A DNA stretch of 64,000 nucleotides from an uncultured Oscillospiraceae bacterium (GCA_910585735.1 CAJUEU010000003.1:22613-86612); one strand, 5' to 3'; shown: positions 1 through 64,000, counted from the first letter of the stretch. Notes: generated by a model from the sequence alone, not told the origin. Program-made: numbers and translations.

Positions 1-2258
1 GGTACCATCCCCACGGGGACCAGTCGGTTTACGACGCCCTGGTCCGTCTGGCCCAGGACTTCTCCATGCGGTATATGCTGGTGGAGGGCCACGGCAACTT
101 CGGCAGCGTGGACGGCGACCCCCCGGCGGCTTACCGATACACGGAGGCCCGTTTAAGCCGTATTTCCGAGGAGATCCTCCGGGACCTGGAGAAGGAGACC
201 GTAGACTGGGATCCAAACTTTGACGAGTCCCGGAAGGAACCCCGGGTGCTGCCCTGCCGGTTCCCCAACCTGTTGGTGAACGGCTCTTCCGGCATTGCCG
301 TTGGCATGGCCACCAACATCCCCCCCCATAACCTGAAGGAGGTCATCGGCGCCTGTGTCAAGGTGTTGGACGACCCGGAAGCGACCCTCCCGGACCTGAT
401 GGAATATGTAAAGGGGCCCGATTTCCCCACCAGCGGCATCATTATGGGCCGCTCCGGCATCCGGGCGGCCTACGCCACCGGCCGGGGCAAGGTGACCATC
501 CGGGCCCGCACCGAGTTTGAGGAATTCGGTAAGGACCGCATGCGGATCATTGTTACCGAGATCCCCTACCAGGTGAACAAGCGGATGCTCATCAAAAACA
601 TGGCCGACCAGGTGGAGGACAAGCGGCTGGAGGGCATTTCGGATATCCGGGACGAGACCGACCGCAACGGCATGCGTATCGTCATTGAGCTTAAGCGGGA
701 CGCCAATCCTCAGGTGGTCCTGAACCGGCTCTTTGCCCAGACTCAGCTCCAGAGCTCCTTTGCCATCAATATGCTGGCCCTGGTGGATAACCAGTCCCAG
801 CCCAGGATCTTGTCCCTCCGGCACATCATTGACGAGTATCTGAAGTTTCAGGAGGAGATCATTGTCCGGCGGACCCAGTATGACCTGCGTAAGGCCCAGG
901 AGCGGGCCCACCTGCTGGAGGGCCTGCTCATCGCCCAGGACAACATTGACGAGGTCATCAAGATCATCCGCTCCTCCTACGACAACGCCAAGCAGAACCT
1001 GATGGACCGCTTTGACCTGGACGACGTTCAGGCCCAGGCTATCTGCGACATGCGGCTCATTGCCCTCCAGGGTCTCAACCGGGAGAAGCTGGAGGCCGAG
1101 TACAAGGAGCTGGAGGAGAAGATCGCCTACTACAACCAGATCCTCTCCGACGACGCTTTGGTGCGCGCCATCCTGAAGGAGGAGCTGCTGGCCATCTCCG
1201 AGAAGTTCGGAGACGACCGCAAGACCGAGATCCAGGACGTGGAGGACGAGATCGACATTGAGGACCTCATTGAGGAGGAGCAGTGCGTCTTTACCCTCAC
1301 CCAAGCGGGCTACATCAAGCGCACCCCGGTGAGCGAGTATGCCGCCCAGTCCAAGGGAGGCATGGGCAAGAAGGGGATCACCACTCGGGAGGAGGACTAT
1401 GTGGTGGATGTGTTCACCGCCTCCACCCACGATTACATCCTCTTCTTCACCGACACGGGCAAGGTCTACCGTAAGAAGGGGTATCAGATCCCTGAGAGCG
1501 GCAAGGCAGCCAAGGGCACCAACATCATCAACATCCTCCAGGTGGAGCAGGGGGAACGGGTCCAGGCCATGCTCCACTTCCGGGAGACCGAGGACGCCGA
1601 GAAGTTCCTCTTTATGGTGACCCGCCAGGGCACCGTGAAACGGCTCCCGGTGGAGACCCTGAAAAACCTGCGGAACAATGGTATCCGGGCTCTTACCCTG
1701 GAGGAGGGAGACCAGCTGGTGGCCGTTCGGGAGACTGACGGCGCCAAGCGTATCCTCATTGCCACCCACGACGGCATGGCGGTCTGCTTTGACGAGACCG
1801 AGGTGCGGCCCACCGGCCGGACCTCCATGGGCGTCCGAGGCATCCGCCTGCGGGGTGGAGACTATGTGGTGGGGGCCGCCCGGGCCACCGAGGGCAAGAC
1901 CGTCCTCTCCATCACGGAAAAGGGCTACGGAAAGCGCACCGACGTCAGCGAGTACCGGGTCACCGGCCGGGGCGGCGTGGGCGTGAAGAACTACATGGTC
2001 ACCGATAAGACCGGCCCTGTGGTGGGCATCAAGGTGGTGGATGGCAGCGAGGATCTGCTGCTGGTCACCCAGGCGGGCATTCTCATCCGCACCCCGGTGG
2101 AGGCCATCCGCATGGCAGGCCGGGCCACCCAGGGAGTTATTGTCATGCGCTTCAAGGAGGAGGGAGACCAGGTCATTGCCCTGGCCCTGACCGACCATGA
2201 GGAGCCCCAGACAGAGGGAGAATCTTTCCCCGAGGAGAGCGCCCCTGCTGAGGAATAA
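1..2258 (+). CDS. gyrA: DNA gyrase subunit A, 5'-truncated by window edge
   Basis: The frame is open from nt 3 ([35 protein letters not shown]). [10 protein letters not shown] catalytic-Tyr motif and NIPPHN are present, followed by C-terminal repeat domain and acidic tail. Stop at 2256-2258. Confidence 0.97.
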
Positions 2259-2342
2259 TTCGCGGGGGCCGGCCATCTGCCGGCCCCTGTCCGTTTTCTG
2301 TTGCTGTCAGAGACCTTCCGCCATCTGAAAGGAGGCGCCGCC

Positions 2343-2714
2343 ATGAAAAAACACATCCGCTATCGCCCCAGTAAGGCAAGCGCCGGCATGAGCGTTGCCG
2401 TGGGGATCATATTTATCATCATCGGCTTTACTCTGGTGCTTCCCGCCACCTTTGGCTCTGGTTTTCTGCCTGTGGGCCTGTTCGGACTTGCCTGGACGGG
2501 GATCGCGGTGGCCATTACGGTGGTGAACGGTCTTTACCTCTTTGGCAAGCGGGATAACACCAGCTTTTTTGGCAGTTATGTGATCACAGACGAGGAAACG
2601 GAGGAGGAGTCCGAACAGGAGCGGCTGAAAAAGCTCCAGAGCCTGTATGACCAGCGGCTTATCACCGCTGAGGAGTATGAGGAGAAGCGGAAAGAGATCC
2701 TGAAGGAGCTGTAA
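2343..2714 (+). CDS. small membrane protein with C-terminal SHOCT-like domain
   Basis: ATG at 2343 follows GAAAGGAGG. Two hydrophobic helices, and a C-terminus (LKKLQSLYDQRLITAEEYEEKRKEILKEL) that matches the SHOCT pattern. Confidence 0.7.
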   Translation: MKKHIRYRPSKASAGMSVAVGIIFIIIGFTLVLPATFGSGFLPVGLFGLAWTGIAVAITVVNGLYLFGKRDNTSFFGSYVITDEETEEESEQERLKKLQSLYDQRLITAEEYEEKRKEILKEL

Positions 2715-2729
2715 GGAGGGACGGTAGAT

Positions 2730-3041
2730 ATGAGGACATCATTTGGTGTGATACAGTTTGTGATCATTGCCGTGATTCTGATTGTGGCCTTTTCTGCCCA
2801 GATGAAAACGGCAAAGCTCAAGTCCAAAGCCCACACCCAACGGATCCAAAAGAGGAACGAGGCCCGGACCAAGGCCCGGGGTGGTACCCACCTGGGTCAC
2901 GACCACATCAAGTCCACCGAGCTCAGCGACAATCGGAAGCTGGAGCAGCTCAAGGCCTTGAAAGAGGCCGGACTCCTTACTCAGGAGGAGTTCAACACGG
3001 CGTGGGAAAAGGTGATGAAGAAATCCGCCGCGGGGCTGTAG
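2730..3041 (+). CDS. small membrane protein with C-terminal SHOCT-like domain
   Basis: RBS AAGGAGGG lies upstream. N-terminal TM helix, basic linker, and a C-terminus (LEQLKALKEAGLLTQEEFNTAWEKVM) that is SHOCT-like. Confidence 0.7.
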   Translation: MRTSFGVIQFVIIAVILIVAFSAQMKTAKLKSKAHTQRIQKRNEARTKARGGTHLGHDHIKSTELSDNRKLEQLKALKEAGLLTQEEFNTAWEKVMKKSAAGL

Positions 3042-3110
3042 GGGAGGAAGCGCCATGAACACCATGAGACCAGGCAGCTTCGGCGTGACCGAAGGAAATA
3101 GGAGAACCCA

Positions 3111-3560
3111 ATGAAAACAGTTACCATCTACACCGACGGGGCCTGCTCAGGGAATCCAGGGCCGGGAGGCTGGGGAGCCATCCTCCAATACGGTAAGTTT
3201 CAAAAGGAGCTCTCGGGTGGGGAGGAACAGACCACCAACAACCGTATGGAGCTCACCGGGGTGATTTCCGCGCTGAAAGCGCTGAAGGAGCCCTGTGTGG
3301 TGGAGCTGTGGTCGGATTCCAAATATGTGATCGACGCCCTGGAGAAGGGCTGGGCCAGGAGCTGGAAGGCCAAGGGGTGGGTCAAGTCGGACAAGAAGCC
3401 TGCCCTCAACCCCGATTTGTGGGAGGAGTTGCTGAAGCTGTGCGATTACCACACGGTCATCCTCCACTGGGTCAAGGGCCATGCGGATAACAAGTTCAAC
3501 AACCGCTGCGACGAGCTGGCGGTGATGGAGAGTAGGAAGTTTAAAGAGACCATGGAGTAA
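3111..3560 (+). CDS. rnhA: ribonuclease HI
   Basis: [25 protein letters not shown]...TTNNRMEL...[18 protein letters not shown], a typical RNase H type 1. RBS AGGAGA upstream. Confidence 0.93.
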
Positions 3561-3606
3561 ACACTGAGAAAGAAAAGAAAGGTCGGTTATGATAGCCCCT
3601 CAACGA

Positions 3607-3644
3607 GAAAAATCCCGCCTGTCTTTATGACAGGCGGGATTTTA
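3607..3644. terminator. bidirectional rho-independent terminator between rnhA and the helicase gene
   Basis: Perfect 12-bp stem ATCCCGCCTGTC/GACAGGCGGGAT, flanked by an A-run and a T-run. Confidence 0.8.
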
Positions 3645-3738
3645 CATGTTTCAGGGCTTTTCCAGGAAGAAGCACGCCTCATTCCCCTTGCGGAAAGAGC
3701 GGAGGATCAGACGTTCTGTCCCCAATGCTTTCATGGGT

Positions 3739-5796
3739 TCAGTCCTCGTTGGGATTAAAATAGTAGGGCTTCATGAGGCTGCGCTGCTCAGTGGAGTCCT
3801 TCTGGGCCCCCGAGTGGGGAGCCTCCACCGGGCCCCGACGGGGCCGGTCGGGGCGGCGCTTGTCCTGCCGGGACTGTTTGGGAGCGGGAGATCCCTGCTT
3901 GGGAAGAGGCTTGGAGGAGGAAGCGGTCCGATCCTTCCGGGGAAGGGAATTCCGCTCCTGGCCGCCCTTTTGAGAGGCCTTGTCCCGCCGAGGCTTCTCC
4001 TGCCGGGGTGCAGCGGGAGGGTGGACCCGGGGAGAGAGCTGTGTCTGGCTTGCATTGACCGCCGCATGGCCGGGTCGCTTTCCTTCCGACTCGGACTGGT
4101 CTCCGGGCCGCAGACGACCCTTCGCTCGTCCTCGCTCCAGTCCAAGCTCCCCTATGCGGCTATGCTCGCCTTTCGGGGCCAGGAACCGGGCGGTGGCATC
4201 CATGATCTCCTCCCCGGCCAGGGGGTCCTGGCCGTACTGCCGGGCCTGAATGGCACGCTCTTCGGCCAGCCAGGCCTCGAAAGCGGAGTCCCGGGAAGCG
4301 GACTGAGACTTGGATTTGGGCTGGCGGGATGTCTCGCCCCACTTCACAGAGGTTTTTGGGGCGGGGCCTTGGGACTTGGGGGACATAGCTGAGAGAGCCT
4401 GGTCCAGGGTTTTGCTGGCCCGGTAACCCGCCAGCTTCTTGATGGAGGCGGAAGGTTGGGGGTTCTTTCGATGGGACCCCTCATCCGATGCCGGTGAGAC
4501 CGGCGCCACCTTCCCCCCATGGGGAGGAAGGCTTTGGGGGGAGGTCCGTTTTACTTCCTCCCGGGCCTTTTTCCTCTCTCTTGCTGCCTGTCTGGCCTCC
4601 TGGTCATCAGCGTTAACGATCTTGCCGTGCTTATCCCGTTTAGGAGCTTCAAAGACCTCCATGGGGTAGGGGTGGCCCTCCACCACGGGGATGGGCTTTT
4701 TCAGCAGCTTCTCAATGGGGGCCAAGAGCTCCTTTTCCCCAAACTCACAGAAGGAAACGGCGGTACCCCCACGTCCCGCCCGGCCGGTCCGGCCAATGCG
4801 GTGGACGTAGGTCTCAGGCACGTCGGGCAGATTGTAGTTGAAGACGTGGCTCAACTCCTCAATGTCCAGACCCCGGGCGGCAATATCGGTAGCCACCAGA
4901 ACTTTTACCCGTCCCGATTTGAAATCGGCAAGGGCCTGCTGACGGGCGGTCTGGCTCTTGTTGCCGTGGATGGCGGCGGCGTGGATGCCGGCTTTCTCCA
5001 GGTCGGCGGCCACCTTGTTGGCTCCGTGCTTGGTGCGGGTGAATACCAGGGCGTTTTTCACGTCAGGATGCTTTACCAGCATGGAAAGGAGCTTGCCCTT
5101 GTTGGTTCGGTCCACGTAGAAGAGCCGTTGGTCGATGACCTCTACCGGGGAGGACACCGGGTTTACCGCCACCTTTACCGGGTCCACCAGCAGAGCGTCC
5201 ACCAGATGCTGGACCTCAGGGGGCATGGTGGCCGAGAAAAAGAGGGTCTGCTTCCGCTGGGGGATCCAGGTGAGGATCTTTTTGACGTCGTGGATAAAGC
5301 CCATGTCCAGCATGCGGTCAGCTTCATCCAACACAAAGATCTCCAGCTTTTCCACATGGATATATCCCTGGTTGTGGAGATCCTCCAGCCGGCCCGGAGT
5401 GGCGACCAAAATATCCACGCCGGCTTTTAATTTATCCACTTGAGGCTGCTGTCCCACGCCGCCAAAGATGACGGCGGAGCGCAGGGGCAGATTTTTTCCA
5501 TAGGCCTCAAAACTCTCCTGGATCTGGAGGGCCAGTTCCCGGGTGGGGGTGAGGATAAGGGCCCGGATGGGCCGCACTCCCCGCAAGGGCTCAGCCTTGC
5601 GGGCACTGAGCTGTTGAAGAATGGGAGTGGCGAAGGCGCAGGTCTTGCCTGTGCCGGTCTGGGCGCAGCCCAGCACGTCCCGGCCTGTGAGGGCGGGGGG
5701 GATGGCCTTCTCCTGAATGGGAGAGGGCTTTTCATAGTTCAGGTCCTTGAGGGCGGAGAGAATGGAAGGGCAAAGTCCCAGGTCTTGAAAGGTCAT
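3739..5796 (-). CDS. DEAD-box ATP-dependent RNA helicase with a long basic low-complexity C-terminal tail
   Basis: Motifs [18 protein letters not shown] ([13 protein letters not shown]), SAT and [10 protein letters not shown]. Start chosen at MTFQDLGL (ATG 5796, AAGGAA RBS) rather than the ORF-track start at 5835. Confidence 0.93.
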
Positions 5797-5969
5797 AGCT
5801 GTCGTTCCTTTTTTCAAATGTCCCGGCCACGGCAAATTACGGGCCTGCCTTCTTTGGCAGGTCCGGGTGGGGGAAAGCGGAACTTATAGCGGCGCGGAGC
5901 GCCGGGCCTCTCCTTCCGCTGGAGAGGGCCATACACGGCAAAGGCCGTGAAACTATCTATGGTAACGGT

Positions 5970-5998
5970 ATTATACCAGTTTTTGCCGCGGATTACAA
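5970..5998 (-). promoter_or_regulatory. putative sigma-A promoter for the helicase gene
   Basis: On the minus strand: TTGTAA, 17 nt, TATAAT. This implies a 5' UTR of about 170 nt. Confidence 0.45.
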
Positions 5999-6065
5999 GC
6001 CCCAGGCGGGAAAGGGCACAAACAGACAAAACCTTTTCTTTTTTTGCCTTGGAGAGACGTATTTT

Positions 6066-6104
6066 GGAAAAGGAACGGAGGCTGTCTAAAAGACAGCCTC
6101 CGTT
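6066..6104 (-). terminator. terminator downstream of aroK
   Basis: 14-bp stem AACGGAGGCTGTCT/AGACAGCCTCCGTT, followed on the minus strand by CCUUUUCC. Confidence 0.6.
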
Positions 6105-6110
6105 CTTGGG

Positions 6111-6623
6111 TTATCGATGTTTGCCCAGCTCCTTCAATGCGGAAAGGACCAGGCGCAAAGTATCCTCAGCCCGGGGCTGGTCTCCGGCGATGGTAGCATC
6201 GGCGTATTTCTCATAGAAGGGGGAGCGGTAGGCGCAGAGGTCCCCGAGGGTCTGGCCGGGCTCCAAAGTGACCCCCCGGGTGGCCAGGTTGCCCAGCCGT
6301 TTGGTAAGGGCCTCCACCGAGGGCTTCAGGTAGACCACCGGGCCCAGGGCCTTGAGGTGAAGGGCCCCCTTCTCCCGAAGGACCGCCGAGCCCCCGGGGG
6401 CCAGGATGGTGTTCTCGCAGGAAATACCTGAAATGACCTCCGCCTCGGCGTCCAGAAAGGCCTCGGTGCCCAGGTCGTCCAGAACCTTTTGGAGGTTGGG
6501 CGCTTTATACCTGCTGACAATGAGAGGGTCCACATCCAGAAAGGCATACCCAAGCTGTTTAGACAGGAGCCTGCCCACCGTGGATTTGCCCGAGCCGGGC
6601 ATACCGATGAGGGTGATATTCAT
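6111..6623 (-). CDS. aroK: shikimate kinase
   Basis: MNITLIGMPGSGKSTVGRLLSKQLGYAFLDVD: Walker A plus shikimate kinase N-terminal signature. Size is about 170 aa. Confidence 0.9.
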   Translation of the reverse strand: MNITLIGMPGSGKSTVGRLLSKQLGYAFLDVDPLIVSRYKAPNLQKVLDDLGTEAFLDAEAEVISGISCENTILAPGGSAVLREKGALHLKALGPVVYLKPSVEALTKRLGNLATRGVTLEPGQTLGDLCAYRSPFYEKYADATIAGDQPRAEDTLRLVLSALKELGKHR

Positions 6624-6636
6624 GGCTGGTCTCTCC

Positions 6637-7455
6637 TCAGTAAATGGCGTCCAGGTGCCGGATGAGGGCCCCGATAGCCCCCTTCTTACAGTGGGGCAGG
6701 ACCACCACCCCGGGCGTCTCCTTCACCGCCGGGATGGCATTTTTGGGGGCAAAGGGGATGGCGGAAATCTTGAGCATGGAGATGTCGTTCTCGTTGTCCC
6801 CCACGCAGTAAATACCGCTTCGGCGAATGCCCAGAGCCTCGGCCACCTTCAGAACAGCGGAACCCTTGGTGCAGCCCTTGGCGTTGAGCTCCAGCATGTG
6901 GTCGTCGGAGAAGATCACTTCATAACGGTCTCCCCACCGCTTGAGGATCTCGGCCTGGAAGGTGAGGAGGGTCTTGTGGTTATGCTCCATAATGGCCTTA
7001 TCCCAGGGAAGGGGGATCTCCGCAATGGGGCAGATGTGGCCCCTGGCCCCGGTATACTCCATGTGACGGCGCACATAGAAGTTGGGGTTCCAGGCATAGA
7101 GGTCGTTCTCCCCGGAGTAGACCTCCAGGGCCATTCGGGGGAAGACGCGGGAGAGCTCAACCATATCCTCCCGGGTAGTGGGAGGGAGGGGAGACTGGGC
7201 CAGGATCTCCTCACGGTCAAAATCGTAGACCAGCGCCCCATTGGCCAGCAGCACCGGGGCGTTGAAGGGGATGCGGGAGCGAACGATGCGGAAGGTGCAG
7301 TGGGTCCGGCCGGTGGCCACGGTGAAGCGGCCCCCCTGGGCCTCAAAATAGGCCAGCATATCCAGGTTGTCCTGGGGAATGTTGTTGCCCACGGCAAAGG
7401 TGCCGTCGTAGTCGGACACCAGCAGCACTCCGTCAAATTTTCCCACAGCCATCAT
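6637..7455 (-). CDS. Cof-type HAD-IIB family phosphatase
   Basis: HAD motif I (SDYDGTF) and motif IV (GDNENDISM). Length 272 aa. Confidence 0.85.
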   Translation of the reverse strand: MMAVGKFDGVLLVSDYDGTFAVGNNIPQDNLDMLAYFEAQGGRFTVATGRTHCTFRIVRSRIPFNAPVLLANGALVYDFDREEILAQSPLPPTTREDMVELSRVFPRMALEVYSGENDLYAWNPNFYVRRHMEYTGARGHICPIAEIPLPWDKAIMEHNHKTLLTFQAEILKRWGDRYEVIFSDDHMLELNAKGCTKGSAVLKVAEALGIRRSGIYCVGDNENDISMLKISAIPFAPKNAIPAVKETPGVVVLPHCKKGAIGALIRHLDAIY

Positions 7456-7467
7456 TCCTTACATTGC

Positions 7468-8025
7468 TTATTTCAGGTCGGCGCCCTCCAGCCAGCGGCG
7501 AATGGGCGTTACCTTGCTCAGCGCAAAAGCACCCACAACAGAAATCACGGTACTGGGAAGCATATAGAACAGATTATAGAGCGCGGAGTAGAAAAACGGG
7601 GAGGTCATGGTCATCCCTAAAAATTCCTCCGGCATCCACTCGGCGTACACGGTGATGCCGCTGAGATAATGGATCACAAACCGGGCGGCGCAGCCGATGA
7701 GAGCGGCCAGCCAGGCCGGGTCGGCCTTCCGCTTCAATACCCCGGCAAAGCCTACGAAGGCGTAAGCCACCGAGTAGTCGAAGATAATAGAGATCCAGCT
7801 GATGACAAAGCCCTCACCCAGAAAATACTTGAGGGTACCGAACACAAGGCCAGCGGTCACGCCCCAGCCCCATCCCCAGCGAATGGCGAAAAGGATCAGG
7901 GGGATCATGGTGGCGTTGATAGAGCCGCCGCTGGGCCCCACATCCAGCTTGACGTAGCTCAGGACCACCGACATGGCCACACAGAGCGCCGCCTCACAGA
8001 GCAACCGTACTTTTTCGTTTCGCAT
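7468..8025 (-). CDS. thiT: ECF-type thiamine transporter S-component ThiT
   Basis: 185-aa polytopic membrane protein, directly preceded by a TPP riboswitch. The N-terminus has the pattern typical of ThiT-family proteins. Confidence 0.8.
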   Translation of the reverse strand: MRNEKVRLLCEAALCVAMSVVLSYVKLDVGPSGGSINATMIPLILFAIRWGWGWGVTAGLVFGTLKYFLGEGFVISWISIIFDYSVAYAFVGFAGVLKRKADPAWLAALIGCAARFVIHYLSGITVYAEWMPEEFLGMTMTSPFFYSALYNLFYMLPSTVISVVGAFALSKVTPIRRWLEGADLK

Positions 8026-8044
8026 CTTTTTTGCCTCTCTTTAC

Positions 8045-8235
8045 AATAAAGTACCGCAGGCGCAAACCGGAATGGCGCGTCGCGGTACGAAAAGAGACAA
8101 AAGTCACTCGATCGCTCCCTACGCCGGCATTACCCGGATCAGGTGTAGGCCCAATGGGCCAAGGGACCGGGGGCGGCATTACGCCCCGCATCACAGCCGG
8201 ACTTGCGTCCAGCGCCCCTGCTATTCTGTTTTGTC
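8045..8235 (-). promoter_or_regulatory. TPP (THI-box) riboswitch with terminator expression platform
   Basis: The minus strand reads CAGGGGCGC...GGCUGUGAUG...ACCUGAUCCGGGUAAUGCCGGCGUAGGGAGCG. The 3' half is a near-exact match to the conserved THI-box. It is followed by hairpin GUACCGC...GCGGUAC plus UUUAUUG, just upstream of the thiT RBS. Confidence 0.8.
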
Positions 8236-8251
8236 CTCACGGTCTGGCCTT

Positions 8252-8280
8252 ATTGTAAACGAAGGGGAGTGGATTGTCAA
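8252..8280 (-). promoter_or_regulatory. putative sigma-A promoter of the riboswitch-thiT transcript
   Basis: Minus strand: TTGACA, 17 nt, TACAAT. Confidence 0.55.
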
Positions 8281-8347
8281 GATTCTTCATGGGGAGACAG
8301 GGCATAAAAATACTCCCGGGTTTGGTGCCCCGGGAGCATTTTGCGGA

Positions 8348-9688
8348 TCAAAGGGCCATGGCCCGGTCCAAAAGGATGTCCTGGAAGATCTCCTTCGAGG
8401 TCCAGGGGATGTATTCGTCCACGCTCAGCCCCTTCTCGCTGGTGCCCCGGCCCTCGTAGGCGGCAGGGGTCATGCGGATGGGGTAAGAGAGGGTCATTTT
8501 GTCGTGAAGGGCTACGGTGATGGGATCAAAATAATCCAAAGTGCCCATGGTGGGCCGGCCGATCACGGTCACCTTGCCGCCGCAGCGTTTACACAGGGCC
8601 ACAAATTGCTCTCCCTCGTCCTCGCAGAAGGTGTCGGTGAGGACCACCACCTTCTCCGGGGCCGCTGGGGCGGGGAAAACCGTTCCCTCCACTGCTTCGG
8701 GGGGCAGGAACACCAGCCCCTTGCCGAAGTTGTCCCGGTAGAGGGAAATTTCCTGGTCAACGAGGGCGATCTCCTCCGGGTCGGTACAGGTGGCGCGGAA
8801 GGCGGAGAGAACGTCGTACCGCCGGTTGCAGTTGTTCTCCGTGAAAAGGCACCAGCAGCCCTCGTCCCCCCGAAGCTCCTCTATGGTTCGCTCTCGGACC
8901 ACCAGGTAGGGGAGCAGGCCGTCCAAGGCGTTCTCGTCCCCGCCCACATTCCGGCGGAGGTCCAGAATCAGCTTGCGGCTTTTGGCAATGTCTCCGCCGT
9001 GCTTGGTCAGGAGGGTGTCCATAGCCTCCCGATCCATCCGCTCCAGCCTCAGGTAGGCGGCATTTCCCGCCAGCATCCGAAATTCAATGGGGTAGTCCTC
9101 CTCAAAGGGCGGACAGGGGGGCGTTTCCACCCGTTCCCGGCTCCCATCGGCGTGCTCCACCGTGAGGGACCGGGCCATGCGCAAATAGCCCCCCCACAGC
9201 TCCCGCTCGGGGAGGCCGCTGTAAAAGGCGGCCCGGCGCATATAGTCCCGGACCCGTTCAGGGCTCATGCTCTGGACCTCCAGAATTTTGTCCCCGGGGA
9301 CAAGCCCGGTCTCCGGCTTTGCGGAAGTGACGTAAAGACAGTCTCTGGCCGCCCGGACCCGATAAGGAAGCCCCAGGTTCCGATAGTCGATCCAATCCTC
9401 ACAGTGGAACCGCAAATGCCGGTCGTGCATATCCCCCACCATCTGGTGAAGGCTCCGAGCCAGCATCTCGATGGTCAGGGTGCCGTAGCGGTAGTTGGAG
9501 AACACATAGGTCCGGCTCTCGTTGGGCATGTAGTATTTCCGCTTGTGCTCAAAGCCCACATAGTCGTAGTGGATGGTTTTGACCATAGCGTCATAGAGGG
9601 CGTCCAGGTCAATGGGATTTTCCTTCATCTCGGCGTAAATGGCCTCCTTGGCCAGCCGTTCCCGCTCCACACGGTCAATGAGTTCCAT
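8348..9688 (-). CDS. S41 (C-terminal processing peptidase)-like protein, catalytic residues uncertain
   Basis: LILDLRRNVGGDENALDGLLPYL resembles the S41 DLRxNxGG motif. No signal peptide. The expected GSASASE nucleophile motif reads TFCEDEGE. Confidence 0.6.
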   Translation of the reverse strand: MELIDRVERERLAKEAIYAEMKENPIDLDALYDAMVKTIHYDYVGFEHKRKYYMPNESRTYVFSNYRYGTLTIEMLARSLHQMVGDMHDRHLRFHCEDWIDYRNLGLPYRVRAARDCLYVTSAKPETGLVPGDKILEVQSMSPERVRDYMRRAAFYSGLPERELWGGYLRMARSLTVEHADGSRERVETPPCPPFEEDYPIEFRMLAGNAAYLRLERMDREAMDTLLTKHGGDIAKSRKLILDLRRNVGGDENALDGLLPYLVVRERTIEELRGDEGCWCLFTENNCNRRYDVLSAFRATCTDPEEIALVDQEISLYRDNFGKGLVFLPPEAVEGTVFPAPAAPEKVVVLTDTFCEDEGEQFVALCKRCGGKVTVIGRPTMGTLDYFDPITVALHDKMTLSYPIRMTPAAYEGRGTSEKGLSVDEYIPWTSKEIFQDILLDRAMAL

Positions 9689-9704
9689 GGTGTGTCCTCC
9701 TTTG

Positions 9705-9745
9705 GGTAGAAAAGGGGCTCCGCTCCCATGAGCGGAGCCCCTTCG
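9705..9745 (-). terminator. terminator downstream of the flavoprotein gene
   Basis: 13-bp stem AAGGGGCTCCGCT/AGCGGAGCCCCTT, followed by UUUUCU on the minus strand. Confidence 0.7.
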
Positions 9746-9795
9746 ATTTTCTCATATCCCCGAAAAATTGTCAATCCCAGGGGAAACGTGACTTC

Positions 9796-12105
9796 TTACT
9801 GCTCGGCTACGATCTGGCCGGCCGCGAAGCCGTTGGTGCAGGCCATGCCGATGGAGTTGCCGGCCGAGGGGCAGCTGTAGCCCAGGCCGTACCGGCCGCC
9901 CATGGCGTTACCTACGGCGTAAAGGCCCTTGATGGGGTGGAAGGAAACGCTCTTACGCTTGCCACCGCCAGGGCCGCCGGGACCGCCGGGACCGCCCGCG
10001 GCGGCCTCTACCTCAACGACCTCCATGCCCATGACCTGATACTCCTCGTTGGTGATAAGGCCGGACATGGTGACCATGGCGGGGGTGGGAGCCGAAGCGC
10101 CCACAGAGCCCACACTGGCGTAGAAGGGGGCCTTCTCAATGGGGATCATAGCGATCTTGCCCTTGCCGTAGTCAGTGTCTGCGCCGGCATGGCACAGCTC
10201 GTTGTAGTGGGCGATGCTCTCCAGGGCCACCTTCTTGGTGGCCTCGTCGTAGCCGCAGAGGGTCAGCAGCTCCTCCAGGGAGTTGGCCTTGTACATCTTG
10301 GTGTAGCCACGCTCCATAATGGTGCCGGTCTTGATGGTGATCTGCCCGTTCTCATCGGGCTCGCTCTCCATGCCTGCGGCCATGTCGGCCCAGAACTGGG
10401 GACGGCCGAAGTCAGGGCCGCCGTGCTCCATGCCGGAGCCGGTGGCGCTGAGGGCCCAGTTGGCATCCACCAGCATGACGGCAATGCCGGACTCCTGAAG
10501 GTAGGTGGCCCGGTTGGCCGAGGACATGTTGCCCTCGTTGCAGTACCGCTTGCCCTTGGCGTTGAGCCACAGGCAGCTGTTAGCGCCCCAGGGGCTGGAC
10601 ACGCCGCCGCCCAGGAGCATGGTGCCCCGGGGAGCGGGATCGATATAGCCGCCGGCCCAGCAGCCCAGCTTGATGGCAGAGCCGTCACGGCCGCCCATGA
10701 AGGAGAAGAAACTGTCCTTCTCGCCGCCGCCCCGCTCGTTTTCTTCCATGTACTCGTTCAGGAGGGCCCAGCACATATCCTTGTTGGCCGCGTAACCGCC
10801 GCCGGCCAGGATGACGCCCTTGCTGGTGTTGTACTGGATGACCTTGTCGCCCACTTTGGCGATGACGCCGGTGACCTCGCCCTTGTCGTTCTGGACCAGC
10901 ACCTGGGCGCTGGCGTCAAAGTGAACGGTGGCGCCCATATCCACGGCCTTGGCCACGCAAGCGCTCTGGACGTAGCGGATGGTGGAATTGGCGGCCACGC
11001 CCTGGATGGGCTCGTCGTTGTACTTACCGGCGAAGGTCACCGTGGTGGCCCAGGTCTTGGTGCCGGTGACGATGGGGTAGTTGGTCAGGTTCTCGCACTG
11101 GTAGACGTCCAGGCCCTGGGCCAGCTTAGCGGGGTCCATCTGGGTCTGGATGAAAAGCTGGCCGTTGGGAGTGTTGTCGTAGACCAGCATGATCTCCTCC
11201 AGGGTTTTCACGTTGTTTTCCAGAACGGTACCCTTAATGCCGTCCAGGGAGGCGTAACGCTCCTTGTCGGCCAGGACCTCCTTGGCCACATCCAGCATGT
11301 TGTCCACCATGGGGCCGGAATTGTGGACGAAAGAGCGGATGATGGCGGGGTTGCAGCGGCCACCAGCCCGGAGAACGTACTCGTTGACGATCTCGCCCAA
11401 GTCGTACTCCTTGATACCGTGCTCCTTGGCCAGCTTAGTGTTATAGGCGCCGATGTCCTCACCGTACCAATCAAAAATGTCAGCCCCCTGCTTCTCCAGC
11501 ACCACCACGTTCTTAGCCCCTGCCTGCATGGCGGTAAGGACGGCCTGGGTGCCGGCGTGACCCAGGCCCACGATGACCATCTCCACATCCTGGGTCTCGT
11601 CGGGGGTGAGGGAAGGGGCTTCGCCCAGCCAGTCGCCGGGGCCGGAGTAGCCCTTCACCCGGGCTTCGCCGCTGTCGGCGTTGGGGTCGGCCACAGGGAT
11701 CTGAACGCTCTCCCCCTTGGCTTGGGCGATACAGGCAGCCGCCGCCTGCTTTACGGCGTCACTGGTAATGGTGGCGCCGCCTACGGCGTCGATCTCGGCG
11801 CTCTGGGCGTCCAGGATGGCCTGCTTCAGCTTGTCGCCGGCGGCCTGGCCAATGCTGTCGGTCTCGCCGGACAGGTCCAGGACCACATCGGTAATGCTGT
11901 TGGCGTCGAAGGTCATGGAGACCTCGATCTCGGCCATGCCGGTGGCCTTGGCCTTGTATGTACCGGGAGTGTAGATCCCGTTTGCCTCGGGGGTGGGCTT
12001 GCTGCCGTTGTCGCCGCAGGCGCTCAGCACGCCCATGGTAGCAACACCGGCAATGCCGGCGGCCGCGCCCTTGATAAAGTCACGGCGGGATAAATTCTTG
12101 CTCAT
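9796..12105 (-). CDS. Tat/lipoprotein-signal flavoprotein reductase: N-terminal FMN-binding domain plus FAD-dependent fumarate/urocanate-reductase-like domain
   Basis: N-terminus SRRDFIKGAAAGIAGVATMGVLSAC (twin-Arg plus lipobox). Flavinylation-type motif DAVGGATITS. Dinucleotide fold VIVGLGHAGTQAVLTAMQAGAKNVVVLEK. C-terminal LYAVGNAMGGRYG. Confidence 0.85.
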   Translation of the reverse strand: MSKNLSRRDFIKGAAAGIAGVATMGVLSACGDNGSKPTPEANGIYTPGTYKAKATGMAEIEVSMTFDANSITDVVLDLSGETDSIGQAAGDKLKQAILDAQSAEIDAVGGATITSDAVKQAAAACIAQAKGESVQIPVADPNADSGEARVKGYSGPGDWLGEAPSLTPDETQDVEMVIVGLGHAGTQAVLTAMQAGAKNVVVLEKQGADIFDWYGEDIGAYNTKLAKEHGIKEYDLGEIVNEYVLRAGGRCNPAIIRSFVHNSGPMVDNMLDVAKEVLADKERYASLDGIKGTVLENNVKTLEEIMLVYDNTPNGQLFIQTQMDPAKLAQGLDVYQCENLTNYPIVTGTKTWATTVTFAGKYNDEPIQGVAANSTIRYVQSACVAKAVDMGATVHFDASAQVLVQNDKGEVTGVIAKVGDKVIQYNTSKGVILAGGGYAANKDMCWALLNEYMEENERGGGEKDSFFSFMGGRDGSAIKLGCWAGGYIDPAPRGTMLLGGGVSSPWGANSCLWLNAKGKRYCNEGNMSSANRATYLQESGIAVMLVDANWALSATGSGMEHGGPDFGRPQFWADMAAGMESEPDENGQITIKTGTIMERGYTKMYKANSLEELLTLCGYDEATKKVALESIAHYNELCHAGADTDYGKGKIAMIPIEKAPFYASVGSVGASAPTPAMVTMSGLITNEEYQVMGMEVVEVEAAAGGPGGPGGPGGGKRKSVSFHPIKGLYAVGNAMGGRYGLGYSCPSAGNSIGMACTNGFAAGQIVAEQ

Positions 12106-12156
12106 AGTTCATGCATCCTTTCCTAAAAATTTTGGGACAATTTTGAGACCTGAAAC

Positions 12157-12185
12157 TTGACACGATTTTACTCGTATTATATGAT
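12157..12185 (+). promoter_or_regulatory. putative promoter of the TetR gene, with a palindrome over the -10
   Basis: TTGACA, 17 nt, TATGAT. Palindrome ATGATAAATCAT (12181-12192) overlaps the -10. Confidence 0.5.
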
Positions 12186-12266
12186 AAATCATAAGCAGGC
12201 AGGAAGGAAAAAGCAAGACGTGCGGCTGTTACAGGTTTGTGGCTTTTGTAACGCAGGGAGGGAGAC

Positions 12267-12824
12267 ATGAACGCGGAAAAGCGGGAAGAGGAACTGATTC
12301 GGCACAAAATTGCCTACGCCTATCTGGAGCTTTTGCGGAAGAAGGCCCGGGATGAGATCTCGGTTACCGAGCTCGCAAAGGCGGCAGGGGTCTCCCGTAT
12401 GGCCTTTTACCGAAAGTTTGGGAGCAAATGGGACGTAGTGGACTTCTACCTGGGGGGCATTATGCACTGGGAGGTGGCCTGGGATGAGCGAAACGGCGGG
12501 GACCTGAACATATGGGACCTGGAATATGGTACCCGCTTTTTTAAGGCCATGAAGGAGCACCGGGAGGACATCCTCACCCTGGTGGACCGGGGCTATGCCA
12601 CCCTGCTCCTGCGGGTCATCAACATGACCAACGAGAACGCCGGGGGCGACATGTCCATCCGTTCTATAGAGAGGTACAACCTTTATTTTCTGGCGGGAGC
12701 GGGCTTCAACGCTATGCTTATCTGGCTCCGGGACGGGTGCCGGGAGAGCCCCGAGGAAATGGCCCGGGCCCTCCGGGATTACATGAGCTCGGGGGAAAGG
12801 ATCCGCCGGGGGCGGTTGGAGTGA
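12267..12824 (+). CDS. TetR/AcrR family transcriptional regulator
   Basis: N-terminal HTH ISVTELAKAAGVSRMAFYRKFGSKWDVV. Divergent from the flavoprotein gene. Confidence 0.88.
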   Translation: MNAEKREEELIRHKIAYAYLELLRKKARDEISVTELAKAAGVSRMAFYRKFGSKWDVVDFYLGGIMHWEVAWDERNGGDLNIWDLEYGTRFFKAMKEHREDILTLVDRGYATLLLRVINMTNENAGGDMSIRSIERYNLYFLAGAGFNAMLIWLRDGCRESPEEMARALRDYMSSGERIRRGRLE

Positions 12825-12897
12825 AAGGGACCAGGAAAGAACCATACTGTTATAGAGAGCGTTGGCATTCTTTGAGAAAGAAGCAGGTGACGTCGGC

Positions 12898-14385
12898 ATG
12901 AGAAAAGCAGGGATCCTGATGCCCATTTCCGCACTGCCCTCCCCTTATGGGATCGGCACGCTGGGGGCGGCGGCCCGGGAGTTCGCGGACTTTTTGGCGG
13001 CAGGGGGCCAGCGCTGCTGGCAGCTCCTCCCCGTAGGGCCCACCAGTTACGGGGACTCCCCCTATCAGTCCTTCTCCTCCTTTGCGGGGAACCCTTATTT
13101 CATCGACCTGGATACCTTGGCCCAGGAGGGACTGTTGGAGCCCAGGGAATATCGGAATTTGAACTGGGGGGAGGATCCGGCGGCGGTAGACTACGGTCTT
13201 CTCTACCAAAACCGCTATAAGGTGCTGCGGAAAGCCTGTAAGCGGCTTTTGGAGCAGGACCGGCCCGATTTCCACCAATTTTGTACCGATCAGGCCTTTT
13301 GGTTGGAGGATTATGCCCTCTTCATGGCCCTGAAGGACGCCCATAAGGGGACCTCCTGGCAGGCCTGGCCCGAGGGGCTCCGCCTCCGCCAGCCCGAGGC
13401 GCTGGACAAGGCCCGGGAGAAGCATGGGGAAAGGATCGGCTTCTGGAAGGGGGTCCAGTACCTCTTTTTTCACCAGTGGGAGAACTGGAAGACCTATGTG
13501 AACGAGCGGGGTATCTCGGTCCTTGGAGACCTGCCCATCTACGTGTCCGGGGACAGCGCCGACGTGTGGGCCAACCAGGACCAATTTCAAATGGACGACC
13601 AGGGTCGGCCCACCGAAGTGGCCGGCTGTCCCCCCGATGGCTTCTCGGCCGACGGTCAGCTCTGGGGCAACCCTCTCTTTGATTGGGAGAAAATGGAGGA
13701 GGACGGTTACGCCTGGTGGCTTCGGCGGATCCAGTTCCAGTTCCGGCTTTACGACACCCTGCGCATCGACCACTTTCGGGGCTTTGAGTCCTATTACGCC
13801 ATCCCCTATGGGGAGGACACTGCCCGGAACGGCCGCTGGCGGCCCGGGCCTGGGATCCGCTTTTTCCGAAGGGTGAACGAGGTGTTGGGGGAGAAGGACA
13901 TCATTGCCGAGGACCTGGGCTTCCTCACCCCCGAGGTCCATGCGCTGCTGCGGGAATCGGGCTATCCAGGGATGAAGATCCTGGAGTTTGCTTTTGACCG
14001 CCGGGATGGAGGAAACGATTATCTGCCTCACACCTACCCCACCCACTGTGTGGTCTATACCGGCACCCACGACAACGACACGATTCAGGGGTGGATGGCA
14101 TCCGCTCCACCCCAGGACGTAGATTTTGCCAAGGCTTACCTCCGCCTTACCGAGGGGGAGGGCTACCACTGGGGCATGATGCGCTCGGCCTGGGCCTCTC
14201 CCGCCGACCTGGCGGTGATGCAGTTCCAGGACCTGCTGGGGCTGGGGAGCGAGGCCCGGATGAATACGCCTTCTACTCTGGGGAGCAACTGGAAATGGCG
14301 GACCTTGCCAGGTACTTACCACGAGGCGTTGGCCCATAAGCTCTACGAGGATATGCGGGTCTACCAGCGTTTGAATCGAAATTAA
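12898..14385 (+). CDS. malQ: 4-alpha-glucanotransferase (amylomaltase)
   Basis: MRKAGILMPISALPSPYGIGTLG...SPYQSFSSFAGNPYFID...RIDHFRGF...GTHDNDT, GH77 signatures. Start moved to ATG 12898. Confidence 0.93.
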   Translation: MRKAGILMPISALPSPYGIGTLGAAAREFADFLAAGGQRCWQLLPVGPTSYGDSPYQSFSSFAGNPYFIDLDTLAQEGLLEPREYRNLNWGEDPAAVDYGLLYQNRYKVLRKACKRLLEQDRPDFHQFCTDQAFWLEDYALFMALKDAHKGTSWQAWPEGLRLRQPEALDKAREKHGERIGFWKGVQYLFFHQWENWKTYVNERGISVLGDLPIYVSGDSADVWANQDQFQMDDQGRPTEVAGCPPDGFSADGQLWGNPLFDWEKMEEDGYAWWLRRIQFQFRLYDTLRIDHFRGFESYYAIPYGEDTARNGRWRPGPGIRFFRRVNEVLGEKDIIAEDLGFLTPEVHALLRESGYPGMKILEFAFDRRDGGNDYLPHTYPTHCVVYTGTHDNDTIQGWMASAPPQDVDFAKAYLRLTEGEGYHWGMMRSAWASPADLAVMQFQDLLGLGSEARMNTPSTLGSNWKWRTLPGTYHEALAHKLYEDMRVYQRLNRN

Positions 14386-14396
14386 GTCGCAAGCAG

Positions 14397-14434
14397 AAAC
14401 AGGGAGCGGGGGAAAGCCCGCTCCCTGTTTTCGC
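14397..14434 (+). terminator. malQ terminator
   Basis: Stem AAACAGGGAGCGGG/CCCGCTCCCTGTTT, followed by TTT. Confidence 0.75.
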
Positions 14435-14603
14435 CGTAAAGCAAAGGGAACTAATTTCTCATATATGAGTTGGCGGCAGGACTCTTTTTTTGCCATAATA
14501 GGTCGAGACAGGGAACCTTCTGGCGGAAGAAGGCGAATTTTTTGCTTTTGCCGGGGGGACAAGCAATTCTCCGGCCTTGGCCGGAAGGGGAGGAGGAGCG
14601 TGG

Positions 14604-14933
14604 ATGCGGGAGGTACAGGAGCTTTTGCGCCGGCTGGGGCTCACTGAACGGTACGTGGGCTTTTTTTACACGGCATGCGCGGTGGAGCTGTGTATGGACC
14701 AGCCTGAGCGGCTGATGTTTGTGACCAAATGGATCTACCCGGATGTGGCCAAACGGTACCAGACAAACTGGACGGCGGTGGAGCGAAGCATCCGCACGGT
14801 GCGGGGTATGCTTTGGAAAAACAACAGGCAGGGGCTGGAATTTTTGGTGGGACGGCCTCTGACGGAGAAGCCGGGCGCCGCGCAGTTTCTGGCTATGCTG
14901 GCCGAAGGAACAGCCCGGCGCGCCTCAGAATAA
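14604..14933 (+). CDS. stand-alone Spo0A C-terminal (Spo0A_C) DNA-binding-domain protein
   Basis: LGLTERYVGFFYTACAVEL...VTKWIYPDVAKRYQTNWTAVERSIRTVRGMLW...KPGAAQFLAMLAE parallels the Spo0A effector domain (IGVPAHIKGY...[28 protein letters not shown]...KPTNSEFIAMVAD, from memory). No receiver domain. ATG 14604 follows GGAGGAGGAG. Confidence 0.75.
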   Translation: MREVQELLRRLGLTERYVGFFYTACAVELCMDQPERLMFVTKWIYPDVAKRYQTNWTAVERSIRTVRGMLWKNNRQGLEFLVGRPLTEKPGAAQFLAMLAEGTARRASE

Positions 14934-14990
14934 AAGAGCCGGACATTACGCCTCCTCTCTGGGCGGCGCAATGTCCGGCTCTTTTATTTT
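14932..14990 (+). terminator. terminator after the Spo0A_C gene
   Basis: 16-bp stem AAAAGAGCCGGACATT/AATGTCCGGCTCTTTT, followed by ATTTT. Confidence 0.7.
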
Positions 14991-15090
14991 CCTTTGAGGA
15001 TGGGCCGCCAGTCTTTTGCCAGTCCTCTGTTCGGCGCCGCAGGGAAGGAGTCCTGTGGTGGTTGGAGGAACAGTAATGGACATATTTTAA

Positions 15091-15150
15091 TTAAAATTTT
15101 AATATATAATTATATCTATAATATAATTATATATCAAATTAAAATTTTAA
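15091..15150. repeat. AT-rich imperfect inverted repeat (candidate operator) abutting the islet promoter
   Basis: Left arm TTAAAATTTTAATATATAATTATAT (15091-15115). Right arm ATATAATTATATATCAAATTAAAATTTTAA (15121-15150). Its reverse complement matches the left arm apart from a 3-nt insertion. Confidence 0.6.
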
Positions 15151-15178
15151 TGACATTTGAAAAATGATGTGCTATAAT
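15150..15178 (+). promoter_or_regulatory. putative sigma-A promoter of the islet operon
   Basis: ATGACA, 17 nt, TATAAT with a TGTGC extended -10 context. The -35 touches the right arm of the inverted repeat. Confidence 0.6.
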
Positions 15179-15210
15179 AGAAAAACATCAATAGGGGGAG
15201 GTGATGGATA

Positions 15211-15489
15211 ATGCGGCGAAGTGATCCAATGGATCACCTGGTCTCTATTAGTGCGTTGAATCAGGGACAAGCATCTAAAGTGCTGAACAGAGTTACCGAT
15301 GAGCATGAAATAATTATATTAAAAAACAATCAAGCGAAAGCCGTTATTATCTCTCCCGATCAATTTAGAAGCTACGCCGAACTGGCGGAAATATGCAGTG
15401 TCATTGTGGAGGAGAAGCTAATTTCTGAAGATCAAGAGCAAAAAATTCGTGCCCTCTTGAAGAAGACGAAGCTTTACACGGAAGAGTAA
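15211..15489 (+). CDS. Phd/YefM-family antitoxin-like protein
   Basis: ISALNQGQASKVLNRVTDEHEIIILKNNQAKAVIISPDQFRSY fits the Phd/YefM N-terminal fold pattern. Acidic/basic C-terminal tail. RBS GGGGGAGG lies 9 nt upstream. Confidence 0.7.
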   Translation: MRRSDPMDHLVSISALNQGQASKVLNRVTDEHEIIILKNNQAKAVIISPDQFRSYAELAEICSVIVEEKLISEDQEQKIRALLKKTKLYTEE

Positions 15490-15547
15490 AGGGATGTTTA
15501 TGGGACATGGGTTTGCTTTATACTTGGTATGAGAGGAGGCCAAAACT

Positions 15548-16480
15548 GTGGCAGAGTTTTTTGATTTTAGCCAGTGGCAAAAGCCGGAAGAACTATCTGC
15601 GGGAAGTGGAGCCAGTGAAAAGATATGGCTTCGTTCGCCAGATGGGGAAAGAACAGGCCTCTTTAAATTTCCCAAAACCCGAAATTATCCGGGGAAGCCG
15701 GAGACAACGTCCACAGAGCATGTATCAGAGTGGCTGGCCTCACAATTGGGAAAGATTTTGGGTGTTCCTTGCGCCGAGGTCGAACTGGGAAGCTATTATG
15801 GCCGAAAGGGCAGTTTAAGTGTCCTAATTACTGACAATAAGAAGGAACATTTGGAGCTGAATGAAGGCGTTGCGTTTATCAAGGAATTGTATCCACAATA
15901 CGACGCAAAAGAAATGGTCGACAAGGCCTCCAAAACCTATTACTGTTTAGACCAAATCCTGGAGGCAACAAAGGAATATCTTCCCATACAATTTTGGATC
16001 GAAGTCCTCCTGTTCGACTTTTTGATTGGCAACACAGACCGTCATCAAAGCAACTGGGCGCTGTTAAAGGACGAAGCCGGACAGTATCGTCAATGCCCGC
16101 TTTATGATAATGGGTCATCGCTGTGCAGCTACATTGAAGAGGATCAACTGGAGCGGCTGTTTTCTAAAGATAGCGGCCCTATGAGGCGCTTAACGGATAC
16201 TGGGTCGCGGTCCAAAATACGGATAGATGGGGCGGTCAAAAAAGCTCCCACGCACAAAGAAGTTATCCGTCATATTCTGGATCAGTATCCACGCAGCGCG
16301 GTGCCTACAGCCCGTAATTTTTTAGAGCGGCTTACCCAAGAGAAAATAGAAAGTCTTTTGAACGAATTGCCGAATGATATTTTTTCAGGGGGCCGCAAAA
16401 CGCTCGCTTTATATTATTTAGGTGAGAAGAAACGCATTTTATCTCAGCTGCTAAAGGAAGGAATAACCAATTATGGCTAA
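15548..16480 (+). CDS. HipA-family Ser/Thr kinase, core kinase domain only (HipT-like truncation)
   Basis: Gly-rich loop SAGSGASEKIW, catalytic FLIGNTDRHQSNWALL, and Mg-binding CPLYDNGSSL. 310 aa against 440 aa for E. coli HipA (from memory). GTG start sits 8 nt after GGAGG. Confidence 0.8.
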   Translation: MAEFFDFSQWQKPEELSAGSGASEKIWLRSPDGERTGLFKFPKTRNYPGKPETTSTEHVSEWLASQLGKILGVPCAEVELGSYYGRKGSLSVLITDNKKEHLELNEGVAFIKELYPQYDAKEMVDKASKTYYCLDQILEATKEYLPIQFWIEVLLFDFLIGNTDRHQSNWALLKDEAGQYRQCPLYDNGSSLCSYIEEDQLERLFSKDSGPMRRLTDTGSRSKIRIDGAVKKAPTHKEVIRHILDQYPRSAVPTARNFLERLTQEKIESLLNELPNDIFSGGRKTLALYYLGEKKRILSQLLKEGITNYG

Positions 16481-17174
16481 GAAAAATGGATTGGATTATA
16501 TTTATGTTGTGTGGCAGGATCCTAAAAGCCGCAGCAAATTTGTAATTGGTACTCTTACCCGCAATGGGCATTATGAATTTACCTATGGGGAGGAGTTGGA
16601 ACAGGCCAAGAAGTGCGGCTTTATGCCGATGGTGGCATTTCCCTCATTTGAAGCAAGGTATGTAGAGGATACAGTATTCCCAACATTTTCTTGCCGGCTT
16701 CCCGATGTAAAAAGAAAAGACATTCAGCGCATTTTGGCCGATTGCGGATTAACGGAATATGATGAATTTGAGCTTTTGAAAAAGAGTGGAGCAAAACTTC
16801 CTACTGACACATTAGAGTTTATTGACCCGATTTTTGACGACCAGGAGGTTGTGGACCGCACATTCCATGTTGCGGGGATGCGATATTACATGGATTGCGG
16901 GGGAGAAAATTGCGGTGCTGTTTCGCAGTTGCCTTCTGGAACTACTTTGATCCTTCGACGTGAACCAGATAACCAGCACGACCCTCATGCGGTTCAAGTC
17001 ATGACCAGGGAGGGGGTAATGCTTGGATACTTACCCAGATATTATAGTGAGGCGGTGTCTAAGCGGCTGGAAAAAGGAATGAGCTATACCTGCCAGGTCG
17101 CAACTCATAGCTGTGAAAAAATGTGTGGCGAATGTTTAAAAGTCAAATTGCGGATGCCGGCAATTCTTGTGTAG
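16473..17174 (+). CDS. HipS-like (HipA N-terminal subdomain-like) domain fused to a HIRAN domain
   Basis: N-terminal region: VIGTLTRNGHYEFTYGEE...FPTFSCRLPDVKRKDIQRILADCGLTEYDEFELLKKSGAKLPTDTLEF resembles the HipA N-terminal/HipS pattern. C-terminal region: FHVAGMRYY...LILRREPDNQHDPHAVQV...MLGYLPRYYSEAVSKRL is a HIRAN signature. The start overlaps the kinase stop (ATGGCTAA). Confidence 0.75.
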   Translation: MAKKNGLDYIYVVWQDPKSRSKFVIGTLTRNGHYEFTYGEELEQAKKCGFMPMVAFPSFEARYVEDTVFPTFSCRLPDVKRKDIQRILADCGLTEYDEFELLKKSGAKLPTDTLEFIDPIFDDQEVVDRTFHVAGMRYYMDCGGENCGAVSQLPSGTTLILRREPDNQHDPHAVQVMTREGVMLGYLPRYYSEAVSKRLEKGMSYTCQVATHSCEKMCGECLKVKLRMPAILV

Positions 17175-17186
17175 TGGCAGTTGTGT

Positions 17187-17220
17187 AAAGGAGGCCGTCC
17201 CGCGGGACGGCCTCCTTTGT
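17187..17220. terminator. bidirectional terminator closing the islet and the deacetylase gene
   Basis: 15-bp stem AAAGGAGGCCGTCCC/GGGACGGCCTCCTTT. Confidence 0.8.
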
Positions 17221-17223
17221 GCC

Positions 17224-17988
17224 TTACGACTTGGGGCACTGCTTGCCGGCATGGTCGATGGTGTAATCCGTGTTGTACTCTCCGGGGAGAATGAGCTCCG
17301 AGATGGGAACAAAGGTGTAGCCCTCCTGGAGCAGAGTCTCCAGAATGGCGGGCAGGGCCTCGGGGGTGTGCTTGGCGGCGTTGTGAAACAGCACGATGGA
17401 GCCCGCCTGCACCCTGGAGGTCACCCGTTTGGTGATCTCGGCGGCGCTGAGGTCCTTCCAGTCCAGGGAGTCCACATCCCATTGAATGGGCTCCATGCCG
17501 ATGGCCCGGATGGCGGTGATCACGTTGTCGTCATACTCCCCGTAGGGGGGGCGAATGAGGGTGGGACGCACCCCGGTGACCGCCTCGATCTTGTCGTTGC
17601 AGGCGTTCAGATCTGCGCCGATCTCCTCCCGGGAAAGCTGGGAGAGATGGTCGTGGTGGTTGGAATGGTTCATCACCTCATGCCCCGCGTCCGAGAGGGC
17701 CTTCACCGACTCAGGGTATTTGTCCACCCACTCCCCCACCACAAAGAAGGTGGCCTTTACATTGTACTTGCTCAAAATGTCGATAAGCTGCTGGGTGTCC
17801 TCATTGCCCCAGGCTGCGTCAAAGGAAATGGACACCATTTTTTGGTCCCGCTGGACGCAGTAGATGGGCAATTCTCTGGTGGTGGCCGAGGCCCCTACCA
17901 CCAGAGGAGAGTTCACCGCCCACAGCATACCTCCCGCCGCCAGCAGACAAGCCAGTACGGTCAAAGTCTTTTTCTTCAGCAAAAACAT
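17224..17988 (-). CDS. polysaccharide deacetylase family protein (PdaA/PdaB-like)
   Basis: Signal/TM MFLLKKKTLTVLACLLAAGG, then VSISFDAAWGNEDT...ATFFVVGEWV...GHEVMNHSNHH (NodB motifs). Start moved to ATG 17988. Confidence 0.88.
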   Translation of the reverse strand: MFLLKKKTLTVLACLLAAGGMLWAVNSPLVVGASATTRELPIYCVQRDQKMVSISFDAAWGNEDTQQLIDILSKYNVKATFFVVGEWVDKYPESVKALSDAGHEVMNHSNHHDHLSQLSREEIGADLNACNDKIEAVTGVRPTLIRPPYGEYDDNVITAIRAIGMEPIQWDVDSLDWKDLSAAEITKRVTSRVQAGSIVLFHNAAKHTPEALPAILETLLQEGYTFVPISELILPGEYNTDYTIDHAGKQCPKS

Positions 17989-18097
17989 CTTGATATTCAA
18001 AGGGATCCCCTCCTCGCGATTCTGATGTACTATATGCTTCGTCCACAGGGTTCCATGCGGAAAAATGTACTGAAACCGCATTAGAGATAAGCGTAAA

Positions 18098-18145
18098 AGA
18101 AAAAAAGCAGCCGCCGGAGAACTACTCCGGCGGCTGCTTTTTTTG
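18098..18145. terminator. bidirectional terminator
   Basis: 19-bp stem AAAAAAGCAGCCGCCGGAG/CTCCGGCGGCTGCTTTTTT. Confidence 0.8.
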
Positions 18146-18156
18146 AAAGCAACGAA

Positions 18157-18912
18157 TCAGGGCAAGTTGACGTCAGAAAGCACGGTAGCGCTCCGGCTTT
18201 TTCGCCGGAACTGGAGAGGGGTAAGCCCGGTATACTGCTTAAAGCTCTGGCCGAAATGGCGGCTGGAGGAGAAGCACAACTCGGCGGCAATGGCGGTGAT
18301 GGACAGCTCGCTGGAGGACAGCAGGCTCTGGGCCAGACCGAGCCGTTTCTCCAGAATGTACCGATGAAGGGTACATCCAACTTCTCCTTTGGATAAGGTG
18401 TTCAAATATCCCACAGAGACCCCGGCGGCATCGGCCACATCCTTCTCGGAGAAAGGGGTGGTCAGGTGGGATTCAATATATTCGTTGGCCCGGCGGAGTA
18501 GGGAATTGCTGTGGAGGACGCTCCGATTTTGGACCAGTTCGCATAGTCCCAAGGCGGCGGAGAGGACGGCATCATGAATATCATCCATGGTCTTGGCCTT
18601 GTCGATATCCAGTGTTCGGTTCTCCAGAATGTCGAAAAGGGCGCTGGCCGGAAGCTGGAGCAGATACCCGTGGTGGAGAAGCAGTCCCAGGACCATACAG
18701 GCCTGCATCTGCCGGAAATGGAGGGTGTCTTTCAGCCTGCTGCCAGAGCTGCCGCCCTCGGAGCGGCCACCTGGATAGCCGGCCAAGAGTTCCTGAACTC
18801 TTGCGCTATCTCCGCAGGAGATAGCGTCCAAAGTCATCTGTGCACCGCGGAAAATGACCAGATACCCTTCGGCGGCTTGCTGGGCATGGTCGATGCTGCC
18901 TTCAAATCTCAT
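18157..18912 (-). CDS. AraC family transcriptional regulator
   Basis: C-terminal double HTH (VADAAGVSVGYLNTLSKGEVG...ITAIAAELCFSSSRHFGQSFKQYTGLTPLQFRR). ATG 18912 follows AGGAGG. Confidence 0.85.
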   Translation of the reverse strand: MRFEGSIDHAQQAAEGYLVIFRGAQMTLDAISCGDSARVQELLAGYPGGRSEGGSSGSRLKDTLHFRQMQACMVLGLLLHHGYLLQLPASALFDILENRTLDIDKAKTMDDIHDAVLSAALGLCELVQNRSVLHSNSLLRRANEYIESHLTTPFSEKDVADAAGVSVGYLNTLSKGEVGCTLHRYILEKRLGLAQSLLSSSELSITAIAAELCFSSSRHFGQSFKQYTGLTPLQFRRKSRSATVLSDVNLP

Positions 18913-19128
18913 AGGGGCCTCCTTGTCATTTTGCACAAAAAGTGCAAGCAAAAATTGTGCGGCTTGTCGAAAATGAAAGGACTGCGAAAAAATGATATTT
19001 TAGGATAAAATATGATAGAATTGTGACTAAAATATTTTTATCCTATTATAAACGGCGAAGCAAGCGCTGTCAAATCCAAAAAAGGAGAAGGAAGAAGATC
19101 GACCCAACAAAAAACGGAGGTATGTTTT

Positions 19129-20652
19129 ATGAACATGGAAGGAAGAAACCCCAAGTACGCAAAGTACTGGTCAGCTGACGGACTGCATCACTGCTCTCCC
19201 CTCAGAATGGCCGGCTTTGCCTGCAACAACCTGGCCACCAACATGTACTTCATGATCATGGCCATGGCCAGCTTCTACCTGAACGGCTTCGTGGGCCTGG
19301 CGGTTATGGCTGCGTCCAGCTTTGCCGCTGTCATGCGTGTGTGGGACGCCGTCACTGACCCTATGATCGGCTTCATTATTGACCGGACCAATGGTAAGTT
19401 CGGCAAGATGCGTCCCTTTATGGTGATCGGCAACATCGGTATGCACATTACCTCGTTTCTCCTGTTCCATGTGACCCACCAGCTGCCCGAGGGCTTCGCT
19501 CGGATCGCGTTCTACACGGTGATTTGTGTGGTCTACTACATCTTCTTCACCTTCCAGAATGCCATCACCCGGGCTGGTCAGGCCGTTATGACCAACGACC
19601 CCAAGCAGCGCCCTCTGTTCTCCATGTTCAACGTGATCATTCCCATCGTTGTCATGACCGTGGTCACTTGGCATCGGACCAATATTCTGATCCCCAAGTA
19701 CGGCTCCTACTACAGCACCGGGCTGTTCCATGACATGTGGCTGGTGGCCTTCTGCACCTCCGTGGTGTGCACCATTATCGCCGTCATTGCCATCGCGCCC
19801 AAGGACCAGCCCGAGTTCTACGGCGTCAACACCGCTACCAAGGCTGCCAAAATCAGCTTCAAGGACTATGCTGAGGTCCTGAAGGGAAACAAGGCGATCC
19901 GCTGGCTGATCCTGGCCGCCTGCTCCGACAAATTTGCCACTCAGGCCAACCACACTTCCATCAACATCGTTCTGTGGGGACTGGTGGTAGGAAACAATGC
20001 TCTCTCCGGCGGTATGGGTATCTACACCAATGGCTTTACCATCATCTTCGCCTTACTGGGCTACGGCGTGGTGGCTCAGAAGCTGGGCCTGCGGAAGACC
20101 TATGTGGTGGGCTCTCTGGGCGGTATTGTTCTGAACCTCTGTATGATCATGCTGTGGGTCTTCGGCGATCCTACCACTATGAACCTGCCCGGCTATGAGG
20201 GCTTCAACGGCTTCTCCCTGTTCACAATTCTCTACATGGTTCTGATCATCGCCAAGGGCGGCTTCGGCACCATGACCGGCGACATCGTTCTGCCCATGAT
20301 TTCCGACTGTACCGACTACGAGGTCTACCGCAGCGGCAAGTTCGTTCCCGGCCTGATGGGTACCCTCTTCAGCCTGGTGGACAAGGGCATCAGCTCCATC
20401 TCCCCCATGTTCACCGGCCTGATCTTCAGCTTCATCGGCTTTGCCGATGCCTATCCCGACCTGACCACCCAACTTACTCCCACCTTGTTTGCCGTGGCTC
20501 TGTTCATTGCTTACGGCCTGCCCTCCATCGGCCTGGCCATTAACATCATCGCCATGGAGTTTTATCCCCTGACCAAGGAGAAGATGGCCGAGATCCAGGA
20601 CGAGATTGCCCGGATCAAGGCCCGGGATATGGCCGCTATAGAGCAGAAATAA
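19129..20652 (+). CDS. MFS/GPH-family glycoside:cation symporter
   Basis: About 12 TM segments. The N-terminal WDAVTDPMIGFIIDRT motif is typical of MelB/GPH transporters. Confidence 0.85.
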   Translation: MNMEGRNPKYAKYWSADGLHHCSPLRMAGFACNNLATNMYFMIMAMASFYLNGFVGLAVMAASSFAAVMRVWDAVTDPMIGFIIDRTNGKFGKMRPFMVIGNIGMHITSFLLFHVTHQLPEGFARIAFYTVICVVYYIFFTFQNAITRAGQAVMTNDPKQRPLFSMFNVIIPIVVMTVVTWHRTNILIPKYGSYYSTGLFHDMWLVAFCTSVVCTIIAVIAIAPKDQPEFYGVNTATKAAKISFKDYAEVLKGNKAIRWLILAACSDKFATQANHTSINIVLWGLVVGNNALSGGMGIYTNGFTIIFALLGYGVVAQKLGLRKTYVVGSLGGIVLNLCMIMLWVFGDPTTMNLPGYEGFNGFSLFTILYMVLIIAKGGFGTMTGDIVLPMISDCTDYEVYRSGKFVPGLMGTLFSLVDKGISSISPMFTGLIFSFIGFADAYPDLTTQLTPTLFAVALFIAYGLPSIGLAINIIAMEFYPLTKEKMAEIQDEIARIKARDMAAIEQK

Positions 20653-20677
20653 GCCATTGTAAAAGGAGAATTCAGCC

Positions 20678-21607
20678 ATGTCTATGGATAAGGTCACGAT
20701 CTCCGGCTTCGCCGACGAGATCAGCCAGAGCTTTGACGAGCAGCTTCAGGTAGTCACCGATTTGGGGATGAAGTATATCTGCATCCGCTCTGCCGAGGGC
20801 AAGGGGATTGCGGATTACACCCCCCAGGAGATGGAGGAGACTCTGCTGCCCCGGATGAAAAAGGCCAGGGTGGGGGGTTCCAGCTTGGGCTCGGCCATCG
20901 GGAAGATCCCTCTGGACGATCAGGAGGCTTTTGAGACCCAGGTGGCCCAGCTGGAGAATCTCTGCCAGCTCTGCAAGGTGCTGGAATGCCGGTACATCCG
21001 GGTCTTCAGCTTCTATCCACCCAAAGGGGAGGATCCCAATACCTGCGGCGAGCAGGTGCTGGAGAAGCTGAAGGTCTTGATTCAGATCGCCGAGAAGAAC
21101 AATGTGATCCTCATTCACGAGAATGAGAAGGGGATCTTCGGCGACACTGGGGATCGTTGTAAGTATGTGATGGACACCCTAGGTGGTCCCCACTTCAAGG
21201 CAGCCTTTGATTTCGCCAATTTTGTCCAGTGCGGGGAGGACCCCGAGAAATGCTGGGATCAGCTGCAGGCTCACATCGCTTACATCCATGTGAAGGATGC
21301 GGTGCCCAACGCTGTTTTGAACGTACCGGCGGGCACAGGAGACGGCAAGATTCCCCAACTTCTCCGCCGGGCCATCCGGGAGGAGGGCTATACCGGATTC
21401 CTTACTCTGGAGCCTCATTTGGCCATGTTCAACTTCTTTGGCGCCAAGCCCAAGGTCGAAGGGGATAAGCCCAAGCCCCCGATGGAGAACAACCCCTTCT
21501 TCCAGAAGCTGAAGGAGGAGATGGCTCAGCCCGGTCGTCCCAAGAATGGGGCCGAGGCCTACGCCATACAGTACAACGCCCTTCAGGACATCCTGGGCAA
21601 AATTTGA
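20678..21607 (+). CDS. sugar phosphate isomerase/epimerase (xylose-isomerase-like TIM barrel)
   Basis: Pattern typical of the AP_endonuc_2/TIM-barrel family (IRVFSFY...LIHENEKGIFGDT...FDFANF...IHVKD...LTLEPHL). Confidence 0.8.
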   Translation: MSMDKVTISGFADEISQSFDEQLQVVTDLGMKYICIRSAEGKGIADYTPQEMEETLLPRMKKARVGGSSLGSAIGKIPLDDQEAFETQVAQLENLCQLCKVLECRYIRVFSFYPPKGEDPNTCGEQVLEKLKVLIQIAEKNNVILIHENEKGIFGDTGDRCKYVMDTLGGPHFKAAFDFANFVQCGEDPEKCWDQLQAHIAYIHVKDAVPNAVLNVPAGTGDGKIPQLLRRAIREEGYTGFLTLEPHLAMFNFFGAKPKVEGDKPKPPMENNPFFQKLKEEMAQPGRPKNGAEAYAIQYNALQDILGKI

Positions 21608-21703
21608 TTTTTCACAGGCCCCTCTATGGGCCAAAAGCTGGGCCTCCAGCAGTTTCCACCGCCGGACCTCCCGCCTGAAAATTTGCGGCCCGCCTCTCTG
21701 CAA

Positions 21704-21752
21704 CAGGAACGCCTCCACAAGCGCTTTGCTTGTGGAGGCGTTCCTGTCTTTT
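21704..21752. terminator. bidirectional terminator
   Basis: 19-bp stem CAGGAACGCCTCCACAAGC/GCTTGTGGAGGCGTTCCTG, followed by TCTTTT. Confidence 0.75.
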
Positions 21753-21758
21753 ATGGGT

Positions 21759-21929
21759 TCAGTTTTCCCCCCGCTCCCGAAGAACAGCCTCCATGGCCTC
21801 CCGGTGGGGGCCCACAATGACCTGGCGCCATCGGTGGAGGATACGGCTGTCAAAAGCCCGGTACTGCCGGACCAGGACATCCCGGTCCTCCACCTGGGCC
21901 AGGGGAAGCTCCTCCTGGGACCTGCACAT
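21759..21929 (-). CDS. hypothetical 56-aa protein (below the ORF-track cutoff)
   Basis: Manual translation: MCRSQEELPLAQVEDRDVLVRQYRAFDSRILHRWRQVIVGPHREAMEAVLRERGEN. GGAGAG-type RBS. Divergent from the XRE gene, and a terminator follows directly downstream. Confidence 0.3.
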   Translation of the reverse strand: MCRSQEELPLAQVEDRDVLVRQYRAFDSRILHRWRQVIVGPHREAMEAVLRERGEN

Positions 21930-22048
21930 AGCCGCTCTCCGCCTTTCTCCCTCGAATAATATCTATAAATATAGCATAAATATCTAAAGATGTAAATACG
22001 AAAGAAAAATTTTGCTATGGTTATAGAAAAGGGAGGGAGAGTATTTTT

Positions 22049-22366
22049 ATGGAGATAGGAAAGCGGATCATAGACCTGCGGGAGAAAAAAGGCTGGACCA
22101 CCAACCGGCTGGCCAACGCCTGCGGTTTGTCCCAAAGCTTTTTGCGGGCGGTGGAGCTGGAGGAAAAGGGGATCTCGGTGGAAAGCCTCTCCCTGGTGTG
22201 CGATGCCCTGGGGGTGTCTCTCCGGGACTTTTTTGACCTGCCCGGGGAGGAGGAGACCCCGGAGGCCCGCCTGGAGCGGCGGGTGCGGGAGCTGACTCCC
22301 CGGCAAAAGGGAAGCCTGCTGCAATTTCTGGACGCTATGGCGGGGGAGGGAAGAGTTCCCAGATAG
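22049..22366 (+). CDS. XRE-family helix-turn-helix transcriptional regulator
   Basis: IGKRIIDLREKKGWTTNRLANACGLSQSFLRAVELEEKGISVESLSLVCDALGVSLRDFF. Confidence 0.8.
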   Translation: MEIGKRIIDLREKKGWTTNRLANACGLSQSFLRAVELEEKGISVESLSLVCDALGVSLRDFFDLPGEEETPEARLERRVRELTPRQKGSLLQFLDAMAGEGRVPR

Positions 22367-22425
22367 GCTTGCAATCGGCATTTGGGAAGATTATAATAGA
22401 GCTATTACAAAAAGGAGGATTTTCC

Positions 22426-23421
22426 ATGTCCATGAAGACCATTTTGGTAGCCGGCGGAGCCGGCTATATCGGCAGCCACATGGTGGCTTTGCTGGTGGAA
22501 AAGGGTTATGATGTGGTGGTGGCTGACAATCTCTGCACCGGCCACCGGGACGCTGTTAAGGGGGCCAAACTGGAGATTTGTGACTTGCGGGACAAGGAGG
22601 CCATGGAGAAGCTTTTCTCCTCCTATCCCATTGATGGGGTCATCAACTTTGCCGCCTTCTCCTTGGTAGGGGAGAGCGTGGCTGACCCGCTGAAATACTA
22701 TGGAAACAATGTCTCCGGGGCTGTGGGGATCCTCACGGCCATGAAGGACCACGGGGTGAACAAGATCGTTTTCTCCTCCACCGCCGCCACTTACGGGGAG
22801 CCCGAGAGGCAGCCCATTGAGGAGATCGACCGAACCGAGCCCATCAACCCCTACGGGGCCTCCAAGCTGACCATTGAGGGGCTTCTTAAGTGGTGCGATA
22901 AGGCTTATGGGATCAAATACGCCGCCCTGCGGTATTTCAACGCCGCCGGTGCCGACCCCGAGGTTTCCATCGGGGAGGACCACTTCCCCGAGACCCACCT
23001 AATCCCCAACGTGCTTTCTGCCGCTCTGGGCAAAAAATCCCTGGAGCTTTACGGGGACGACTACCCCACCCCGGACGGCACCTGTGTCCGGGATTATATC
23101 CACGTTCGGGACCTGGCGGAGGCCCACCTGCTTGCCTTGGAGTACCTGGACAGGGGAGGGGAGAGCGGCCCCTTTAACTTGGGCAGCGGGGACGGCTACA
23201 GCGTGAAAGAGATCGTGGAGACCGCCCGGAGGGTCACGGGTAAGCCCATTCCCGCCGCCATGAAGCCCCGCCGCCCCGGAGATCCCCCCACCCTCATCGC
23301 CTCCAATAAAAAGGCCCGGGAGGTGCTGGGCTGGACCCCTAAGCGGGGACTGGAGGAGATCATCGCCGACGCCTGGACCTGGCATCAGGGCCACCCCGAG
23401 GGCTATGGGGACCGAAAATAA
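22426..23421 (+). CDS. galE: UDP-glucose 4-epimerase
   Basis: ILVAGGAGYIGSH Rossmann motif, YGASKL catalytic motif and full-length GalE pattern. ATG 22426 follows AGGAGG. Confidence 0.93.
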   Translation: MSMKTILVAGGAGYIGSHMVALLVEKGYDVVVADNLCTGHRDAVKGAKLEICDLRDKEAMEKLFSSYPIDGVINFAAFSLVGESVADPLKYYGNNVSGAVGILTAMKDHGVNKIVFSSTAATYGEPERQPIEEIDRTEPINPYGASKLTIEGLLKWCDKAYGIKYAALRYFNAAGADPEVSIGEDHFPETHLIPNVLSAALGKKSLELYGDDYPTPDGTCVRDYIHVRDLAEAHLLALEYLDRGGESGPFNLGSGDGYSVKEIVETARRVTGKPIPAAMKPRRPGDPPTLIASNKKAREVLGWTPKRGLEEIIADAWTWHQGHPEGYGDRK

Positions 23422-23430
23422 GGAAAATAT

Positions 23431-23478
23431 AAAAACAGGGGGTATTTCTTGGCCGAAGAAATACCCCCTGTTTTTCGT
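23431..23478. terminator. bidirectional terminator
   Basis: 20-bp stem AAAAACAGGGGGTATTTCTT/AAGAAATACCCCCTGTTTTT. Confidence 0.8.
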
Positions 23479-23486
23479 TTTCGGAT

Positions 23487-24824
23487 TTACAGAAACTCAA
23501 ACCCCACCGTTTCCACGCTCCGCTCCATCCCGCCGCCCGGCAGCCCCACGCCGTCCACTGTCATCTCTCCAAGCTGGTTGTCGTAGGGGTCGTGTCGGTA
23601 GCAGGGGTCGGGGGGCGTAAGGGGAGCCTGAAAGACCGAGTTGGCCACCATCCGCTGAGGGTCCAGGTTGCCGAAGTAGTGCCTGCGGCGGTCCTCCTCC
23701 CCCTGCCGCCGGGCCCCGGAGCCAAAGGAGGGGTCGGCGTAGAGCCAGCCGTGGGGCGCGATGTAGAACCTGCACCAGTCGTGGCACCCCGCACTGTCCG
23801 GCTGGACCGACAGGCCGCTCTGCCATTGGGCGGGGATGCCCGCGATCCGGCACAGGGTGATGAACAGCAGGGCCATCACCCCGCAGTCTCCCCGGCCCGA
23901 GAGGGCGCAGTGCTCGGCGATGCTGGCGTCCAGCAGAGCGTAGGAGGGCTGAAAGCGGTAGTCGATGCGTTCGGTGACATACTGGTAAATGGCGTGAGCC
24001 TTCTCCAAAGCGGTTTTGCAGTCCTTGGTGATTTCCTGACATAAGGCACGGAGATAGGGAGTAAAGGCGATGTGGGGCAGCTCCTCCCCGGTGTCAAAGT
24101 CGGGCTGGACCAAATCGCAGGGGAGGGAAAGGGCGTCCACATAGCTTGCCCGGTGGGTGTAGTGGTAGACCACCTCAAAGCTGTCCCGGTCACAGCACTC
24201 CCAGTAGATGGTCCGGGCAGGGGAATCCGCGGGGGCGAGGACATACCCCGGCGTGGCAGAGAGAATTTCTATCTCCGCCTGCTGGGGGCAGTCTGCCGGG
24301 AAGGGAAGCCAGGCCTGGACCTTTTTGCCGCCCGCCGGAGCCTTGGAGCGAATGGTGTGCTTGATGGTGATGACGGCGGTGAGGGAGCCCTCGGCTTTCA
24401 TCCGGGAGAGCATTTCGTTTCTCCGGGTGTGGTCCTCGATTTTGTGCTTCAGGCCGGGGGCCTCAGCGGGATAATTCCGCAGAGCGCCCACAAAGCTGCC
24501 GATGTACCGCTCCTCGCCGTTCACATACCGCCAGTCGATGCGCCCGCTGTCCACCAGGGCGTCAAACTGCGCCGCAGTGCAGTCAGCCCACTCCTCCCGA
24601 AGCAGGGAAAGGGCCTGGGCCCTGGTGTAGGGGTAGTTGCTCTCCAGCCGGGCGAGCCGGTCTTCCTCGCACCGAAGCCGGGCGGCCAACTCAGGGGTAC
24701 AGCCCCGGTCCAGATAGCCCCGGATGAGGTCCCTGGCCCGGTCCAGTTCCCCCGCGGCCACCCGCCGGGCCACATCGGCTGGCAGGGGAAAGTGAAGATA
24801 GAGGTAGTCCTTATTTTCCATCAT
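23487..24824 (-). CDS. transglutaminase-like cysteine-protease-fold protein
   Basis: Core motif GRGDCGVMALLFITLCRIAGIPAQWQSG. Start moved to the MMENKDY ATG at 24824. Confidence 0.8.
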   Translation of the reverse strand: MMENKDYLYLHFPLPADVARRVAAGELDRARDLIRGYLDRGCTPELAARLRCEEDRLARLESNYPYTRAQALSLLREEWADCTAAQFDALVDSGRIDWRYVNGEERYIGSFVGALRNYPAEAPGLKHKIEDHTRRNEMLSRMKAEGSLTAVITIKHTIRSKAPAGGKKVQAWLPFPADCPQQAEIEILSATPGYVLAPADSPARTIYWECCDRDSFEVVYHYTHRASYVDALSLPCDLVQPDFDTGEELPHIAFTPYLRALCQEITKDCKTALEKAHAIYQYVTERIDYRFQPSYALLDASIAEHCALSGRGDCGVMALLFITLCRIAGIPAQWQSGLSVQPDSAGCHDWCRFYIAPHGWLYADPSFGSGARRQGEEDRRRHYFGNLDPQRMVANSVFQAPLTPPDPCYRHDPYDNQLGEMTVDGVGLPGGGMERSVETVGFEFL

Positions 24825-25860
24825 AGGATGATCTTCCTTTCTTTGCTTTCCCACGTATCCCGTCACACAGCTTTTTCAGCCCCCAGGCCAGAGCCACGGC
24901 CAGCAGCACCGCCAGGCCGTTGAGCTCCACAGAGCCCTGGTGGTTGGGAAATACCGCCCGGCCTAAAAAGCCCAGCAGCCGCTCGTGGATGAGATAGATC
25001 TCCAGGGTGATGCCGCCCAGAGCTCCCAACAGCCGCTGAATCCATCCATCTTTGGGAATCCAGGCCAGGAGCGTCGCTACCCCCAGGGAGAGAAACAGGC
25101 TGAGGGGAAGGAGGGGCAAAAGCCGCAGGTACCAAGGTTCTGTTATGGTCCAAACGGCCAGGGAAAGCCCTGTCCCAAGCCCGCAGACCACAAGGGTGGG
25201 GAAAGCTTTCAGTGGCCGGCCCTCTTTCACCAGAGGAGCCAGGAAGCACCCAACCAAAAATACGGGGATTCGAAACAGAAGCCCATAGATGCGGAAAAAC
25301 AGCGGCCGGGCTGTGAGAAACATAAGCCGGGACAGGGCCAAGCTCCCCGCCACCAGCAGAAGGGCCCAAAGCCAGCGGTACTTGGACTTGACCACCCGGT
25401 ATAAGAAGGGGTAGGCCAGGTAACACAGCAGAATAAAGGCCACAAACCAGTTGCTCAGGTCTCCATCCCGGAAAAGGCTCACAAAGGTAAGGTTCCGCAG
25501 GGAGGCTCCCAAGCCCTGAAGCCCTAAAAGACACCGGGAGCCCTCGTAGACCAGGGCGGCCAAAAGATAGGGCAGCAGCACCCGGAGGGCCCGCTTTTGA
25601 TAAAAGCGGAGAGGGACGCTGTCCCTCTCCATGGAATAATACAGGCCCAGACCGGAGAGCAGCAGAAACACATCCACTCCGGCGTAGCCCATGGTTTTCA
25701 CAAGCCGCAGAGGCTCCCCGGGCAGGGTAAGGGTAGAGTGGAAGAGCATGATCCAGAGAATGGACAGACCAAACAGCCCCGAACGCTGGGAGCTGAGCAC
25801 GTTCAGGTCTGTCTGGCCCAATGACTGTATGGTGTGATTTTTTGGGCGGGAGGAGGCCAC
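24811..25860 (-). CDS. acyltransferase family 3 membrane protein
   Basis: Polytopic. The N-terminus SGLFGLSILWIMLFH is typical of Acyl_transf_3. GTG start lies 3 nt after the aspS stop. Confidence 0.8.
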   Translation of the reverse strand: MASSRPKNHTIQSLGQTDLNVLSSQRSGLFGLSILWIMLFHSTLTLPGEPLRLVKTMGYAGVDVFLLLSGLGLYYSMERDSVPLRFYQKRALRVLLPYLLAALVYEGSRCLLGLQGLGASLRNLTFVSLFRDGDLSNWFVAFILLCYLAYPFLYRVVKSKYRWLWALLLVAGSLALSRLMFLTARPLFFRIYGLLFRIPVFLVGCFLAPLVKEGRPLKAFPTLVVCGLGTGLSLAVWTITEPWYLRLLPLLPLSLFLSLGVATLLAWIPKDGWIQRLLGALGGITLEIYLIHERLLGFLGRAVFPNHQGSVELNGLAVLLAVALAWGLKKLCDGIRGKAKKGRSSYDGK

Positions 25861-25863
25861 GGA

Positions 25864-27654
25864 TCAGTCCTCTTCCCGGGCGGTGACGGCAATGCTCAGC
25901 TCAGCGAGCTGCTTGTCGGTGACAAAGCTGGGCGCATCCATCATCAGGTCCTGGGCGTTCTTGTTCATGGGGAAGGGAATGATCTCCCGGATGGAGTCCT
26001 CTCCCGCCAGGAGCATGACCATACGGTCCACCCCGGGGGCGATGCCGGCGTGGGGAGGCGCACCGTAAGTAAAGGCGTTGTACATAGCGGGGAATTTGGC
26101 CTTTACGTCTTCCTCGCCCAGGCCCACCAGCTTAAAGGCCTCCACCATGATCTCCGGGTCGTGGTTCCGCACGGCGCCGGAGGACAGCTCTACCCCGTTG
26201 CACACCAGGTCGTACTGGTCGGCGGTAATGGAGAGGGGGTCCAGCTCCCCCTTGGCGGCCTTGTCCAGAACCTCCAGCCCCCCCGAGGGCATGGAGAAGG
26301 GGTTGTGGCAGAACTCCAGCTCGCCCGACTCCTCCCCGATCTCGTACATGGGGAAGTCCACGATCCAGCAGAAGGTATATTGCTCTTTTTGGAAGTGGTT
26401 GGGGCAGAAGGCACCCAGCATTTTAAGGAGCACACCGGCGGTCTTCTGCGCCGCGCCCAGCTTCCCGGCGGAGAGGCCCACGAAGCACCCGGGGGTGAGG
26501 CCCAGGGCCTCCACCACGGCGTCCTTCTTCTCCTGGACGAACTTGGCGATGCCGCCCACCAGCTCCTTGTTCTCGTCGTAGCGGAACCAGTAGGCCTTGT
26601 TCCCCGCCTGGACCTCCACATCGGCGCAGAGCTTGTCGATCTGCTTTCGGGTCCCCTCGAAGCCAGAGACCACCACCGCCTTCACGGTGTTTCCGGCAAA
26701 GGGCTCAAAGCCGCAGTCAGCGAGAAGAGCCGTGGCGTCCTGTACGGTGAGGTCGATGCGCAGGTCGGGCTTGTCCGAGCCATAGGTCTCCATAGCCTCC
26801 CGGTAGGGAATGCGCTTAAAGGGGGCGGGGGAGGCGGTATTGTACTTGCCGTACTTGGCAAAGATGGGGGGCAGTACGTCCTCCAGCACGGCGAACACGT
26901 CCTCCTGGCTTGCAAAGGCCATCTCCATGTCCAGCTGGTAGAACTCGCCGGGGGAGCGGTCTCCCCGGGCGTCCTCGTCCCGGAAGCAGGGGGCGATCTG
27001 GAAGTACTTGTCAAAGCCGGAGGCCATGAGCAGCTGCTTGAACTGCTGGGGGGCCTGGGGCAGGGCGTAGAACTTGCCGGGGTGCTTCCGGGCGGGGACC
27101 AGGTAGTCCCGGGCCCCCTCGGGGGAGGAGGCGGTGAGGATGGGGGTGGTGATCTCCATAAAGCCGTGGTCGATCATGGAAGCGCGCAGAGCGGCTACCA
27201 CCTGGGAACGGAGAATGATGTTGGCTTTCACCTCGGGATTTCTGAGATCCAGATAGCGGTATTTCAGCCGGGCAGTCTCGTCCGCCTCCCGGGAGCGGTT
27301 CACCGGGAAGGGAAGCTCATTGTGGCGGCACTTACCCAGCACGGTCAGGCTCTGAGGTACCACCTCAATGTCCCCGGTGGGCATGTTGGGATTCTTGCTG
27401 TCCCGCTCCCGCACTACGCCCGTGACCTGCACGGTGGACTCCTTGTTCAGGGCCTTGAAGCTTTTGACCATCTCCTCGGTCTCGCACACCACCTGGGTGG
27501 TGCCGTAAAAATCCCGGAGAACGGCAAAGCCCAGCTCGCCGCCCACCTCCCGGAAATTGTCCAGAAAGCCCGAGAGGGTCACGGTCTTGGCCACATCGGC
27601 CATCCGCAGCTCTCCGCAGTTGTGGGTGCGGTAAGCGGTCTTGCGCTGATCCAT
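25864..27654 (-). CDS. aspS: aspartate--tRNA ligase
   Basis: Class II motifs (FRDEDARGDRSPEFYQLD, GGLDRMVM-like GIAPGVDRMVMLL), OB-fold N-terminus. ATG 27654 follows AGGAG. Confidence 0.95.
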   Translation of the reverse strand: MDQRKTAYRTHNCGELRMADVAKTVTLSGFLDNFREVGGELGFAVLRDFYGTTQVVCETEEMVKSFKALNKESTVQVTGVVRERDSKNPNMPTGDIEVVPQSLTVLGKCRHNELPFPVNRSREADETARLKYRYLDLRNPEVKANIILRSQVVAALRASMIDHGFMEITTPILTASSPEGARDYLVPARKHPGKFYALPQAPQQFKQLLMASGFDKYFQIAPCFRDEDARGDRSPGEFYQLDMEMAFASQEDVFAVLEDVLPPIFAKYGKYNTASPAPFKRIPYREAMETYGSDKPDLRIDLTVQDATALLADCGFEPFAGNTVKAVVVSGFEGTRKQIDKLCADVEVQAGNKAYWFRYDENKELVGGIAKFVQEKKDAVVEALGLTPGCFVGLSAGKLGAAQKTAGVLLKMLGAFCPNHFQKEQYTFCWIVDFPMYEIGEESGELEFCHNPFSMPSGGLEVLDKAAKGELDPLSITADQYDLVCNGVELSSGAVRNHDPEIMVEAFKLVGLGEEDVKAKFPAMYNAFTYGAPPHAGIAPGVDRMVMLLAGEDSIREIIPFPMNKNAQDLMMDAPSFVTDKQLAELSIAVTAREED

Positions 27655-27706
27655 GAAAACCAACTCCTAAATGTAATATATGTACAAGAAATTGCTTTTT
27701 GTTATC

Positions 27707-28696
27707 TTATCTGGCCATAGCGGGGGCCGCCGCGTCGGCCAGCAGGGGCTCCCCGTCCCGCAGGTCGATGAGGCGGGAGTAGTAGACCTGGAGGTTGAAG
27801 GTGCCGTAGGCCTGGGTCCCCATGCTTCGGGTCACGCCCAGGTTGGAAAGGGCGTTGTCGGTCACATAGTCCAGAAAGGTTTGCTCCCCGTCGGCGCCGT
27901 AAGTATTGAACCAGTTGAATTCAATGTTGTTGTACTCGCATACGTACTCCAAAAAGGCGATAAGCTCGTTGACCTCTTTCAGGTACTTCTCCGCAGTGAC
28001 TCCATTGGTAAAGAAAGCGGTGGAGGGAGTGGTCCGGGCGGCCAGGAAGGGGGTGTAATCGGCCAGCTGGGACAGGACCCGCATTTCGGGCCGGATGATC
28101 CGGGCCACCATAGCGGCGGCCTCTGCCCGGCTCAAAGTACGGCTGGGAGAAAAGGTGCCATAAGGGTCCATGCCGGTGAGGATCCCTGCCCGGAAAAACC
28201 GCAGGACGTTTTCATCGTTGGTGTCGGGGAGAAAGCTGATCTCCTGAATGGGAGGAAGCTGACTGTCGTCCAGCACGGCCCCCAGCATCTCCAAAAACCG
28301 GCCCCGGGTGGCCCAGATCCCCGGGGTGATCCCCAGCTCCAGGTCCTCCAGATAGCTCAGCATGGGCGCATACCATAGCTCCCCGGGCTTGGCCTCAGAA
28401 ATGGTCTCGCCGGCCAGGGCGGCCCGGAGCCGCGCGGCCAAGGTGGCGGCCTGCTCCTCGGTAAGAAGGCCGAAGGGGGAGAATACGGTGGGCTCTACCC
28501 CCACCATGATATTGGAGGTGGAGCAGATCACGATGGGCTCGTAGTACCACTCACCCTCCTTCACGTCCCGAAAGTCGGGATACTCCTGCACGGCGGGAAA
28601 AAGGACCTCTTCCTGTCCGGGCTCGCCTTCGGCATGAACCGAGAGGGGGGTGACGGCCAGCACGGCGGCCAGAAGAAACGCGGCAAATTTTTTCAA
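27707..28696 (-). CDS. secreted protein with SLH-like repeats
   Basis: Signal peptide MKKFAAFLLAAVLAVTPLSVHA. FRDVKEGEWYYEPI... and ...TFSPSRTLSRAEAAAMVARI resemble S-layer-homology repeats. Confidence 0.6.
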   Translation of the reverse strand: MKKFAAFLLAAVLAVTPLSVHAEGEPGQEEVLFPAVQEYPDFRDVKEGEWYYEPIVICSTSNIMVGVEPTVFSPFGLLTEEQAATLAARLRAALAGETISEAKPGELWYAPMLSYLEDLELGITPGIWATRGRFLEMLGAVLDDSQLPPIQEISFLPDTNDENVLRFFRAGILTGMDPYGTFSPSRTLSRAEAAAMVARIIRPEMRVLSQLADYTPFLAARTTPSTAFFTNGVTAEKYLKEVNELIAFLEYVCEYNNIEFNWFNTYGADGEQTFLDYVTDNALSNLGVTRSMGTQAYGTFNLQVYYSRLIDLRDGEPLLADAAAPAMAR

Positions 28697-28835
28697 GGGA
28701 ATGACCTCCTTTTTATAGGTACTTCTTTGACGACAGGCGGTCTAAAATGTTCCATAAAATCGAAGAAAAATCAAAGTAAAAGAGAAGGGGAGACCTTCGT
28801 CCAAAACAGGCGGCCCACGGAAAAAAGGGGCAGGG

Positions 28836-30191
28836 TCAGCCTGTTACCACCTGGCCCCGGTTCTTCTCCGCCACCCGCTCCAAAAGCCAATGGGGGGCGT
28901 CCACAAGGGCCACCTTCTCCTGATTGCCTGAGACCATGTCCTTCAGGGAGACTACGCCGTTTGCCGCCTCGTCCTCCCCCAGGAAGGCCACATAGGGGAC
29001 CCCGATCTTGTCGGCGTAGTTCATCTTTGCCTTGAATTTTTTGGGTTCGGTGTAGAGCTGGGCCCGCACCCCGGCGCTCCGGCAGGCGGTGGCAAAGCTG
29101 ATGGCGGGGGAGAGGTCCTCGGTCATGGGGAGGACCAGCACATCGCAGGGGGCGGTGGGCAGGTCCCCGTTCAGCATCCCTTGCTCCTGCAGAACGTAGA
29201 ACAGCCGGGTCAATCCAATGGCAATTCCTACGCCGGGGAGTTGTTTTTCGGTATAATATGACCCGAGGTTATCGTACCGGCCCCCTGAGCAGATGGCGCC
29301 CACCTCGGGATGGTCCAGCATAAAGGTCTCGTACACCGTGCCGGTGTAGTAGTCCAGACCCCGGGCGATGGTGAGGTCCACGGCGAAATTCTCCTGGGGG
29401 ACCCCAAAGTCGGAGAGATACTTCACCACAGTATTCAGCTCGTCAAGGCCCTGGTCAAAGACCTCGTTCCGGCCCCGGTACCCCTCCAGGGCGGAGAGCA
29501 CCTCCTGATTGGAGCCGCTGATGGCCATAAACGCCACAATATCGCCCACGGCGTCCTGGTCCAATCCTAAGTCATCGTGGAGCATGAGCCCCACCTTCTC
29601 AGCCCCGATCTTGGGGAGCTTGTCCACCGTCCGCATAATGTCCCCGGCCCGGTGCTCCCAGCCCAGCATGGCGTAAAAGCCGTTGAGGAGCTTTCGGTTG
29701 TTCACCCGGATCTGAAAACGGTTCAGTCCCAGAGCGGTGAAGGTGTGGTAGATAATGGCCGGGATCTCGGCCTCGTTGATAATGTCCAGGCTCCCGTCTC
29801 CGATGATGTCGATGTCGGCCTGGTAGAACTCCCGGAACCGGCCCCGCTGGGCCCGCTCCCCCCGGTAGACCTTGCCGATCTGGTACCGGCGGAAGGGAAA
29901 GGAGAGCTCATTGTAGTGGAGGGCCACATACTTGGCCAGGGGCACCGTCAGGTCAAAACGGAGGGACAGGTCGCTGTCCCCCTTCTCAAAGCGGTAGATC
30001 TGCTTCTCGGTCTCGCCCCCGGCCTTGGCCAGCAGGACCTCGCTGGCCTCGATCACCGGGGTGTCCAAAGCTGTGAAGCCGTACCGGCGGTAGGTGTCCT
30101 CAATAATGCCCTTCACCCGCTCGAACTGGGCTTGCTGCCTGGGCAGCAGCTCCATAAAGCCGGACAGGGTCCTTGCTTTTACGCGTTCCAT
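28836..30191 (-). CDS. hisS: histidine--tRNA ligase
   Basis: RTLSGFMELLP..., YRFEKGDSDLSLRFDLTVPLAKYV, YRGERAQRGRFREFYQ, GGRYDNL. Start set at MERVK (ATG 30191, GAAAGGAA RBS). The upstream part of the track ORF is leader RNA. Confidence 0.92.
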   Translation of the reverse strand: MERVKARTLSGFMELLPRQQAQFERVKGIIEDTYRRYGFTALDTPVIEASEVLLAKAGGETEKQIYRFEKGDSDLSLRFDLTVPLAKYVALHYNELSFPFRRYQIGKVYRGERAQRGRFREFYQADIDIIGDGSLDIINEAEIPAIIYHTFTALGLNRFQIRVNNRKLLNGFYAMLGWEHRAGDIMRTVDKLPKIGAEKVGLMLHDDLGLDQDAVGDIVAFMAISGSNQEVLSALEGYRGRNEVFDQGLDELNTVVKYLSDFGVPQENFAVDLTIARGLDYYTGTVYETFMLDHPEVGAICSGGRYDNLGSYYTEKQLPGVGIAIGLTRLFYVLQEQGMLNGDLPTAPCDVLVLPMTEDLSPAISFATACRSAGVRAQLYTEPKKFKAKMNYADKIGVPYVAFLGEDEAANGVVSLKDMVSGNQEKVALVDAPHWLLERVAEKNRGQVVTG

Positions 30192-30340
30192 AGTATCGTT
30201 CATTTCCTTTCTGGGGCCACGCCGCAAAAAATGGCCCCGAACAAAAGAGTCCCCGGGCAACTTATTTGCCCGGGGGAAACGCCACTCGGCAGAGCCGAAT
30301 GGCGTGACAACGGCATAGCCGTTGCCCTGGGGCCTACGCC

Positions 30341-30365
30341 AAAAACCTGCCCCCGGCAGGTTTTC
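30341..30365 (-). terminator. mgsA terminator (copy A of a repeated element)
   Basis: Minus strand: AAAACCUGCC-GGG-GGCAGGUUUUU, immediately after the mgsA stop. Confidence 0.75.
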
Positions 30366-30378
30366 CTTACGCTGCGGC

Positions 30379-30795
30379 TTACAGGGCAAAGGGCGCGATG
30401 CCCGGCCGGACCACCTCGCGCCAGTCCAGGTCGCCCCGGGCCAGACCCAGGATCAGCATTTCGGCAGTGGCCATGTTGGTGGCTACAGGGATGCTGTACT
30501 GGTCGCACAGCCGCATAACATGGTCCACGTCGGAATCCAGGTCATGGGACTGGGGGTCGTTGAAAAAGAGCACCATGTCGATCTCGTTGTAGGAGATCCG
30601 GGCGCCGATCTGCTGGGCACCGCCGTGCTGGTGGGAAAGGCACAGGGTCACCGGCAGCCCGGTGGCCTCAGAGACCAGCCGTCCTGTGGTGTTGGTAGCG
30701 CAGAGCTGATGCTTGCCCAGGATGCCCGAGTAGGCAATACAAAACTGGACCATCAGCTCCTTCTTTCGATCGTGGCTCATCAGCGCGATATTCAT
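30379..30795 (-). CDS. mgsA: methylglyoxal synthase
   Basis: MNIALMSHDRKKELMVQF...ATNTTGRLV...HGGAQQIGA...LFFNDP...HDLDSDVDHVMRLCDQYSIPVATN. Confidence 0.93.
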   Translation of the reverse strand: MNIALMSHDRKKELMVQFCIAYSGILGKHQLCATNTTGRLVSEATGLPVTLCLSHQHGGAQQIGARISYNEIDMVLFFNDPQSHDLDSDVDHVMRLCDQYSIPVATNMATAEMLILGLARGDLDWREVVRPGIAPFAL

Positions 30796-30863
30796 TGTGC
30801 TCGACCTTCCTTTCCTGGAGAACTGTCCTTTACTTTATCCTTTTATGGCCCCTTGGGCCGTTC

Positions 30864-31604
30864 TCACTTAATTCTCATAACAGGCACCCGCCGCCCCTCG
30901 ATCCTGAGGGCGATGTTTCGGTAGCCAATGGCGGCCCCCTTGCTGGAACGTAAAATCAGGGGATAGCCCTGATTGGCGGCCAGGGAGACCTGGGGATCCT
31001 CGGGGACCACCCCTAGCAGGGGAAGTCCGGCGGTGTTCATGGCGTCGTCAATAGTGGCCCCCAACTGATGGAGCAGCTTTCGCTGGACCCGGTTCACCAC
31101 CAGGTGAATGTCCTCCACCTTGAACCGTCCCAGCTCGGTAACGGTACGCTGGGCATCCCGGAGGGCCGAGGCGTCGGCGGTGGAGACCACGATGGCCCGG
31201 TCACAGCTCAACGCCGCCAGACGAAAGCCCTCTCCCAAGCCTGCGGGGGAGTCCAGCAAAATGTACCGAAATTTTTCCCGGGCCTGGGTCAGCAGGGCCT
31301 CCAGCTTGGATTCGCTGAACTGCTCGGACAGGGAGAAGGGGGCGGTGAGAAGGTAAAGCCCCCGGATCTGAGGGTGCTCTACCACAGCCCGCTCCAGAGA
31401 GCACCGGCCCTCCATCACGTCGGTAAAGTCCATCAGAGCCCGGTCGCTGAGCCCCAGCGCCAGGTCCAGGTTTCGCAGTCCCACGTCCATGTCGATGCAT
31501 AGGGTCGGGTGATCCAAAGCGGCCAGACAGGAGCCCACAGCCCCCACAAGAGAGGTCTTTCCTGTCCCGCCCTTGCCGGAGGTGACAGCGATCACAGTGG
31601 CCAT
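30864..31604 (-). CDS. MinD/ParA-family P-loop ATPase
   Basis: Deviant Walker A VTSGKGGTGKTS, and a MinD-like DMDVGLRNLDLALGL. Start at ATG 31604 follows GGAGAGGGAGG. Confidence 0.85.
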   Translation of the reverse strand: MATVIAVTSGKGGTGKTSLVGAVGSCLAALDHPTLCIDMDVGLRNLDLALGLSDRALMDFTDVMEGRCSLERAVVEHPQIRGLYLLTAPFSLSEQFSESKLEALLTQAREKFRYILLDSPAGLGEGFRLAALSCDRAIVVSTADASALRDAQRTVTELGRFKVEDIHLVVNRVQRKLLHQLGATIDDAMNTAGLPLLGVVPEDPQVSLAANQGYPLILRSSKGAAIGYRNIALRIEGRRVPVMRIK

Positions 31605-31757
31605 TTCGGAACCTCCCTCTCCTTCCTTTTTTGGCAAGCAGAGGACAGATAAGCTATCTGCCGCCATTATGGAATGATTATACCATGAAATGTGGCTTGT
31701 TTCAACGGTGTTTCCCATTTTTTACCGGGAAAATTTGTGGACTTTTTTGAAATTTCT

Positions 31758-32648
31758 TTAAAGAGGGGCCTTTTTGATCTTGCCCCAGCTTCGGGGCAGA
31801 CCTTTGGGGGTGGGGGAGGTTTTTTTTACCCCCACCAGCCGGTGGGTGATCTCTGTGCCGGGAATGGGGTAGTCCAAATGGCCCAAATCCTTGCCCCCCA
31901 GCCGTTTCACGGCGCTTGCCCCGGCTGCCACCTCCTCTTCGCTCTCCACGCTTTTCATGGCGAGAAAGACCCCGCCCGGCTTCACGTAGGGAAGGCACAG
32001 CTCGCACAGCAGGGGATAGAAGGCCACCGCGCGGGAGACCGCCAGGTCGAAGGAATCCCGGAAGCCCTCTTGTAAGGCCAGCTCCTCAGCCCGGACGTGG
32101 AGACATTGAACGCCGTCAAGGGAAAGCGCTTCACAGATAGTTTTCAACCAAGAGACCCGTTTGCCCAGGGAGTCTGCTAAAGTGAGCTTCAGAGAAGGCT
32201 CCAGAATTTTCAGCACCACGCCGGGGAACCCGGCCCCGGTGCCCACGTCAATGACCGACCTGTCAAAAAGCCAGGTGGAGGCCGCCGTGCCGCGCAAAGG
32301 GCGGGACCCTTCGGTGCCTAACGTCTCCGGCTGCGGAAAAATACCTTGTGCGGCTTGGCCGCCCGCCTCGTTTTCACTCCGCGCTATGGTTGATTCCCCG
32401 GCAGTCCTTTGCTCCACATCCAATGCAGTGGGGCGCGCTGTTCCAGACGCGCCGCCAGTCCATTTCAAAATAGCCGCGCAGTCCAAAAAGTGCAGCCTTG
32501 CCACCTGCTCCGGCTCGGTAATGGCGGTAAGGTTCATGACTTGATTTTGCTCCAGCAGCAGCCGGGCGTATTCCTCCAGCTGCCGCAGCTGCTCCCCGGA
32601 GGGGGAGAGCCCCATGTTAGTCAGGCCGTCCAGTAAAAGCTGTTTCAT
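31758..32648 (-). CDS. rsmG: 16S rRNA (guanine527-N7)-methyltransferase RsmG with an internal insertion
   Basis: NLTAITEPEQVARLHFLDCAA...VIDVGTGAGFPGVVLK...VSRAVA. About 55 low-complexity residues lie between the N-terminal helices and the SAM motif. Start ATG 32648. Confidence 0.88.
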   Translation of the reverse strand: MKQLLLDGLTNMGLSPSGEQLRQLEEYARLLLEQNQVMNLTAITEPEQVARLHFLDCAAILKWTGGASGTARPTALDVEQRTAGESTIARSENEAGGQAAQGIFPQPETLGTEGSRPLRGTAASTWLFDRSVIDVGTGAGFPGVVLKILEPSLKLTLADSLGKRVSWLKTICEALSLDGVQCLHVRAEELALQEGFRDSFDLAVSRAVAFYPLLCELCLPYVKPGGVFLAMKSVESEEEVAAGASAVKRLGGKDLGHLDYPIPGTEITHRLVGVKKTSPTPKGLPRSWGKIKKAPL

Positions 32649-32658
32649 GCTTGATACC

Positions 32659-33096
32659 TCACAGCTGACGCAGCAGGGCGGGCAAGCCCAGGGCCAGGTT
32701 CCAGAGGGCCAGAGCAAAGGAGACTCCGGAGAGGGCGACGCAGATGGGAAGCCCACCCCGGCCTTTACCCTCCCGGTAACGCAGGATCACCGAGCCTCCC
32801 AGCCCGGCCAACGCGGGGGCGGTAAGGAGCTGACCAATGCCCTGGGGAAACTCTCCGTTGGCAAAGGCGTAAGTCATCAGCAAGGCGTATCCTACCGCAT
32901 ACACCACCCCCACCCAGGCCCAAAGCCTCTTCATGGGGGTGGCGTATTCTGTGGGTACCCGGAATTCTTCGGCCTCCGAGGAGGTATGCCGCTCCCGGAA
33001 CTCCCGGTCCTGGGTTTTGTACACCGGGATCTCCTGGGGGTGAGAGGCCTGGTCCTGCTCATTCGAAGCCCGGCCATCGTTTTCTTTTTCAGCCAT
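32659..33096 (-). CDS. hypothetical membrane protein (146 aa)
   Basis: ATG 33096 follows AAGAAAGGGGG. Acidic N-terminus, then 3 predicted TM helices. The longer track ORF (to 33420) looks non-coding upstream of this start. Confidence 0.5.
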   Translation of the reverse strand: MAEKENDGRASNEQDQASHPQEIPVYKTQDREFRERHTSSEAEEFRVPTEYATPMKRLWAWVGVVYAVGYALLMTYAFANGEFPQGIGQLLTAPALAGLGGSVILRYREGKGRGGLPICVALSGVSFALALWNLALGLPALLRQL

Positions 33097-33543
33097 GGGG
33101 TCGCCCCCTTTCTTCAGCAAAATGTGGAAAACTTTTAAGAAGGATCTGAGTTGTCGGCTACAAATGTCCCCGTTCCCCGCCAGAGGACTACAAATTGCGT
33201 CACAGCCGGTGGAAAAGCAGAGGATAGGGGACTCTCCCGCCCTTGCGGTCCTGCTTTTTCCAAGCCTGAACAGCGCGTCCGGCCTTTGTCTTCTGGAAAG
33301 GCAGGCCGCTTCCGGCGCGACAAAACGACGTTTCAACCGTGCCGCGTGGGCGGGGTTCCTTTGAGGGGGACTGCCCTGTTTTATATAGAGGCTGGTAGTG
33401 CGCCCGGTTCTGTCCTTCATAAGGCCCGGCTGTCCCTCATATTTCCGCAGGGTATGGCGTTCTCAGCCATACCCCATGGACAGGGGGAAGGACAGGCCAT
33501 CCATCTCTACACAAAAAATTGTCTTGGCGAAGGGGATTCTCCT

Positions 33544-33981
33544 TTACACCTTCTTCAGCAGATCCCGAATCTCGGTGAGCAGCTTCTCCTCCGCGGAGGG
33601 CTCCGGCTCGGGAGCGGGCTCCGGGGCGGGTTCCTCTTTCTTTCGGTGGAGCGTGTTGATGCCCTTGATCAGGCAAAACACGGCAAAGGCAATAATCAGG
33701 AAATCCAGAATGGTGGCCAGGAAATTGCCGTAATTGATGGACACCGCCGCGGCGATCTCCTCGCCGTTTTCAATGACGGCCTCCTTCAGCACCAGCTTCC
33801 AGCCGCTGAAATCTACCCCGCCGGTAAGCATGCTTATTCCGGGCATGATGACGTCATTGACCAGAGAGGTGCTGATCTTCCCGAAGGCGCCGCCGATGAT
33901 GACGCCCACCGCCATATCCATTACGTTTCCACGGGCAATGAACTCTTTAAACTCCCCGAAAAATCCCTTTTTCTCTTTCAT
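33544..33981 (-). CDS. mscL: large-conductance mechanosensitive channel
   Basis: [26 protein letters not shown]..., a typical MscL. Confidence 0.93.
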
Positions 33982-34017
33982 GTGTATGACCTCCGCTCTT
34001 ATGTGTTTGAGATACGC

Positions 34018-34374
34018 TTAATACAACGCAGAATGCGTTGTTTCGTCTCCGGCAGGGGAACTATCCTGGGGCGCTGCCGAGGCTGGGGCCTCCTGAGTTG
34101 TCTTTGTAGGAGCCTGGACAACGGGGGAGGAGGCCATCAACGCCTGGTCGTCAAACATGGCTTCCTCCTTCTGAGCGGCCATCCTGCCACGAATGGCGCC
34201 GGTAAGCACTCCTTCGCCCAGGTTTATGCCTACCTCCTGGCCGGGGCCAAGCTCCAAAGAGGCCAGCAGAGACTGGTAGGTGGTCTTTCCGTTTTCTTCG
34301 TCGTGGGTGACGCTCACCGGGATCACGGTGGCCAAAGTGGCCAGCCGTAGGGCACGCTTCCAAAACTTTTTCAT
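34018..34374 (-). CDS. hypothetical secreted/membrane-anchored protein (118 aa)
   Basis: ATG 34374 follows GAGGAGG, directly after the serS stop. N-terminus MKKFWKRALRLATLATVIPV. Confidence 0.5.
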   Translation of the reverse strand: MKKFWKRALRLATLATVIPVSVTHDEENGKTTYQSLLASLELGPGQEVGINLGEGVLTGAIRGRMAAQKEEAMFDDQALMASSPVVQAPTKTTQEAPASAAPQDSSPAGDETTHSALY

Positions 34375-34385
34375 ATTCTGCCTCC

Positions 34386-35705
34386 TCACTTCTTGGGCTC
34401 CAGAACCTTTTTCCCGCCCATGTAGGGCCAAAGGACCTCAGGAATCTTTACGGAGCCATCCGCCTGTAGATTGTTCTCCAGCAGGGCAATGAGCATTCGG
34501 GGCGGGGCTACGCAGGTGTTGTTCAGGGTGTGGGCCAGCTGGACCTTGCCCTCAGCGTCCTTGTAACGGATCTTGAGCCTTCTGGCCTGGGCGTCTCCCA
34601 GGTTGGAGCAGGAGCAGACCTCAAAATACTTCTTCTGCCGGGGACTCCAGGCCTCAATGTCGCAGGACTTTACCTTCAGGTCGGCCAGGTCACCCGAGCA
34701 GCACTCCAGCTGCCGGACGGGAATGTCAAAATTGCGGAAGAGCTCCACCGAATACCGCCACATTTTCTCATACCAATCCATGGAATCCTCGGGCTTACAG
34801 ACCACGATCATTTCCTGCTTCTCGAACTGGTGGATGCGGTAAACGCCCCGCTCCTCAATGCCGTGGGAACCCTTCTCCTTGCGGAAGCAGGGGGAGTAGG
34901 AGGTGAGGGTCTGGGGCAGCTTCTCCTCCGGGAGGATCTGGTCAATAAACCGGCCGATCATGGAATGCTCACTGGTGCCGATCAGGTAAAGGTCTTCTCC
35001 CTCGATCTTATACATCATGGAATCCATGTCGGTCTGGGACATGACGCCCTCTACCACGTTGCCGTGGATCATGAAGGGAGGAATGCAGTAGGTGAAGCCC
35101 TTTTCGATCATAAAATCCCGGCCGTAGGCCAGCACCGCCTCGTGGAGCCGGGCGATGTCCCCCAGCAGATAATAGAAGCCGGAGCCCGATACCCGGCCGG
35201 CGGCGTCCAGATCGACACCGTCAAAGGACTCCATAATATCGGTGTGGTAGGGGATCTCAAAATCAGGCACGACAGCCTCTCCAAACCGCTCAACCTCTAT
35301 GTTCTCGCTGTCATCCTTGCCGATGGGAACCGAGGGGTCGATGATGTTGGGAATGGTGAGCATGATCTTTCGGATCTGCTCCTCCAGAGCTTCCACATCC
35401 TTGTCCAGCTGAGCAAGCTTTTCCTCGTCGGCCTTGACGGCGGCCATGTTGGCGTCGATCTGGGCCTGGAGTTTGTCCTTTTCCTCCCCCTCGGCCTTCT
35501 TGAGCTGGCCGAAAAGGGGACCGTTGGCTTTGCTCAGCTTGTTGCGCTGGGCTTTGAGCTCCTCCACCTGGGTGATGGCGGCCCGGCGCTTGGCGTCCAG
35601 GTCAATGACCTGGTCCACCAGGGGGAGCTTCTCGTCCTGGAACTTCTTTTTGATGTTTTCCTTTACGGCCTCGGGATTCTCCCGAATAAAACGGATGTCA
35701 AGCAT
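34386..35705 (-). CDS. serS: serine--tRNA ligase
   Basis: MLDIRFIRENPEAVKENIKKK coiled-coil arm and class II core (SPCFRKEKGSHG..RGVYRIHQFEKQE). Confidence 0.96.
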   Translation of the reverse strand: MLDIRFIRENPEAVKENIKKKFQDEKLPLVDQVIDLDAKRRAAITQVEELKAQRNKLSKANGPLFGQLKKAEGEEKDKLQAQIDANMAAVKADEEKLAQLDKDVEALEEQIRKIMLTIPNIIDPSVPIGKDDSENIEVERFGEAVVPDFEIPYHTDIMESFDGVDLDAAGRVSGSGFYYLLGDIARLHEAVLAYGRDFMIEKGFTYCIPPFMIHGNVVEGVMSQTDMDSMMYKIEGEDLYLIGTSEHSMIGRFIDQILPEEKLPQTLTSYSPCFRKEKGSHGIEERGVYRIHQFEKQEMIVVCKPEDSMDWYEKMWRYSVELFRNFDIPVRQLECCSGDLADLKVKSCDIEAWSPRQKKYFEVCSCSNLGDAQARRLKIRYKDAEGKVQLAHTLNNTCVAPPRMLIALLENNLQADGSVKIPEVLWPYMGGKKVLEPKK

Positions 35706-35965
35706 GATACTCTCTCCTTTGAGTGATTTGTTTGTGGCCCTTTAAGCGGCCCCGCCGCTAACGTGCTAAGGGCTCTGTACCTAGGCGCTTCCGATCAGGC
35801 GGAACTCTCTGACGGGGTTTGCTGAATGGTAGCGGTAGCGGGGCTGAAGGAGCTATTCTAATACTGCACATAAGCCGGAAACAAAATTGGCAATGGCTTT
35901 TCTTGGGGGTCCCGGGGGCCTATTCTTTTCACGAAAAGATGGCCCCCGGGAAATAAAAATCGTAA

Positions 35966-35981
35966 TGTTTCACGTGAAACA
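35966..35981. promoter_or_regulatory. parS centromere-like site (perfect)
   Basis: TGTTTCACGTGAAACA matches the Firmicute parS consensus TGTTNCACGTGAAACA. It extends to the 18-bp palindrome ATGTTTCACGTGAAACAT. Confidence 0.85.
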
Positions 35982-36003
35982 TTGAAAAATTTCTTTCGAG
36001 ATT

Positions 36004-36576
36004 TTACGGTTCCGGGCGGTAGTTCAGCGCATCCAGCAGGGATTGGTATTGGTCGGCGGGGGAGGCGCCCTCCAGGTCCGAAGGGTTGGTACGAGGGAGC
36101 TCCTGAGAAAGGCCGCTGGACTCAAACTCCTTGACCAGCTCCAGGGCGTCCCGCCGGGAGCCCCGGGAGTAGAGCCGCTGGATCCTCCAAAAATAGTCCA
36201 TGGCAGCCAACTGCCGTTCCGCTGCGTCGGCCTGATCGGCCCAAGTCTGGGCCGATTGCTCCAACGCGGTCTTTTCCTGGGTAAGGGAGTTCACCTGGCT
36301 TTCCAGTTCGCTTACCTCCTGCTGGAGCCGCTTGCTCTCGGTCAAAAGATTTTCGATAGATTGCAGGGCGGAGGCTGATTGCTTCATGGCGTCGTCTGTG
36401 GCCTCGGCGCTGGAACGCTGCTGTTGAAAATAGGCCAAACAGAGGAGAAGAAACGCGGCCACAAACATGACCATCAGGTAAATCAAAACCGAGGAGCCCC
36501 GCCGGGCAGGCTGGGTATGCTCAGCCTGGTGCTGAAGCTCCCCGGAGGGTCTGGGACGGCTGGGGTTTCTGCTCAT
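36004..36576 (-). CDS. membrane-anchored coiled-coil protein, translationally coupled to parB
   Basis: TM segment VLIYLMVMFVAAFLLLCLAYF, then heptad-like LQQEVSELESQVNSLTQEKTALEQ. The start overlaps the parB stop (ATGA). Confidence 0.6.
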   Translation of the reverse strand: MSRNPSRPRPSGELQHQAEHTQPARRGSSVLIYLMVMFVAAFLLLCLAYFQQQRSSAEATDDAMKQSASALQSIENLLTESKRLQQEVSELESQVNSLTQEKTALEQSAQTWADQADAAERQLAAMDYFWRIQRLYSRGSRRDALELVKEFESSGLSQELPRTNPSDLEGASPADQYQSLLDALNYRPEP

Positions 36577-37478
36577 TTCTTGGCCTCCTTGACCTGGAGG
36601 TCCTCCAGCAGATCCAGCAGGGCGGCCAAGTCTTCATCCCCGTAATACTCCAGCTCCAGACGGCCCTTGCGCACCCCGTGATGGATGGTGACCTTTCGGG
36701 CCAGCCGGCCGGAGAGGTCTTTGGCGGCGGCTTCCCGGTAGATCTTGTTGGGATCCTCGCCGAAGGACTCCTTGGGCCGGGCGGCGGCTTGCTCATCCAT
36801 ATAACGGATGATCCGCTTGACGGCGTCCTCGGTTTGGCGGACCGAAAGGCCTTCCTCCACGACCCGCTGCGCCAGGTTCCGCTGCTGCCCCGCCTCGGGG
36901 AGGGAGAGGAGGGTCCGGGCGTGACCGGCGGAGAGCTTGCCCTCTTCCAGAAGTGCCTGAACGGCGTCAGGGAGGGCCAGAAGCCGGGAGGCATTGGCGA
37001 CGGCTGACCGGGACTTGCCCACCCGGGTGGCCACCTCCTCCTGGTTCATGCCGAAGTCGGCCATGAGGACCCGGTAACCGTTGGCCTCTTCGATGGGGTT
37101 CAGGTCCTCCCGCTGAAGGTTTTCGATCATGGCCAGCTCAGCGGCCTTACGGTCGTCGGCCTCCACGACCACGGCGGGGACCTCCTTTAGCCCGGCCAGC
37201 TTGGCCGCCCGCCACCGCCGTTCGCCGGCGATGATCTGATAGTAGCCGGAGCTGAGACGACGGACCGTGAGGGGCTGAATGATACCGTGGATCCGAATCG
37301 AGTCGCTGAGGTCCTGAAGGGCTTCGTCCTCAAACCGCTTTCTGGGCTGGTTCATGGCGGGCTGTACCTGAGAAATAGGGAGAAAGAAGGAGCCTTGTCC
37401 CTCCTTTTGCTCCTGAAGGACGGCGTTCTCGCCCAGGAGGGCGCCCAGGCCCTTGCCCAATCCGCCTTTTGCTGCCAT
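36573..37478 (-). CDS. parB: chromosome partitioning protein ParB/Spo0J
   Basis: GLGKGLGALL, NQPRKRFEDEALQDLSDSIRIHGIIQPLTV, IIAGERRWRAAKLAGL, IENLQREDLNPIEEA. Confidence 0.93.
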   Translation of the reverse strand: MAAKGGLGKGLGALLGENAVLQEQKEGQGSFFLPISQVQPAMNQPRKRFEDEALQDLSDSIRIHGIIQPLTVRRLSSGYYQIIAGERRWRAAKLAGLKEVPAVVVEADDRKAAELAMIENLQREDLNPIEEANGYRVLMADFGMNQEEVATRVGKSRSAVANASRLLALPDAVQALLEEGKLSAGHARTLLSLPEAGQQRNLAQRVVEEGLSVRQTEDAVKRIIRYMDEQAAARPKESFGEDPNKIYREAAAKDLSGRLARKVTIHHGVRKGRLELEYYGDEDLAALLDLLEDLQVKEAKK

Positions 37479-37504
37479 AGGAGATCAATCCTTTCTGATG
37501 TAGT

Positions 37505-38263
37505 TTATTTGTTCTTCCCAATGACCTCTTCGGCCAGGGACTTATAGGCTTCGGTGCCCCGGGAATAGGCGTCGTACGCGTCGATGGGCTTGCCGTGGCT
37601 GGGGGCCTCGGAGAGCCGGACGGTGCGGGGGATAACGGTGGCATAGACCTGGCCGGGGAAGTGGCGCTTCACTTCTTCGGCCACCTGCATGCTGAGATTG
37701 GTACGGCTGTCGTACATGGTGAGCAGGACCCCTTCGAGCTCAATCTCCGGGTTAAGGGACCGCTTCACAATGCGCACCGTGCCCAATAGGTCGCTCAGAC
37801 CCTCCAGAGCGTAATACTCACATTGGACGGGGACCAGCACCGAATGGGCGGCACAGAGTCCGTTGAGGGTAAGAAGCTCCAGAGAGGGAGGGCAATCAAT
37901 GAGAATGTAATCGTACCGCGGGGAGACACTTTCCAGAGCTTTTTGAAGCAGGTGTTCCCGGTCGGCCATGCCGATCATCTCAATGCCGGCACCGGCCAAG
38001 GACTTGTTAACGGGGATCACGTCACAGTAAGGGGTGGAGACAATGGCCTTGGCGCAGTCCACGCCCTCTACTAAGACTTCATAAATGCTGGGGTTTGCGG
38101 TGGTCTTGTCCACCCCAAGGCCGGAGGTGGCGTTGGCCTGGGGATCAAAGTCACAGACCAGCACCCGCTTGCCTTGCCGCTGAAGGGCGGAGGCCAGGTT
38201 TACACAGGTGGTAGTTTTGCCCACGCCGCCCTTTTGGTTCACAATGGCGATTCTTTTTGCCAC
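37505..38263 (-). CDS. soj: chromosome partitioning ATPase ParA/Soj
   Basis: IAIVNQKGGVGKTTT deviant Walker A. GTG start at 38263 follows GAAGGA. The longer track ORF would run across a parS-like site. Confidence 0.93.
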   Translation of the reverse strand: MAKRIAIVNQKGGVGKTTTCVNLASALQRQGKRVLVCDFDPQANATSGLGVDKTTANPSIYEVLVEGVDCAKAIVSTPYCDVIPVNKSLAGAGIEMIGMADREHLLQKALESVSPRYDYILIDCPPSLELLTLNGLCAAHSVLVPVQCEYYALEGLSDLLGTVRIVKRSLNPEIELEGVLLTMYDSRTNLSMQVAEEVKRHFPGQVYATVIPRTVRLSEAPSHGKPIDAYDAYSRGTEAYKSLAEEVIGKNK

Positions 38264-38353
38264 GGACCATCCTTCTTTCTCTGTGAATTTTGGATAAATC
38301 CTATTATACCCAGAATTTGACGGGTTTTCAATAGGGAAGGGAGATTTTTTCAA

Positions 38354-38369
38354 TGTTTCACGTGAAACT
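38354..38369. promoter_or_regulatory. parS-like site (15/16)
   Basis: TGTTTCACGTGAAACT, one mismatch at the last base. Confidence 0.7.
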
Positions 38370-38428
38370 TTAGAAAATTCCTCTCCTTTAGAGGGCCCCC
38401 GGCGAATAAGTTCGCCAGGGCCTGCGCT

Positions 38429-38452
38429 AAAAACCTGCCCCCAGCAGGTTTT
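38429..38452 (-). terminator. noc terminator (copy B of the repeated element)
   Basis: Minus strand: AAAACCUGCUGGGGGCAGGUUUUU. Nearly identical to copy A, including flanks. Confidence 0.65.
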
Positions 38453-38463
38453 CTTTACGCTGA

Positions 38464-38479
38464 TGTTTCACGTGAAACA
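38464..38479. promoter_or_regulatory. parS site (perfect)
   Basis: TGTTTCACGTGAAACA, between noc and soj. Confidence 0.85.
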
Positions 38480-38549
38480 TTGGAAAAAGCCCGTCATCCA
38501 ATTTCTGTAATTGGATGACGGGCTACTCAGAAGAAAATAGGAAGGCGGC

Positions 38550-39344
38550 CTACCGGGGAATACGGATGGTAAGACAGATCTCCTCGGGGGTATCCCGGCG
38601 GTCAAAGGCGGCGTTGACTCCGGCAGACTTCATCATGGAGAGGCCCCGGGTCACAGTATTTAAAAAGAGCCGTACATCCTTTAATATAAAGATAGGCTTG
38701 CTTTTGGAAGGGGGCGGAGCCAGAAGGGAATCTACGTAGGCCTCGGTCTGGGAGACAGTAAGACGGTGGGCGGCCAGGTGCCGGGCGGCCTGGATCTGAA
38801 GCTCCGGGGAAGAAAGGGAGAGTAAGGCCCGGGCGTGACGCTCGGTAAAGCCCTTCTCCCGCAGAAGCTTAAGAGCTTCCGGGGAAAGCTTCAGGAGACG
38901 CAGCTTGTTGGCGACAGCGGACTGAGATTTGCCGATCTGCTTGGCCAGGGCCTCCTGGGAAAGCCCGGAGGCGTCCAAAAGAGCCTGGAGGGCCAAAGCC
39001 TCCTCCCAGAAGTCCAGATCTCTCCGCTGGACATTTTCAATGAGGGCCAGAAGGGAGGATTCCTGGGGATCGGCTGAGAGAAGAAGGCAAGGGACCTCCT
39101 TCAGTCCGGCCAGCTTGGCGGCCCGAAGCCGGCGCTCTCCCGCGATGAGCTGGTAGCCCTCCTGCTCGCGGCGGACCGACAAAGGCTGGAGGATGCCATG
39201 GACCGCGATGCTGTGGGACAACTCCTCCAGGGCGGCGGGGTCAAAGTCCCGGCGGGGCTGATTGGGGTTGGGAGAGATGGCCTCGGCGGGGAGAAACAGG
39301 ACACGGCTGCTTTCGAAGAGCCCTTTTTTGCGAAGAAATGGCAT
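38550..39344 (-). CDS. noc: nucleoid occlusion protein Noc (ParB paralogue)
   Basis: ParB-type N-terminal domain (LIAGERRLRAAKLAGL), ANKLRLLKL, FTERHARAL, and a C-terminus (LNTVTRGLSMMKSAGVNAAFDRRDTPEEICLTIRIPR) resembling the B. subtilis Noc C-terminus (from memory). N-terminus MPFLRKKGLF is amphipathic. Confidence 0.85.
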   Translation of the reverse strand: MPFLRKKGLFESSRVLFLPAEAISPNPNQPRRDFDPAALEELSHSIAVHGILQPLSVRREQEGYQLIAGERRLRAAKLAGLKEVPCLLLSADPQESSLLALIENVQRRDLDFWEEALALQALLDASGLSQEALAKQIGKSQSAVANKLRLLKLSPEALKLLREKGFTERHARALLSLSSPELQIQAARHLAAHRLTVSQTEAYVDSLLAPPPSKSKPIFILKDVRLFLNTVTRGLSMMKSAGVNAAFDRRDTPEEICLTIRIPR

Positions 39345-39585
39345 AAAAACCCCTTCTTTCCCGGAAGTTTGGTCTGGATAGTCCGAAAAGACCTTGGATA
39401 TCCAGAGTTTACCAAATTTTTCCAGAAAAAGAAGGGGAAGGGTGTCGAGAGGGAAATATTTCCGCGGGAGTAAAAGGGATTGGGGAAGACGTGTTCTTCT
39501 GCTTTATCATCTATTTGGGAGAGGGGAACATCATTTTGCTTCGCAAAACGATCGTTCCCAGTCGTTTGCGCCAAGCGCAAGCGAC

Positions 39586-40158
39586 TCAGCAAAATGTGAT
39601 GCCGTTCTCGCTCATGGCGGCGATGCGGGCCAGGGACTCCACCCGGAGGCCGGACTGGCGCAGGAGGTCGCCCCCGGGCTGGAAAGCCTTCTCAATGCAG
39701 ATCCCCGCGCCCACCAGGTCGGCCCCCGACTGGTGGACAATGTCCATGAGGCCCTGGAGGGCGGCGCCGTTGGCCAGAAAATCGTCAACGAGAAGCACCC
39801 GGTCGTTGGGGGAGAGGAATTCCTTGGCCACCATGACCTCGTAGTCGGTGCCGTGGGTAAAGGAATGGACCTGGGAGGTGTAGACGCTGCCGTCAATGTT
39901 TTTGGTCTTGCTCTTCTTGGCAAAAAGGACGGGAACGCCGAAGCACTGGGCCACGATACAGGCAATGCCAATGCCTGAAGCCTCGATGGTAAGGATCTTG
40001 GTGATCCCTTCACCGCCAAAAAGGCGGAAAAATTCCTTGCCCATCTCGTTGCAAAGGTCTACGTCGATCTGGTGGTTGAGAAAGCTATCCACTTTAAGTA
40101 CGGAGCCGTGCTCCCGGATCTTGCCATCCTTGCGGATACGGTCTTCTAAAAGCTGCAT
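39586..40158 (-). CDS. xpt: xanthine phosphoribosyltransferase
   Basis: MQLLEDRIRKDGKI...LKVDSFLNHQID...LTIEASGI...VLLVDDFLANGAA. Confidence 0.93.
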   Translation of the reverse strand: MQLLEDRIRKDGKIREHGSVLKVDSFLNHQIDVDLCNEMGKEFFRLFGGEGITKILTIEASGIGIACIVAQCFGVPVLFAKKSKTKNIDGSVYTSQVHSFTHGTDYEVMVAKEFLSPNDRVLLVDDFLANGAALQGLMDIVHQSGADLVGAGICIEKAFQPGGDLLRQSGLRVESLARIAAMSENGITFC

Positions 40159-40392
40159 AGGGGTGAGCCTCCTTGATAGAGAATGAAGAGCTTTTCCATG
40201 GCCTCATCCGTCACGGCTTCGCCGTGCCACCTGTCTCGTCTTCGACTCGGTCAAATCGGTGGACGCGTGCCAGTGGCACGCACCGACCCGTAAACGGGGA
40301 AGGCTTATGACCATTCCTCTATTAGGCTTCCCCATTTATGGGGAAGCTGTCGAGTGAATGCGAGACTGATGAGGCTATTGCAAATAAGTGCC

Positions 40393-41328
40393 TCAAGCCT
40401 GCAAAAAGCCTTTGCCAAAGATCTCGCTGGAGCTGGTGACCAGAATAAAAGCGTGGGGGTCGGTTTTCCGCAGGTGGGAGCGGAGCAGCACCGCCTGGTG
40501 GATGGACAGGACGGTGAGGACCACGTACTCGTCGTGGTGGGTGTAGGCCCCCTTGGCCTCCCAGATGGTGGCGCTGCGGTTCATGCCCTCAATAATAAAC
40601 CGGCAGACATTCTCAGGGCTTCGGGTCACAACCATAAAGGCCTTCTTGCGGTTAAGAGAACCCATGACCCAGTCAATGATGACCGAGTTCAGGGTCAGGC
40701 CCAGCAGGGAGAAGAGGCCGGTCTCAATGTCGAAAACCAAAAGGGCGGCGGCGGCAATAAGCACGTTGGAAAAAAGGAGGGCGTTGCCGACATCCAGGCC
40801 GGAATACTTCCGCAGGATCATGGCCACGATGTCGGTGCCGCCGGTGGAGGCGTCAACGTGAAAGAGGAGAGCGGCTCCAATGGCCGGGAGGAGGATGCCA
40901 AAAAAAAGCTCCAGCATTTTTTGATTGGTGAGGGGGGCGGACAGGGGACAGACCCACTCAAATACCTGGACCAGGCCGGTATAGAGCACGGTGCAGTAGA
41001 TGGTGCGGAAGCCAAAGCCCTTATCCAGGACCAGAAAGCCCATGACCAGAAAGATCACATTGAGAATGGTGTTCATGGTGCTGGAGGTGATGACCTCAGA
41101 GGAGATGAGGTTGCCCAGCAGCACCGAAAGGCCCGCGACGCCGCCGGTGGAAAAATGGTTGGGGAACTTAAAGAAGTAGACGCCCACCGCCACGAGAACC
41201 GAACCCGTGGTCATCACGAGAAAGGTCTTGAGCTGCTCACGGAGGGAGGAGCTTCGGGTGGGAGAGGACTTGGGCGGCTGTGGCTTCTGGGACTGGGGCT
41301 GAACGGGTTGGATAGAATCGTTCTCCAT
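40393..41328 (-). CDS. YitT-family membrane protein with C-terminal DUF2179-like domain
   Basis: FKFPNHFSTGGVAGLSVLLG... repeats and a C-terminal soluble domain (ATIWEAKGAYT...VLTVL). Confidence 0.85.
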   Translation of the reverse strand: MENDSIQPVQPQSQKPQPPKSSPTRSSSLREQLKTFLVMTTGSVLVAVGVYFFKFPNHFSTGGVAGLSVLLGNLISSEVITSSTMNTILNVIFLVMGFLVLDKGFGFRTIYCTVLYTGLVQVFEWVCPLSAPLTNQKMLELFFGILLPAIGAALLFHVDASTGGTDIVAMILRKYSGLDVGNALLFSNVLIAAAALLVFDIETGLFSLLGLTLNSVIIDWVMGSLNRKKAFMVVTRSPENVCRFIIEGMNRSATIWEAKGAYTHHDEYVVLTVLSIHQAVLLRSHLRKTDPHAFILVTSSSEIFGKGFLQA

Positions 41329-41352
41329 AGGGGTCGCCTCCCAAATAAATAC

Positions 41353-43014
41353 TTACCGGCCGGTAAAGACCGTCCAGACATCATAGTGTTCCAGATCAGG
41401 ATAGATGGGGATGGTGCCCAGCCGCCAGACCGACACGCCGGTGACGCCGAAGAGCTTGGCCAGGGAGAGCTTGGCGTCCACGCTTTGAGCGTTTTCAAAC
41501 CACAGCTTATAGTGTTCGCCATCCTCGGTGGTATATTCGATATACGCATTGCGGCTTTCCGCATCCCAGGTGTAGACCGTGTCCTCCTGGTTCAGACGCT
41601 GGGCGATGGTGGTGGGGCCGGGGTGGTAGATGGTGCGCTCGACAAGGAGACCGTTTTCATCCACGTGGAAGCCCGCGGTACCAAAGGAGATCTGGAGGGC
41701 GAGCTTGCTCTTGTCCTGGACCCCGGTATCCGGGTCGGTAATGTGCTGGAGGGCGGTATAAACACGGTCAATGGGAGTTACCGGGCTGTGGGTGCGGTCG
41801 GTGCCCAGATAGTACTCCGGGATGGAGGTCCACTGGTAATCATGGGCCATGAGGATCACCTTGTCACAGTGCTCCCCGATCTCCCGGTAGTCGTAGCCCT
41901 TGTACCAGTCGTCGGGAGGAACGCAGACCCAGAGGGGCTTGTCCGGGGGGAGAGCGGCGCGGAGGTCGGCTAAAAACCGAACAAAGGCGTCTTTATAGGT
42001 CTCGGTCCGCAGGCCCTCAAAGTCAATGGTGAGGCCGGCGTAATCCCCTGAGACGGCCACCAGGGCGTCAATGGCGGCGTAGGCGGTCTCTTCGGAGGAG
42101 AGAAGGAGTTCCAGTACGCTGGTGGCGGTTCCGTCGGCCAGGGTCACGGTTTTATTGGTGTCGGCGTAAACATTCAGGTTGTAAGGGAGCTCAGCCTGGG
42201 CAAACCGTTCCAGGGCAGGGGTGGGGTCCTTGGGGATCACCCAGTCGTTGCCTCCCGCCGAGGTGGAGTTGATCCAGGGGCCGTTCTCCGGGTCGACGCA
42301 CAGACGGGCCCAGCCTACGCTGAGGGCGTCCAAGTCCTCCACACAGTCGATCTGGCTGTAAGAGGAGAAGGCGTAGAAGGCGTGGAGCCAGTCGAGCCTG
42401 GAGGTATAACGCTCGTAGACCCGGACCAGCATGGCGGCGGCCTGCTCCCGGGGGGCGGAGTCGTGGGGAAGGAACACGGTGGTCCCCTCGGGGCCGGGGG
42501 TGCCGTTGGTCATGCCAATGTCCCGGGCTACCGTGATGTAGCCGATGTGTTCGGTGACGTCGGGGAAGGGAGGGTCGGAATTTTCCAGACTTTGAGCCAG
42601 CGGGTCCAAATCCAGGGCCTTTACCAGCATGACGGCCATCTCCTCCCGGGAGATGGGATCCCCGGGGCGGAAGTGGGCGGCGGGGTCGGCCACGCCGTGC
42701 TCCGCGGCGGCGGTGATAAAGCCCTTGGCCCAGTGGCTCTGGATGTCGGGGATGTCCACTACGGCAGGGTCGGCCTCCTCCCAGCCCATCATCCGGCACA
42801 GGACGGTGACGAACTCAGCACGGCTCATGTCCCGGCCCACTCCGAAGGTGCCGTCGGAGTAGCCGTGCATCAGGCCATACTGGTCGGCCTTTTCAATGAC
42901 CTCCTTAGCCCAGTGGGCTTCGGCGTCCGAAAAGGCCAAAGCGGAGGGTGCGGCCACGGCCAAAAGGGAAGCCATCAGCAGGGTGGCGGTGATTTGTTTC
43001 AGACGAAAAAGCAT
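41353..43014 (-). CDS. SLH-domain cell-wall protein with GH18-like (YaaH/YdhD-type) domain
   Basis: Signal peptide, three SLH repeats (FSDAEAHWAKEVIE..., DIQSHWAKGFI..., FPDVTEHIGYI...), and GLTIDFEGL resembling the GH18 DxDxE motif. ATG 43014 follows AAGGAGG. Confidence 0.8.
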   Translation of the reverse strand: MLFRLKQITATLLMASLLAVAAPSALAFSDAEAHWAKEVIEKADQYGLMHGYSDGTFGVGRDMSRAEFVTVLCRMMGWEEADPAVVDIPDIQSHWAKGFITAAAEHGVADPAAHFRPGDPISREEMAVMLVKALDLDPLAQSLENSDPPFPDVTEHIGYITVARDIGMTNGTPGPEGTTVFLPHDSAPREQAAAMLVRVYERYTSRLDWLHAFYAFSSYSQIDCVEDLDALSVGWARLCVDPENGPWINSTSAGGNDWVIPKDPTPALERFAQAELPYNLNVYADTNKTVTLADGTATSVLELLLSSEETAYAAIDALVAVSGDYAGLTIDFEGLRTETYKDAFVRFLADLRAALPPDKPLWVCVPPDDWYKGYDYREIGEHCDKVILMAHDYQWTSIPEYYLGTDRTHSPVTPIDRVYTALQHITDPDTGVQDKSKLALQISFGTAGFHVDENGLLVERTIYHPGPTTIAQRLNQEDTVYTWDAESRNAYIEYTTEDGEHYKLWFENAQSVDAKLSLAKLFGVTGVSVWRLGTIPIYPDLEHYDVWTVFTGR

Positions 43015-43107
43015 AGGGACCTCCTTGTGCGGGGGGTGAAGGGAATAGGGACCCATTTTCTATATTCGAAATTATAGCACGCTTCGACAGGGGGAACAAG
43101 TGGGAAA

Positions 43108-43155
43108 ATAAAAAACAGTTGGTATTCTTTGCGGAAAAGAATACCAACTGTTTTG
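43108..43155 (-). terminator. terminator after the condensation-domain gene
   Basis: 18-bp stem AAAACAGTTGGTATTCTT/AAGAATACCAACTGTTTT with flanking A/T runs. Confidence 0.75.
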
Positions 43156-43168
43156 ATGAGAGGGAGAT

Positions 43169-44449
43169 TTAGAGCGGGGAGGCGTAGACGGCCAGAGCTC
43201 CTGCCATGGCGTCCAGCATGGACTGGAGGAGGGCAGCGTCCTCCCGGGTGTACTGGCCCACCACGACCAGGGAGCAGGCACCATCAAAGCTGGCGGCCGA
43301 AATCTGCATCCCGGGCTTTTTCTTCAGGGGACCACCAAAAAGTCCGCCGGTGGGGACCAGGTCTCCCAGGGCCAGGGGCGCGCAGGGGATGTTGCCCAGA
43401 TTGGTCAGCCCCAGAGACATGGAGCCGTACAGCTTTCCGGCGACCTGGAGAAGAAGCCCCATGGGGAGGGTCCGGGCGGCGCCGTGGAGAAGGGGCATTC
43501 CGTAAAGGCCGGCGAGAGGGTCCTCCTTGGCGGTCCGGGTCTGGGCGGCCACCTGGGAGAGAATATCCGAAAAGGGAATCTCCCGGGTCAGCTCCAGGCA
43601 GGTGGGAAGGGAGCCCGAGAGGTTGCACAGACCCTCAGATTCTCCGCCGGGACAGTGGCGGCGCAGGTCCATCATGGAGGTGATCCCAATGGGATGGGAC
43701 AGGTCGGCGCCGGGAAGGGAAGCGTAGGCGTGGTAGCAGGAGGCCAGGAGCAGGTCGTTGGCGGTGGCGCCGGCCGCCTTGGCGTTCTGCCGGGCCTGGG
43801 TCATGACGGAAGCGGGGATCAAAACATGAGTCAGGCTGCGCAGGCCGGGCCGGGACACGGGAAAGGGGAAAGAGGAGCTGGCTGAGGAAAAGGGATTTTT
43901 GAGAAGAGAGAAAAGTTCCTTGGGGCTAAAATGCCGGTAGACCTGTTCGGCGGCCCGACTACCGTTTTTCACTTCCAGGCCTGCGGCGGTCCCGGTATCC
44001 TGAAGAAGCCGGTAAGCTTGGGCCAGCTTCTCCAGCAGATATTTCCCGTCGCCTCCATCTACGCAGAGATGACTGATGGTAACAACGACCGCACAGCAAT
44101 CCGGCCCCTGGACCAGAGAGCAAAGGAGCTGGGCCTTACTGTCGGGAGCGATGGGGAGAAGGGCAAGGCTTTGGGCGGTGGGGCCAGGGTCTCCAGCTGT
44201 CTCCACGTATTGAAAAAAGTGGCTGTCCTCAAGATCGTTGTTTATATGCCAGTGAGCGCCAAGGCTGTCCGAGAAAAAGGAGGCGTGAAGAATGTCCACA
44301 CGCTCTACCAGGGTCCGAACGGCGTCCCGGAGAAGCTCCGGGGCGGGGTGACCGGGGTAGTAGAGAAGAAAGCGGATGGTATTATCGTTAAACTCGTGGA
44401 CCAGGTACTGGGCCTTTTCGCCGGAGCCAGCCAAAAGAAATTTATCCAT
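43169..44449 (-). CDS. stand-alone condensation (C)-domain/CAT-superfamily acyltransferase-like protein
   Basis: 426 aa, with HxxxDG motif in VVTISHLCVDGGDGKYL. No adjacent A, T or PKS domains. Confidence 0.6.
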   Translation of the reverse strand: MDKFLLAGSGEKAQYLVHEFNDNTIRFLLYYPGHPAPELLRDAVRTLVERVDILHASFFSDSLGAHWHINNDLEDSHFFQYVETAGDPGPTAQSLALLPIAPDSKAQLLCSLVQGPDCCAVVVTISHLCVDGGDGKYLLEKLAQAYRLLQDTGTAAGLEVKNGSRAAEQVYRHFSPKELFSLLKNPFSSASSSFPFPVSRPGLRSLTHVLIPASVMTQARQNAKAAGATANDLLLASCYHAYASLPGADLSHPIGITSMMDLRRHCPGGESEGLCNLSGSLPTCLELTREIPFSDILSQVAAQTRTAKEDPLAGLYGMPLLHGAARTLPMGLLLQVAGKLYGSMSLGLTNLGNIPCAPLALGDLVPTGGLFGGPLKKKPGMQISAASFDGACSLVVVGQYTREDAALLQSMLDAMAGALAVYASPL

Positions 44450-44605
44450 AAGGACCTCCCCAACAGCATGAAATCAATAATGAGTAGGCCAATTATAGTG
44501 AAAAGGCTCCAAAAATGCAATAGGAACTGGGGATATAAAACAAATACAAGGAAAATGTTGAAAAGATAATGAACAACATCGGGAGAAACGTTGAAAAGGC
44601 AAGGG

Positions 44606-47188
44606 TTATCTGCGATGGAAGGCCTTTCCAACCTCACAGATCACCACCGGGGCGACGGCCAGAAGAAGGACCACTCCCCATTCCAGAGGGCTGAGGGGCA
44701 CGGTCTGGAAGATCTTCTGGAGGGGAGGAAGGGTAAGTACCGAAAGCTGCATGATAAGGCCCACCAAAAAAGCCTTGTTCATGGCGGGGTTGGAAAAGAC
44801 TCCGATGTGGAAGAGAGAGTGGCCTTCGCTGCGGACGTCAAAGGCGTGGAAGAGCTGGCAGAGGGTGAGGGTGGCGAAGGCCATGGTGTTGGCGGCCGAG
44901 GCGGCCTCGCCGGGGCCGGAAAGCACGTATTCGCCCAAGGCGTAGGCCGTCAGGGTAAGAGCACCCACCATGAGACCCTGCCAGAGGAGACGCAGGGAGA
45001 ACTGCCGGGTAAACAGGCTTTCCCCTGCCGGACGGGGCTTCTGGTCCATGACCCCATCTTCTACCGGCTCCACTCCCAGGGCCAGAGCGGGAAGGGAGTC
45101 GGTGACCAGATTGAGCCAGAGGAGCTGGACCGGCATAAGGGGCATTTGACGGAAATTGAGGACGGTGGCCACGAAAATGGTAAAGAGCTCCCCAATGTTG
45201 CAGGAAAGAAGGTAGTGGATGGCCTTGCGGATGTTGGCATAGATCCCCCGTCCCTGAGCCACCGCCGAGACGATGGTGGCAAAATTGTCGTCGGTGAGGA
45301 CCATATCGGCCGCTCCTTTGGCTACATCGGTGCCCGTTTTCCCCATGGCACAGCCAATGTGGGCGGCCCGGAGGGCGGGGGCGTCGTTGACCCCATCCCC
45401 GGTCATGGCCACCACCCGACCCTTTTTCCGCCAGGCCTCCACGATGCGGGTCTTATGCTCCGGGGAGACCCGGGCAAAGACGGAGAATTTCTCAATGTCC
45501 TGCTCCAGAAGCTCCTGAGGCATGAAGTCCAGCTCAGCTCCCGTTACCGCCAGGTCTCCGTCCCGGTATATGCCCAGCTCCTTTGCGATGGCCACGGCGG
45601 TGAGCCGGTGGTCCCCGGTGATCATCACCGGCTTGACCCCGGCGGTGCGGCACTGGGCCACGGCGGCCTTGACCTCGGCCCGGGGCGGGTCCATCATGCC
45701 CATAAGGCCTAAAAAGGTGAGGCTTGTCTCCAAGGCCTGGGAGGTGAGGGGAGAGGGGAGGGTCTCCAGGTCCCGGTAAGCGACTCCAAGCACCCGCAGG
45801 GCTTGGCGGGACATGCTGTTGATGGTGTCCCGGGCGGCGGAGAGCTGGGCATGGGAGAGGCCCGAGCGGGCCAGCAGTATGTCGGGGGCGCCTTTGACAT
45901 AGACCCGAAAGCCACCCCCCTCCCGGGGATGGACGGTGGACATGAGCTTTCTCTCGGAATCAAAGGGAAGTTCGGCCACCCGGGGAAAGGCCTTGTCCAG
46001 GTCGGCCTTCCAAAGTCCCTCCTGGGAGGCGGCTTCCACCAGGGCGATCTCGGTGGGATCCCCTATGGGACCGCATTCCCCCAGGGCCGCGTCACAGCAG
46101 AGGGCCGCGGCGGTGAGGAGCTGCCTGCGGTCGGTCCCCGGCGGGGTCCAGGTCTGGCGGACCGTCATTCTGTTTTGGGTGAGGGTGCCTGTCTTATCCG
46201 AGCAGATCACCCCGGCGCAGCCCAGGGTCTCTACGGCGGGGAGCTTTTTCACAATGGCCCCCTCCTTGGCCAGCCGCTGGACCCCAAGGGCTAGGACGAT
46301 GGTAACGATGGCGGGGAGCCCTTCAGGGATGGCCGCCACCGCCAGGGAGACGGCGGTCATGAACATGGAGAGAAGGTCCCGCCCTTCCAAAAGTCCCACC
46401 CCGAACATAACGGCGCAGACGCACAGGCAGATGAAGGAGAGGGTTTTGGAGATCTCACCCATCTTGTGCTGGAGGGGGGTCTCCCGGTCCTCCTGGTCCA
46501 GAAGCAGGTTGGCCACCCGGCCCACCTCGCTGTCCATGCCGGTGGACACCACCACTCCCACGGCCCGGCCGGCGGTGATGATGGTGGAGCCGATGACCAT
46601 AGTAGCCCGGTCGGCCAGGGGGGTCTCCCGAGGGAGGGCGCCGCCGACGTTTTTGTCCACCGGCACCGATTCCCCCGTCATGGCCGACTCATCCGCTTTG
46701 AGAGAAAAAGCCTCCAGAAGCCGGGCGTCGGCGGGAACAAGGTCCCCGGCCTCCAGGCGGATGACATCCCCGGGGACCACCTGGGCAGCGGGGAGCTTTT
46801 GCTCATTTCCCTCCCGGAGCACCCTGGCCATGGGAGCCGACATGCCCTGGAGGGCCTCCAAAGCCTTCTGGGCGCTGTTTTCCTGAGAGATGGAAATGAT
46901 GGCGTTCACCACGACGATGAGAAGGATAATGGCGCTGTCCAGCCAGTCCTCCCCTCCACTGGACCAGAGGGAGAGGGCGGCCGCCCCCAAAAGTACCAGG
47001 ATCATGGGGTCCTTTAGCTGGTCCCACAGCCGAAGAAGAAGGGGCCGGGGCGGTTTGCCTTTAAGGGTATTCGGGCCATATGTCTCCAGGCGGGCCCGGG
47101 CATCCGGGGCCGAAAGGCCCCGGCGGGGGTCAGCTTTGACCCGGGAGATGGTCTCCTCTTGGGTAAGGGTGTGCCAGTCCGTCATCAT
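44606..47188 (-). CDS. P-type cation-transporting ATPase (Ca2+/PMCA-SERCA-like, P2 type)
   Basis: ICSDKTGTLTQN phosphorylation site, TGES, MITGDH, TGDGVNDAPAL. About 10 TM segments. Confidence 0.93.
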   Translation of the reverse strand: MMTDWHTLTQEETISRVKADPRRGLSAPDARARLETYGPNTLKGKPPRPLLLRLWDQLKDPMILVLLGAAALSLWSSGGEDWLDSAIILLIVVVNAIISISQENSAQKALEALQGMSAPMARVLREGNEQKLPAAQVVPGDVIRLEAGDLVPADARLLEAFSLKADESAMTGESVPVDKNVGGALPRETPLADRATMVIGSTIITAGRAVGVVVSTGMDSEVGRVANLLLDQEDRETPLQHKMGEISKTLSFICLCVCAVMFGVGLLEGRDLLSMFMTAVSLAVAAIPEGLPAIVTIVLALGVQRLAKEGAIVKKLPAVETLGCAGVICSDKTGTLTQNRMTVRQTWTPPGTDRRQLLTAAALCCDAALGECGPIGDPTEIALVEAASQEGLWKADLDKAFPRVAELPFDSERKLMSTVHPREGGGFRVYVKGAPDILLARSGLSHAQLSAARDTINSMSRQALRVLGVAYRDLETLPSPLTSQALETSLTFLGLMGMMDPPRAEVKAAVAQCRTAGVKPVMITGDHRLTAVAIAKELGIYRDGDLAVTGAELDFMPQELLEQDIEKFSVFARVSPEHKTRIVEAWRKKGRVVAMTGDGVNDAPALRAAHIGCAMGKTGTDVAKGAADMVLTDDNFATIVSAVAQGRGIYANIRKAIHYLLSCNIGELFTIFVATVLNFRQMPLMPVQLLWLNLVTDSLPALALGVEPVEDGVMDQKPRPAGESLFTRQFSLRLLWQGLMVGALTLTAYALGEYVLSGPGEAASAANTMAFATLTLCQLFHAFDVRSEGHSLFHIGVFSNPAMNKAFLVGLIMQLSVLTLPPLQKIFQTVPLSPLEWGVVLLLAVAPVVICEVGKAFHRR

Positions 47189-47251
47189 GGGCGCTCAGAC
47201 CTTTCTTTGGAAAATTCTGACAGCACCATGATACAGGGCGGACTTGTCCGA

Positions 47252-47926
47252 TTACAAGGGAAACGTGGCGGCTTGGACCAAAGAAATCAGAAAGTCTTTT
47301 CCCGGCGCTTCCCGGGAAATTTGAGGCGGGAGAGCGGGGGAGGCGCGCAGCAGCCGGACACACCGCTCGACACTTCGGGCCACGGTGGTAGGCGGGAGCT
47401 TTTCCTCGGCGGAGAGCTGGAGATAGGCCTGCTTAAGAAGGGAGCAGCCGCCGGAGGAGAGAAGCTGGGCGCACCGGGCGGTAAGGAGAAAACCGGCGCG
47501 GCTTCGGGGAAGACCCAGCGTTTCCAGCAGGGCGCAGAGAGGCGCGAAAGACTCCTCTCCGCCGGAACGAGTAATGCGGCGGAGAAGCTCGGACCAGTCC
47601 ACCGGCTTGAGAAAGACAAAGTCGGCTCCCGCGGCAAAGGCGGCCCGAGCCGCCGCCTGCCCGGAGGCCAGGGTGATCGCCCAGACAGGGATAGGCTTTC
47701 GCCGAAGCCGACAGCGGCGGATGAGCTCCAGACCGCTGAAGCCGGGGAGGACCAGCTCGGTGAGGATCAGGCCGGGAGAGGCGGAAAGAGCCAGAGAAAG
47801 GGCCTCAGGTCCATTGGCCGCGGGGAGGACCTCCAGTCCCGCGCCCGTCAAAAGGGCGGACGCAAGCATCCGCTGCTGGGGGGAGGGCTCCACCAAAAGG
47901 ATCCGTTGGGGCGGCAGGAGGCTCAC
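47252..47926 (-). CDS. atypical (Asp-less) receiver domain fused to a Spo0A_C-like DNA-binding domain
   Basis: REC-like fold, but LLVEPSP replaces the acidic pair and LILTELVLPGFSG has Glu where the phospho-Asp is expected. The conserved Lys (FLKP) is kept. C-terminus LGLPRSRAGFLLTARCAQLL...TTVARSVERCVRLL resembles Spo0A_C. GTG start overlaps the upstream stop (GTGA). Confidence 0.65.
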   Translation of the reverse strand: MSLLPPQRILLVEPSPQQRMLASALLTGAGLEVLPAANGPEALSLALSASPGLILTELVLPGFSGLELIRRCRLRRKPIPVWAITLASGQAAARAAFAAGADFVFLKPVDWSELLRRITRSGGEESFAPLCALLETLGLPRSRAGFLLTARCAQLLSSGGCSLLKQAYLQLSAEEKLPPTTVARSVERCVRLLRASPALPPQISREAPGKDFLISLVQAATFPL

Positions 47927-48294
47927 GGCTCGGGAGCGATGGCGTCCAGCAGCTGCCGAAGGCCGATGATCATGCCGGAGAGAAGCTCCCGGTCAATGGG
48001 CTTCATGGAGGAAAGGTAGTCGGCCGCCAGAGCGGCGGTCTCCTGCGCGGGAGACCGGCCAAAAATCAGATAATCGCAGGATACCCCAAGGGCGGTGGCC
48101 AGACGGCCAAGCTTTACCATGGTCATACTCTGTTCTCCTTTCTCAAGCTGCGTGAGAAATTGAACCGAAGTCTCAGCGGCTTCGGCCACCTGTTCCAGAG
48201 TCAGACGCTTGGACTTACGGGCCAGCCGGATCCGCTGGCCGATTTTGCGTTGCTCCGCCAGATCACGGAGCCGGTCGTCTTTTTGTCTTGACAT
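47923..48294 (-). CDS. XRE-family HTH regulator
   Basis: IGQRIRLARKSKRLTLEQVAEAAETSVQFLTQLEKGEQSMTMVKLGRLATALGVSCDYLIFG. ATG 48294 follows AAGGAGG. Confidence 0.8.
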   Translation of the reverse strand: MSRQKDDRLRDLAEQRKIGQRIRLARKSKRLTLEQVAEAAETSVQFLTQLEKGEQSMTMVKLGRLATALGVSCDYLIFGRSPAQETAALAADYLSSMKPIDRELLSGMIIGLRQLLDAIAPEP

Positions 48295-48505
48295 AGCGAT
48301 AGCCTCCTTAGAGTCCGCCAAAGGGCGGACATGATAGCTATAGCTTGCCACAATTATGATGGAAAGGAATCAATGAAAACTGATAACTTATACAGCAATA
48401 AAATTGGAACGGGCAAAAATTTAAGGGAAAAAGACAGAAGCGGCGGGAAGAAACAGGTTCCGTAAGGAGGGGAAAGAAAAAATTATACAAAATTCTGGAT
48501 TTCCT

Positions 48506-48534
48506 TTGCATTTCCCGCCTTCTTTTGCTATAAT
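48506..48534 (+). promoter_or_regulatory. putative sigma-A promoter of glmU-prs
   Basis: TTGCAT, 17 nt, TATAAT. Confidence 0.55.
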
Positions 48535-48564
48535 AATAGTAATTGAAATTTGGCCTGTGGGCCC

Positions 48565-49740
48565 ATGGGAGTGATGACAGTGGACGCTCTTGGCGCTATT
48601 GTATTTCTGTCCCGGGATGAGCGGGGCGCATCCCCTCTTCTCAACGATATTTTATTTGACCCGGCAGCCCTGTGGCTGTCGGAGACCTTACGTTCCGCCG
48701 GTGTGGAGCGTTTTTTTGTGGTCTGTGAGCCGGAGGACGTTCAGGCGGCAGCCCAGTGCTTCCCGGAGGGGACCGCTGTGGTGGCCGACGGGAATGCCGA
48801 CGCCACCGCCCGGCTCCATGCCTTTTTGGAGGAGAACCCGGGGGACGTGACCGTGGTCACCCGGCCCGTCCTTCTGGCCCCTGAGGGAACGAGCTTTTCC
48901 CTGCCTGGGAAGGAGCCGGCCAAAAGCGTGTTTGCCCTGAAGGGGGCGGGACTGCTTTCCGCCCTTCGGGACGGGAAGGGCTTTGGGGAGGCTGTGTCCG
49001 CGCTGGGGGATACCGCCCCCTGGCGGGGGAGGTATGTGCCCCTGAAAAACGACCTTTCCTACCGGGCTTTTACGGTGGAACCTCTGGCCAGGGGACTGAG
49101 CGTGGAGCGGCTGCTGGCCGCGGGCGTGCGGGTGATGGATCCGGCCAACACCTATGTGGGTCCCGCCGTCACTGTAGGGGAGGGGAGCACCCTGCTCCCG
49201 GGTACCATCCTCCGGGGGAGGACCACTGTGGGAAGGGACTGCAGCCTGGGGCCAAACACCCTGATCCGGGACTGTGCCATCGGAGATTCCGTGACCGTGA
49301 ACTCCTCCCAGCTCAACGAGAGCGTGGTGGAGGATGAGGTGGTCATTGGGCCTTTCGCTTACATACGACCTCACTGCCTGCTGATGAAAAAGGCCAAGGT
49401 GGGGGATTTTGTGGAACTGAAAAATTCCACCATTGGCGAGGGCACCAAGATCAGCCACCTGACCTATGTGGGGGACACCGACGCGGGGGCTCATATCAAC
49501 TTTGGCTGCGGCACGGTGACTGTAAACTACGACGGAGCCCAAAAGTTCCGCACTACCATCGGGGATGGGGCGTTTATCGGCTGCAACACCAACCTGGTGG
49601 CCCCGGTGACCATCGGGGAGGGAGCGTATACCGCCGCGGGCAGTACCATCACGGAGGATGTGCCCCCCGACTCCCTGGCCATCGCCCGGGAGCGGCAGAG
49701 CGTGAAAAAGAACTGGGCAAAACGCCGCCGGGGGAACTGA
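48565..49740 (+). CDS. glmU: GlmU-like protein: canonical left-handed beta-helix acetyltransferase domain, degenerate N-terminal nucleotidyltransferase domain
   Basis: The C-terminal hexapeptide-repeat region is typical of GlmU (HLTYVGDTDAGAHINFGCGTVTVNYDGAQKFRTTIGDGAFIG). In the N-terminus the LAAGKGTRM signature reads VFLSRDERG. The start is ambiguous (TTG 48550, ATG 48565/48574, GTG 48580). Conserved position upstream of prs. Confidence 0.8.
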   Translation: MGVMTVDALGAIVFLSRDERGASPLLNDILFDPAALWLSETLRSAGVERFFVVCEPEDVQAAAQCFPEGTAVVADGNADATARLHAFLEENPGDVTVVTRPVLLAPEGTSFSLPGKEPAKSVFALKGAGLLSALRDGKGFGEAVSALGDTAPWRGRYVPLKNDLSYRAFTVEPLARGLSVERLLAAGVRVMDPANTYVGPAVTVGEGSTLLPGTILRGRTTVGRDCSLGPNTLIRDCAIGDSVTVNSSQLNESVVEDEVVIGPFAYIRPHCLLMKKAKVGDFVELKNSTIGEGTKISHLTYVGDTDAGAHINFGCGTVTVNYDGAQKFRTTIGDGAFIGCNTNLVAPVTIGEGAYTAAGSTITEDVPPDSLAIARERQSVKKNWAKRRRGN

Positions 49741-49834
49741 TCCCACCCAACTTGTCCATTTGGCCCCTGTGTGGGGGATGGAAATAGAATAGAGGAAACA
49801 GAAAATACACAAAAGAAGAGAGGATGTGGAGAAC

Positions 49835-50791
49835 ATGATCTCGCATGGAAAGGACATCAAGATTTTCTCCGGAAACGCAAATCCCGTGTTGGCCCAGGCC
49901 ATCTGCAAAAGGCTGAATACCGAGCTGGGAAGCGCCGAGGTGGGCCGCTTCTCCGATGGAGAGGCATTCTGCTCCCTGTACGAGACCGTTCGGGGATCCG
50001 ATGTGTTTGTGGTGCAGTCCACCTGTGGGCCGGTGAACGACAATCTGATGGAGCTTCTTATTATGATCGACGCCCTTCGCCGGGCGTCGGCCGGCCGGAT
50101 CACCGCGGTCATGCCCTACTTTGGCTATGCCCGGCAGGACCGAAAGGCCAAGCCCCGGGATCCCATCTCGGCCAAGCTGGTGGCTAATATGATCACCACC
50201 GCCGGGGCCGACCGGGTGCTTACCATGGACCTTCACGCCTCCCAGATCCAGGGTTTCTTTGATATTCCTGTGGACAACCTGCTGGGCAGTCCCATCTTTG
50301 CCCATTACTATCACGACCGTTTTGTGGGGCAGGAGGACTCCACCGTGGTGGTTTCTCCCGATGTGGGCAGTGTGTCCCGGGCCCGGACCTTTGCCCAGAA
50401 GCTGGGTCTGCCCCTGGCCATTGTGGACAAGCGGCGGCAGAAGGCCAACTCCTCCGAGGTCATGAACATCATCGGTGACGTGAAGGGCAAGCAGGTCATC
50501 CTGCTGGACGATATGGTGGATACTGCCGGTTCCCTCTGCCACGCCGCACAGGCTCTGGTGGATATCGGCGGCGCTACCGACGTGTACGCCTGCGCCAGCC
50601 ACGGCGTTCTCTCCGGTCCCGCCTACGATCGTATTGAGCAGAGCCCCATCAAGGAGCTACTGCTGCTGGATTCCATTCCCGCCCAACGGGAGAACTTCCC
50701 CAAGATCAAGTATCTCACCGTGGCCGACCTGTTTGCCGAGGCCATCGAGCGGATCTATCAGGAGATCTCGGTGTCCAAGCTGTTCAATTAA
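49835..50791 (+). CDS. prs: ribose-phosphate pyrophosphokinase
   Basis: IKIFSGNANPVLAQAI..., YFGYARQDRK, DLHASQIQGFF, ILLDDMVDTAGS. Confidence 0.95.
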   Translation: MISHGKDIKIFSGNANPVLAQAICKRLNTELGSAEVGRFSDGEAFCSLYETVRGSDVFVVQSTCGPVNDNLMELLIMIDALRRASAGRITAVMPYFGYARQDRKAKPRDPISAKLVANMITTAGADRVLTMDLHASQIQGFFDIPVDNLLGSPIFAHYYHDRFVGQEDSTVVVSPDVGSVSRARTFAQKLGLPLAIVDKRRQKANSSEVMNIIGDVKGKQVILLDDMVDTAGSLCHAAQALVDIGGATDVYACASHGVLSGPAYDRIEQSPIKELLLLDSIPAQRENFPKIKYLTVADLFAEAIERIYQEISVSKLFN

Positions 50792-50934
50792 GGAGCGAGG
50801 AGATAGGTCGCTTCGGGCCGAAGGCGCGAAACGACCCGGGCCGGTTGCTCGGCAAAGCCGAGTGATGGCCCCAGGCATATAGAGACGTCGTTCCCCCAAA
50901 GGGGGAACGACGTCCCGGCAATCAGAGATTGCCC

Positions 50935-50964
50935 AGGGGCGGGACAATTCCCCGCCCCCTTTTC
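50935..50964 (+). terminator. terminator-like hairpin abutting the pth RBS
   Basis: GGGGCGGG/CCCGCCCC stem followed by CTTTTCT, ending about 17 nt before the pth ATG. Confidence 0.7.
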
Positions 50965-50981
50965 TGTGCAGGAGGGATCCT

Positions 50982-51578
50982 ATGCTTTTCGGCAGAAATA
51001 AGGCCCCGGGGGTGTCCTGGCTCGTTGTGGGCCTGGGGAACCTGGGGGAGGAATATGAGAGGACCCGGCACAACGCCGGGTTTGAGGTGGTGGACCTGCT
51101 GGCCCAAAGCCTGGGGGTCAGGATCCAGCGGCTCAAGTTTAAGGCCCTTATCGCTGCGGCGGACATTGGGGACCAGAAGGTACTGCTCATGAAGCCCACC
51201 ACCTATATGAACCTCTCCGGGGAGGCGGTGGAGCAGGCGGTCTCCTTTTATAAGGTGCCCCCCGAGCGTATTTTAGTGATCTCGGACGAGGTGGCCCTGC
51301 CTCCCGGCAAGCTGCGGATCCGAGCCTCCGGCTCGGCGGGGGGGCACAACGGCCTGAAAAACATCATTCTCCATCTCCACTCCGACCAGTTTCCCCGGAT
51401 CCGGGTGGGGGTGGGCAACAAGCCCCACCCCGATTACGACATGGCGGACTGGGTGTTAGGAAGACCTATGGGAGAGGACCGTAAGGCTCTGGATGAGGCA
51501 GAGAAAAAGGCAGCTGAGGCCATCGGGGTCATTCTGGAAAAAGGACTGGACCGGGCGATGGAGAAATACAATCGGTAA
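50982..51578 (+). CDS. pth: peptidyl-tRNA hydrolase
   Basis: LVVGLGNLGEEYERTRHNAGF..., KPTTYMNLSGEAV, GGHNGLKNI. Confidence 0.95.
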   Translation: MLFGRNKAPGVSWLVVGLGNLGEEYERTRHNAGFEVVDLLAQSLGVRIQRLKFKALIAAADIGDQKVLLMKPTTYMNLSGEAVEQAVSFYKVPPERILVISDEVALPPGKLRIRASGSAGGHNGLKNIILHLHSDQFPRIRVGVGNKPHPDYDMADWVLGRPMGEDRKALDEAEKKAAEAIGVILEKGLDRAMEKYNR

Positions 51579-51597
51579 TATCTGCAAAAAATATAAC

Positions 51598-51630
51598 TAA
51601 AACGCCTGCCGACACCGGCAGGCGTTTTCC
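51598..51630. terminator. bidirectional terminator
   Basis: Stem AACGCCTGCCG/CGGCAGGCGTT flanked by A and T runs. Confidence 0.8.
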
Positions 51631-51644
51631 TTAAAAACACAGAT

Positions 51645-52130
51645 TCAGGCGGTGAGGGCGGAGCGGAGCTTCATCCGCTTCCAGAGCTGGACAGTCTCGA
51701 TGGTGGCGCAGAGCTTGTCGGCCAGGCTCACGGTCCATGCCTCCCGGGAGCGGGGGAGGTGAAGGGCTAAGGGCCACATGTGGGCCAGGATCACATTACG
51801 CTCTTTGGGGGTGAGGGGGGTAAGAGCCTCGGCGTTGCGCAGGGCAAACACCGGGTGGTCGAAGCACTGAAGGCCGGGGTGGGCCGATTGGTCGTTCCAG
51901 CGGTAAAGGTACAGGTCGTGGAGCAGTCCGCACCGGGCGCAGGAGCGGTAGTCCAGCCCCCAGCGGCGGGCCAGGCGGAAGGCCACGTAGGACACGAAAA
52001 CCGAGTGCTCGTAGCAGCTCACCCCGGGATGGTGGGGGAGCTGGCGCATGGACTGGACCTGGGAGGTCTGGATCAGATCCCGCACGCAGTCCAGGTAAGC
52101 CACCCGGTTGGGAGAATCAATGAGCTTCAT
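51645..52130 (-). CDS. HD-domain phosphohydrolase
   Basis: HHPGVSCYEHSVFVSYVA...GLLHDLYLY (H...HD motif). ATG 52130 follows AAAGGAG. Confidence 0.8.
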   Translation of the reverse strand: MKLIDSPNRVAYLDCVRDLIQTSQVQSMRQLPHHPGVSCYEHSVFVSYVAFRLARRWGLDYRSCARCGLLHDLYLYRWNDQSAHPGLQCFDHPVFALRNAEALTPLTPKERNVILAHMWPLALHLPRSREAWTVSLADKLCATIETVQLWKRMKLRSALTA

Positions 52131-52264
52131 AGAAAAGGACTCCTTTCGGACAACGAAGTTTTTTCTGTCTCCGATTATAAACCATAATTTTTGATTTGTC
52201 ACGGGAAAAAAGAGAAAACAAAGGAAATCGTAAGAAATTCGTAAGACTTGGCCCCTTGTATTTT

Positions 52265-52273
52265 GGGGGGGGG
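52265..52273. repeat. G9 homopolymer tract in the divergent HD/ABC promoter region
   Basis: Read directly: TTTTGGGGGGGGGCCTG. Confidence 0.9.
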
Positions 52274-52337
52274 CCTGTTATCCTTACAGTACAAAACCAT
52301 GAAGGGCCTTTGAGCCCGAGGAAAGGAGGGGACGCCC

Positions 52338-53240
52338 ATGATCCAGGTGGAACAGGTCACCAAGACATTTGACGGCTTTAAGGCCCTGGACCAGCTCACC
52401 ATGACGGTGCCCACAGGGGCGGTCTATGGACTGGTGGGACCCAACGGGGCGGGAAAGTCCACGATTTTGCGTCATATTACGGGAGTCTATCTTCAGGACA
52501 GCGGGATCATCCTGCTGGACGGGGAGCGGATCTACGAGAATCCGGCGGCAAAGGGGAAGATCTTTCCCATCCCCGACGAGCTTTACTATTTCGGCTCGGC
52601 CTCCACAAGGGACATGGCCCGGTTTTACAAGGGGTTCTATCCTCGGTTTGATGAGAAACGGTATGAGGCGCTGCGGGAGGTTTTTCGTACAGTGGACGAA
52701 CGCCAGCCTATCCGGCGGCTGAGTAAGGGCATGCAGAAGCAGTCGGCGTTCTGGCTGGCCATGAGCTGCCGGCCGGAGGTGCTGGTGCTGGATGAGCCGG
52801 TGGACGGTCTGGACCCGGTGATGCGGCGGCAGGTGTGGAATCTGCTGCTCTCCGACGTGAAGCAGGAGAACGCCACCGTTTTGGTCTCCTCCCACAATCT
52901 GAAGGAGCTGGAGGACGTGTGTGACCACGTGGGCATTCTGTCCAGAGGCCGGGTCTTGGTGGAGCGGAGCCTTTCCGACCTTCAGGAGAACGTGGTGAAG
53001 ATGCAGGTGGTCTTCCAGGAGCGGGAGATGCCTAAGCTCCCCGAGGACATGGAGGTGCTGAACGTCAGCCAGGTGGGGAGGATCACTACCCTTATCGTCC
53101 GGGGCAGGGCCCACGAGATCACCAACCGGCTCTCGGTCTATTGTCCCATTCTGCTGGAGGCCCTGCCTCTTACGTTGGAGGAGATCTTTATCTACGAACT
53201 GGGAGGTGAGGACTATGAGGTCCGGGATGTCATCCTTTGA
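52338..53240 (+). CDS. ABC transporter ATP-binding protein
   Basis: Walker A GPNGAGKST, signature LSKGMQKQ, Walker B VLVLDEP. Confidence 0.92.
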   Translation: MIQVEQVTKTFDGFKALDQLTMTVPTGAVYGLVGPNGAGKSTILRHITGVYLQDSGIILLDGERIYENPAAKGKIFPIPDELYYFGSASTRDMARFYKGFYPRFDEKRYEALREVFRTVDERQPIRRLSKGMQKQSAFWLAMSCRPEVLVLDEPVDGLDPVMRRQVWNLLLSDVKQENATVLVSSHNLKELEDVCDHVGILSRGRVLVERSLSDLQENVVKMQVVFQEREMPKLPEDMEVLNVSQVGRITTLIVRGRAHEITNRLSVYCPILLEALPLTLEEIFIYELGGEDYEVRDVIL

Positions 53241-55200
53241 GCAAAAGGGCTGGTTCAACCGCACTCTGCTCAAAAAGAACCTGACCCGGTTCTGGCCCCT
53301 GTGGGCCCTTTACACCGCGGCCCTCTTTTTCAGCCTGGGAATGCCCCTCATCAACCTGGAGAGCGTGATGCACCGGGCGGAGGGGGCCACAGTTTCCGTA
53401 GGCAGCGGGCTGTGGAACACCATGGGGGAGGTCCTGGAGGCTATGAACCGGGAGTACATGGTGGAGCAATACCAGGAAATGGTCCGGGACGCTATGGGGG
53501 CGGTAGTGCTCATGGGTGCGGTGTACGGCTGCTTCCTGGCCATGGCCTTTTTTTCCTACCTGATGAACCGCCGGAGCGTGGGGATGCTCCACGCCCTGCC
53601 CATCAAGCGGGAGGGGCTTTTCCTCACCAACTGGGTCTCCGGGCTTTTCTTTGTGGCCGGGCCCAGTCTGGTGGTGTTTCTCATCGCCCTGCTGGCCGAG
53701 GCAGGCAAGGGGGCCGTTGGCCTGGAGGACCTGCTGCTGTGGCTGCTGGTCAGCGTGAGCACCGGGCTGTTCTTCTTTGACTTTGCCCTTTGCTGTGCCA
53801 TGTTTACCGGGCATATTCTGGCCCTTCCTGTCTTTTACCTCATTCTCAACGGCCTGGTGGCCGGAATGTATTTCCTCTTTGGAATGGCTATGCAGATTCT
53901 TTTTGTCGGATACGCAGGCGGGCGGCTCTCCTTTGTTTCCCAGTATCTGGTGGAGTGGCTTACCCCGATCGCCCACATTGCCGGACAGGTCACCGAGTGG
54001 AACACGGTGGAGCTTCCCGACGGAAGCATGAGAGACAGCCTGATGAGCGGGGCACTGGCGGGCTCGGCCTACGCCATTTTGGCGGGCGCCGCCCTTCTCC
54101 TCATTGCTTTCTGGGTCTACCGCGCCCGGCAAATGGAGCGGGCCGAGGACCTGGTGACTGTGGGCTGGGTGAAGCCCATCTTTCGCTACGGTGTGGGGGT
54201 GTGTACCGGCTTTGCCCTGGGGACCATGCTTCACCTGTATTTTGTGCGCGGCGGCGTAGTGGGCTATATTATTCTGGTGACCCTCTGCGCCGTGATCGGT
54301 GGCTTTGCGGGGCAGATGTTCCTCCGCAAGACCCTTCGGGTGCTTCGCTCGGGGTGGAAGGGCAGCCTGGCCCTGGGTATGTGTATGCTCCTGCTTTTGT
54401 GCGGTATCCGCATGGATGTGGGAGGCTTTCAGTCCCGGGTGCCTGACCCCGAGAAGGTAAAGCAGGTCTATCTGAGCAATGTCCACAGCCAGCCCTCGGA
54501 TGGGGCCGGCTGGCTGTCGGTGACCCTTCGGGACCCGGAATTGATCGCCCAGGCGGTCGGGATCCACCAAAGCCTGATCCAGGATCTGGACAAGCTGGAG
54601 CGGGCTGACCGGGGGGACTGGGACTACAGCGATGACGACAGCGTCGTGTCCCTGCGGCTGAGCTATATCATGAAGGATGGAAGCGAGCTGGAGCGGAGCT
54701 ATGACGTCATCCCCATCAGCCGGTCCGACCTGGAGGACCCCGATTCCTTTGCAGCCCGGCTGCTGGCCCTGCTGGAGGAGCCGGAGGTCCTGTGGAGCGG
54801 CTATCTCTCCGGGGATTGGGCGGAGGCGCCCGAAACCCTCACCGCTATGGGGGGCTGTATCCGGGACTACAGGACCTACGACGTGGCAAGAGACCTGGAG
54901 TATGAGGAGGCCCAGATCCTGTGGGCGGCCATTCAGGAGGACATCAACGCCGGGCGGTATCACCGATATTTGTTTTACGTGGAGGCGGGACCTTCCACCA
55001 TGGACCGGCGGATCGAACTGGATCTCTATGGCATTCGGACCGACGAGGAGACTGGAGAGCGGATCCGCGAGCAGCAGGACATTCAGGTCATGCTCCAGCC
55101 CACCGCTACCGCCACCATAAGGGCCCTGGAGGAGCTGGGCTACACCTGGCTGCCAGAGGGGACGGAGGGGCAGGCTGCGGAGAGCTATGGGAAAGGCTGA
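53215..55200 (+). CDS. ABC-2-type permease-like polytopic membrane protein with a large C-terminal soluble domain
   Basis: Overlaps the ATPase gene end (coupled). About 10 hydrophobic segments in the first 400 aa or so, then an acidic domain of about 250 aa. ATG 53215 sits 8 nt after GGGAGG. Confidence 0.7.
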   Translation: MRSGMSSFEQKGWFNRTLLKKNLTRFWPLWALYTAALFFSLGMPLINLESVMHRAEGATVSVGSGLWNTMGEVLEAMNREYMVEQYQEMVRDAMGAVVLMGAVYGCFLAMAFFSYLMNRRSVGMLHALPIKREGLFLTNWVSGLFFVAGPSLVVFLIALLAEAGKGAVGLEDLLLWLLVSVSTGLFFFDFALCCAMFTGHILALPVFYLILNGLVAGMYFLFGMAMQILFVGYAGGRLSFVSQYLVEWLTPIAHIAGQVTEWNTVELPDGSMRDSLMSGALAGSAYAILAGAALLLIAFWVYRARQMERAEDLVTVGWVKPIFRYGVGVCTGFALGTMLHLYFVRGGVVGYIILVTLCAVIGGFAGQMFLRKTLRVLRSGWKGSLALGMCMLLLLCGIRMDVGGFQSRVPDPEKVKQVYLSNVHSQPSDGAGWLSVTLRDPELIAQAVGIHQSLIQDLDKLERADRGDWDYSDDDSVVSLRLSYIMKDGSELERSYDVIPISRSDLEDPDSFAARLLALLEEPEVLWSGYLSGDWAEAPETLTAMGGCIRDYRTYDVARDLEYEEAQILWAAIQEDINAGRYHRYLFYVEAGPSTMDRRIELDLYGIRTDEETGERIREQQDIQVMLQPTATATIRALEELGYTWLPEGTEGQAAESYGKG

Positions 55201-55328
55201 GGAACAAAAGTGGGGAAGGGGAGAGCCAATGGCCTCCCCTTCCTCTCCTTTTCCGCCTGTCCAATTTACCCTTGTTTTGACAGGGAAAACGTGGTAGAAT
55301 GACCATACTTGACAAAAGGAGGACGACC

Positions 55329-56492
55329 ATGAAAAAGAGGAAGATCGCGGCGCTGGTCCTGGCTCTGGCTTTGCTCACCGCCTGTGGCGGAGAACAGGGA
55401 GGCAAGGGGGATCCGGCGCAGAAGGACGACTTGAGCTATCAGACCACCGGGCTTACAAGGGACCAGGCGGTGGTGCTGGTGAATGGGGACCCGATCACCG
55501 CGGAGGAGTACTTGTTCTGGCTTTCCAACTCGGTGATGATGCAGGAATATTATATGGGCCTTCCGCAGGATGAAGAGGGCTGGGCCGAGGTGGGCGCGGG
55601 CATTAAGGCCGATGCCCTGGAGGCTGCCAAGCTCTACCGCATTATTGAATCCAAGGCGGCTGAATATGGAGCGGAGCTCACCGAAGAGATGGAGACCACC
55701 ATGGCCGCCGAGCTGACCCAGGCCATTGAGAGCCAGGGCGGAGAGGAGAACTTTTCGGCCTATCTGGACGCTATGTGCGTCAGCCGCAAAGGCTTTGAGG
55801 AGATCAACAAGGTCTACTATTACAATCAGGCCTTGATGGCCAAGCTTACCGAGCTGGGGGAGCTGACCCCCACCCAGGCTGACCTGGACGCCTTTGTGGA
55901 GGAGTTTTTGGAGGCCGGGGGCTACTATGGCGCCAAGCACATTCTCATTGCCACCCGCAGGCAGCTGGAGGACGGGAGCTATGAGGAATATTCCGATGAG
56001 GAAAAGCAGAAGGCCTATGAGCTGGCCCTTAATTTGCGGGAGCGGCTTCTGGAGGAGAACGACTCGGAGGAGGTCTTTGACGAGCTGATGAATGAATTCA
56101 GCGAGGACGGCCGGAATCCAGAGACCGGGGCCTTGTACGCGCCCCAGGGCTATACCCTGGTGGCTTCCGGCCAGATGGTCCCTGAGTTTGAGGAGGGGGC
56201 CCTGGCACTGAAAGAGGGACAGGTGGGAGACATCGTCCCCACCGACTACGGCTATCACATCATCATGCGCATCCCGGTGGATGACGCCCCGGTGCGGGAG
56301 AGCGCCGCCGAGCAGGTAAACGAGAGCTACATGATGAACAAGCTGACCCAGAAGTGGCTGGACGAGGCGGAGGTCACGGCGGAGCCGGCGTACGAGACCA
56401 TCGATGTGAAGGATTTTTATGAGAAGCTCACAGCCCTCAACGAGGCGCTACACCCGGCCCAGACCCCCAAGCCCACAGAGAGCGGGAGCTGA
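55329..56492 (+). CDS. PrsA/SurA-like peptidyl-prolyl isomerase lipoprotein
   Basis: Lipobox LALALLTACGG. Parvulin motif in GYTLVASGQMVPEFEEGALALKEGQVGDIVPTDYGYHII. Confidence 0.85.
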   Translation: MKKRKIAALVLALALLTACGGEQGGKGDPAQKDDLSYQTTGLTRDQAVVLVNGDPITAEEYLFWLSNSVMMQEYYMGLPQDEEGWAEVGAGIKADALEAAKLYRIIESKAAEYGAELTEEMETTMAAELTQAIESQGGEENFSAYLDAMCVSRKGFEEINKVYYYNQALMAKLTELGELTPTQADLDAFVEEFLEAGGYYGAKHILIATRRQLEDGSYEEYSDEEKQKAYELALNLRERLLEENDSEEVFDELMNEFSEDGRNPETGALYAPQGYTLVASGQMVPEFEEGALALKEGQVGDIVPTDYGYHIIMRIPVDDAPVRESAAEQVNESYMMNKLTQKWLDEAEVTAEPAYETIDVKDFYEKLTALNEALHPAQTPKPTESGS

Positions 56493-56625
56493 GCGGCTCT
56501 CCCTCCTGTGAGATACATGATTTTTCCCGGGGGCCAATTCTTTTTACAAGGATGGCTCCCGGGAAAATAATGCCCGGGCCAGGAGGCCGAAACAAGAGAG
56601 ACAGATTTGTTTTCTGGAGGTTTCC

Positions 56626-59600
56626 ATGAAACTGCTGCTTGACTTCCTCAACCAAATACCGGAATTTGAACAACTGGCGGCGGCTCTGGATTCAGGGCGG
56701 TCGCCGGTCGCTGTTTCCGGCCTGTCCCCGGTCCACCGGGCTTATTTTGCCGCCGGACTTCGGGAACGGACCGGCCGCCCGGTGGTGCTGCTCTGCGCCG
56801 ACGAGGCCGAGGGAGAAAAGCTCCAGGCCGATCTGCGCTCTCTTACCGGGGAGGAGGTCTTTCTGCTGCCTGCCCGGGAGTTTACCTTCCACAACGCTGC
56901 CGTGGCCTCCCGGGAGTGGGAGCATAAACGGCTGCGGGTACTCTGGGCGCTTCGGAAGGGAAAGGTCCCCTTTCTGGTGGCCCCCGCCGAGGCCCTGCTT
57001 CAGCGCACCATTCCTGCGGAAGGGCTGGATCAGCTCAGCTTTATCCTCCGGGAGGGGGAACGGTATGATCTGAACCAGCTCACTGAACAGCTTGCCGCCG
57101 CCGGTTATACCCGTTGTGACCAGGTGGAAGGCGTGGGACAGTTTGCCCTTCGGGGCGGTATTTTGGATGTATTTTCCCCTGCCGGGGCCCTGCCCCTGCG
57201 CTTGGAGTTTTTTGACGACGAAGTAGACTCCATGGGGCTCTTCGAGCCGGGAAGCCAACGGCGGACCGAGAGGGTCGCCCAGGGGGTGATCCTTCCCGCT
57301 GCCGAGGTGCTGCCCCAGGCAGCCCCCGGCGGCGTGTCCGGGCTGGCTAAGGCTCTGGACCAGCGGCTGGCCGCCGCAGTGAAGAAGGGGGCTCCCGACC
57401 AATTGCTGGTCACCCTCCATCAAGACAAGGAGCTGTTGGAAAACGGCTTGTCCTTTCCGGCGGTGGATCGGTATCTGGGGCTTATCTATCCCAAGATGGC
57501 TTCCGCTTTGGACTATCTGCCTCCTGACGCCGCCGTGCTCCTCAGTGAGTCTCCCCGCTTTCTGGAGCGGTGCAAGAATTACCTCTGGCAGGTGGGGGAG
57601 GATGTGACCGCCCTCAGCGAGAGCGGAGTGATGCTCCCTGAGCTGGGGCGGCTGTGCCTGACGCCCGAGGAGCTTGCCGCCGGGCTGGAAAACTGGCCGG
57701 TGGCCTATCTGGATGCCTTTACCTCCTCCCAGTATCCTCAGAAGCCCAAGGCTCTGCTCACCGTCACCGCCAAGCTGCTGCCCTCCTTTGGCGTCAGCCT
57801 GGAAACCGCGGTGAGCGACCTGTCCCACTATATTTCCGCCGGATTTTCCGTGGTGGTGCTCTCCGGCACCGAGCAGCGGTGTCTCAACCTCCAAGCCCTC
57901 CTGCGGGAGCAGAAGGTACGCACCGCCGTGGATTTTCAGCTTCGCGCCCTGCCCAAGCCGGGGCAGGCGGTGCTCTGTTGCGGAGGATTGTCCGCCGGCA
58001 TGGAGTTTCCCGGGGCCAAGGTGGCCGTTCTCACGGAGGGACAGGCTGCCCCGGTAAAAAAGCGGCGGGCCAAGGGGCCCACTAACCGGGAGAAGCTGAA
58101 GTCCTACGCCGACCTGACACCCGGGGATCTGGTGGTCCATCAGGTTTACGGCATTGGCCGCTACCAGGGCATGGTGAAGATGCCGGTGGACGGGATAGAG
58201 AAGGACTATGTGAAGATCGCTTACGCCGGGGCCGACGTCCTGTATGTGCCCGCTACCCAGCTGGATCAGGTGAGCAAGTACATCGGGGGCGGCGAGGACG
58301 CGAACGAGACCAAAAAGCTCTCTAAGTTAGGGGGCGGGGACTGGGAGCGGCAGAAGTCCCGGGCCAAAAAGGCGGTCCAGGACCTGGCTAAGGGGCTCAT
58401 TCAGCTCTACGCCCAGCGGCAGCGGCAGCCCGGCTTTGCCTTCTCCCCCGACTCTCCCTGGCAGAAGGAGTTTGAGGAGGAGTTTGAGTACACCGAGACC
58501 GAGGACCAGCTGCGCTGCATTGCTGAGATCAAGCGGGATATGGAGGCAAACAAGCCCATGGACCGCCTGCTCTGCGGGGATGTGGGCTACGGCAAGACCG
58601 AGGTGGCCTTCCGGGCCATTATGAAATGTGTGCTGGACGGCAAGCAGGCCGCCATTTTGGCGCCCACCACCGTTCTGGCCCGGCAGCATTACCTTACCGC
58701 CAAGCAGCGGTTTGCCAAGTATCCTGTGGAGGTGGCCGTGATCTCCCGGTTCCGCACGGGAGCCCAGATGAAAGAGACCCTTCGGAAGCTGGAGGAGGGG
58801 AGCGTAGACCTGCTTATCGGCACCCACCGGCTTCTCCAGAAGGACGTGACCTTCAAAAATTTAGGGCTCCTGGTGGTGGACGAGGAGCAGCGGTTTGGGG
58901 TCACCCACAAGGAGAAGCTGAAGGAGCTGACCCGGCAGGTGGATGTGCTCACCCTTTCGGCCACCCCCATCCCCCGGACCCTCAACATGGCCCTTTCCGG
59001 CATTCGGGATATGTCCACCTTAGAGGAGCCGCCCATGGACCGCCAGCCGGTGCAGACCTATGTGATGGAGCATGACTGGTCGGTGCTCTCCGACGCCATG
59101 CGCCGGGAGATCGAGCGGGGCGGCCAGGTCTATTATCTCCACAACCGGGTGGAGACCATTGCCCGCACCGCCGCCCGCATCCGGGAGATGCTGGGAGAGG
59201 ATATAGAGGTGGCGATCGCCCACGGCAAGATGACCCAGGACGAGCTGGGGGAAGTGATGGACCGGGTGAGCCAGGGGGAGGTCCAGGTGCTGGTGTGTAC
59301 CACCATCATTGAGACCGGCATTGACATCGCCAACGTGAACACCCTCATCATTGAGGACGCCGATAAAATGGGCCTTGCCCAGCTCCACCAGATCCGGGGC
59401 AGGGTGGGGAGGTCCTCCCGGCGGGCCTTCGCCTACCTGACCTACCGCCGGGGCAAGGTGCTTTCCGAGGTGGCCTCCAAGCGGCTTTCCGCCATCCGGG
59501 AGTTTGCCGAATTTGGCTCGGGCTTCAAGATTGCCATGCGGGACCTGGAGATCCGGGGGGCGGGAAATGTGCTGGGGCCTGAGCAGTCCGGCTTCCTGGT

Positions 59601-60126
59601 GAGCGTGGGCTATGATATGTATCTGAAGCTGTTGGAGGAGGCGGTCCTTACCGAGCGGGGGGAGGTGGCCCAGTTGCCCGGGGAGTGCTCGGCCGACCTG
59701 ACGGTGGCGGCCTCCATCCCCGACCGATATGTGCCCTCGGCCGAGCAGCGGATGGACCTCTACCGAAAGATCGCCATGATCCGCACCGAGGCCGACGCCG
59801 ACGACGTTACCGATGAGCTCATCGACCGCTACGGAGACCCGCCCCGGCAGGTGAACAACCTCATCGCCGTGGCCCTCATGCGGTCCCGGGCCGCTGAGTG
59901 CGGCATCACCCAGATCGAGCAGAAGGGAAGTAACCTGGTATTTTCCCTCAAGAGCTTTGAGCTCCAAAGCGTTTCCTCCCTCTGCGCCTCCGAGCGGTGG
60001 AAGGGCAGGGTGCTCTTCTCTGCTGGGGAGAAGGCGGCCCTCACCCTGCGGCTCAAGAAGGGGGAGGATCCACTGAAGCTGTCCCGGGCTCTGGTGGAGG
60101 AGTATGCGAAACTGACGGACAACTAA
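56626..60126 (+). CDS. mfd: transcription-repair coupling factor
   Basis: 1166 aa. CarD/RID region (LVVHQVYGIGRYQG), helicase motifs (GDVGYGKTEVA, DEEQRFG), TRG motif and C-terminal D7. Confidence 0.97.
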   Translation: MKLLLDFLNQIPEFEQLAAALDSGRSPVAVSGLSPVHRAYFAAGLRERTGRPVVLLCADEAEGEKLQADLRSLTGEEVFLLPAREFTFHNAAVASREWEHKRLRVLWALRKGKVPFLVAPAEALLQRTIPAEGLDQLSFILREGERYDLNQLTEQLAAAGYTRCDQVEGVGQFALRGGILDVFSPAGALPLRLEFFDDEVDSMGLFEPGSQRRTERVAQGVILPAAEVLPQAAPGGVSGLAKALDQRLAAAVKKGAPDQLLVTLHQDKELLENGLSFPAVDRYLGLIYPKMASALDYLPPDAAVLLSESPRFLERCKNYLWQVGEDVTALSESGVMLPELGRLCLTPEELAAGLENWPVAYLDAFTSSQYPQKPKALLTVTAKLLPSFGVSLETAVSDLSHYISAGFSVVVLSGTEQRCLNLQALLREQKVRTAVDFQLRALPKPGQAVLCCGGLSAGMEFPGAKVAVLTEGQAAPVKKRRAKGPTNREKLKSYADLTPGDLVVHQVYGIGRYQGMVKMPVDGIEKDYVKIAYAGADVLYVPATQLDQVSKYIGGGEDANETKKLSKLGGGDWERQKSRAKKAVQDLAKGLIQLYAQRQRQPGFAFSPDSPWQKEFEEEFEYTETEDQLRCIAEIKRDMEANKPMDRLLCGDVGYGKTEVAFRAIMKCVLDGKQAAILAPTTVLARQHYLTAKQRFAKYPVEVAVISRFRTGAQMKETLRKLEEGSVDLLIGTHRLLQKDVTFKNLGLLVVDEEQRFGVTHKEKLKELTRQVDVLTLSATPIPRTLNMALSGIRDMSTLEEPPMDRQPVQTYVMEHDWSVLSDAMRREIERGGQVYYLHNRVETIARTAARIREMLGEDIEVAIAHGKMTQDELGEVMDRVSQGEVQVLVCTTIIETGIDIANVNTLIIEDADKMGLAQLHQIRGRVGRSSRRAFAYLTYRRGKVLSEVASKRLSAIREFAEFGSGFKIAMRDLEIRGAGNVLGPEQSGFLVSVGYDMYLKLLEEAVLTERGEVAQLPGECSADLTVAASIPDRYVPSAEQRMDLYRKIAMIRTEADADDVTDELIDRYGDPPRQVNNLIAVALMRSRAAECGITQIEQKGSNLVFSLKSFELQSVSSLCASERWKGRVLFSAGEKAALTLRLKKGEDPLKLSRALVEEYAKLTDN

Positions 60127-60211
60127 AAAGCAAGACAGGAGGACGGTTCTTCTGCCCTGAGGAAGCGGATAGCAAGAACCGTCCCCGCTGTCTTGCCAGC
60201 GGAGGGAGACT

Positions 60212-60673
60212 ATGGACCACGAATTTTACATGGCCCGGGCCCTGGAGCTGGCCCGGGAGGCTCTGGAGAATGGGGACGTGCCCGTTGGGTGTGTTATTGT
60301 GGATGAGCAGGGCGTTATCCTCGGGGAGGGCCGCAACCGACGGGAGGAACACCACGATGCCTCGGCTCACGCAGAGGTGGAGGCCATCCGTATGGCCTGC
60401 CGGACCGTGGGCTCTTGGCGGCTCCACAAAACCACGCTCTATGTAACCCTGGAGCCCTGCGCCATGTGCGCCGGAGCTATCCTAAACGCTCGGATCCCCG
60501 AGGTCCGCTACGGGGCCAGGGAGGAGAAGACCGGGGCCTGCGGCTCGGTGCTCAATCTCTTTGAAGAGAATTTCGGCCACAAGCCCCGGCTCTACCGGGG
60601 GCTGCTGGAGGAAGCGTGCGCCGCCCTCCTGGGAGAATTTTTCGCCCAGAGGCGGGAAAATGAAAAGATTTAA
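60212..60673 (+). CDS. tadA: tRNA adenosine(34) deaminase
   Basis: HAEVEAIRMA (HAE) and TLEPCAMCAGAI (PCxxC). Confidence 0.93.
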   Translation: MDHEFYMARALELAREALENGDVPVGCVIVDEQGVILGEGRNRREEHHDASAHAEVEAIRMACRTVGSWRLHKTTLYVTLEPCAMCAGAILNARIPEVRYGAREEKTGACGSVLNLFEENFGHKPRLYRGLLEEACAALLGEFFAQRRENEKI

Positions 60674-60774
60674 TGCTTTTGTAACAACTTAAGGTTTTTC
60701 TCGTAACAACCTTCGGGTATTCTAATACTCGCAAGAGCAAGTGTCTTCTTTTTCATTCTATCCTCTATCCTTTG

Positions 60775-60810
60775 CAAAAAACCAGCGGGTGACCGCTGGT
60801 TTTTTGTTTT
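60775..60810. terminator. bidirectional terminator
   Basis: Stem AAAAAACCAGCGG/CCGCTGGTTTTTT. Confidence 0.8.
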
Positions 60811-60818
60811 CTGAATTT

Positions 60819-61427
60819 TTATTCTTTTGGATGCTTTAAGGCGGACAAAAACAGGTCAAGGGTTTTCTGTGCCTGGACACACACATCAAAGGAGCCCTTG
60901 CGCAAGGACCAGTCAAAAAGAATGCCCCGGGAGGTCTGGAGGATGATCTGGGCGGCCTCCTCCACATTGTGGGAGGGGTGGATCTCACCGGCCTCCGCGG
61001 CGCGGGAGAGGAGTTCTTTCACATACTGCGGGAAAAAACGGTCCTCCACCACCACATAACCGCCGTGGGTATTGAGTTGGGCCTGAAAGATCCGGGCTTC
61101 CAGCGCAGCGCCTACAATGTCGGCGCCGTTGGTCTGCCGGTAGATCACGGCCCGGAGCGCATCCAGCCAACTGTCAAAGGAGCGCTGGGAAAACTCTTCC
61201 TCAAGGTCCTTATCAAAACTTTCAAAGCAGAAAAGAAGAACATCGTCCTTGGAGGAGAAGTAGTGGTAGAAGTTTCCGTTTGAGACCCCTGCCGCGCCGC
61301 AAATATCAGAGATGGTGATATTTTCATATCCCCGCTCCCGGATCAGCTCCATCGCTTTATCCTGAATGCGCCGCCGGGTTGCCAGAGCTTGCTGCTGCCG
61401 TTTGGTCAATGTTTTTTCTTCCGCCAT
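60819..61427 (-). CDS. TetR/AcrR family transcriptional regulator
   Basis: HTH ITISDICGAAGVSNGNFYHYFSSKDDV. ATG 61427 follows GGAGGG. Confidence 0.88.
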   Translation of the reverse strand: MAEEKTLTKRQQQALATRRRIQDKAMELIRERGYENITISDICGAAGVSNGNFYHYFSSKDDVLLFCFESFDKDLEEEFSQRSFDSWLDALRAVIYRQTNGADIVGAALEARIFQAQLNTHGGYVVVEDRFFPQYVKELLSRAAEAGEIHPSHNVEEAAQIILQTSRGILFDWSLRKGSFDVCVQAQKTLDLFLSALKHPKE

Positions 61428-61548
61428 GGTCACCCTCCAGCTACAGCCTCCCGCGAAAGCTGTATTTGTTCTTGTTCTCATCATATCTTATTTTTGCCTT
61501 TTTGTCAAAGTTTCACTGCCTGAGCTTTTTGAAAAGGGAAAATGACGC

Positions 61549-61577
61549 TTGACAGTGGCCAGCCAATGTGTTATTCT
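61549..61577 (+). promoter_or_regulatory. putative promoter of the second flavoprotein gene
   Basis: TTGACA, 17 nt, TATTCT (weak -10). Confidence 0.45.
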
Positions 61578-61587
61578 TTTGTCGTAC

Positions 61588-61615
61588 AGATTCACTGAAT
61601 AGATTCAATGAATCT
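61588..61615. promoter_or_regulatory. two tandem 11-bp palindromes (candidate TetR operator)
   Basis: AGATTCACTGAAT AG ATTCAATGAATCT: ATTCAnTGAAT occurs twice in tandem, just downstream of the putative -10. Confidence 0.55.
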
Positions 61616-61638
61616 ACTTATGAAAAGGAGGAGTCGGA

Positions 61639-63600
61639 ATGAAAAAGAAAATGCTTGCAATTTCTCTTGCGCTTGCCATGGGATTCTATCTGCTCTCGGG
61701 CTGTACGCAGCCTTCGGGGGAAAAGCCCACGCCGGATGCGCAGCCCACGGCTAAGGTCCTGGGAGAGGTGACCTTTGAGAATACGGTAGCCTGGGATGGA
61801 GAGTACGATGTGGTGGTCGTTGGCTTCGGCGGGGCAGGGGCCGCGGCGGCGGTCTCGGCGGCTGATGCGGGCGCTAATGTGCTGCTGCTGGAAAAGGCTC
61901 CCGAAGGCCACGAGGGCGGAAATACCCGCTACTGCGGACAGTATATCGCCTATGGAAACGGGGATCATGAAGCCACCATGGCCTATTATACCGCACTTCA
62001 GGGCAACAGAAGTTATGATGGGGAAGTGCTTGAGACCTACGCCAAGGGAATTGCGGATATGAAGGACACCTTGGTCAACGACTTTGGAGCTGACCCGGAG
62101 GCCTGGATCGCCTGGGGTTTTGTACCCATCCTGGCCAAGATGTCTCCCGAGTACCCGGAGCTGCCCGGCAGCGACAAAATCGACCTGTGCACCATCACGG
62201 CGACCGGCGGCCCCAGCCATTTTTGGAAATTCCTGCGGCAGAATGTGACCGACCGCGCCGACAAGATCGATGTGTGGTTCGAGTCTCCGGCGGTCCACCT
62301 GATCCAGGACCCGGGCAACAAGACCATTATCGGCGTACAGACTGAACGGGGCGGAAAAACCCTGAACATCCGGGCCAAAAACGGCGTGGTTATGGCCTGC
62401 GGCGGATTTGAGAACAACCCCGAAATGATCGAGAGCTACCTGGGGATCGCCAAATCGGCGCCTGTCGGCACGCTTTACAATACCGGCGATGGTGTCCGCA
62501 TGGCCATGGAGGTGGGCGCCGACCTATGGCACATGGACGTCTATGAAGGAGACGGCATCGGATTTTACGGCAGCATGTCCTATGTGGTGGACGAGGGCGA
62601 GCGGGCCATCAAAATGGACTCCAGTGCCCTGGGCGACCCCAACTGTGCTTTTGCCAGCGGCAGTGTGATGCTTCTGGCCGCCGATGGCAGCCGGTACCTT
62701 CGGGAGGACGAGGTCAGCCGCCACGGCCACATCTACCAGGGCGGCACCTGGGACAACCCCAAGCGGCCTACCCGTTCCTTCCTGTTTTTCGATGGAGCTC
62801 AGCGGGAGGCCCTTCTGGCGATGATCCCCGCGGAGGTCCATGACCAGATCATTGAGGCCGATAGCCTGGCCACCATGGCCGAGGCCACGGGAATGAACGC
62901 CGATATTCTCGCCAAGACCGTGGCCGACTTCAACGGCTTTGCCGCCGCTGGGGAGGATCTGGCTTTTGGCCGCAGCGGAGAGCATATGCGTGCCTTCGCC
63001 AAGAGCGGGCCCTATTACGCGCTGGAGCTGCTTCCCGCCATTCTGAATACCCAGGGCGGCGCTCGGCGCAACGGGAATGCCGAGGTGGTGGGCGCTGACG
63101 GTGATCCCATTCCCCATCTCTACTCCGCCGGGGAGTTCGGCGGCGTAACGAGCTTTATGTACCAGGGCGGCGGCAATATGGCCGAATGTGTGATCTTTGG
63201 CCAGCTGGCCGGACGGAACGCTGCCGAGCCCAAGAGCTACACCTCCACTGTTCTTTCCGAGACGATCGGGGAAAAGACTTACACCATCGGGGTGGAGAGT
63301 GACATCGGCGGCGCCGATTACAGCGACATCCCCCTGGGTGAAAATGAGTACCTGGGCGTGGGCGCCGGTGGCATGGGCGGCGAGGTGGCCGTGAAAGTCA
63401 CCATGGATGGCGATCAGATCGCTAAGGTTGAGGTGGTCCGCCACATGGAGACCGATGGCATCGGCACCAAGGCCATTGACGCCGTCCCGGAGGCCATTGT
63501 GGCGGCGCAGTCCACGGAGGTGGACAACATTGCGGGAGCGACCATGACCAGTAAGGCTATCAAGGCCGCGGTGGAGGACGCCCTCAGCAAGACAAAATAA
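61639..63600 (+). CDS. lipoprotein flavoprotein reductase: FAD-dependent fumarate/urocanate-reductase-like domain plus C-terminal FMN-binding domain
   Basis: Lipobox FYLLSGC, VVVVGFGGAGAAAAVSAADAGANVLLLEK, LYSAGEFGG, and a C-terminal flavinylation-type motif DNIAGATMTS. Confidence 0.85.
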   Translation: MKKKMLAISLALAMGFYLLSGCTQPSGEKPTPDAQPTAKVLGEVTFENTVAWDGEYDVVVVGFGGAGAAAAVSAADAGANVLLLEKAPEGHEGGNTRYCGQYIAYGNGDHEATMAYYTALQGNRSYDGEVLETYAKGIADMKDTLVNDFGADPEAWIAWGFVPILAKMSPEYPELPGSDKIDLCTITATGGPSHFWKFLRQNVTDRADKIDVWFESPAVHLIQDPGNKTIIGVQTERGGKTLNIRAKNGVVMACGGFENNPEMIESYLGIAKSAPVGTLYNTGDGVRMAMEVGADLWHMDVYEGDGIGFYGSMSYVVDEGERAIKMDSSALGDPNCAFASGSVMLLAADGSRYLREDEVSRHGHIYQGGTWDNPKRPTRSFLFFDGAQREALLAMIPAEVHDQIIEADSLATMAEATGMNADILAKTVADFNGFAAAGEDLAFGRSGEHMRAFAKSGPYYALELLPAILNTQGGARRNGNAEVVGADGDPIPHLYSAGEFGGVTSFMYQGGGNMAECVIFGQLAGRNAAEPKSYTSTVLSETIGEKTYTIGVESDIGGADYSDIPLGENEYLGVGAGGMGGEVAVKVTMDGDQIAKVEVVRHMETDGIGTKAIDAVPEAIVAAQSTEVDNIAGATMTSKAIKAAVEDALSKTK

Positions 63601-63625
63601 GCGTTTTTCCCTCTCCTATAACAGC

Positions 63626-63660
63626 AGAGACACGGCAGGCATAGTCTGCCGTGTCTTTGC
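63626..63660 (+). terminator. terminator after the flavoprotein gene
   Basis: Stem AGACACGGCAG/CTGCCGTGTCT followed by TTGC. Confidence 0.7.
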
Positions 63661-63783
63661 ATTCAGCCTGAAATTTTACGATTTAATAGCCTTGTAACAA
63701 ATTTTGTTTGGTTCGTTTACATTTCCCCGGTAGTATAACTTTTGCAGGGACAGCAAGCTTTTTCATTTCATTGTTTCCTTTTT

Positions 63784-63830
63784 GCAAAACGGGCTGAGCG
63801 CAGGGACACGCTCAGCCCGTTTTGCGTTCT
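63784..63830. terminator. hairpin terminator (bidirectional)
   Basis: 17-bp stem GCAAAACGGGCTGAGCG/CGCTCAGCCCGTTTTGC. Confidence 0.65.
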
Positions 63831-63886
63831 TTGGCTTTAGTTGTTTTCCACAAAAATAGCCTTGCAAATTTATTCACATTTCACAA

Positions 63887-63915
63887 TTGACAGAGATACA
63901 TTTTTGCTCTATGAT
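63887..63915 (+). promoter_or_regulatory. putative sigma-A promoter reading out of the window
   Basis: TTGACA, 17 nt, TATGAT. A possible gene start follows (GGAGG plus ATG at 63981), truncated by the window end. Confidence 0.45.
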
Positions 63916-64000
63916 AAATACAGAATTGAAAGAAGCGGTTTGTTACTCTCCGGAGGCTTGTCCGCAAAGGTGGAGGCAGTATGCCTTGGCTTTTGTGCGC

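Follow-up and report, generated by a model that had tools for sequence, protein, structure and literature searches.

A hipIN-type kinase operon extended by an upstream Phd/YefM gene on a low-GC islet of an uncultured Oscillospiraceae bacterium

Split HipA-family systems and the locus under study

The hipIN system, consisting of the kinase HipI and its partner HipN, was predicted in 2021 by Gerdes et al., who placed it in clade XI and described it as bicistronic (PMC8262856). Sensing of DNA ends by the HIRAN domain, leading to abortive infection, was already proposed in that study; the same idea in a preliminary description of the locus analyzed here matches it nearly word for word and is thus not new. 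Phd/YefM proteins are mentioned nowhere in that publication (PMC8262856). Also reported by Gerdes et al. in 2021 is HipL, a single-chain kinase-HipS-HIRAN protein whose three domains follow one another from N to C terminus as in the hipI-hipN gene pair of the locus described below and which is likewise carried on mobile elements (e.g., the 519-aa form encoded by Escherichia phage 899 / Yersinia phage GMG73). Unlike that locus, HipL is one fused polypeptide without Phd, and its copy in a P2-like phage is paired with an Rv2179c-like DEDD exonuclease. Furthermore, actinobacterial diDNase-HipA-HIRAN clusters combine hipIN with a conserved third gene and are found in the vicinity of defence systems, on genomic islands or mobile elements; their third gene, however, encodes a DEDD deoxydinucleotidase, and they belong to another phylum and kinase subclade (PMC11706625). 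The only split system tested is HipBST (Escherichia coli O127:H6, Legionella pneumophila; PDB 7AB3-5, 8EZR, 7VKB), in which the promoter is repressed by HipB on its own, with HipS acting as antitoxin (PMC10627512). No experimental work on HipI, HipN or the equivalent PADLOC candidate PDC-M03, and no Phd-Hip pairing, was found in the literature searched.

In the 64,000-nt stretch of DNA from an uncultured Oscillospiraceae bacterium that was analyzed here (the window), three adjacent genes, whose products are all unnamed in the current annotation, represent a relative of these systems. Two neighbouring genes matched PDC-M03A (E 2.7e-94) and PDC-M03B (E 3.1e-91) over their full length; PADLOC provides no model for the third one. 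Based on these full-length matches, taken as proxies, and on the gene context, the window kinase and its HipN partner are assigned to the hipIN type. Features shared with published hipIN are the short core kinase without N-subdomain 1 (279–321 aa in the paper, 310 aa here), a serine near the Gly-rich loop, the location of this loop near the N terminus, a downstream gene for a HipS-like and HIRAN protein, and occurrence in Firmicutes. Whereas hipIN is bicistronic in the paper, a Phd/YefM gene is located upstream of the kinase gene and coupled to it here and at 43 further loci; the kinases of a sister branch show the bicistronic organization. In the preliminary description, both a Phd-type third component and the gene order had been regarded as unfamiliar. 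The first of these points stands, since such a component is absent from the literature searched, but the order kinase followed by HipS-HIRAN is that of published hipIN. What seems to be new is the Phd/YefM gene ahead of hipIN.

Compared with HipBST, the locus likewise comprises a regulator, a core kinase without N-subdomain 1 and a protein with HipS fold, and the N-terminal half of HipN superposes on HipS and the kinase on HipT. It differs in that the regulator encoded first is of the Phd/YefM fold instead of the HipB HTH type, in the order regulator-kinase-HipS::HIRAN as opposed to hipB-hipS-hipT with a free-standing HipS of ~100 aa, in the fusion of the HipS module to HIRAN, and in the kinase being only distantly related to the HipT clade (TM ~0.5). 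By analogy, a TA-like hipIN-type operon that is extended by a Phd/YefM gene and follows a HipBST-like mechanism is the reading favoured here, with a probability of about 0.6. It would represent a further case of antitoxin or regulator swapping, with Phd/YefM in place of HipB. Moreover, the third gene associated with hipIN varies by lineage: it encodes Phd in Clostridia, and a DEDD exonuclease in Actinobacteria and in P2-like phages. Few predicted TA/defence modules, hipIN and hipL among them, wire a nucleic-acid-end-binding domain directly to the inhibitor of a toxin.

The islet and its three gene products

The locus is a three-gene operon on a horizontally acquired 2.1-kb islet. All three open reading frames of the preliminary description were present on the plus strand, i.e., a phd-like gene (15211-15489; 92 aa, ATG start), a hipI-type kinase gene (15548-16480; 310 aa, GTG start) and a hipN-type gene (16473-17174; 233 aa, ATG start). 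Direct reading of the sequence confirmed the 8-nt overlap of the third gene with the end of the kinase gene (16473-16480) and revealed a gap of 58 nt, without overlap, between phd and the kinase gene. Shine-Dalgarno sites precede phd (GGGGGAGG), the GTG codon of the kinase gene (AGGAGG) and hipN (AGGAAGG). Artefactual reading frames or a wrongly chosen GTG start were ruled out by homologues of 310 aa, the Shine-Dalgarno site and the N-terminal alignment.

The islet with its three co-oriented genes has a GC content of 0.45 versus ~0.58, with GC falling after ~15075, and the islets are of low GC content in three high-GC hosts. Its left limit is a terminator-like hairpin with T-run on the plus strand (14959-14990; stem 14959-14978, tail CTCTTTTATT), which closes the upstream host gene encoding a Spo0A_C-only protein. 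In the intergenic region that separates hipN from a convergent gene for a polysaccharide deacetylase, a perfect GC-rich hairpin, AAAGGAGGCCGTCC-CGCG-GGACGGCCTCCTTT (17187-17218), was read from the sequence and represents a candidate for a bidirectional terminator and the right islet limit; the consensus terminator scan did not call it because its T-run is short. Housekeeping genes (TetR, MalQ, Spo0A_C, deacetylase, AraC, MFS, AspRS) surround the locus in all eight strains or contigs recovered, among whose neighbouring genes no defence-island or prophage setting was found, and tRNA or Rfam elements were detected nowhere in the whole 64-kb window.

The kinase was matched by Pfam HipA_C (E 1.3e-12, 48.3 bits at a cut-off of 30.5) and HipA_2 (E 5.7e-7, 29.5 at a cut-off of 27). 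Three HipA kinase motifs quoted previously were all located, namely SAGSGASEK (residues 17-25), GNTDRHQSNW (161-170) and PLYDNGSS (184-191). Across 31 homologues, S20, G21, S23, E24 and K25, K40, D164, R165, H166 and N169 as well as D187, N188 and G189 are invariant, and these comprise the catalytic, ATP-binding and Mg-binding residues together with two serines of the Gly-rich loop. An AlphaFold2 model (pLDDT 86.8, pTM 0.86) was assigned by Foldseek with a probability of 1.00 to CtkA, HipA (2wiu, 3tpv, 4pu3) and HipT (8ezr_B, 7ab3), which, together with the Pfam results, supports the view of a 310-aa kinase without N-subdomain 1. The likeness to HipT claimed beforehand holds for domain composition but not for closeness, since the nearest solved structure is that of CtkA (TM 0.76-0.82), with HipT reaching a TMq of only 0.47-0.52. 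Correspondingly, the CtkA profile matched residues 31-290 with E 1.2e-14, and the HipT profile matched 63 residues of the catalytic segment only (E 1e-3); this segment can be aligned with both HipT(Lp) and HipA. The Helicobacter pylori kinase CtkA (JHP0940; PDB 3AKJ/3AKK/3AKL), closest in both structure and sequence, is a core HipA-like enzyme that also lacks N-subdomain 1; unlike the role considered here, its PDB entries describe it as proinflammatory, and no role as a TA toxin is known for it.

HipN, which directly follows the kinase at 73 of 80 genome loci (most of the remainder being cut contigs), comprises a HipS-like domain (~1-120) and a HIRAN domain (~125-230). Pfam Couple_hipA (residues 24-109, E 1e-5, 26.4 bits at a cut-off of 22.5) and HIRAN (residues 131-203, E 2.6e-16, 59.7 bits at a cut-off of 24.7), together with Foldseek matches of the AlphaFold2 model (pLDDT 88.5) to both HipS and HIRAN structures, bear out the fusion proposed for this gene. 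The N-terminal half matched HipS with TMt values of 0.75 (8ezr_A), 0.71 (7vkb_B) and 0.77 (7ab3_E) at an rmsd of 2.7-3.3. No significant match to HipS was obtained when its sequence profile was compared with PDB sequences (best HI_0666, E 0.47), and the modelled domain resembles HipS by fold and Pfam family only. This comparison gave no position in HipN for Trp65 of E. coli HipS, the bulky neutralizing residue wedged against the Gly-rich loop of the kinase, and Trp65 is itself not conserved across all HipS proteins (PMC10627512). For the HIRAN half, Foldseek retrieved HLTF (4xzg/4s0n/4xzf, TMt ~0.64) and lp_0118 (3k2y, 0.72-0.76), and HIRAN profile matches reached E 2.8e-7 and 3e-5. In the alignment to HLTF, MRYY (136-139) corresponds to LRYY and DNQHD (166-170) to NNPYD, motifs that in HLTF contact the DNA 3' end. 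R137, N167 and D170 are invariant or nearly so in the family; at a position that is Tyr in the family consensus and in HLTF, the window protein carries His.

A kinase without toxin function was also considered, i.e., a signalling enzyme which HIRAN would bring to DNA ends or stalled forks for the phosphorylation of repair or replication proteins, with Phd serving as a transcriptional regulator only. The status of CtkA fits such a role, as do eukaryotic HIRAN domains working in replication-fork remodelling (PMC8262856) and the DEDD exonuclease or diDNase genes adjoining related systems (PMC11706625). This explanation is nevertheless regarded as very improbable: the HipA-family kinases characterized so far are growth-arresting toxins (PMC8262856, PMC10627512), the regulator stems from a TA antitoxin family, and the distribution is patchy and horizontally transferred, involving low-GC islets, phages, ICEs and plasmids.

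Recurrence and variation of the Phd/YefM gene

As the preliminary description had stated, the first gene encodes a Phd/YefM-type protein and not a HipB-type HTH regulator: Pfam PhdYeFM_antitox (PF02604) matched with E 7.5e-10 (38.9 bits at a cut-off of 29.8) and NCBIfam phd_fam TIGR01552 with a score of 24 (cut-off 20.8), and neither Pfam nor NCBIfam returned an HTH match. PF02604 was also found in 18 of 19 orthologues, and profile matches included Rv2865 and P1 Phd. Directly downstream, a cognate toxin of the Doc, YoeB, RelE or ParE type is absent, and the HipA-family kinase occupies its place.

Within one branch of the kinase tree, a Phd gene is located 5' of the kinase at 19 of 31 leaves, compared with none of the 49 leaves in the sister branch. 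In the reverse direction, a search with the Phd profile alone yielded 28 loci, 22 of which possess HipI directly downstream (plus HipN where the contig allows) and two of which are cut, corresponding to 22 of 26 informative loci. In total, the phd-kinase-hipN arrangement was observed at 44 independent loci (the window and 43 others), a recurrence far beyond chance. At 38 of these, the spacing between the phd stop and the kinase start ranges from -8 to +6 nt, including 19 overlaps of 4 or 8 nt. Moreover, identity matrices correlate between Phd and kinase (r = 0.92) and between HipN and kinase (r = 0.94; Mantel 0/2000). Co-occurrence, coupling and co-diversification thus support the earlier view that the three genes belong to a single module, and the survey of their co-occurrence that had been suggested beforehand returned the same gene order at these 44 loci.

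These data also bear on the idea that Phd is an unrelated orphan antitoxin lying by chance beside a bicistronic hipIN. The 58-nt gap in the window, the published description of hipIN as bicistronic (PMC8262856) and the missing PADLOC model for the third gene would agree with such a coincidence, which is effectively refuted by the co-occurrence data, namely by the shared order, the near-zero spacing and the co-diversification, as well as by the frequency of HipI behind Phd-profile matches. In addition, the consensus scan revealed neither a separate promoter nor a terminator between phd and the kinase gene in the window; the sole plus-strand promoter-like site inside the operon is weak (9/12) and located within hipN.

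Phd is absent from 12 of the 31 members of the Phd-positive branch, from all 49 sister-branch loci and from all copies on viral contigs. A six-frame profile search of all 80 genome loci uncovered no degenerate Phd remnants beyond 18, and the 12 members of the Phd-positive branch without Phd yielded no other conserved gene (HTH, RHH etc.) upstream of the kinase, the ORFs at that position being unrelated or spurious. Since the gene is missing from these 12 members and from the whole sister branch, Phd is dispensable for the core system, and something else must restrain the kinase at loci possessing HipI and HipN only.

Orthologues also differ in their C-terminal region. Long Phd forms, including that of the window, share an (I/M)xxLxxKLxxY helix, with an identity of only 26-33% between their subgroups, and many other orthologues, of 67-72 aa, are almost devoid of the tail, so that contact between Phd and the kinase cannot be general. 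Outside hipIN, the nearest Phd relatives are classical antitoxins followed by ParE-like toxins (L089, L092, L101). With these and with Phd-Doc and YefM-YoeB the proteins described here share the N-terminal PF02604 domain, the position as a small first gene, palindromes in the promoter and, in long forms, a helical C-terminal tail. They differ from them in having a HipA-family kinase and HipN as partners instead of Doc, YoeB, RelE or ParE, and in the loss of the toxin-binding tail from many orthologues.

An exchange of roles was weighed, in which Phd would be the labile antitoxin acting through its C-terminal helix, as Phd does with Doc, and HipN an activator or targeting subunit that contributes the missing N-subdomain 1 in trans and anchors the kinase at DNA ends. 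The nearest relatives and the helix common to divergent long forms speak for this exchange; furthermore, the frequent 4- or 8-nt overlaps suggest a stoichiometric complex, and N-subdomain 1 of full-length HipA is part of the active enzyme and not an inhibitor (PMC10627512). It is nonetheless judged unlikely, given the loci without Phd, the many orthologues without the helix and the antitoxin function of the HipS module in HipBST (PMC10627512).

Promoter palindromes, proposed mode of action and mobile elements

Upstream of phd, a promoter-like site on the plus strand (ATGACA-17 nt-TATAAT with TG extended -10; 15150-15178) showed 11 of 12 matches. It is accompanied by two copies of the palindrome ATTAAAATTTTAAT, which represent candidate operators. 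The distal copy O1 (15090-15103) has a related counterpart at the equivalent position in L001 and L002, and the proximal copy O2 (15138-15151) overlaps the -35 hexamer, its motif TTTTAATGACA being kept in the same two loci. An AT-rich inverted repeat of 33 bp (15102-15134; arms of 14 nt, loop of 5 nt, -109 from the phd ATG) lies between the two. The two copies, 48 bp apart, are the only ones in 64 kb, with none expected from whole-window shuffles, in which the local AT-richness of the promoter was not modelled. Other Phd-positive loci feature equivalent TTGACA-17-TATAAT promoters upstream of phd and keep the two-site layout with a different, TAATGAnAATTnTCATTA-like palindrome that switches along with the Phd subgroup. 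The Phd-containing clade offers a compact 2-kb cassette with its own regulator, a defined promoter and candidate operators that is directly testable, and natural comparisons are provided by Phd-plus versus Phd-less systems and by long-tail versus short-tail Phd forms.

For the favoured TA-like operon, we infer toxicity, kinase target, neutralization and both DNA-binding activities in the following way. A dimer of the Phd-like protein would bind the two palindromes flanking or overlapping the -35 element and repress the operon, a role performed by HipB in HipBST. Free HipI is predicted to be an active Ser/Thr kinase that would stop growth by phosphorylating an indispensable translation factor, with an aminoacyl-tRNA synthetase as the likeliest target. 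HipN may serve as antitoxin, as HipS does in HipBST, and at the same time as a DNA-end sensor, its HIRAN domain binding free 3'-OH DNA ends that arise when phage DNA is replicated or packaged, during conjugative transfer or through damage. Binding of such ends, or loss of labile partners, would free the kinase, with abortive infection and/or stabilization of the carrying element as the expected outcome. In long Phd forms, that of the window included, the conserved helix at the C terminus is a probable contact site for the kinase-HipN complex and could thereby link repression to complex formation.

A strict division of DNA-related tasks is put forward more tentatively and is thought somewhat doubtful. 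Here, Phd, an antitoxin captured by this clade of Hip kinase systems, would be the sequence-specific operator binder, maybe within a ternary Phd-HipI-HipN complex held by the C-terminal helix, and HIRAN purely a sensor of 3'-OH ends of phage or conjugative DNA that releases the kinase. If true, the operon would constitute a kinase immune switch triggered by nucleic-acid ends, and its regulator would be without precedent among known Phd/YefM proteins in controlling a HipA-superfamily kinase.

An addiction module composed of the same components is regarded as less likely than not; post-segregational killing would then stabilize conjugative elements or prophages, and HIRAN would serve regulation or DNA tethering. 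The window cassette stands alone as an islet whose surroundings contain no defence genes, and among its relatives the cassette occurs inside a conjugative element (T4SS/relaxase), beside ParAB/Fic/CHAP genes, on plasmids of Actinobacteria and Cyanobacteria and in the lysogeny region of a prophage. On the other hand, HIRAN is unusual for a plain addiction module, PADLOC lists the system as a defence candidate, and an anti-phage effect has been demonstrated for DS-6/HipAD, another system of the HipA family (PMC13092281). Addiction and anti-phage roles are not mutually exclusive, and the favoured HipBST-like operon may serve either. Concerning phages, hipIN was found on 10 IMG/VR viral contigs and, in the C. 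difficile phage phiCDKH02, between the lysogeny module and the integrase. In a P2-like phage, the fused HipL form is flanked by the genes for the replication endonuclease and the portal protein; this site is known as a hotspot for anti-phage cargo and likewise speaks against addiction.

Gene content and predicted structures of the cassette

On the forward strand, three ORFs of identical orientation were called at positions 15211-17174, each preceded by a Shine-Dalgarno site and encoding proteins of 92, 310 and 233 aa, namely phd (15211-15489), a HipI-type kinase gene (15548-16480) and a HipN-type gene (16473-17174) whose start overlaps the kinase stop codon by 8 nt (16473-16480). In Pfam searches, every domain named in the preliminary description, which had interpreted the cassette as a split-Hip kinase module, was recovered above the curated cut-offs: PhdYeFM_antitox (E 7.5e-10) for the first protein, HipA_C (1.3e-12) plus HipA_2 for the kinase, and Couple_hipA (residues 24-109, 1e-5) and HIRAN (residues 131-203, 2.6e-16) for HipN. 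The first protein is a member of the Phd/YefM family with a non-canonical partner. The kinase motifs quoted in that description are located at residues 17-25, 161-170 and 184-191, and their key residues are invariant in 31 homologues (44-83% identity).

AlphaFold2 models computed from family alignments were confident for the kinase (pLDDT 86.8) and HipN (pLDDT 88.5), and were compared with the PDB by means of Foldseek. The kinase model matched H. pylori CtkA best (TM 0.76-0.82), followed by E. coli/Shewanella HipA and HipT proteins, while the N-terminal half of HipN resembled HipS of three solved HipS-HipT complexes (TMt 0.71-0.77) and the C-terminal half resembled HIRAN in human HLTF and in lp_0118 of L. 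plantarum. The HIRAN domain of HipN retains the RYY and N-x-(Y/H)-D motifs aligned with the 3'-end pocket of HLTF. The kinase shows the features tested for the HipA_C family and those tested for HipI, apart from a bicistronic organization, and HipN those of the HipS fold and of HIRAN. Based on the ORFs, the gene overlap, the Pfam domains, the invariant motifs and the structure matches, the three-gene observation was confirmed in full.

Four cysteines of HipN (C142, C147, C218 and C221) are invariant or nearly so in 32 HipN homologues. C142 and C147 are situated within a short insertion that the HIRAN structure of lp_0118 does not have, whereas a CxxC motif close to the C terminus is made up of C218 and C221; these two segments received the lowest pLDDT values of the model. 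This pattern suggests that HipN-type HIRAN domains may possess a structural zinc site of their own; neither 'zinc' nor 'cysteine' is mentioned in the 2021 hipIN paper (PMC8262856).

In that paper, the pair of a kinase and a downstream HipS-like::HIRAN protein was described as 'hipIN' (Gerdes, Baerentsen and Brodersen, mBio 2021, PMC8262856). [quoted passage not shown] Moreover, full-length matches to the A and B models of PADLOC PDC-M03, labelled 'phage defence candidate', were obtained for the window kinase and HipN (E 2.7e-94 and 3.1e-91, respectively). Neither the order of kinase and HipS-HIRAN nor the mechanistic hypothesis is new, and the hipIN/PDC-M03 core has been described, computationally only. 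The preliminary description had considered both the gene order and the Phd/YefM component unfamiliar; the former corresponds to published hipIN (PMC8262856), while for the latter, including its operator architecture and its conservation within one clade, no earlier report appears to exist. The literature search yielded no experimental work on HipI, HipN or PDC-M03, and the three window proteins are unnamed in public sources.

Association of Phd with one hipIN clade

Eighty genomic loci, each encoding a relative of the kinase, were fetched. In 73 of them, the kinase gene is directly followed by that of HipN, including three with a HipS-only ORF; the other seven are mostly contigs ending too early. 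The three HipS-only loci (L022, L023 and L026, from Lachnospiraceae) encode, behind the kinase, a 118-aa HipS-like ORF (at about 5906-6262 in each) and lack both HIRAN and Phd. They fall within the Phd-positive kinase branch and agree with published speculation in which hipJS derives from hipIN via HIRAN loss.

A Phd homologue was encoded directly upstream of the kinase in 18 of the 80 loci, and a six-frame profile search of the same loci yielded no further or degenerate copies. In a neighbour-joining kinase tree, Phd-positive loci were confined to one of two major branches, where they represent 19 of 31 leaves (window counted) versus 0 of 49 in the other branch. At the 12 Phd-negative loci of the former branch, no conserved substitute ORF was observed. 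Among the aligned upstream proteins, 18 of 19 individually matched PF02604.

Conversely, metagenome contigs were scanned with the Phd profile alone. Of the 28 loci obtained, 22 encode a HipI kinase in the next gene, with HipN after it wherever the contig extends further, and two were cut at the contig end. The remaining four are lower-scoring relatives, i.e., longer classical Phd/YefM proteins, three of which are followed by a ParE-like ORF. Annotated contigs contributed three extra Phd-positive examples, two of them with a pre-computed Pfam PhdYeFM assignment upstream. Altogether, the order phd-hipI-hipN was found at 44 loci. The phd stop lies between -8 and +6 nt from the kinase start in 38 of these, and overlaps of 4 or 8 nt occur 19 times; the exception is the group of the window and its closest relatives L001 and L002, featuring a spacing of 58-59 nt. 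Pairwise identity matrices of the 44 loci correlated with r = 0.92 for Phd versus kinase and 0.94 for HipN versus kinase, and the observed correlation was reached in 0 of 2000 permutations of a Mantel test.

Because of branch confinement, the reverse scan, the spacing and the co-varying identity matrices, phd-hipI-hipN is a unit that is conserved, inherited together and in most cases translationally coupled within a single hipIN clade, and the feature is real and well supported. Its hosts are mostly Oscillospiraceae, Acutalibacteraceae and other Clostridia. An orphan antitoxin gene adjacent by chance is effectively excluded by gene order at 44 loci, spacing and r = 0.92, leaving coincidental adjacency of phd only a negligible probability.

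Long Phd forms, including that of the window, have a C-terminal helix motif, (I/M)xxLxxKLxxY, in common across subgroups only 26-33% identical, whereas the motif is missing from many orthologues of 67-72 aa. Since it is kept in the long forms, Phd likely contacts the kinase complex directly in the window cassette; since many short orthologues lack it, such contact is no general requirement.

Candidate operators and proposed regulation

Upstream of phd, a strong sigma-70-type promoter was identified at 15150-15178 (ATGACA-17 nt-TATAAT with TG extended -10, 11/12 matches). The 64-kb window contains exactly two copies of the palindrome ATTAAAATTTTAAT, a candidate operator (15090-15103 and 15138-15151), the second copy overlapping the -35 element. 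Between the two copies, a perfect, AT-only inverted repeat of 33 bp with 14-nt arms is located at 15102-15134. This repeat is overlapped by a promoter-like site on the reverse strand (TTGATA-17-TATAAT, 15137-15109, 11/12 matches).

The shuffle control for ATTAAAATTTTAAT used whole-window composition and therefore exaggerates the significance in a stretch as AT-rich as this one; stronger evidence came from the comparison of loci. The TTTTAATGACA junction is kept in L001 and L002 along with a distal related site. In other Phd-positive loci the layout is unchanged and the palindrome is different: a TAATGAnAATTnTCATTA-like palindrome lies approx. 40-50 bp upstream of the -35 element and is accompanied by a half-site in the -35/-10 spacer (TTGACAAATTATCATTAC...TATAAT). 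Since L001/L002 and the other loci differ in this respect, the operator-like sequence varies in step with the Phd subgroup, as would be expected if Phd were an operator-binding autorepressor.

HipB by itself is the promoter repressor of HipBST, and HipS acts as antitoxin of HipT by wedging Trp65 beside the Gly-rich loop (PMC10627512). Sequence similarity of HipN to solved HipS proteins was not significant (HI_0666, E 0.47), and no Trp65-type plug was assigned to HipN. The window system is proposed to work alike, yet it is no member of HipBST, because the regulator fold and the gene order differ, HipS is fused, and the kinase is much closer to CtkA than to HipT. Starting from the domains, catalytic residues, operon, clade-specific conservation, promoter palindromes and mobile-element carriage directly observed here, a HipBST-like model as a whole is given a probability of roughly 0.6. 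By analogy, Phd would take the place of HipB as autorepressor and HipI would be a growth-arresting kinase, probably targeting an aminoacyl-tRNA synthetase, with HipN as its antitoxin; a non-toxic HipI acting in DNA-damage signalling instead appears quite improbable. Release of HipI would be triggered when the HIRAN domain of HipN senses free DNA 3' ends. The latter idea, also raised in the preliminary description, was already put forward by Gerdes et al. 2021 (PMC8262856), who suggested that HIRAN detects the DNA ends present in replication intermediates or in phages entering the cell, leading to kinase activation and abortive infection. Swapped roles, with Phd as the true antitoxin and HipN as an activating or targeting subunit, are rather unlikely, many hipIN loci being devoid of Phd. 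Partner swapping is common among TA regulators, so that a specialist would not be very surprised by the Phd component. The cassette nevertheless represents a compact and complete entry point to the idea, predicted only, that a toxin kinase is controlled by a HIRAN domain which senses DNA ends.

Genomic site and carriage by mobile elements

The cassette coincides with a GC trough (0.42-0.455 per kb versus about 0.58-0.61 around; 0.45 in the cassette versus 0.585 and 0.549 in the 3-kb flanks). The left limit of this trough is a terminator-like hairpin behind the upstream host gene (14959-14990), and its right limit is a perfect GC-rich hairpin (17187-17218) common to the cassette and the convergent polysaccharide deacetylase gene. 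In the window and eight other strains/contigs of the species, one of them from a mouse gut metagenome, the cassette occupies one chromosomal site with housekeeping neighbours, and no prophage or defence island was present at this site; tRNA and Rfam elements were absent from the whole window. The cassette stands out by its low GC in three high-GC hosts, whereas it does not in hosts of low GC; this suggests that it was acquired from a Clostridia lineage of lower GC.

The gene directly upstream (14577-14933, forward strand) encodes a 109-118-aa protein limited to the DNA-binding C-terminal domain of Spo0A (Spo0A_C, E 2.5e-25), without receiver domain. Because of its host GC content and its occurrence in all strains, it is outside the cassette. 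A homologue of the deacetylase gene (window 17224-18081) also adjoins the cassette in L001 (4191-4428, upstream) and L002 (3570-4106, downstream, opposite orientation), an arrangement suggestive of a local rearrangement or of an insertion within or next to this gene. L002 (CAZEAT010000073.1, 4.1 kb) is labelled 'uncultured Holosporaceae', an alphaproteobacterial family; its cassette shows 76-83% protein identity to the Oscillospiraceae one and it carries the matching deacetylase gene, and the contig is probably mis-binned.

Among relatives, a three-gene cassette was found within a conjugative element that encodes a T4SS, a coupling protein and a relaxase. In L129/L130 (P0039 context), it is inserted between T4SS genes, separating those of PrgI and a VirB4-like ATPase from those of TrbL and the coupling protein, on the strand opposite to the transfer genes; this element occurs on at least 23 contigs. 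Another three-gene cassette adjoins ParA/ParB, Fic and CHAP-lysozyme genes, and a further one is chromosomal next to smpB. HipIN without Phd was present on 10 IMG/VR viral contigs and in the temperate Clostridioides difficile phage phiCDKH02 (PP767789.1; L127, 2619-4208), where it separates the ImmA/XRE lysogeny module from the integrase gene. The HipN of this phage is 45% identical to that of the window, and its hipIN could be an experimentally tractable relative. HipN homologues were also encoded on actinobacterial and cyanobacterial plasmids. Addiction rather than defence, in which the same mechanism would stabilise the carrying element, is a tentative possibility compatible with the HipBST-like model.

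In the P2-like Escherichia phage 899 (PV533660.1; coordinates of locus L128), a 519-aa HipL-type fusion (HipA_C, Couple_hipA, HIRAN; 2601-4160) adjoins an Rv2179c-like DEDD 3'-5' exonuclease gene (1956-2507) between the replication endonuclease and portal genes, a position that is the known P2 hotspot for anti-phage cargo. This pair mirrors the diDNase-HipA-HIRAN clusters of Actinobacteria, a phylum where HipA and HIRAN genes are neighbours of one third of the diDNase (DEDD) genes (PMC11706625). Given Phd in the window clade versus DEDD exonucleases in Actinobacteria and the P2-like phage, hipIN/hipL take up different third genes in different lineages. Yersinia phage GMG73 gave the same match as phage 899.
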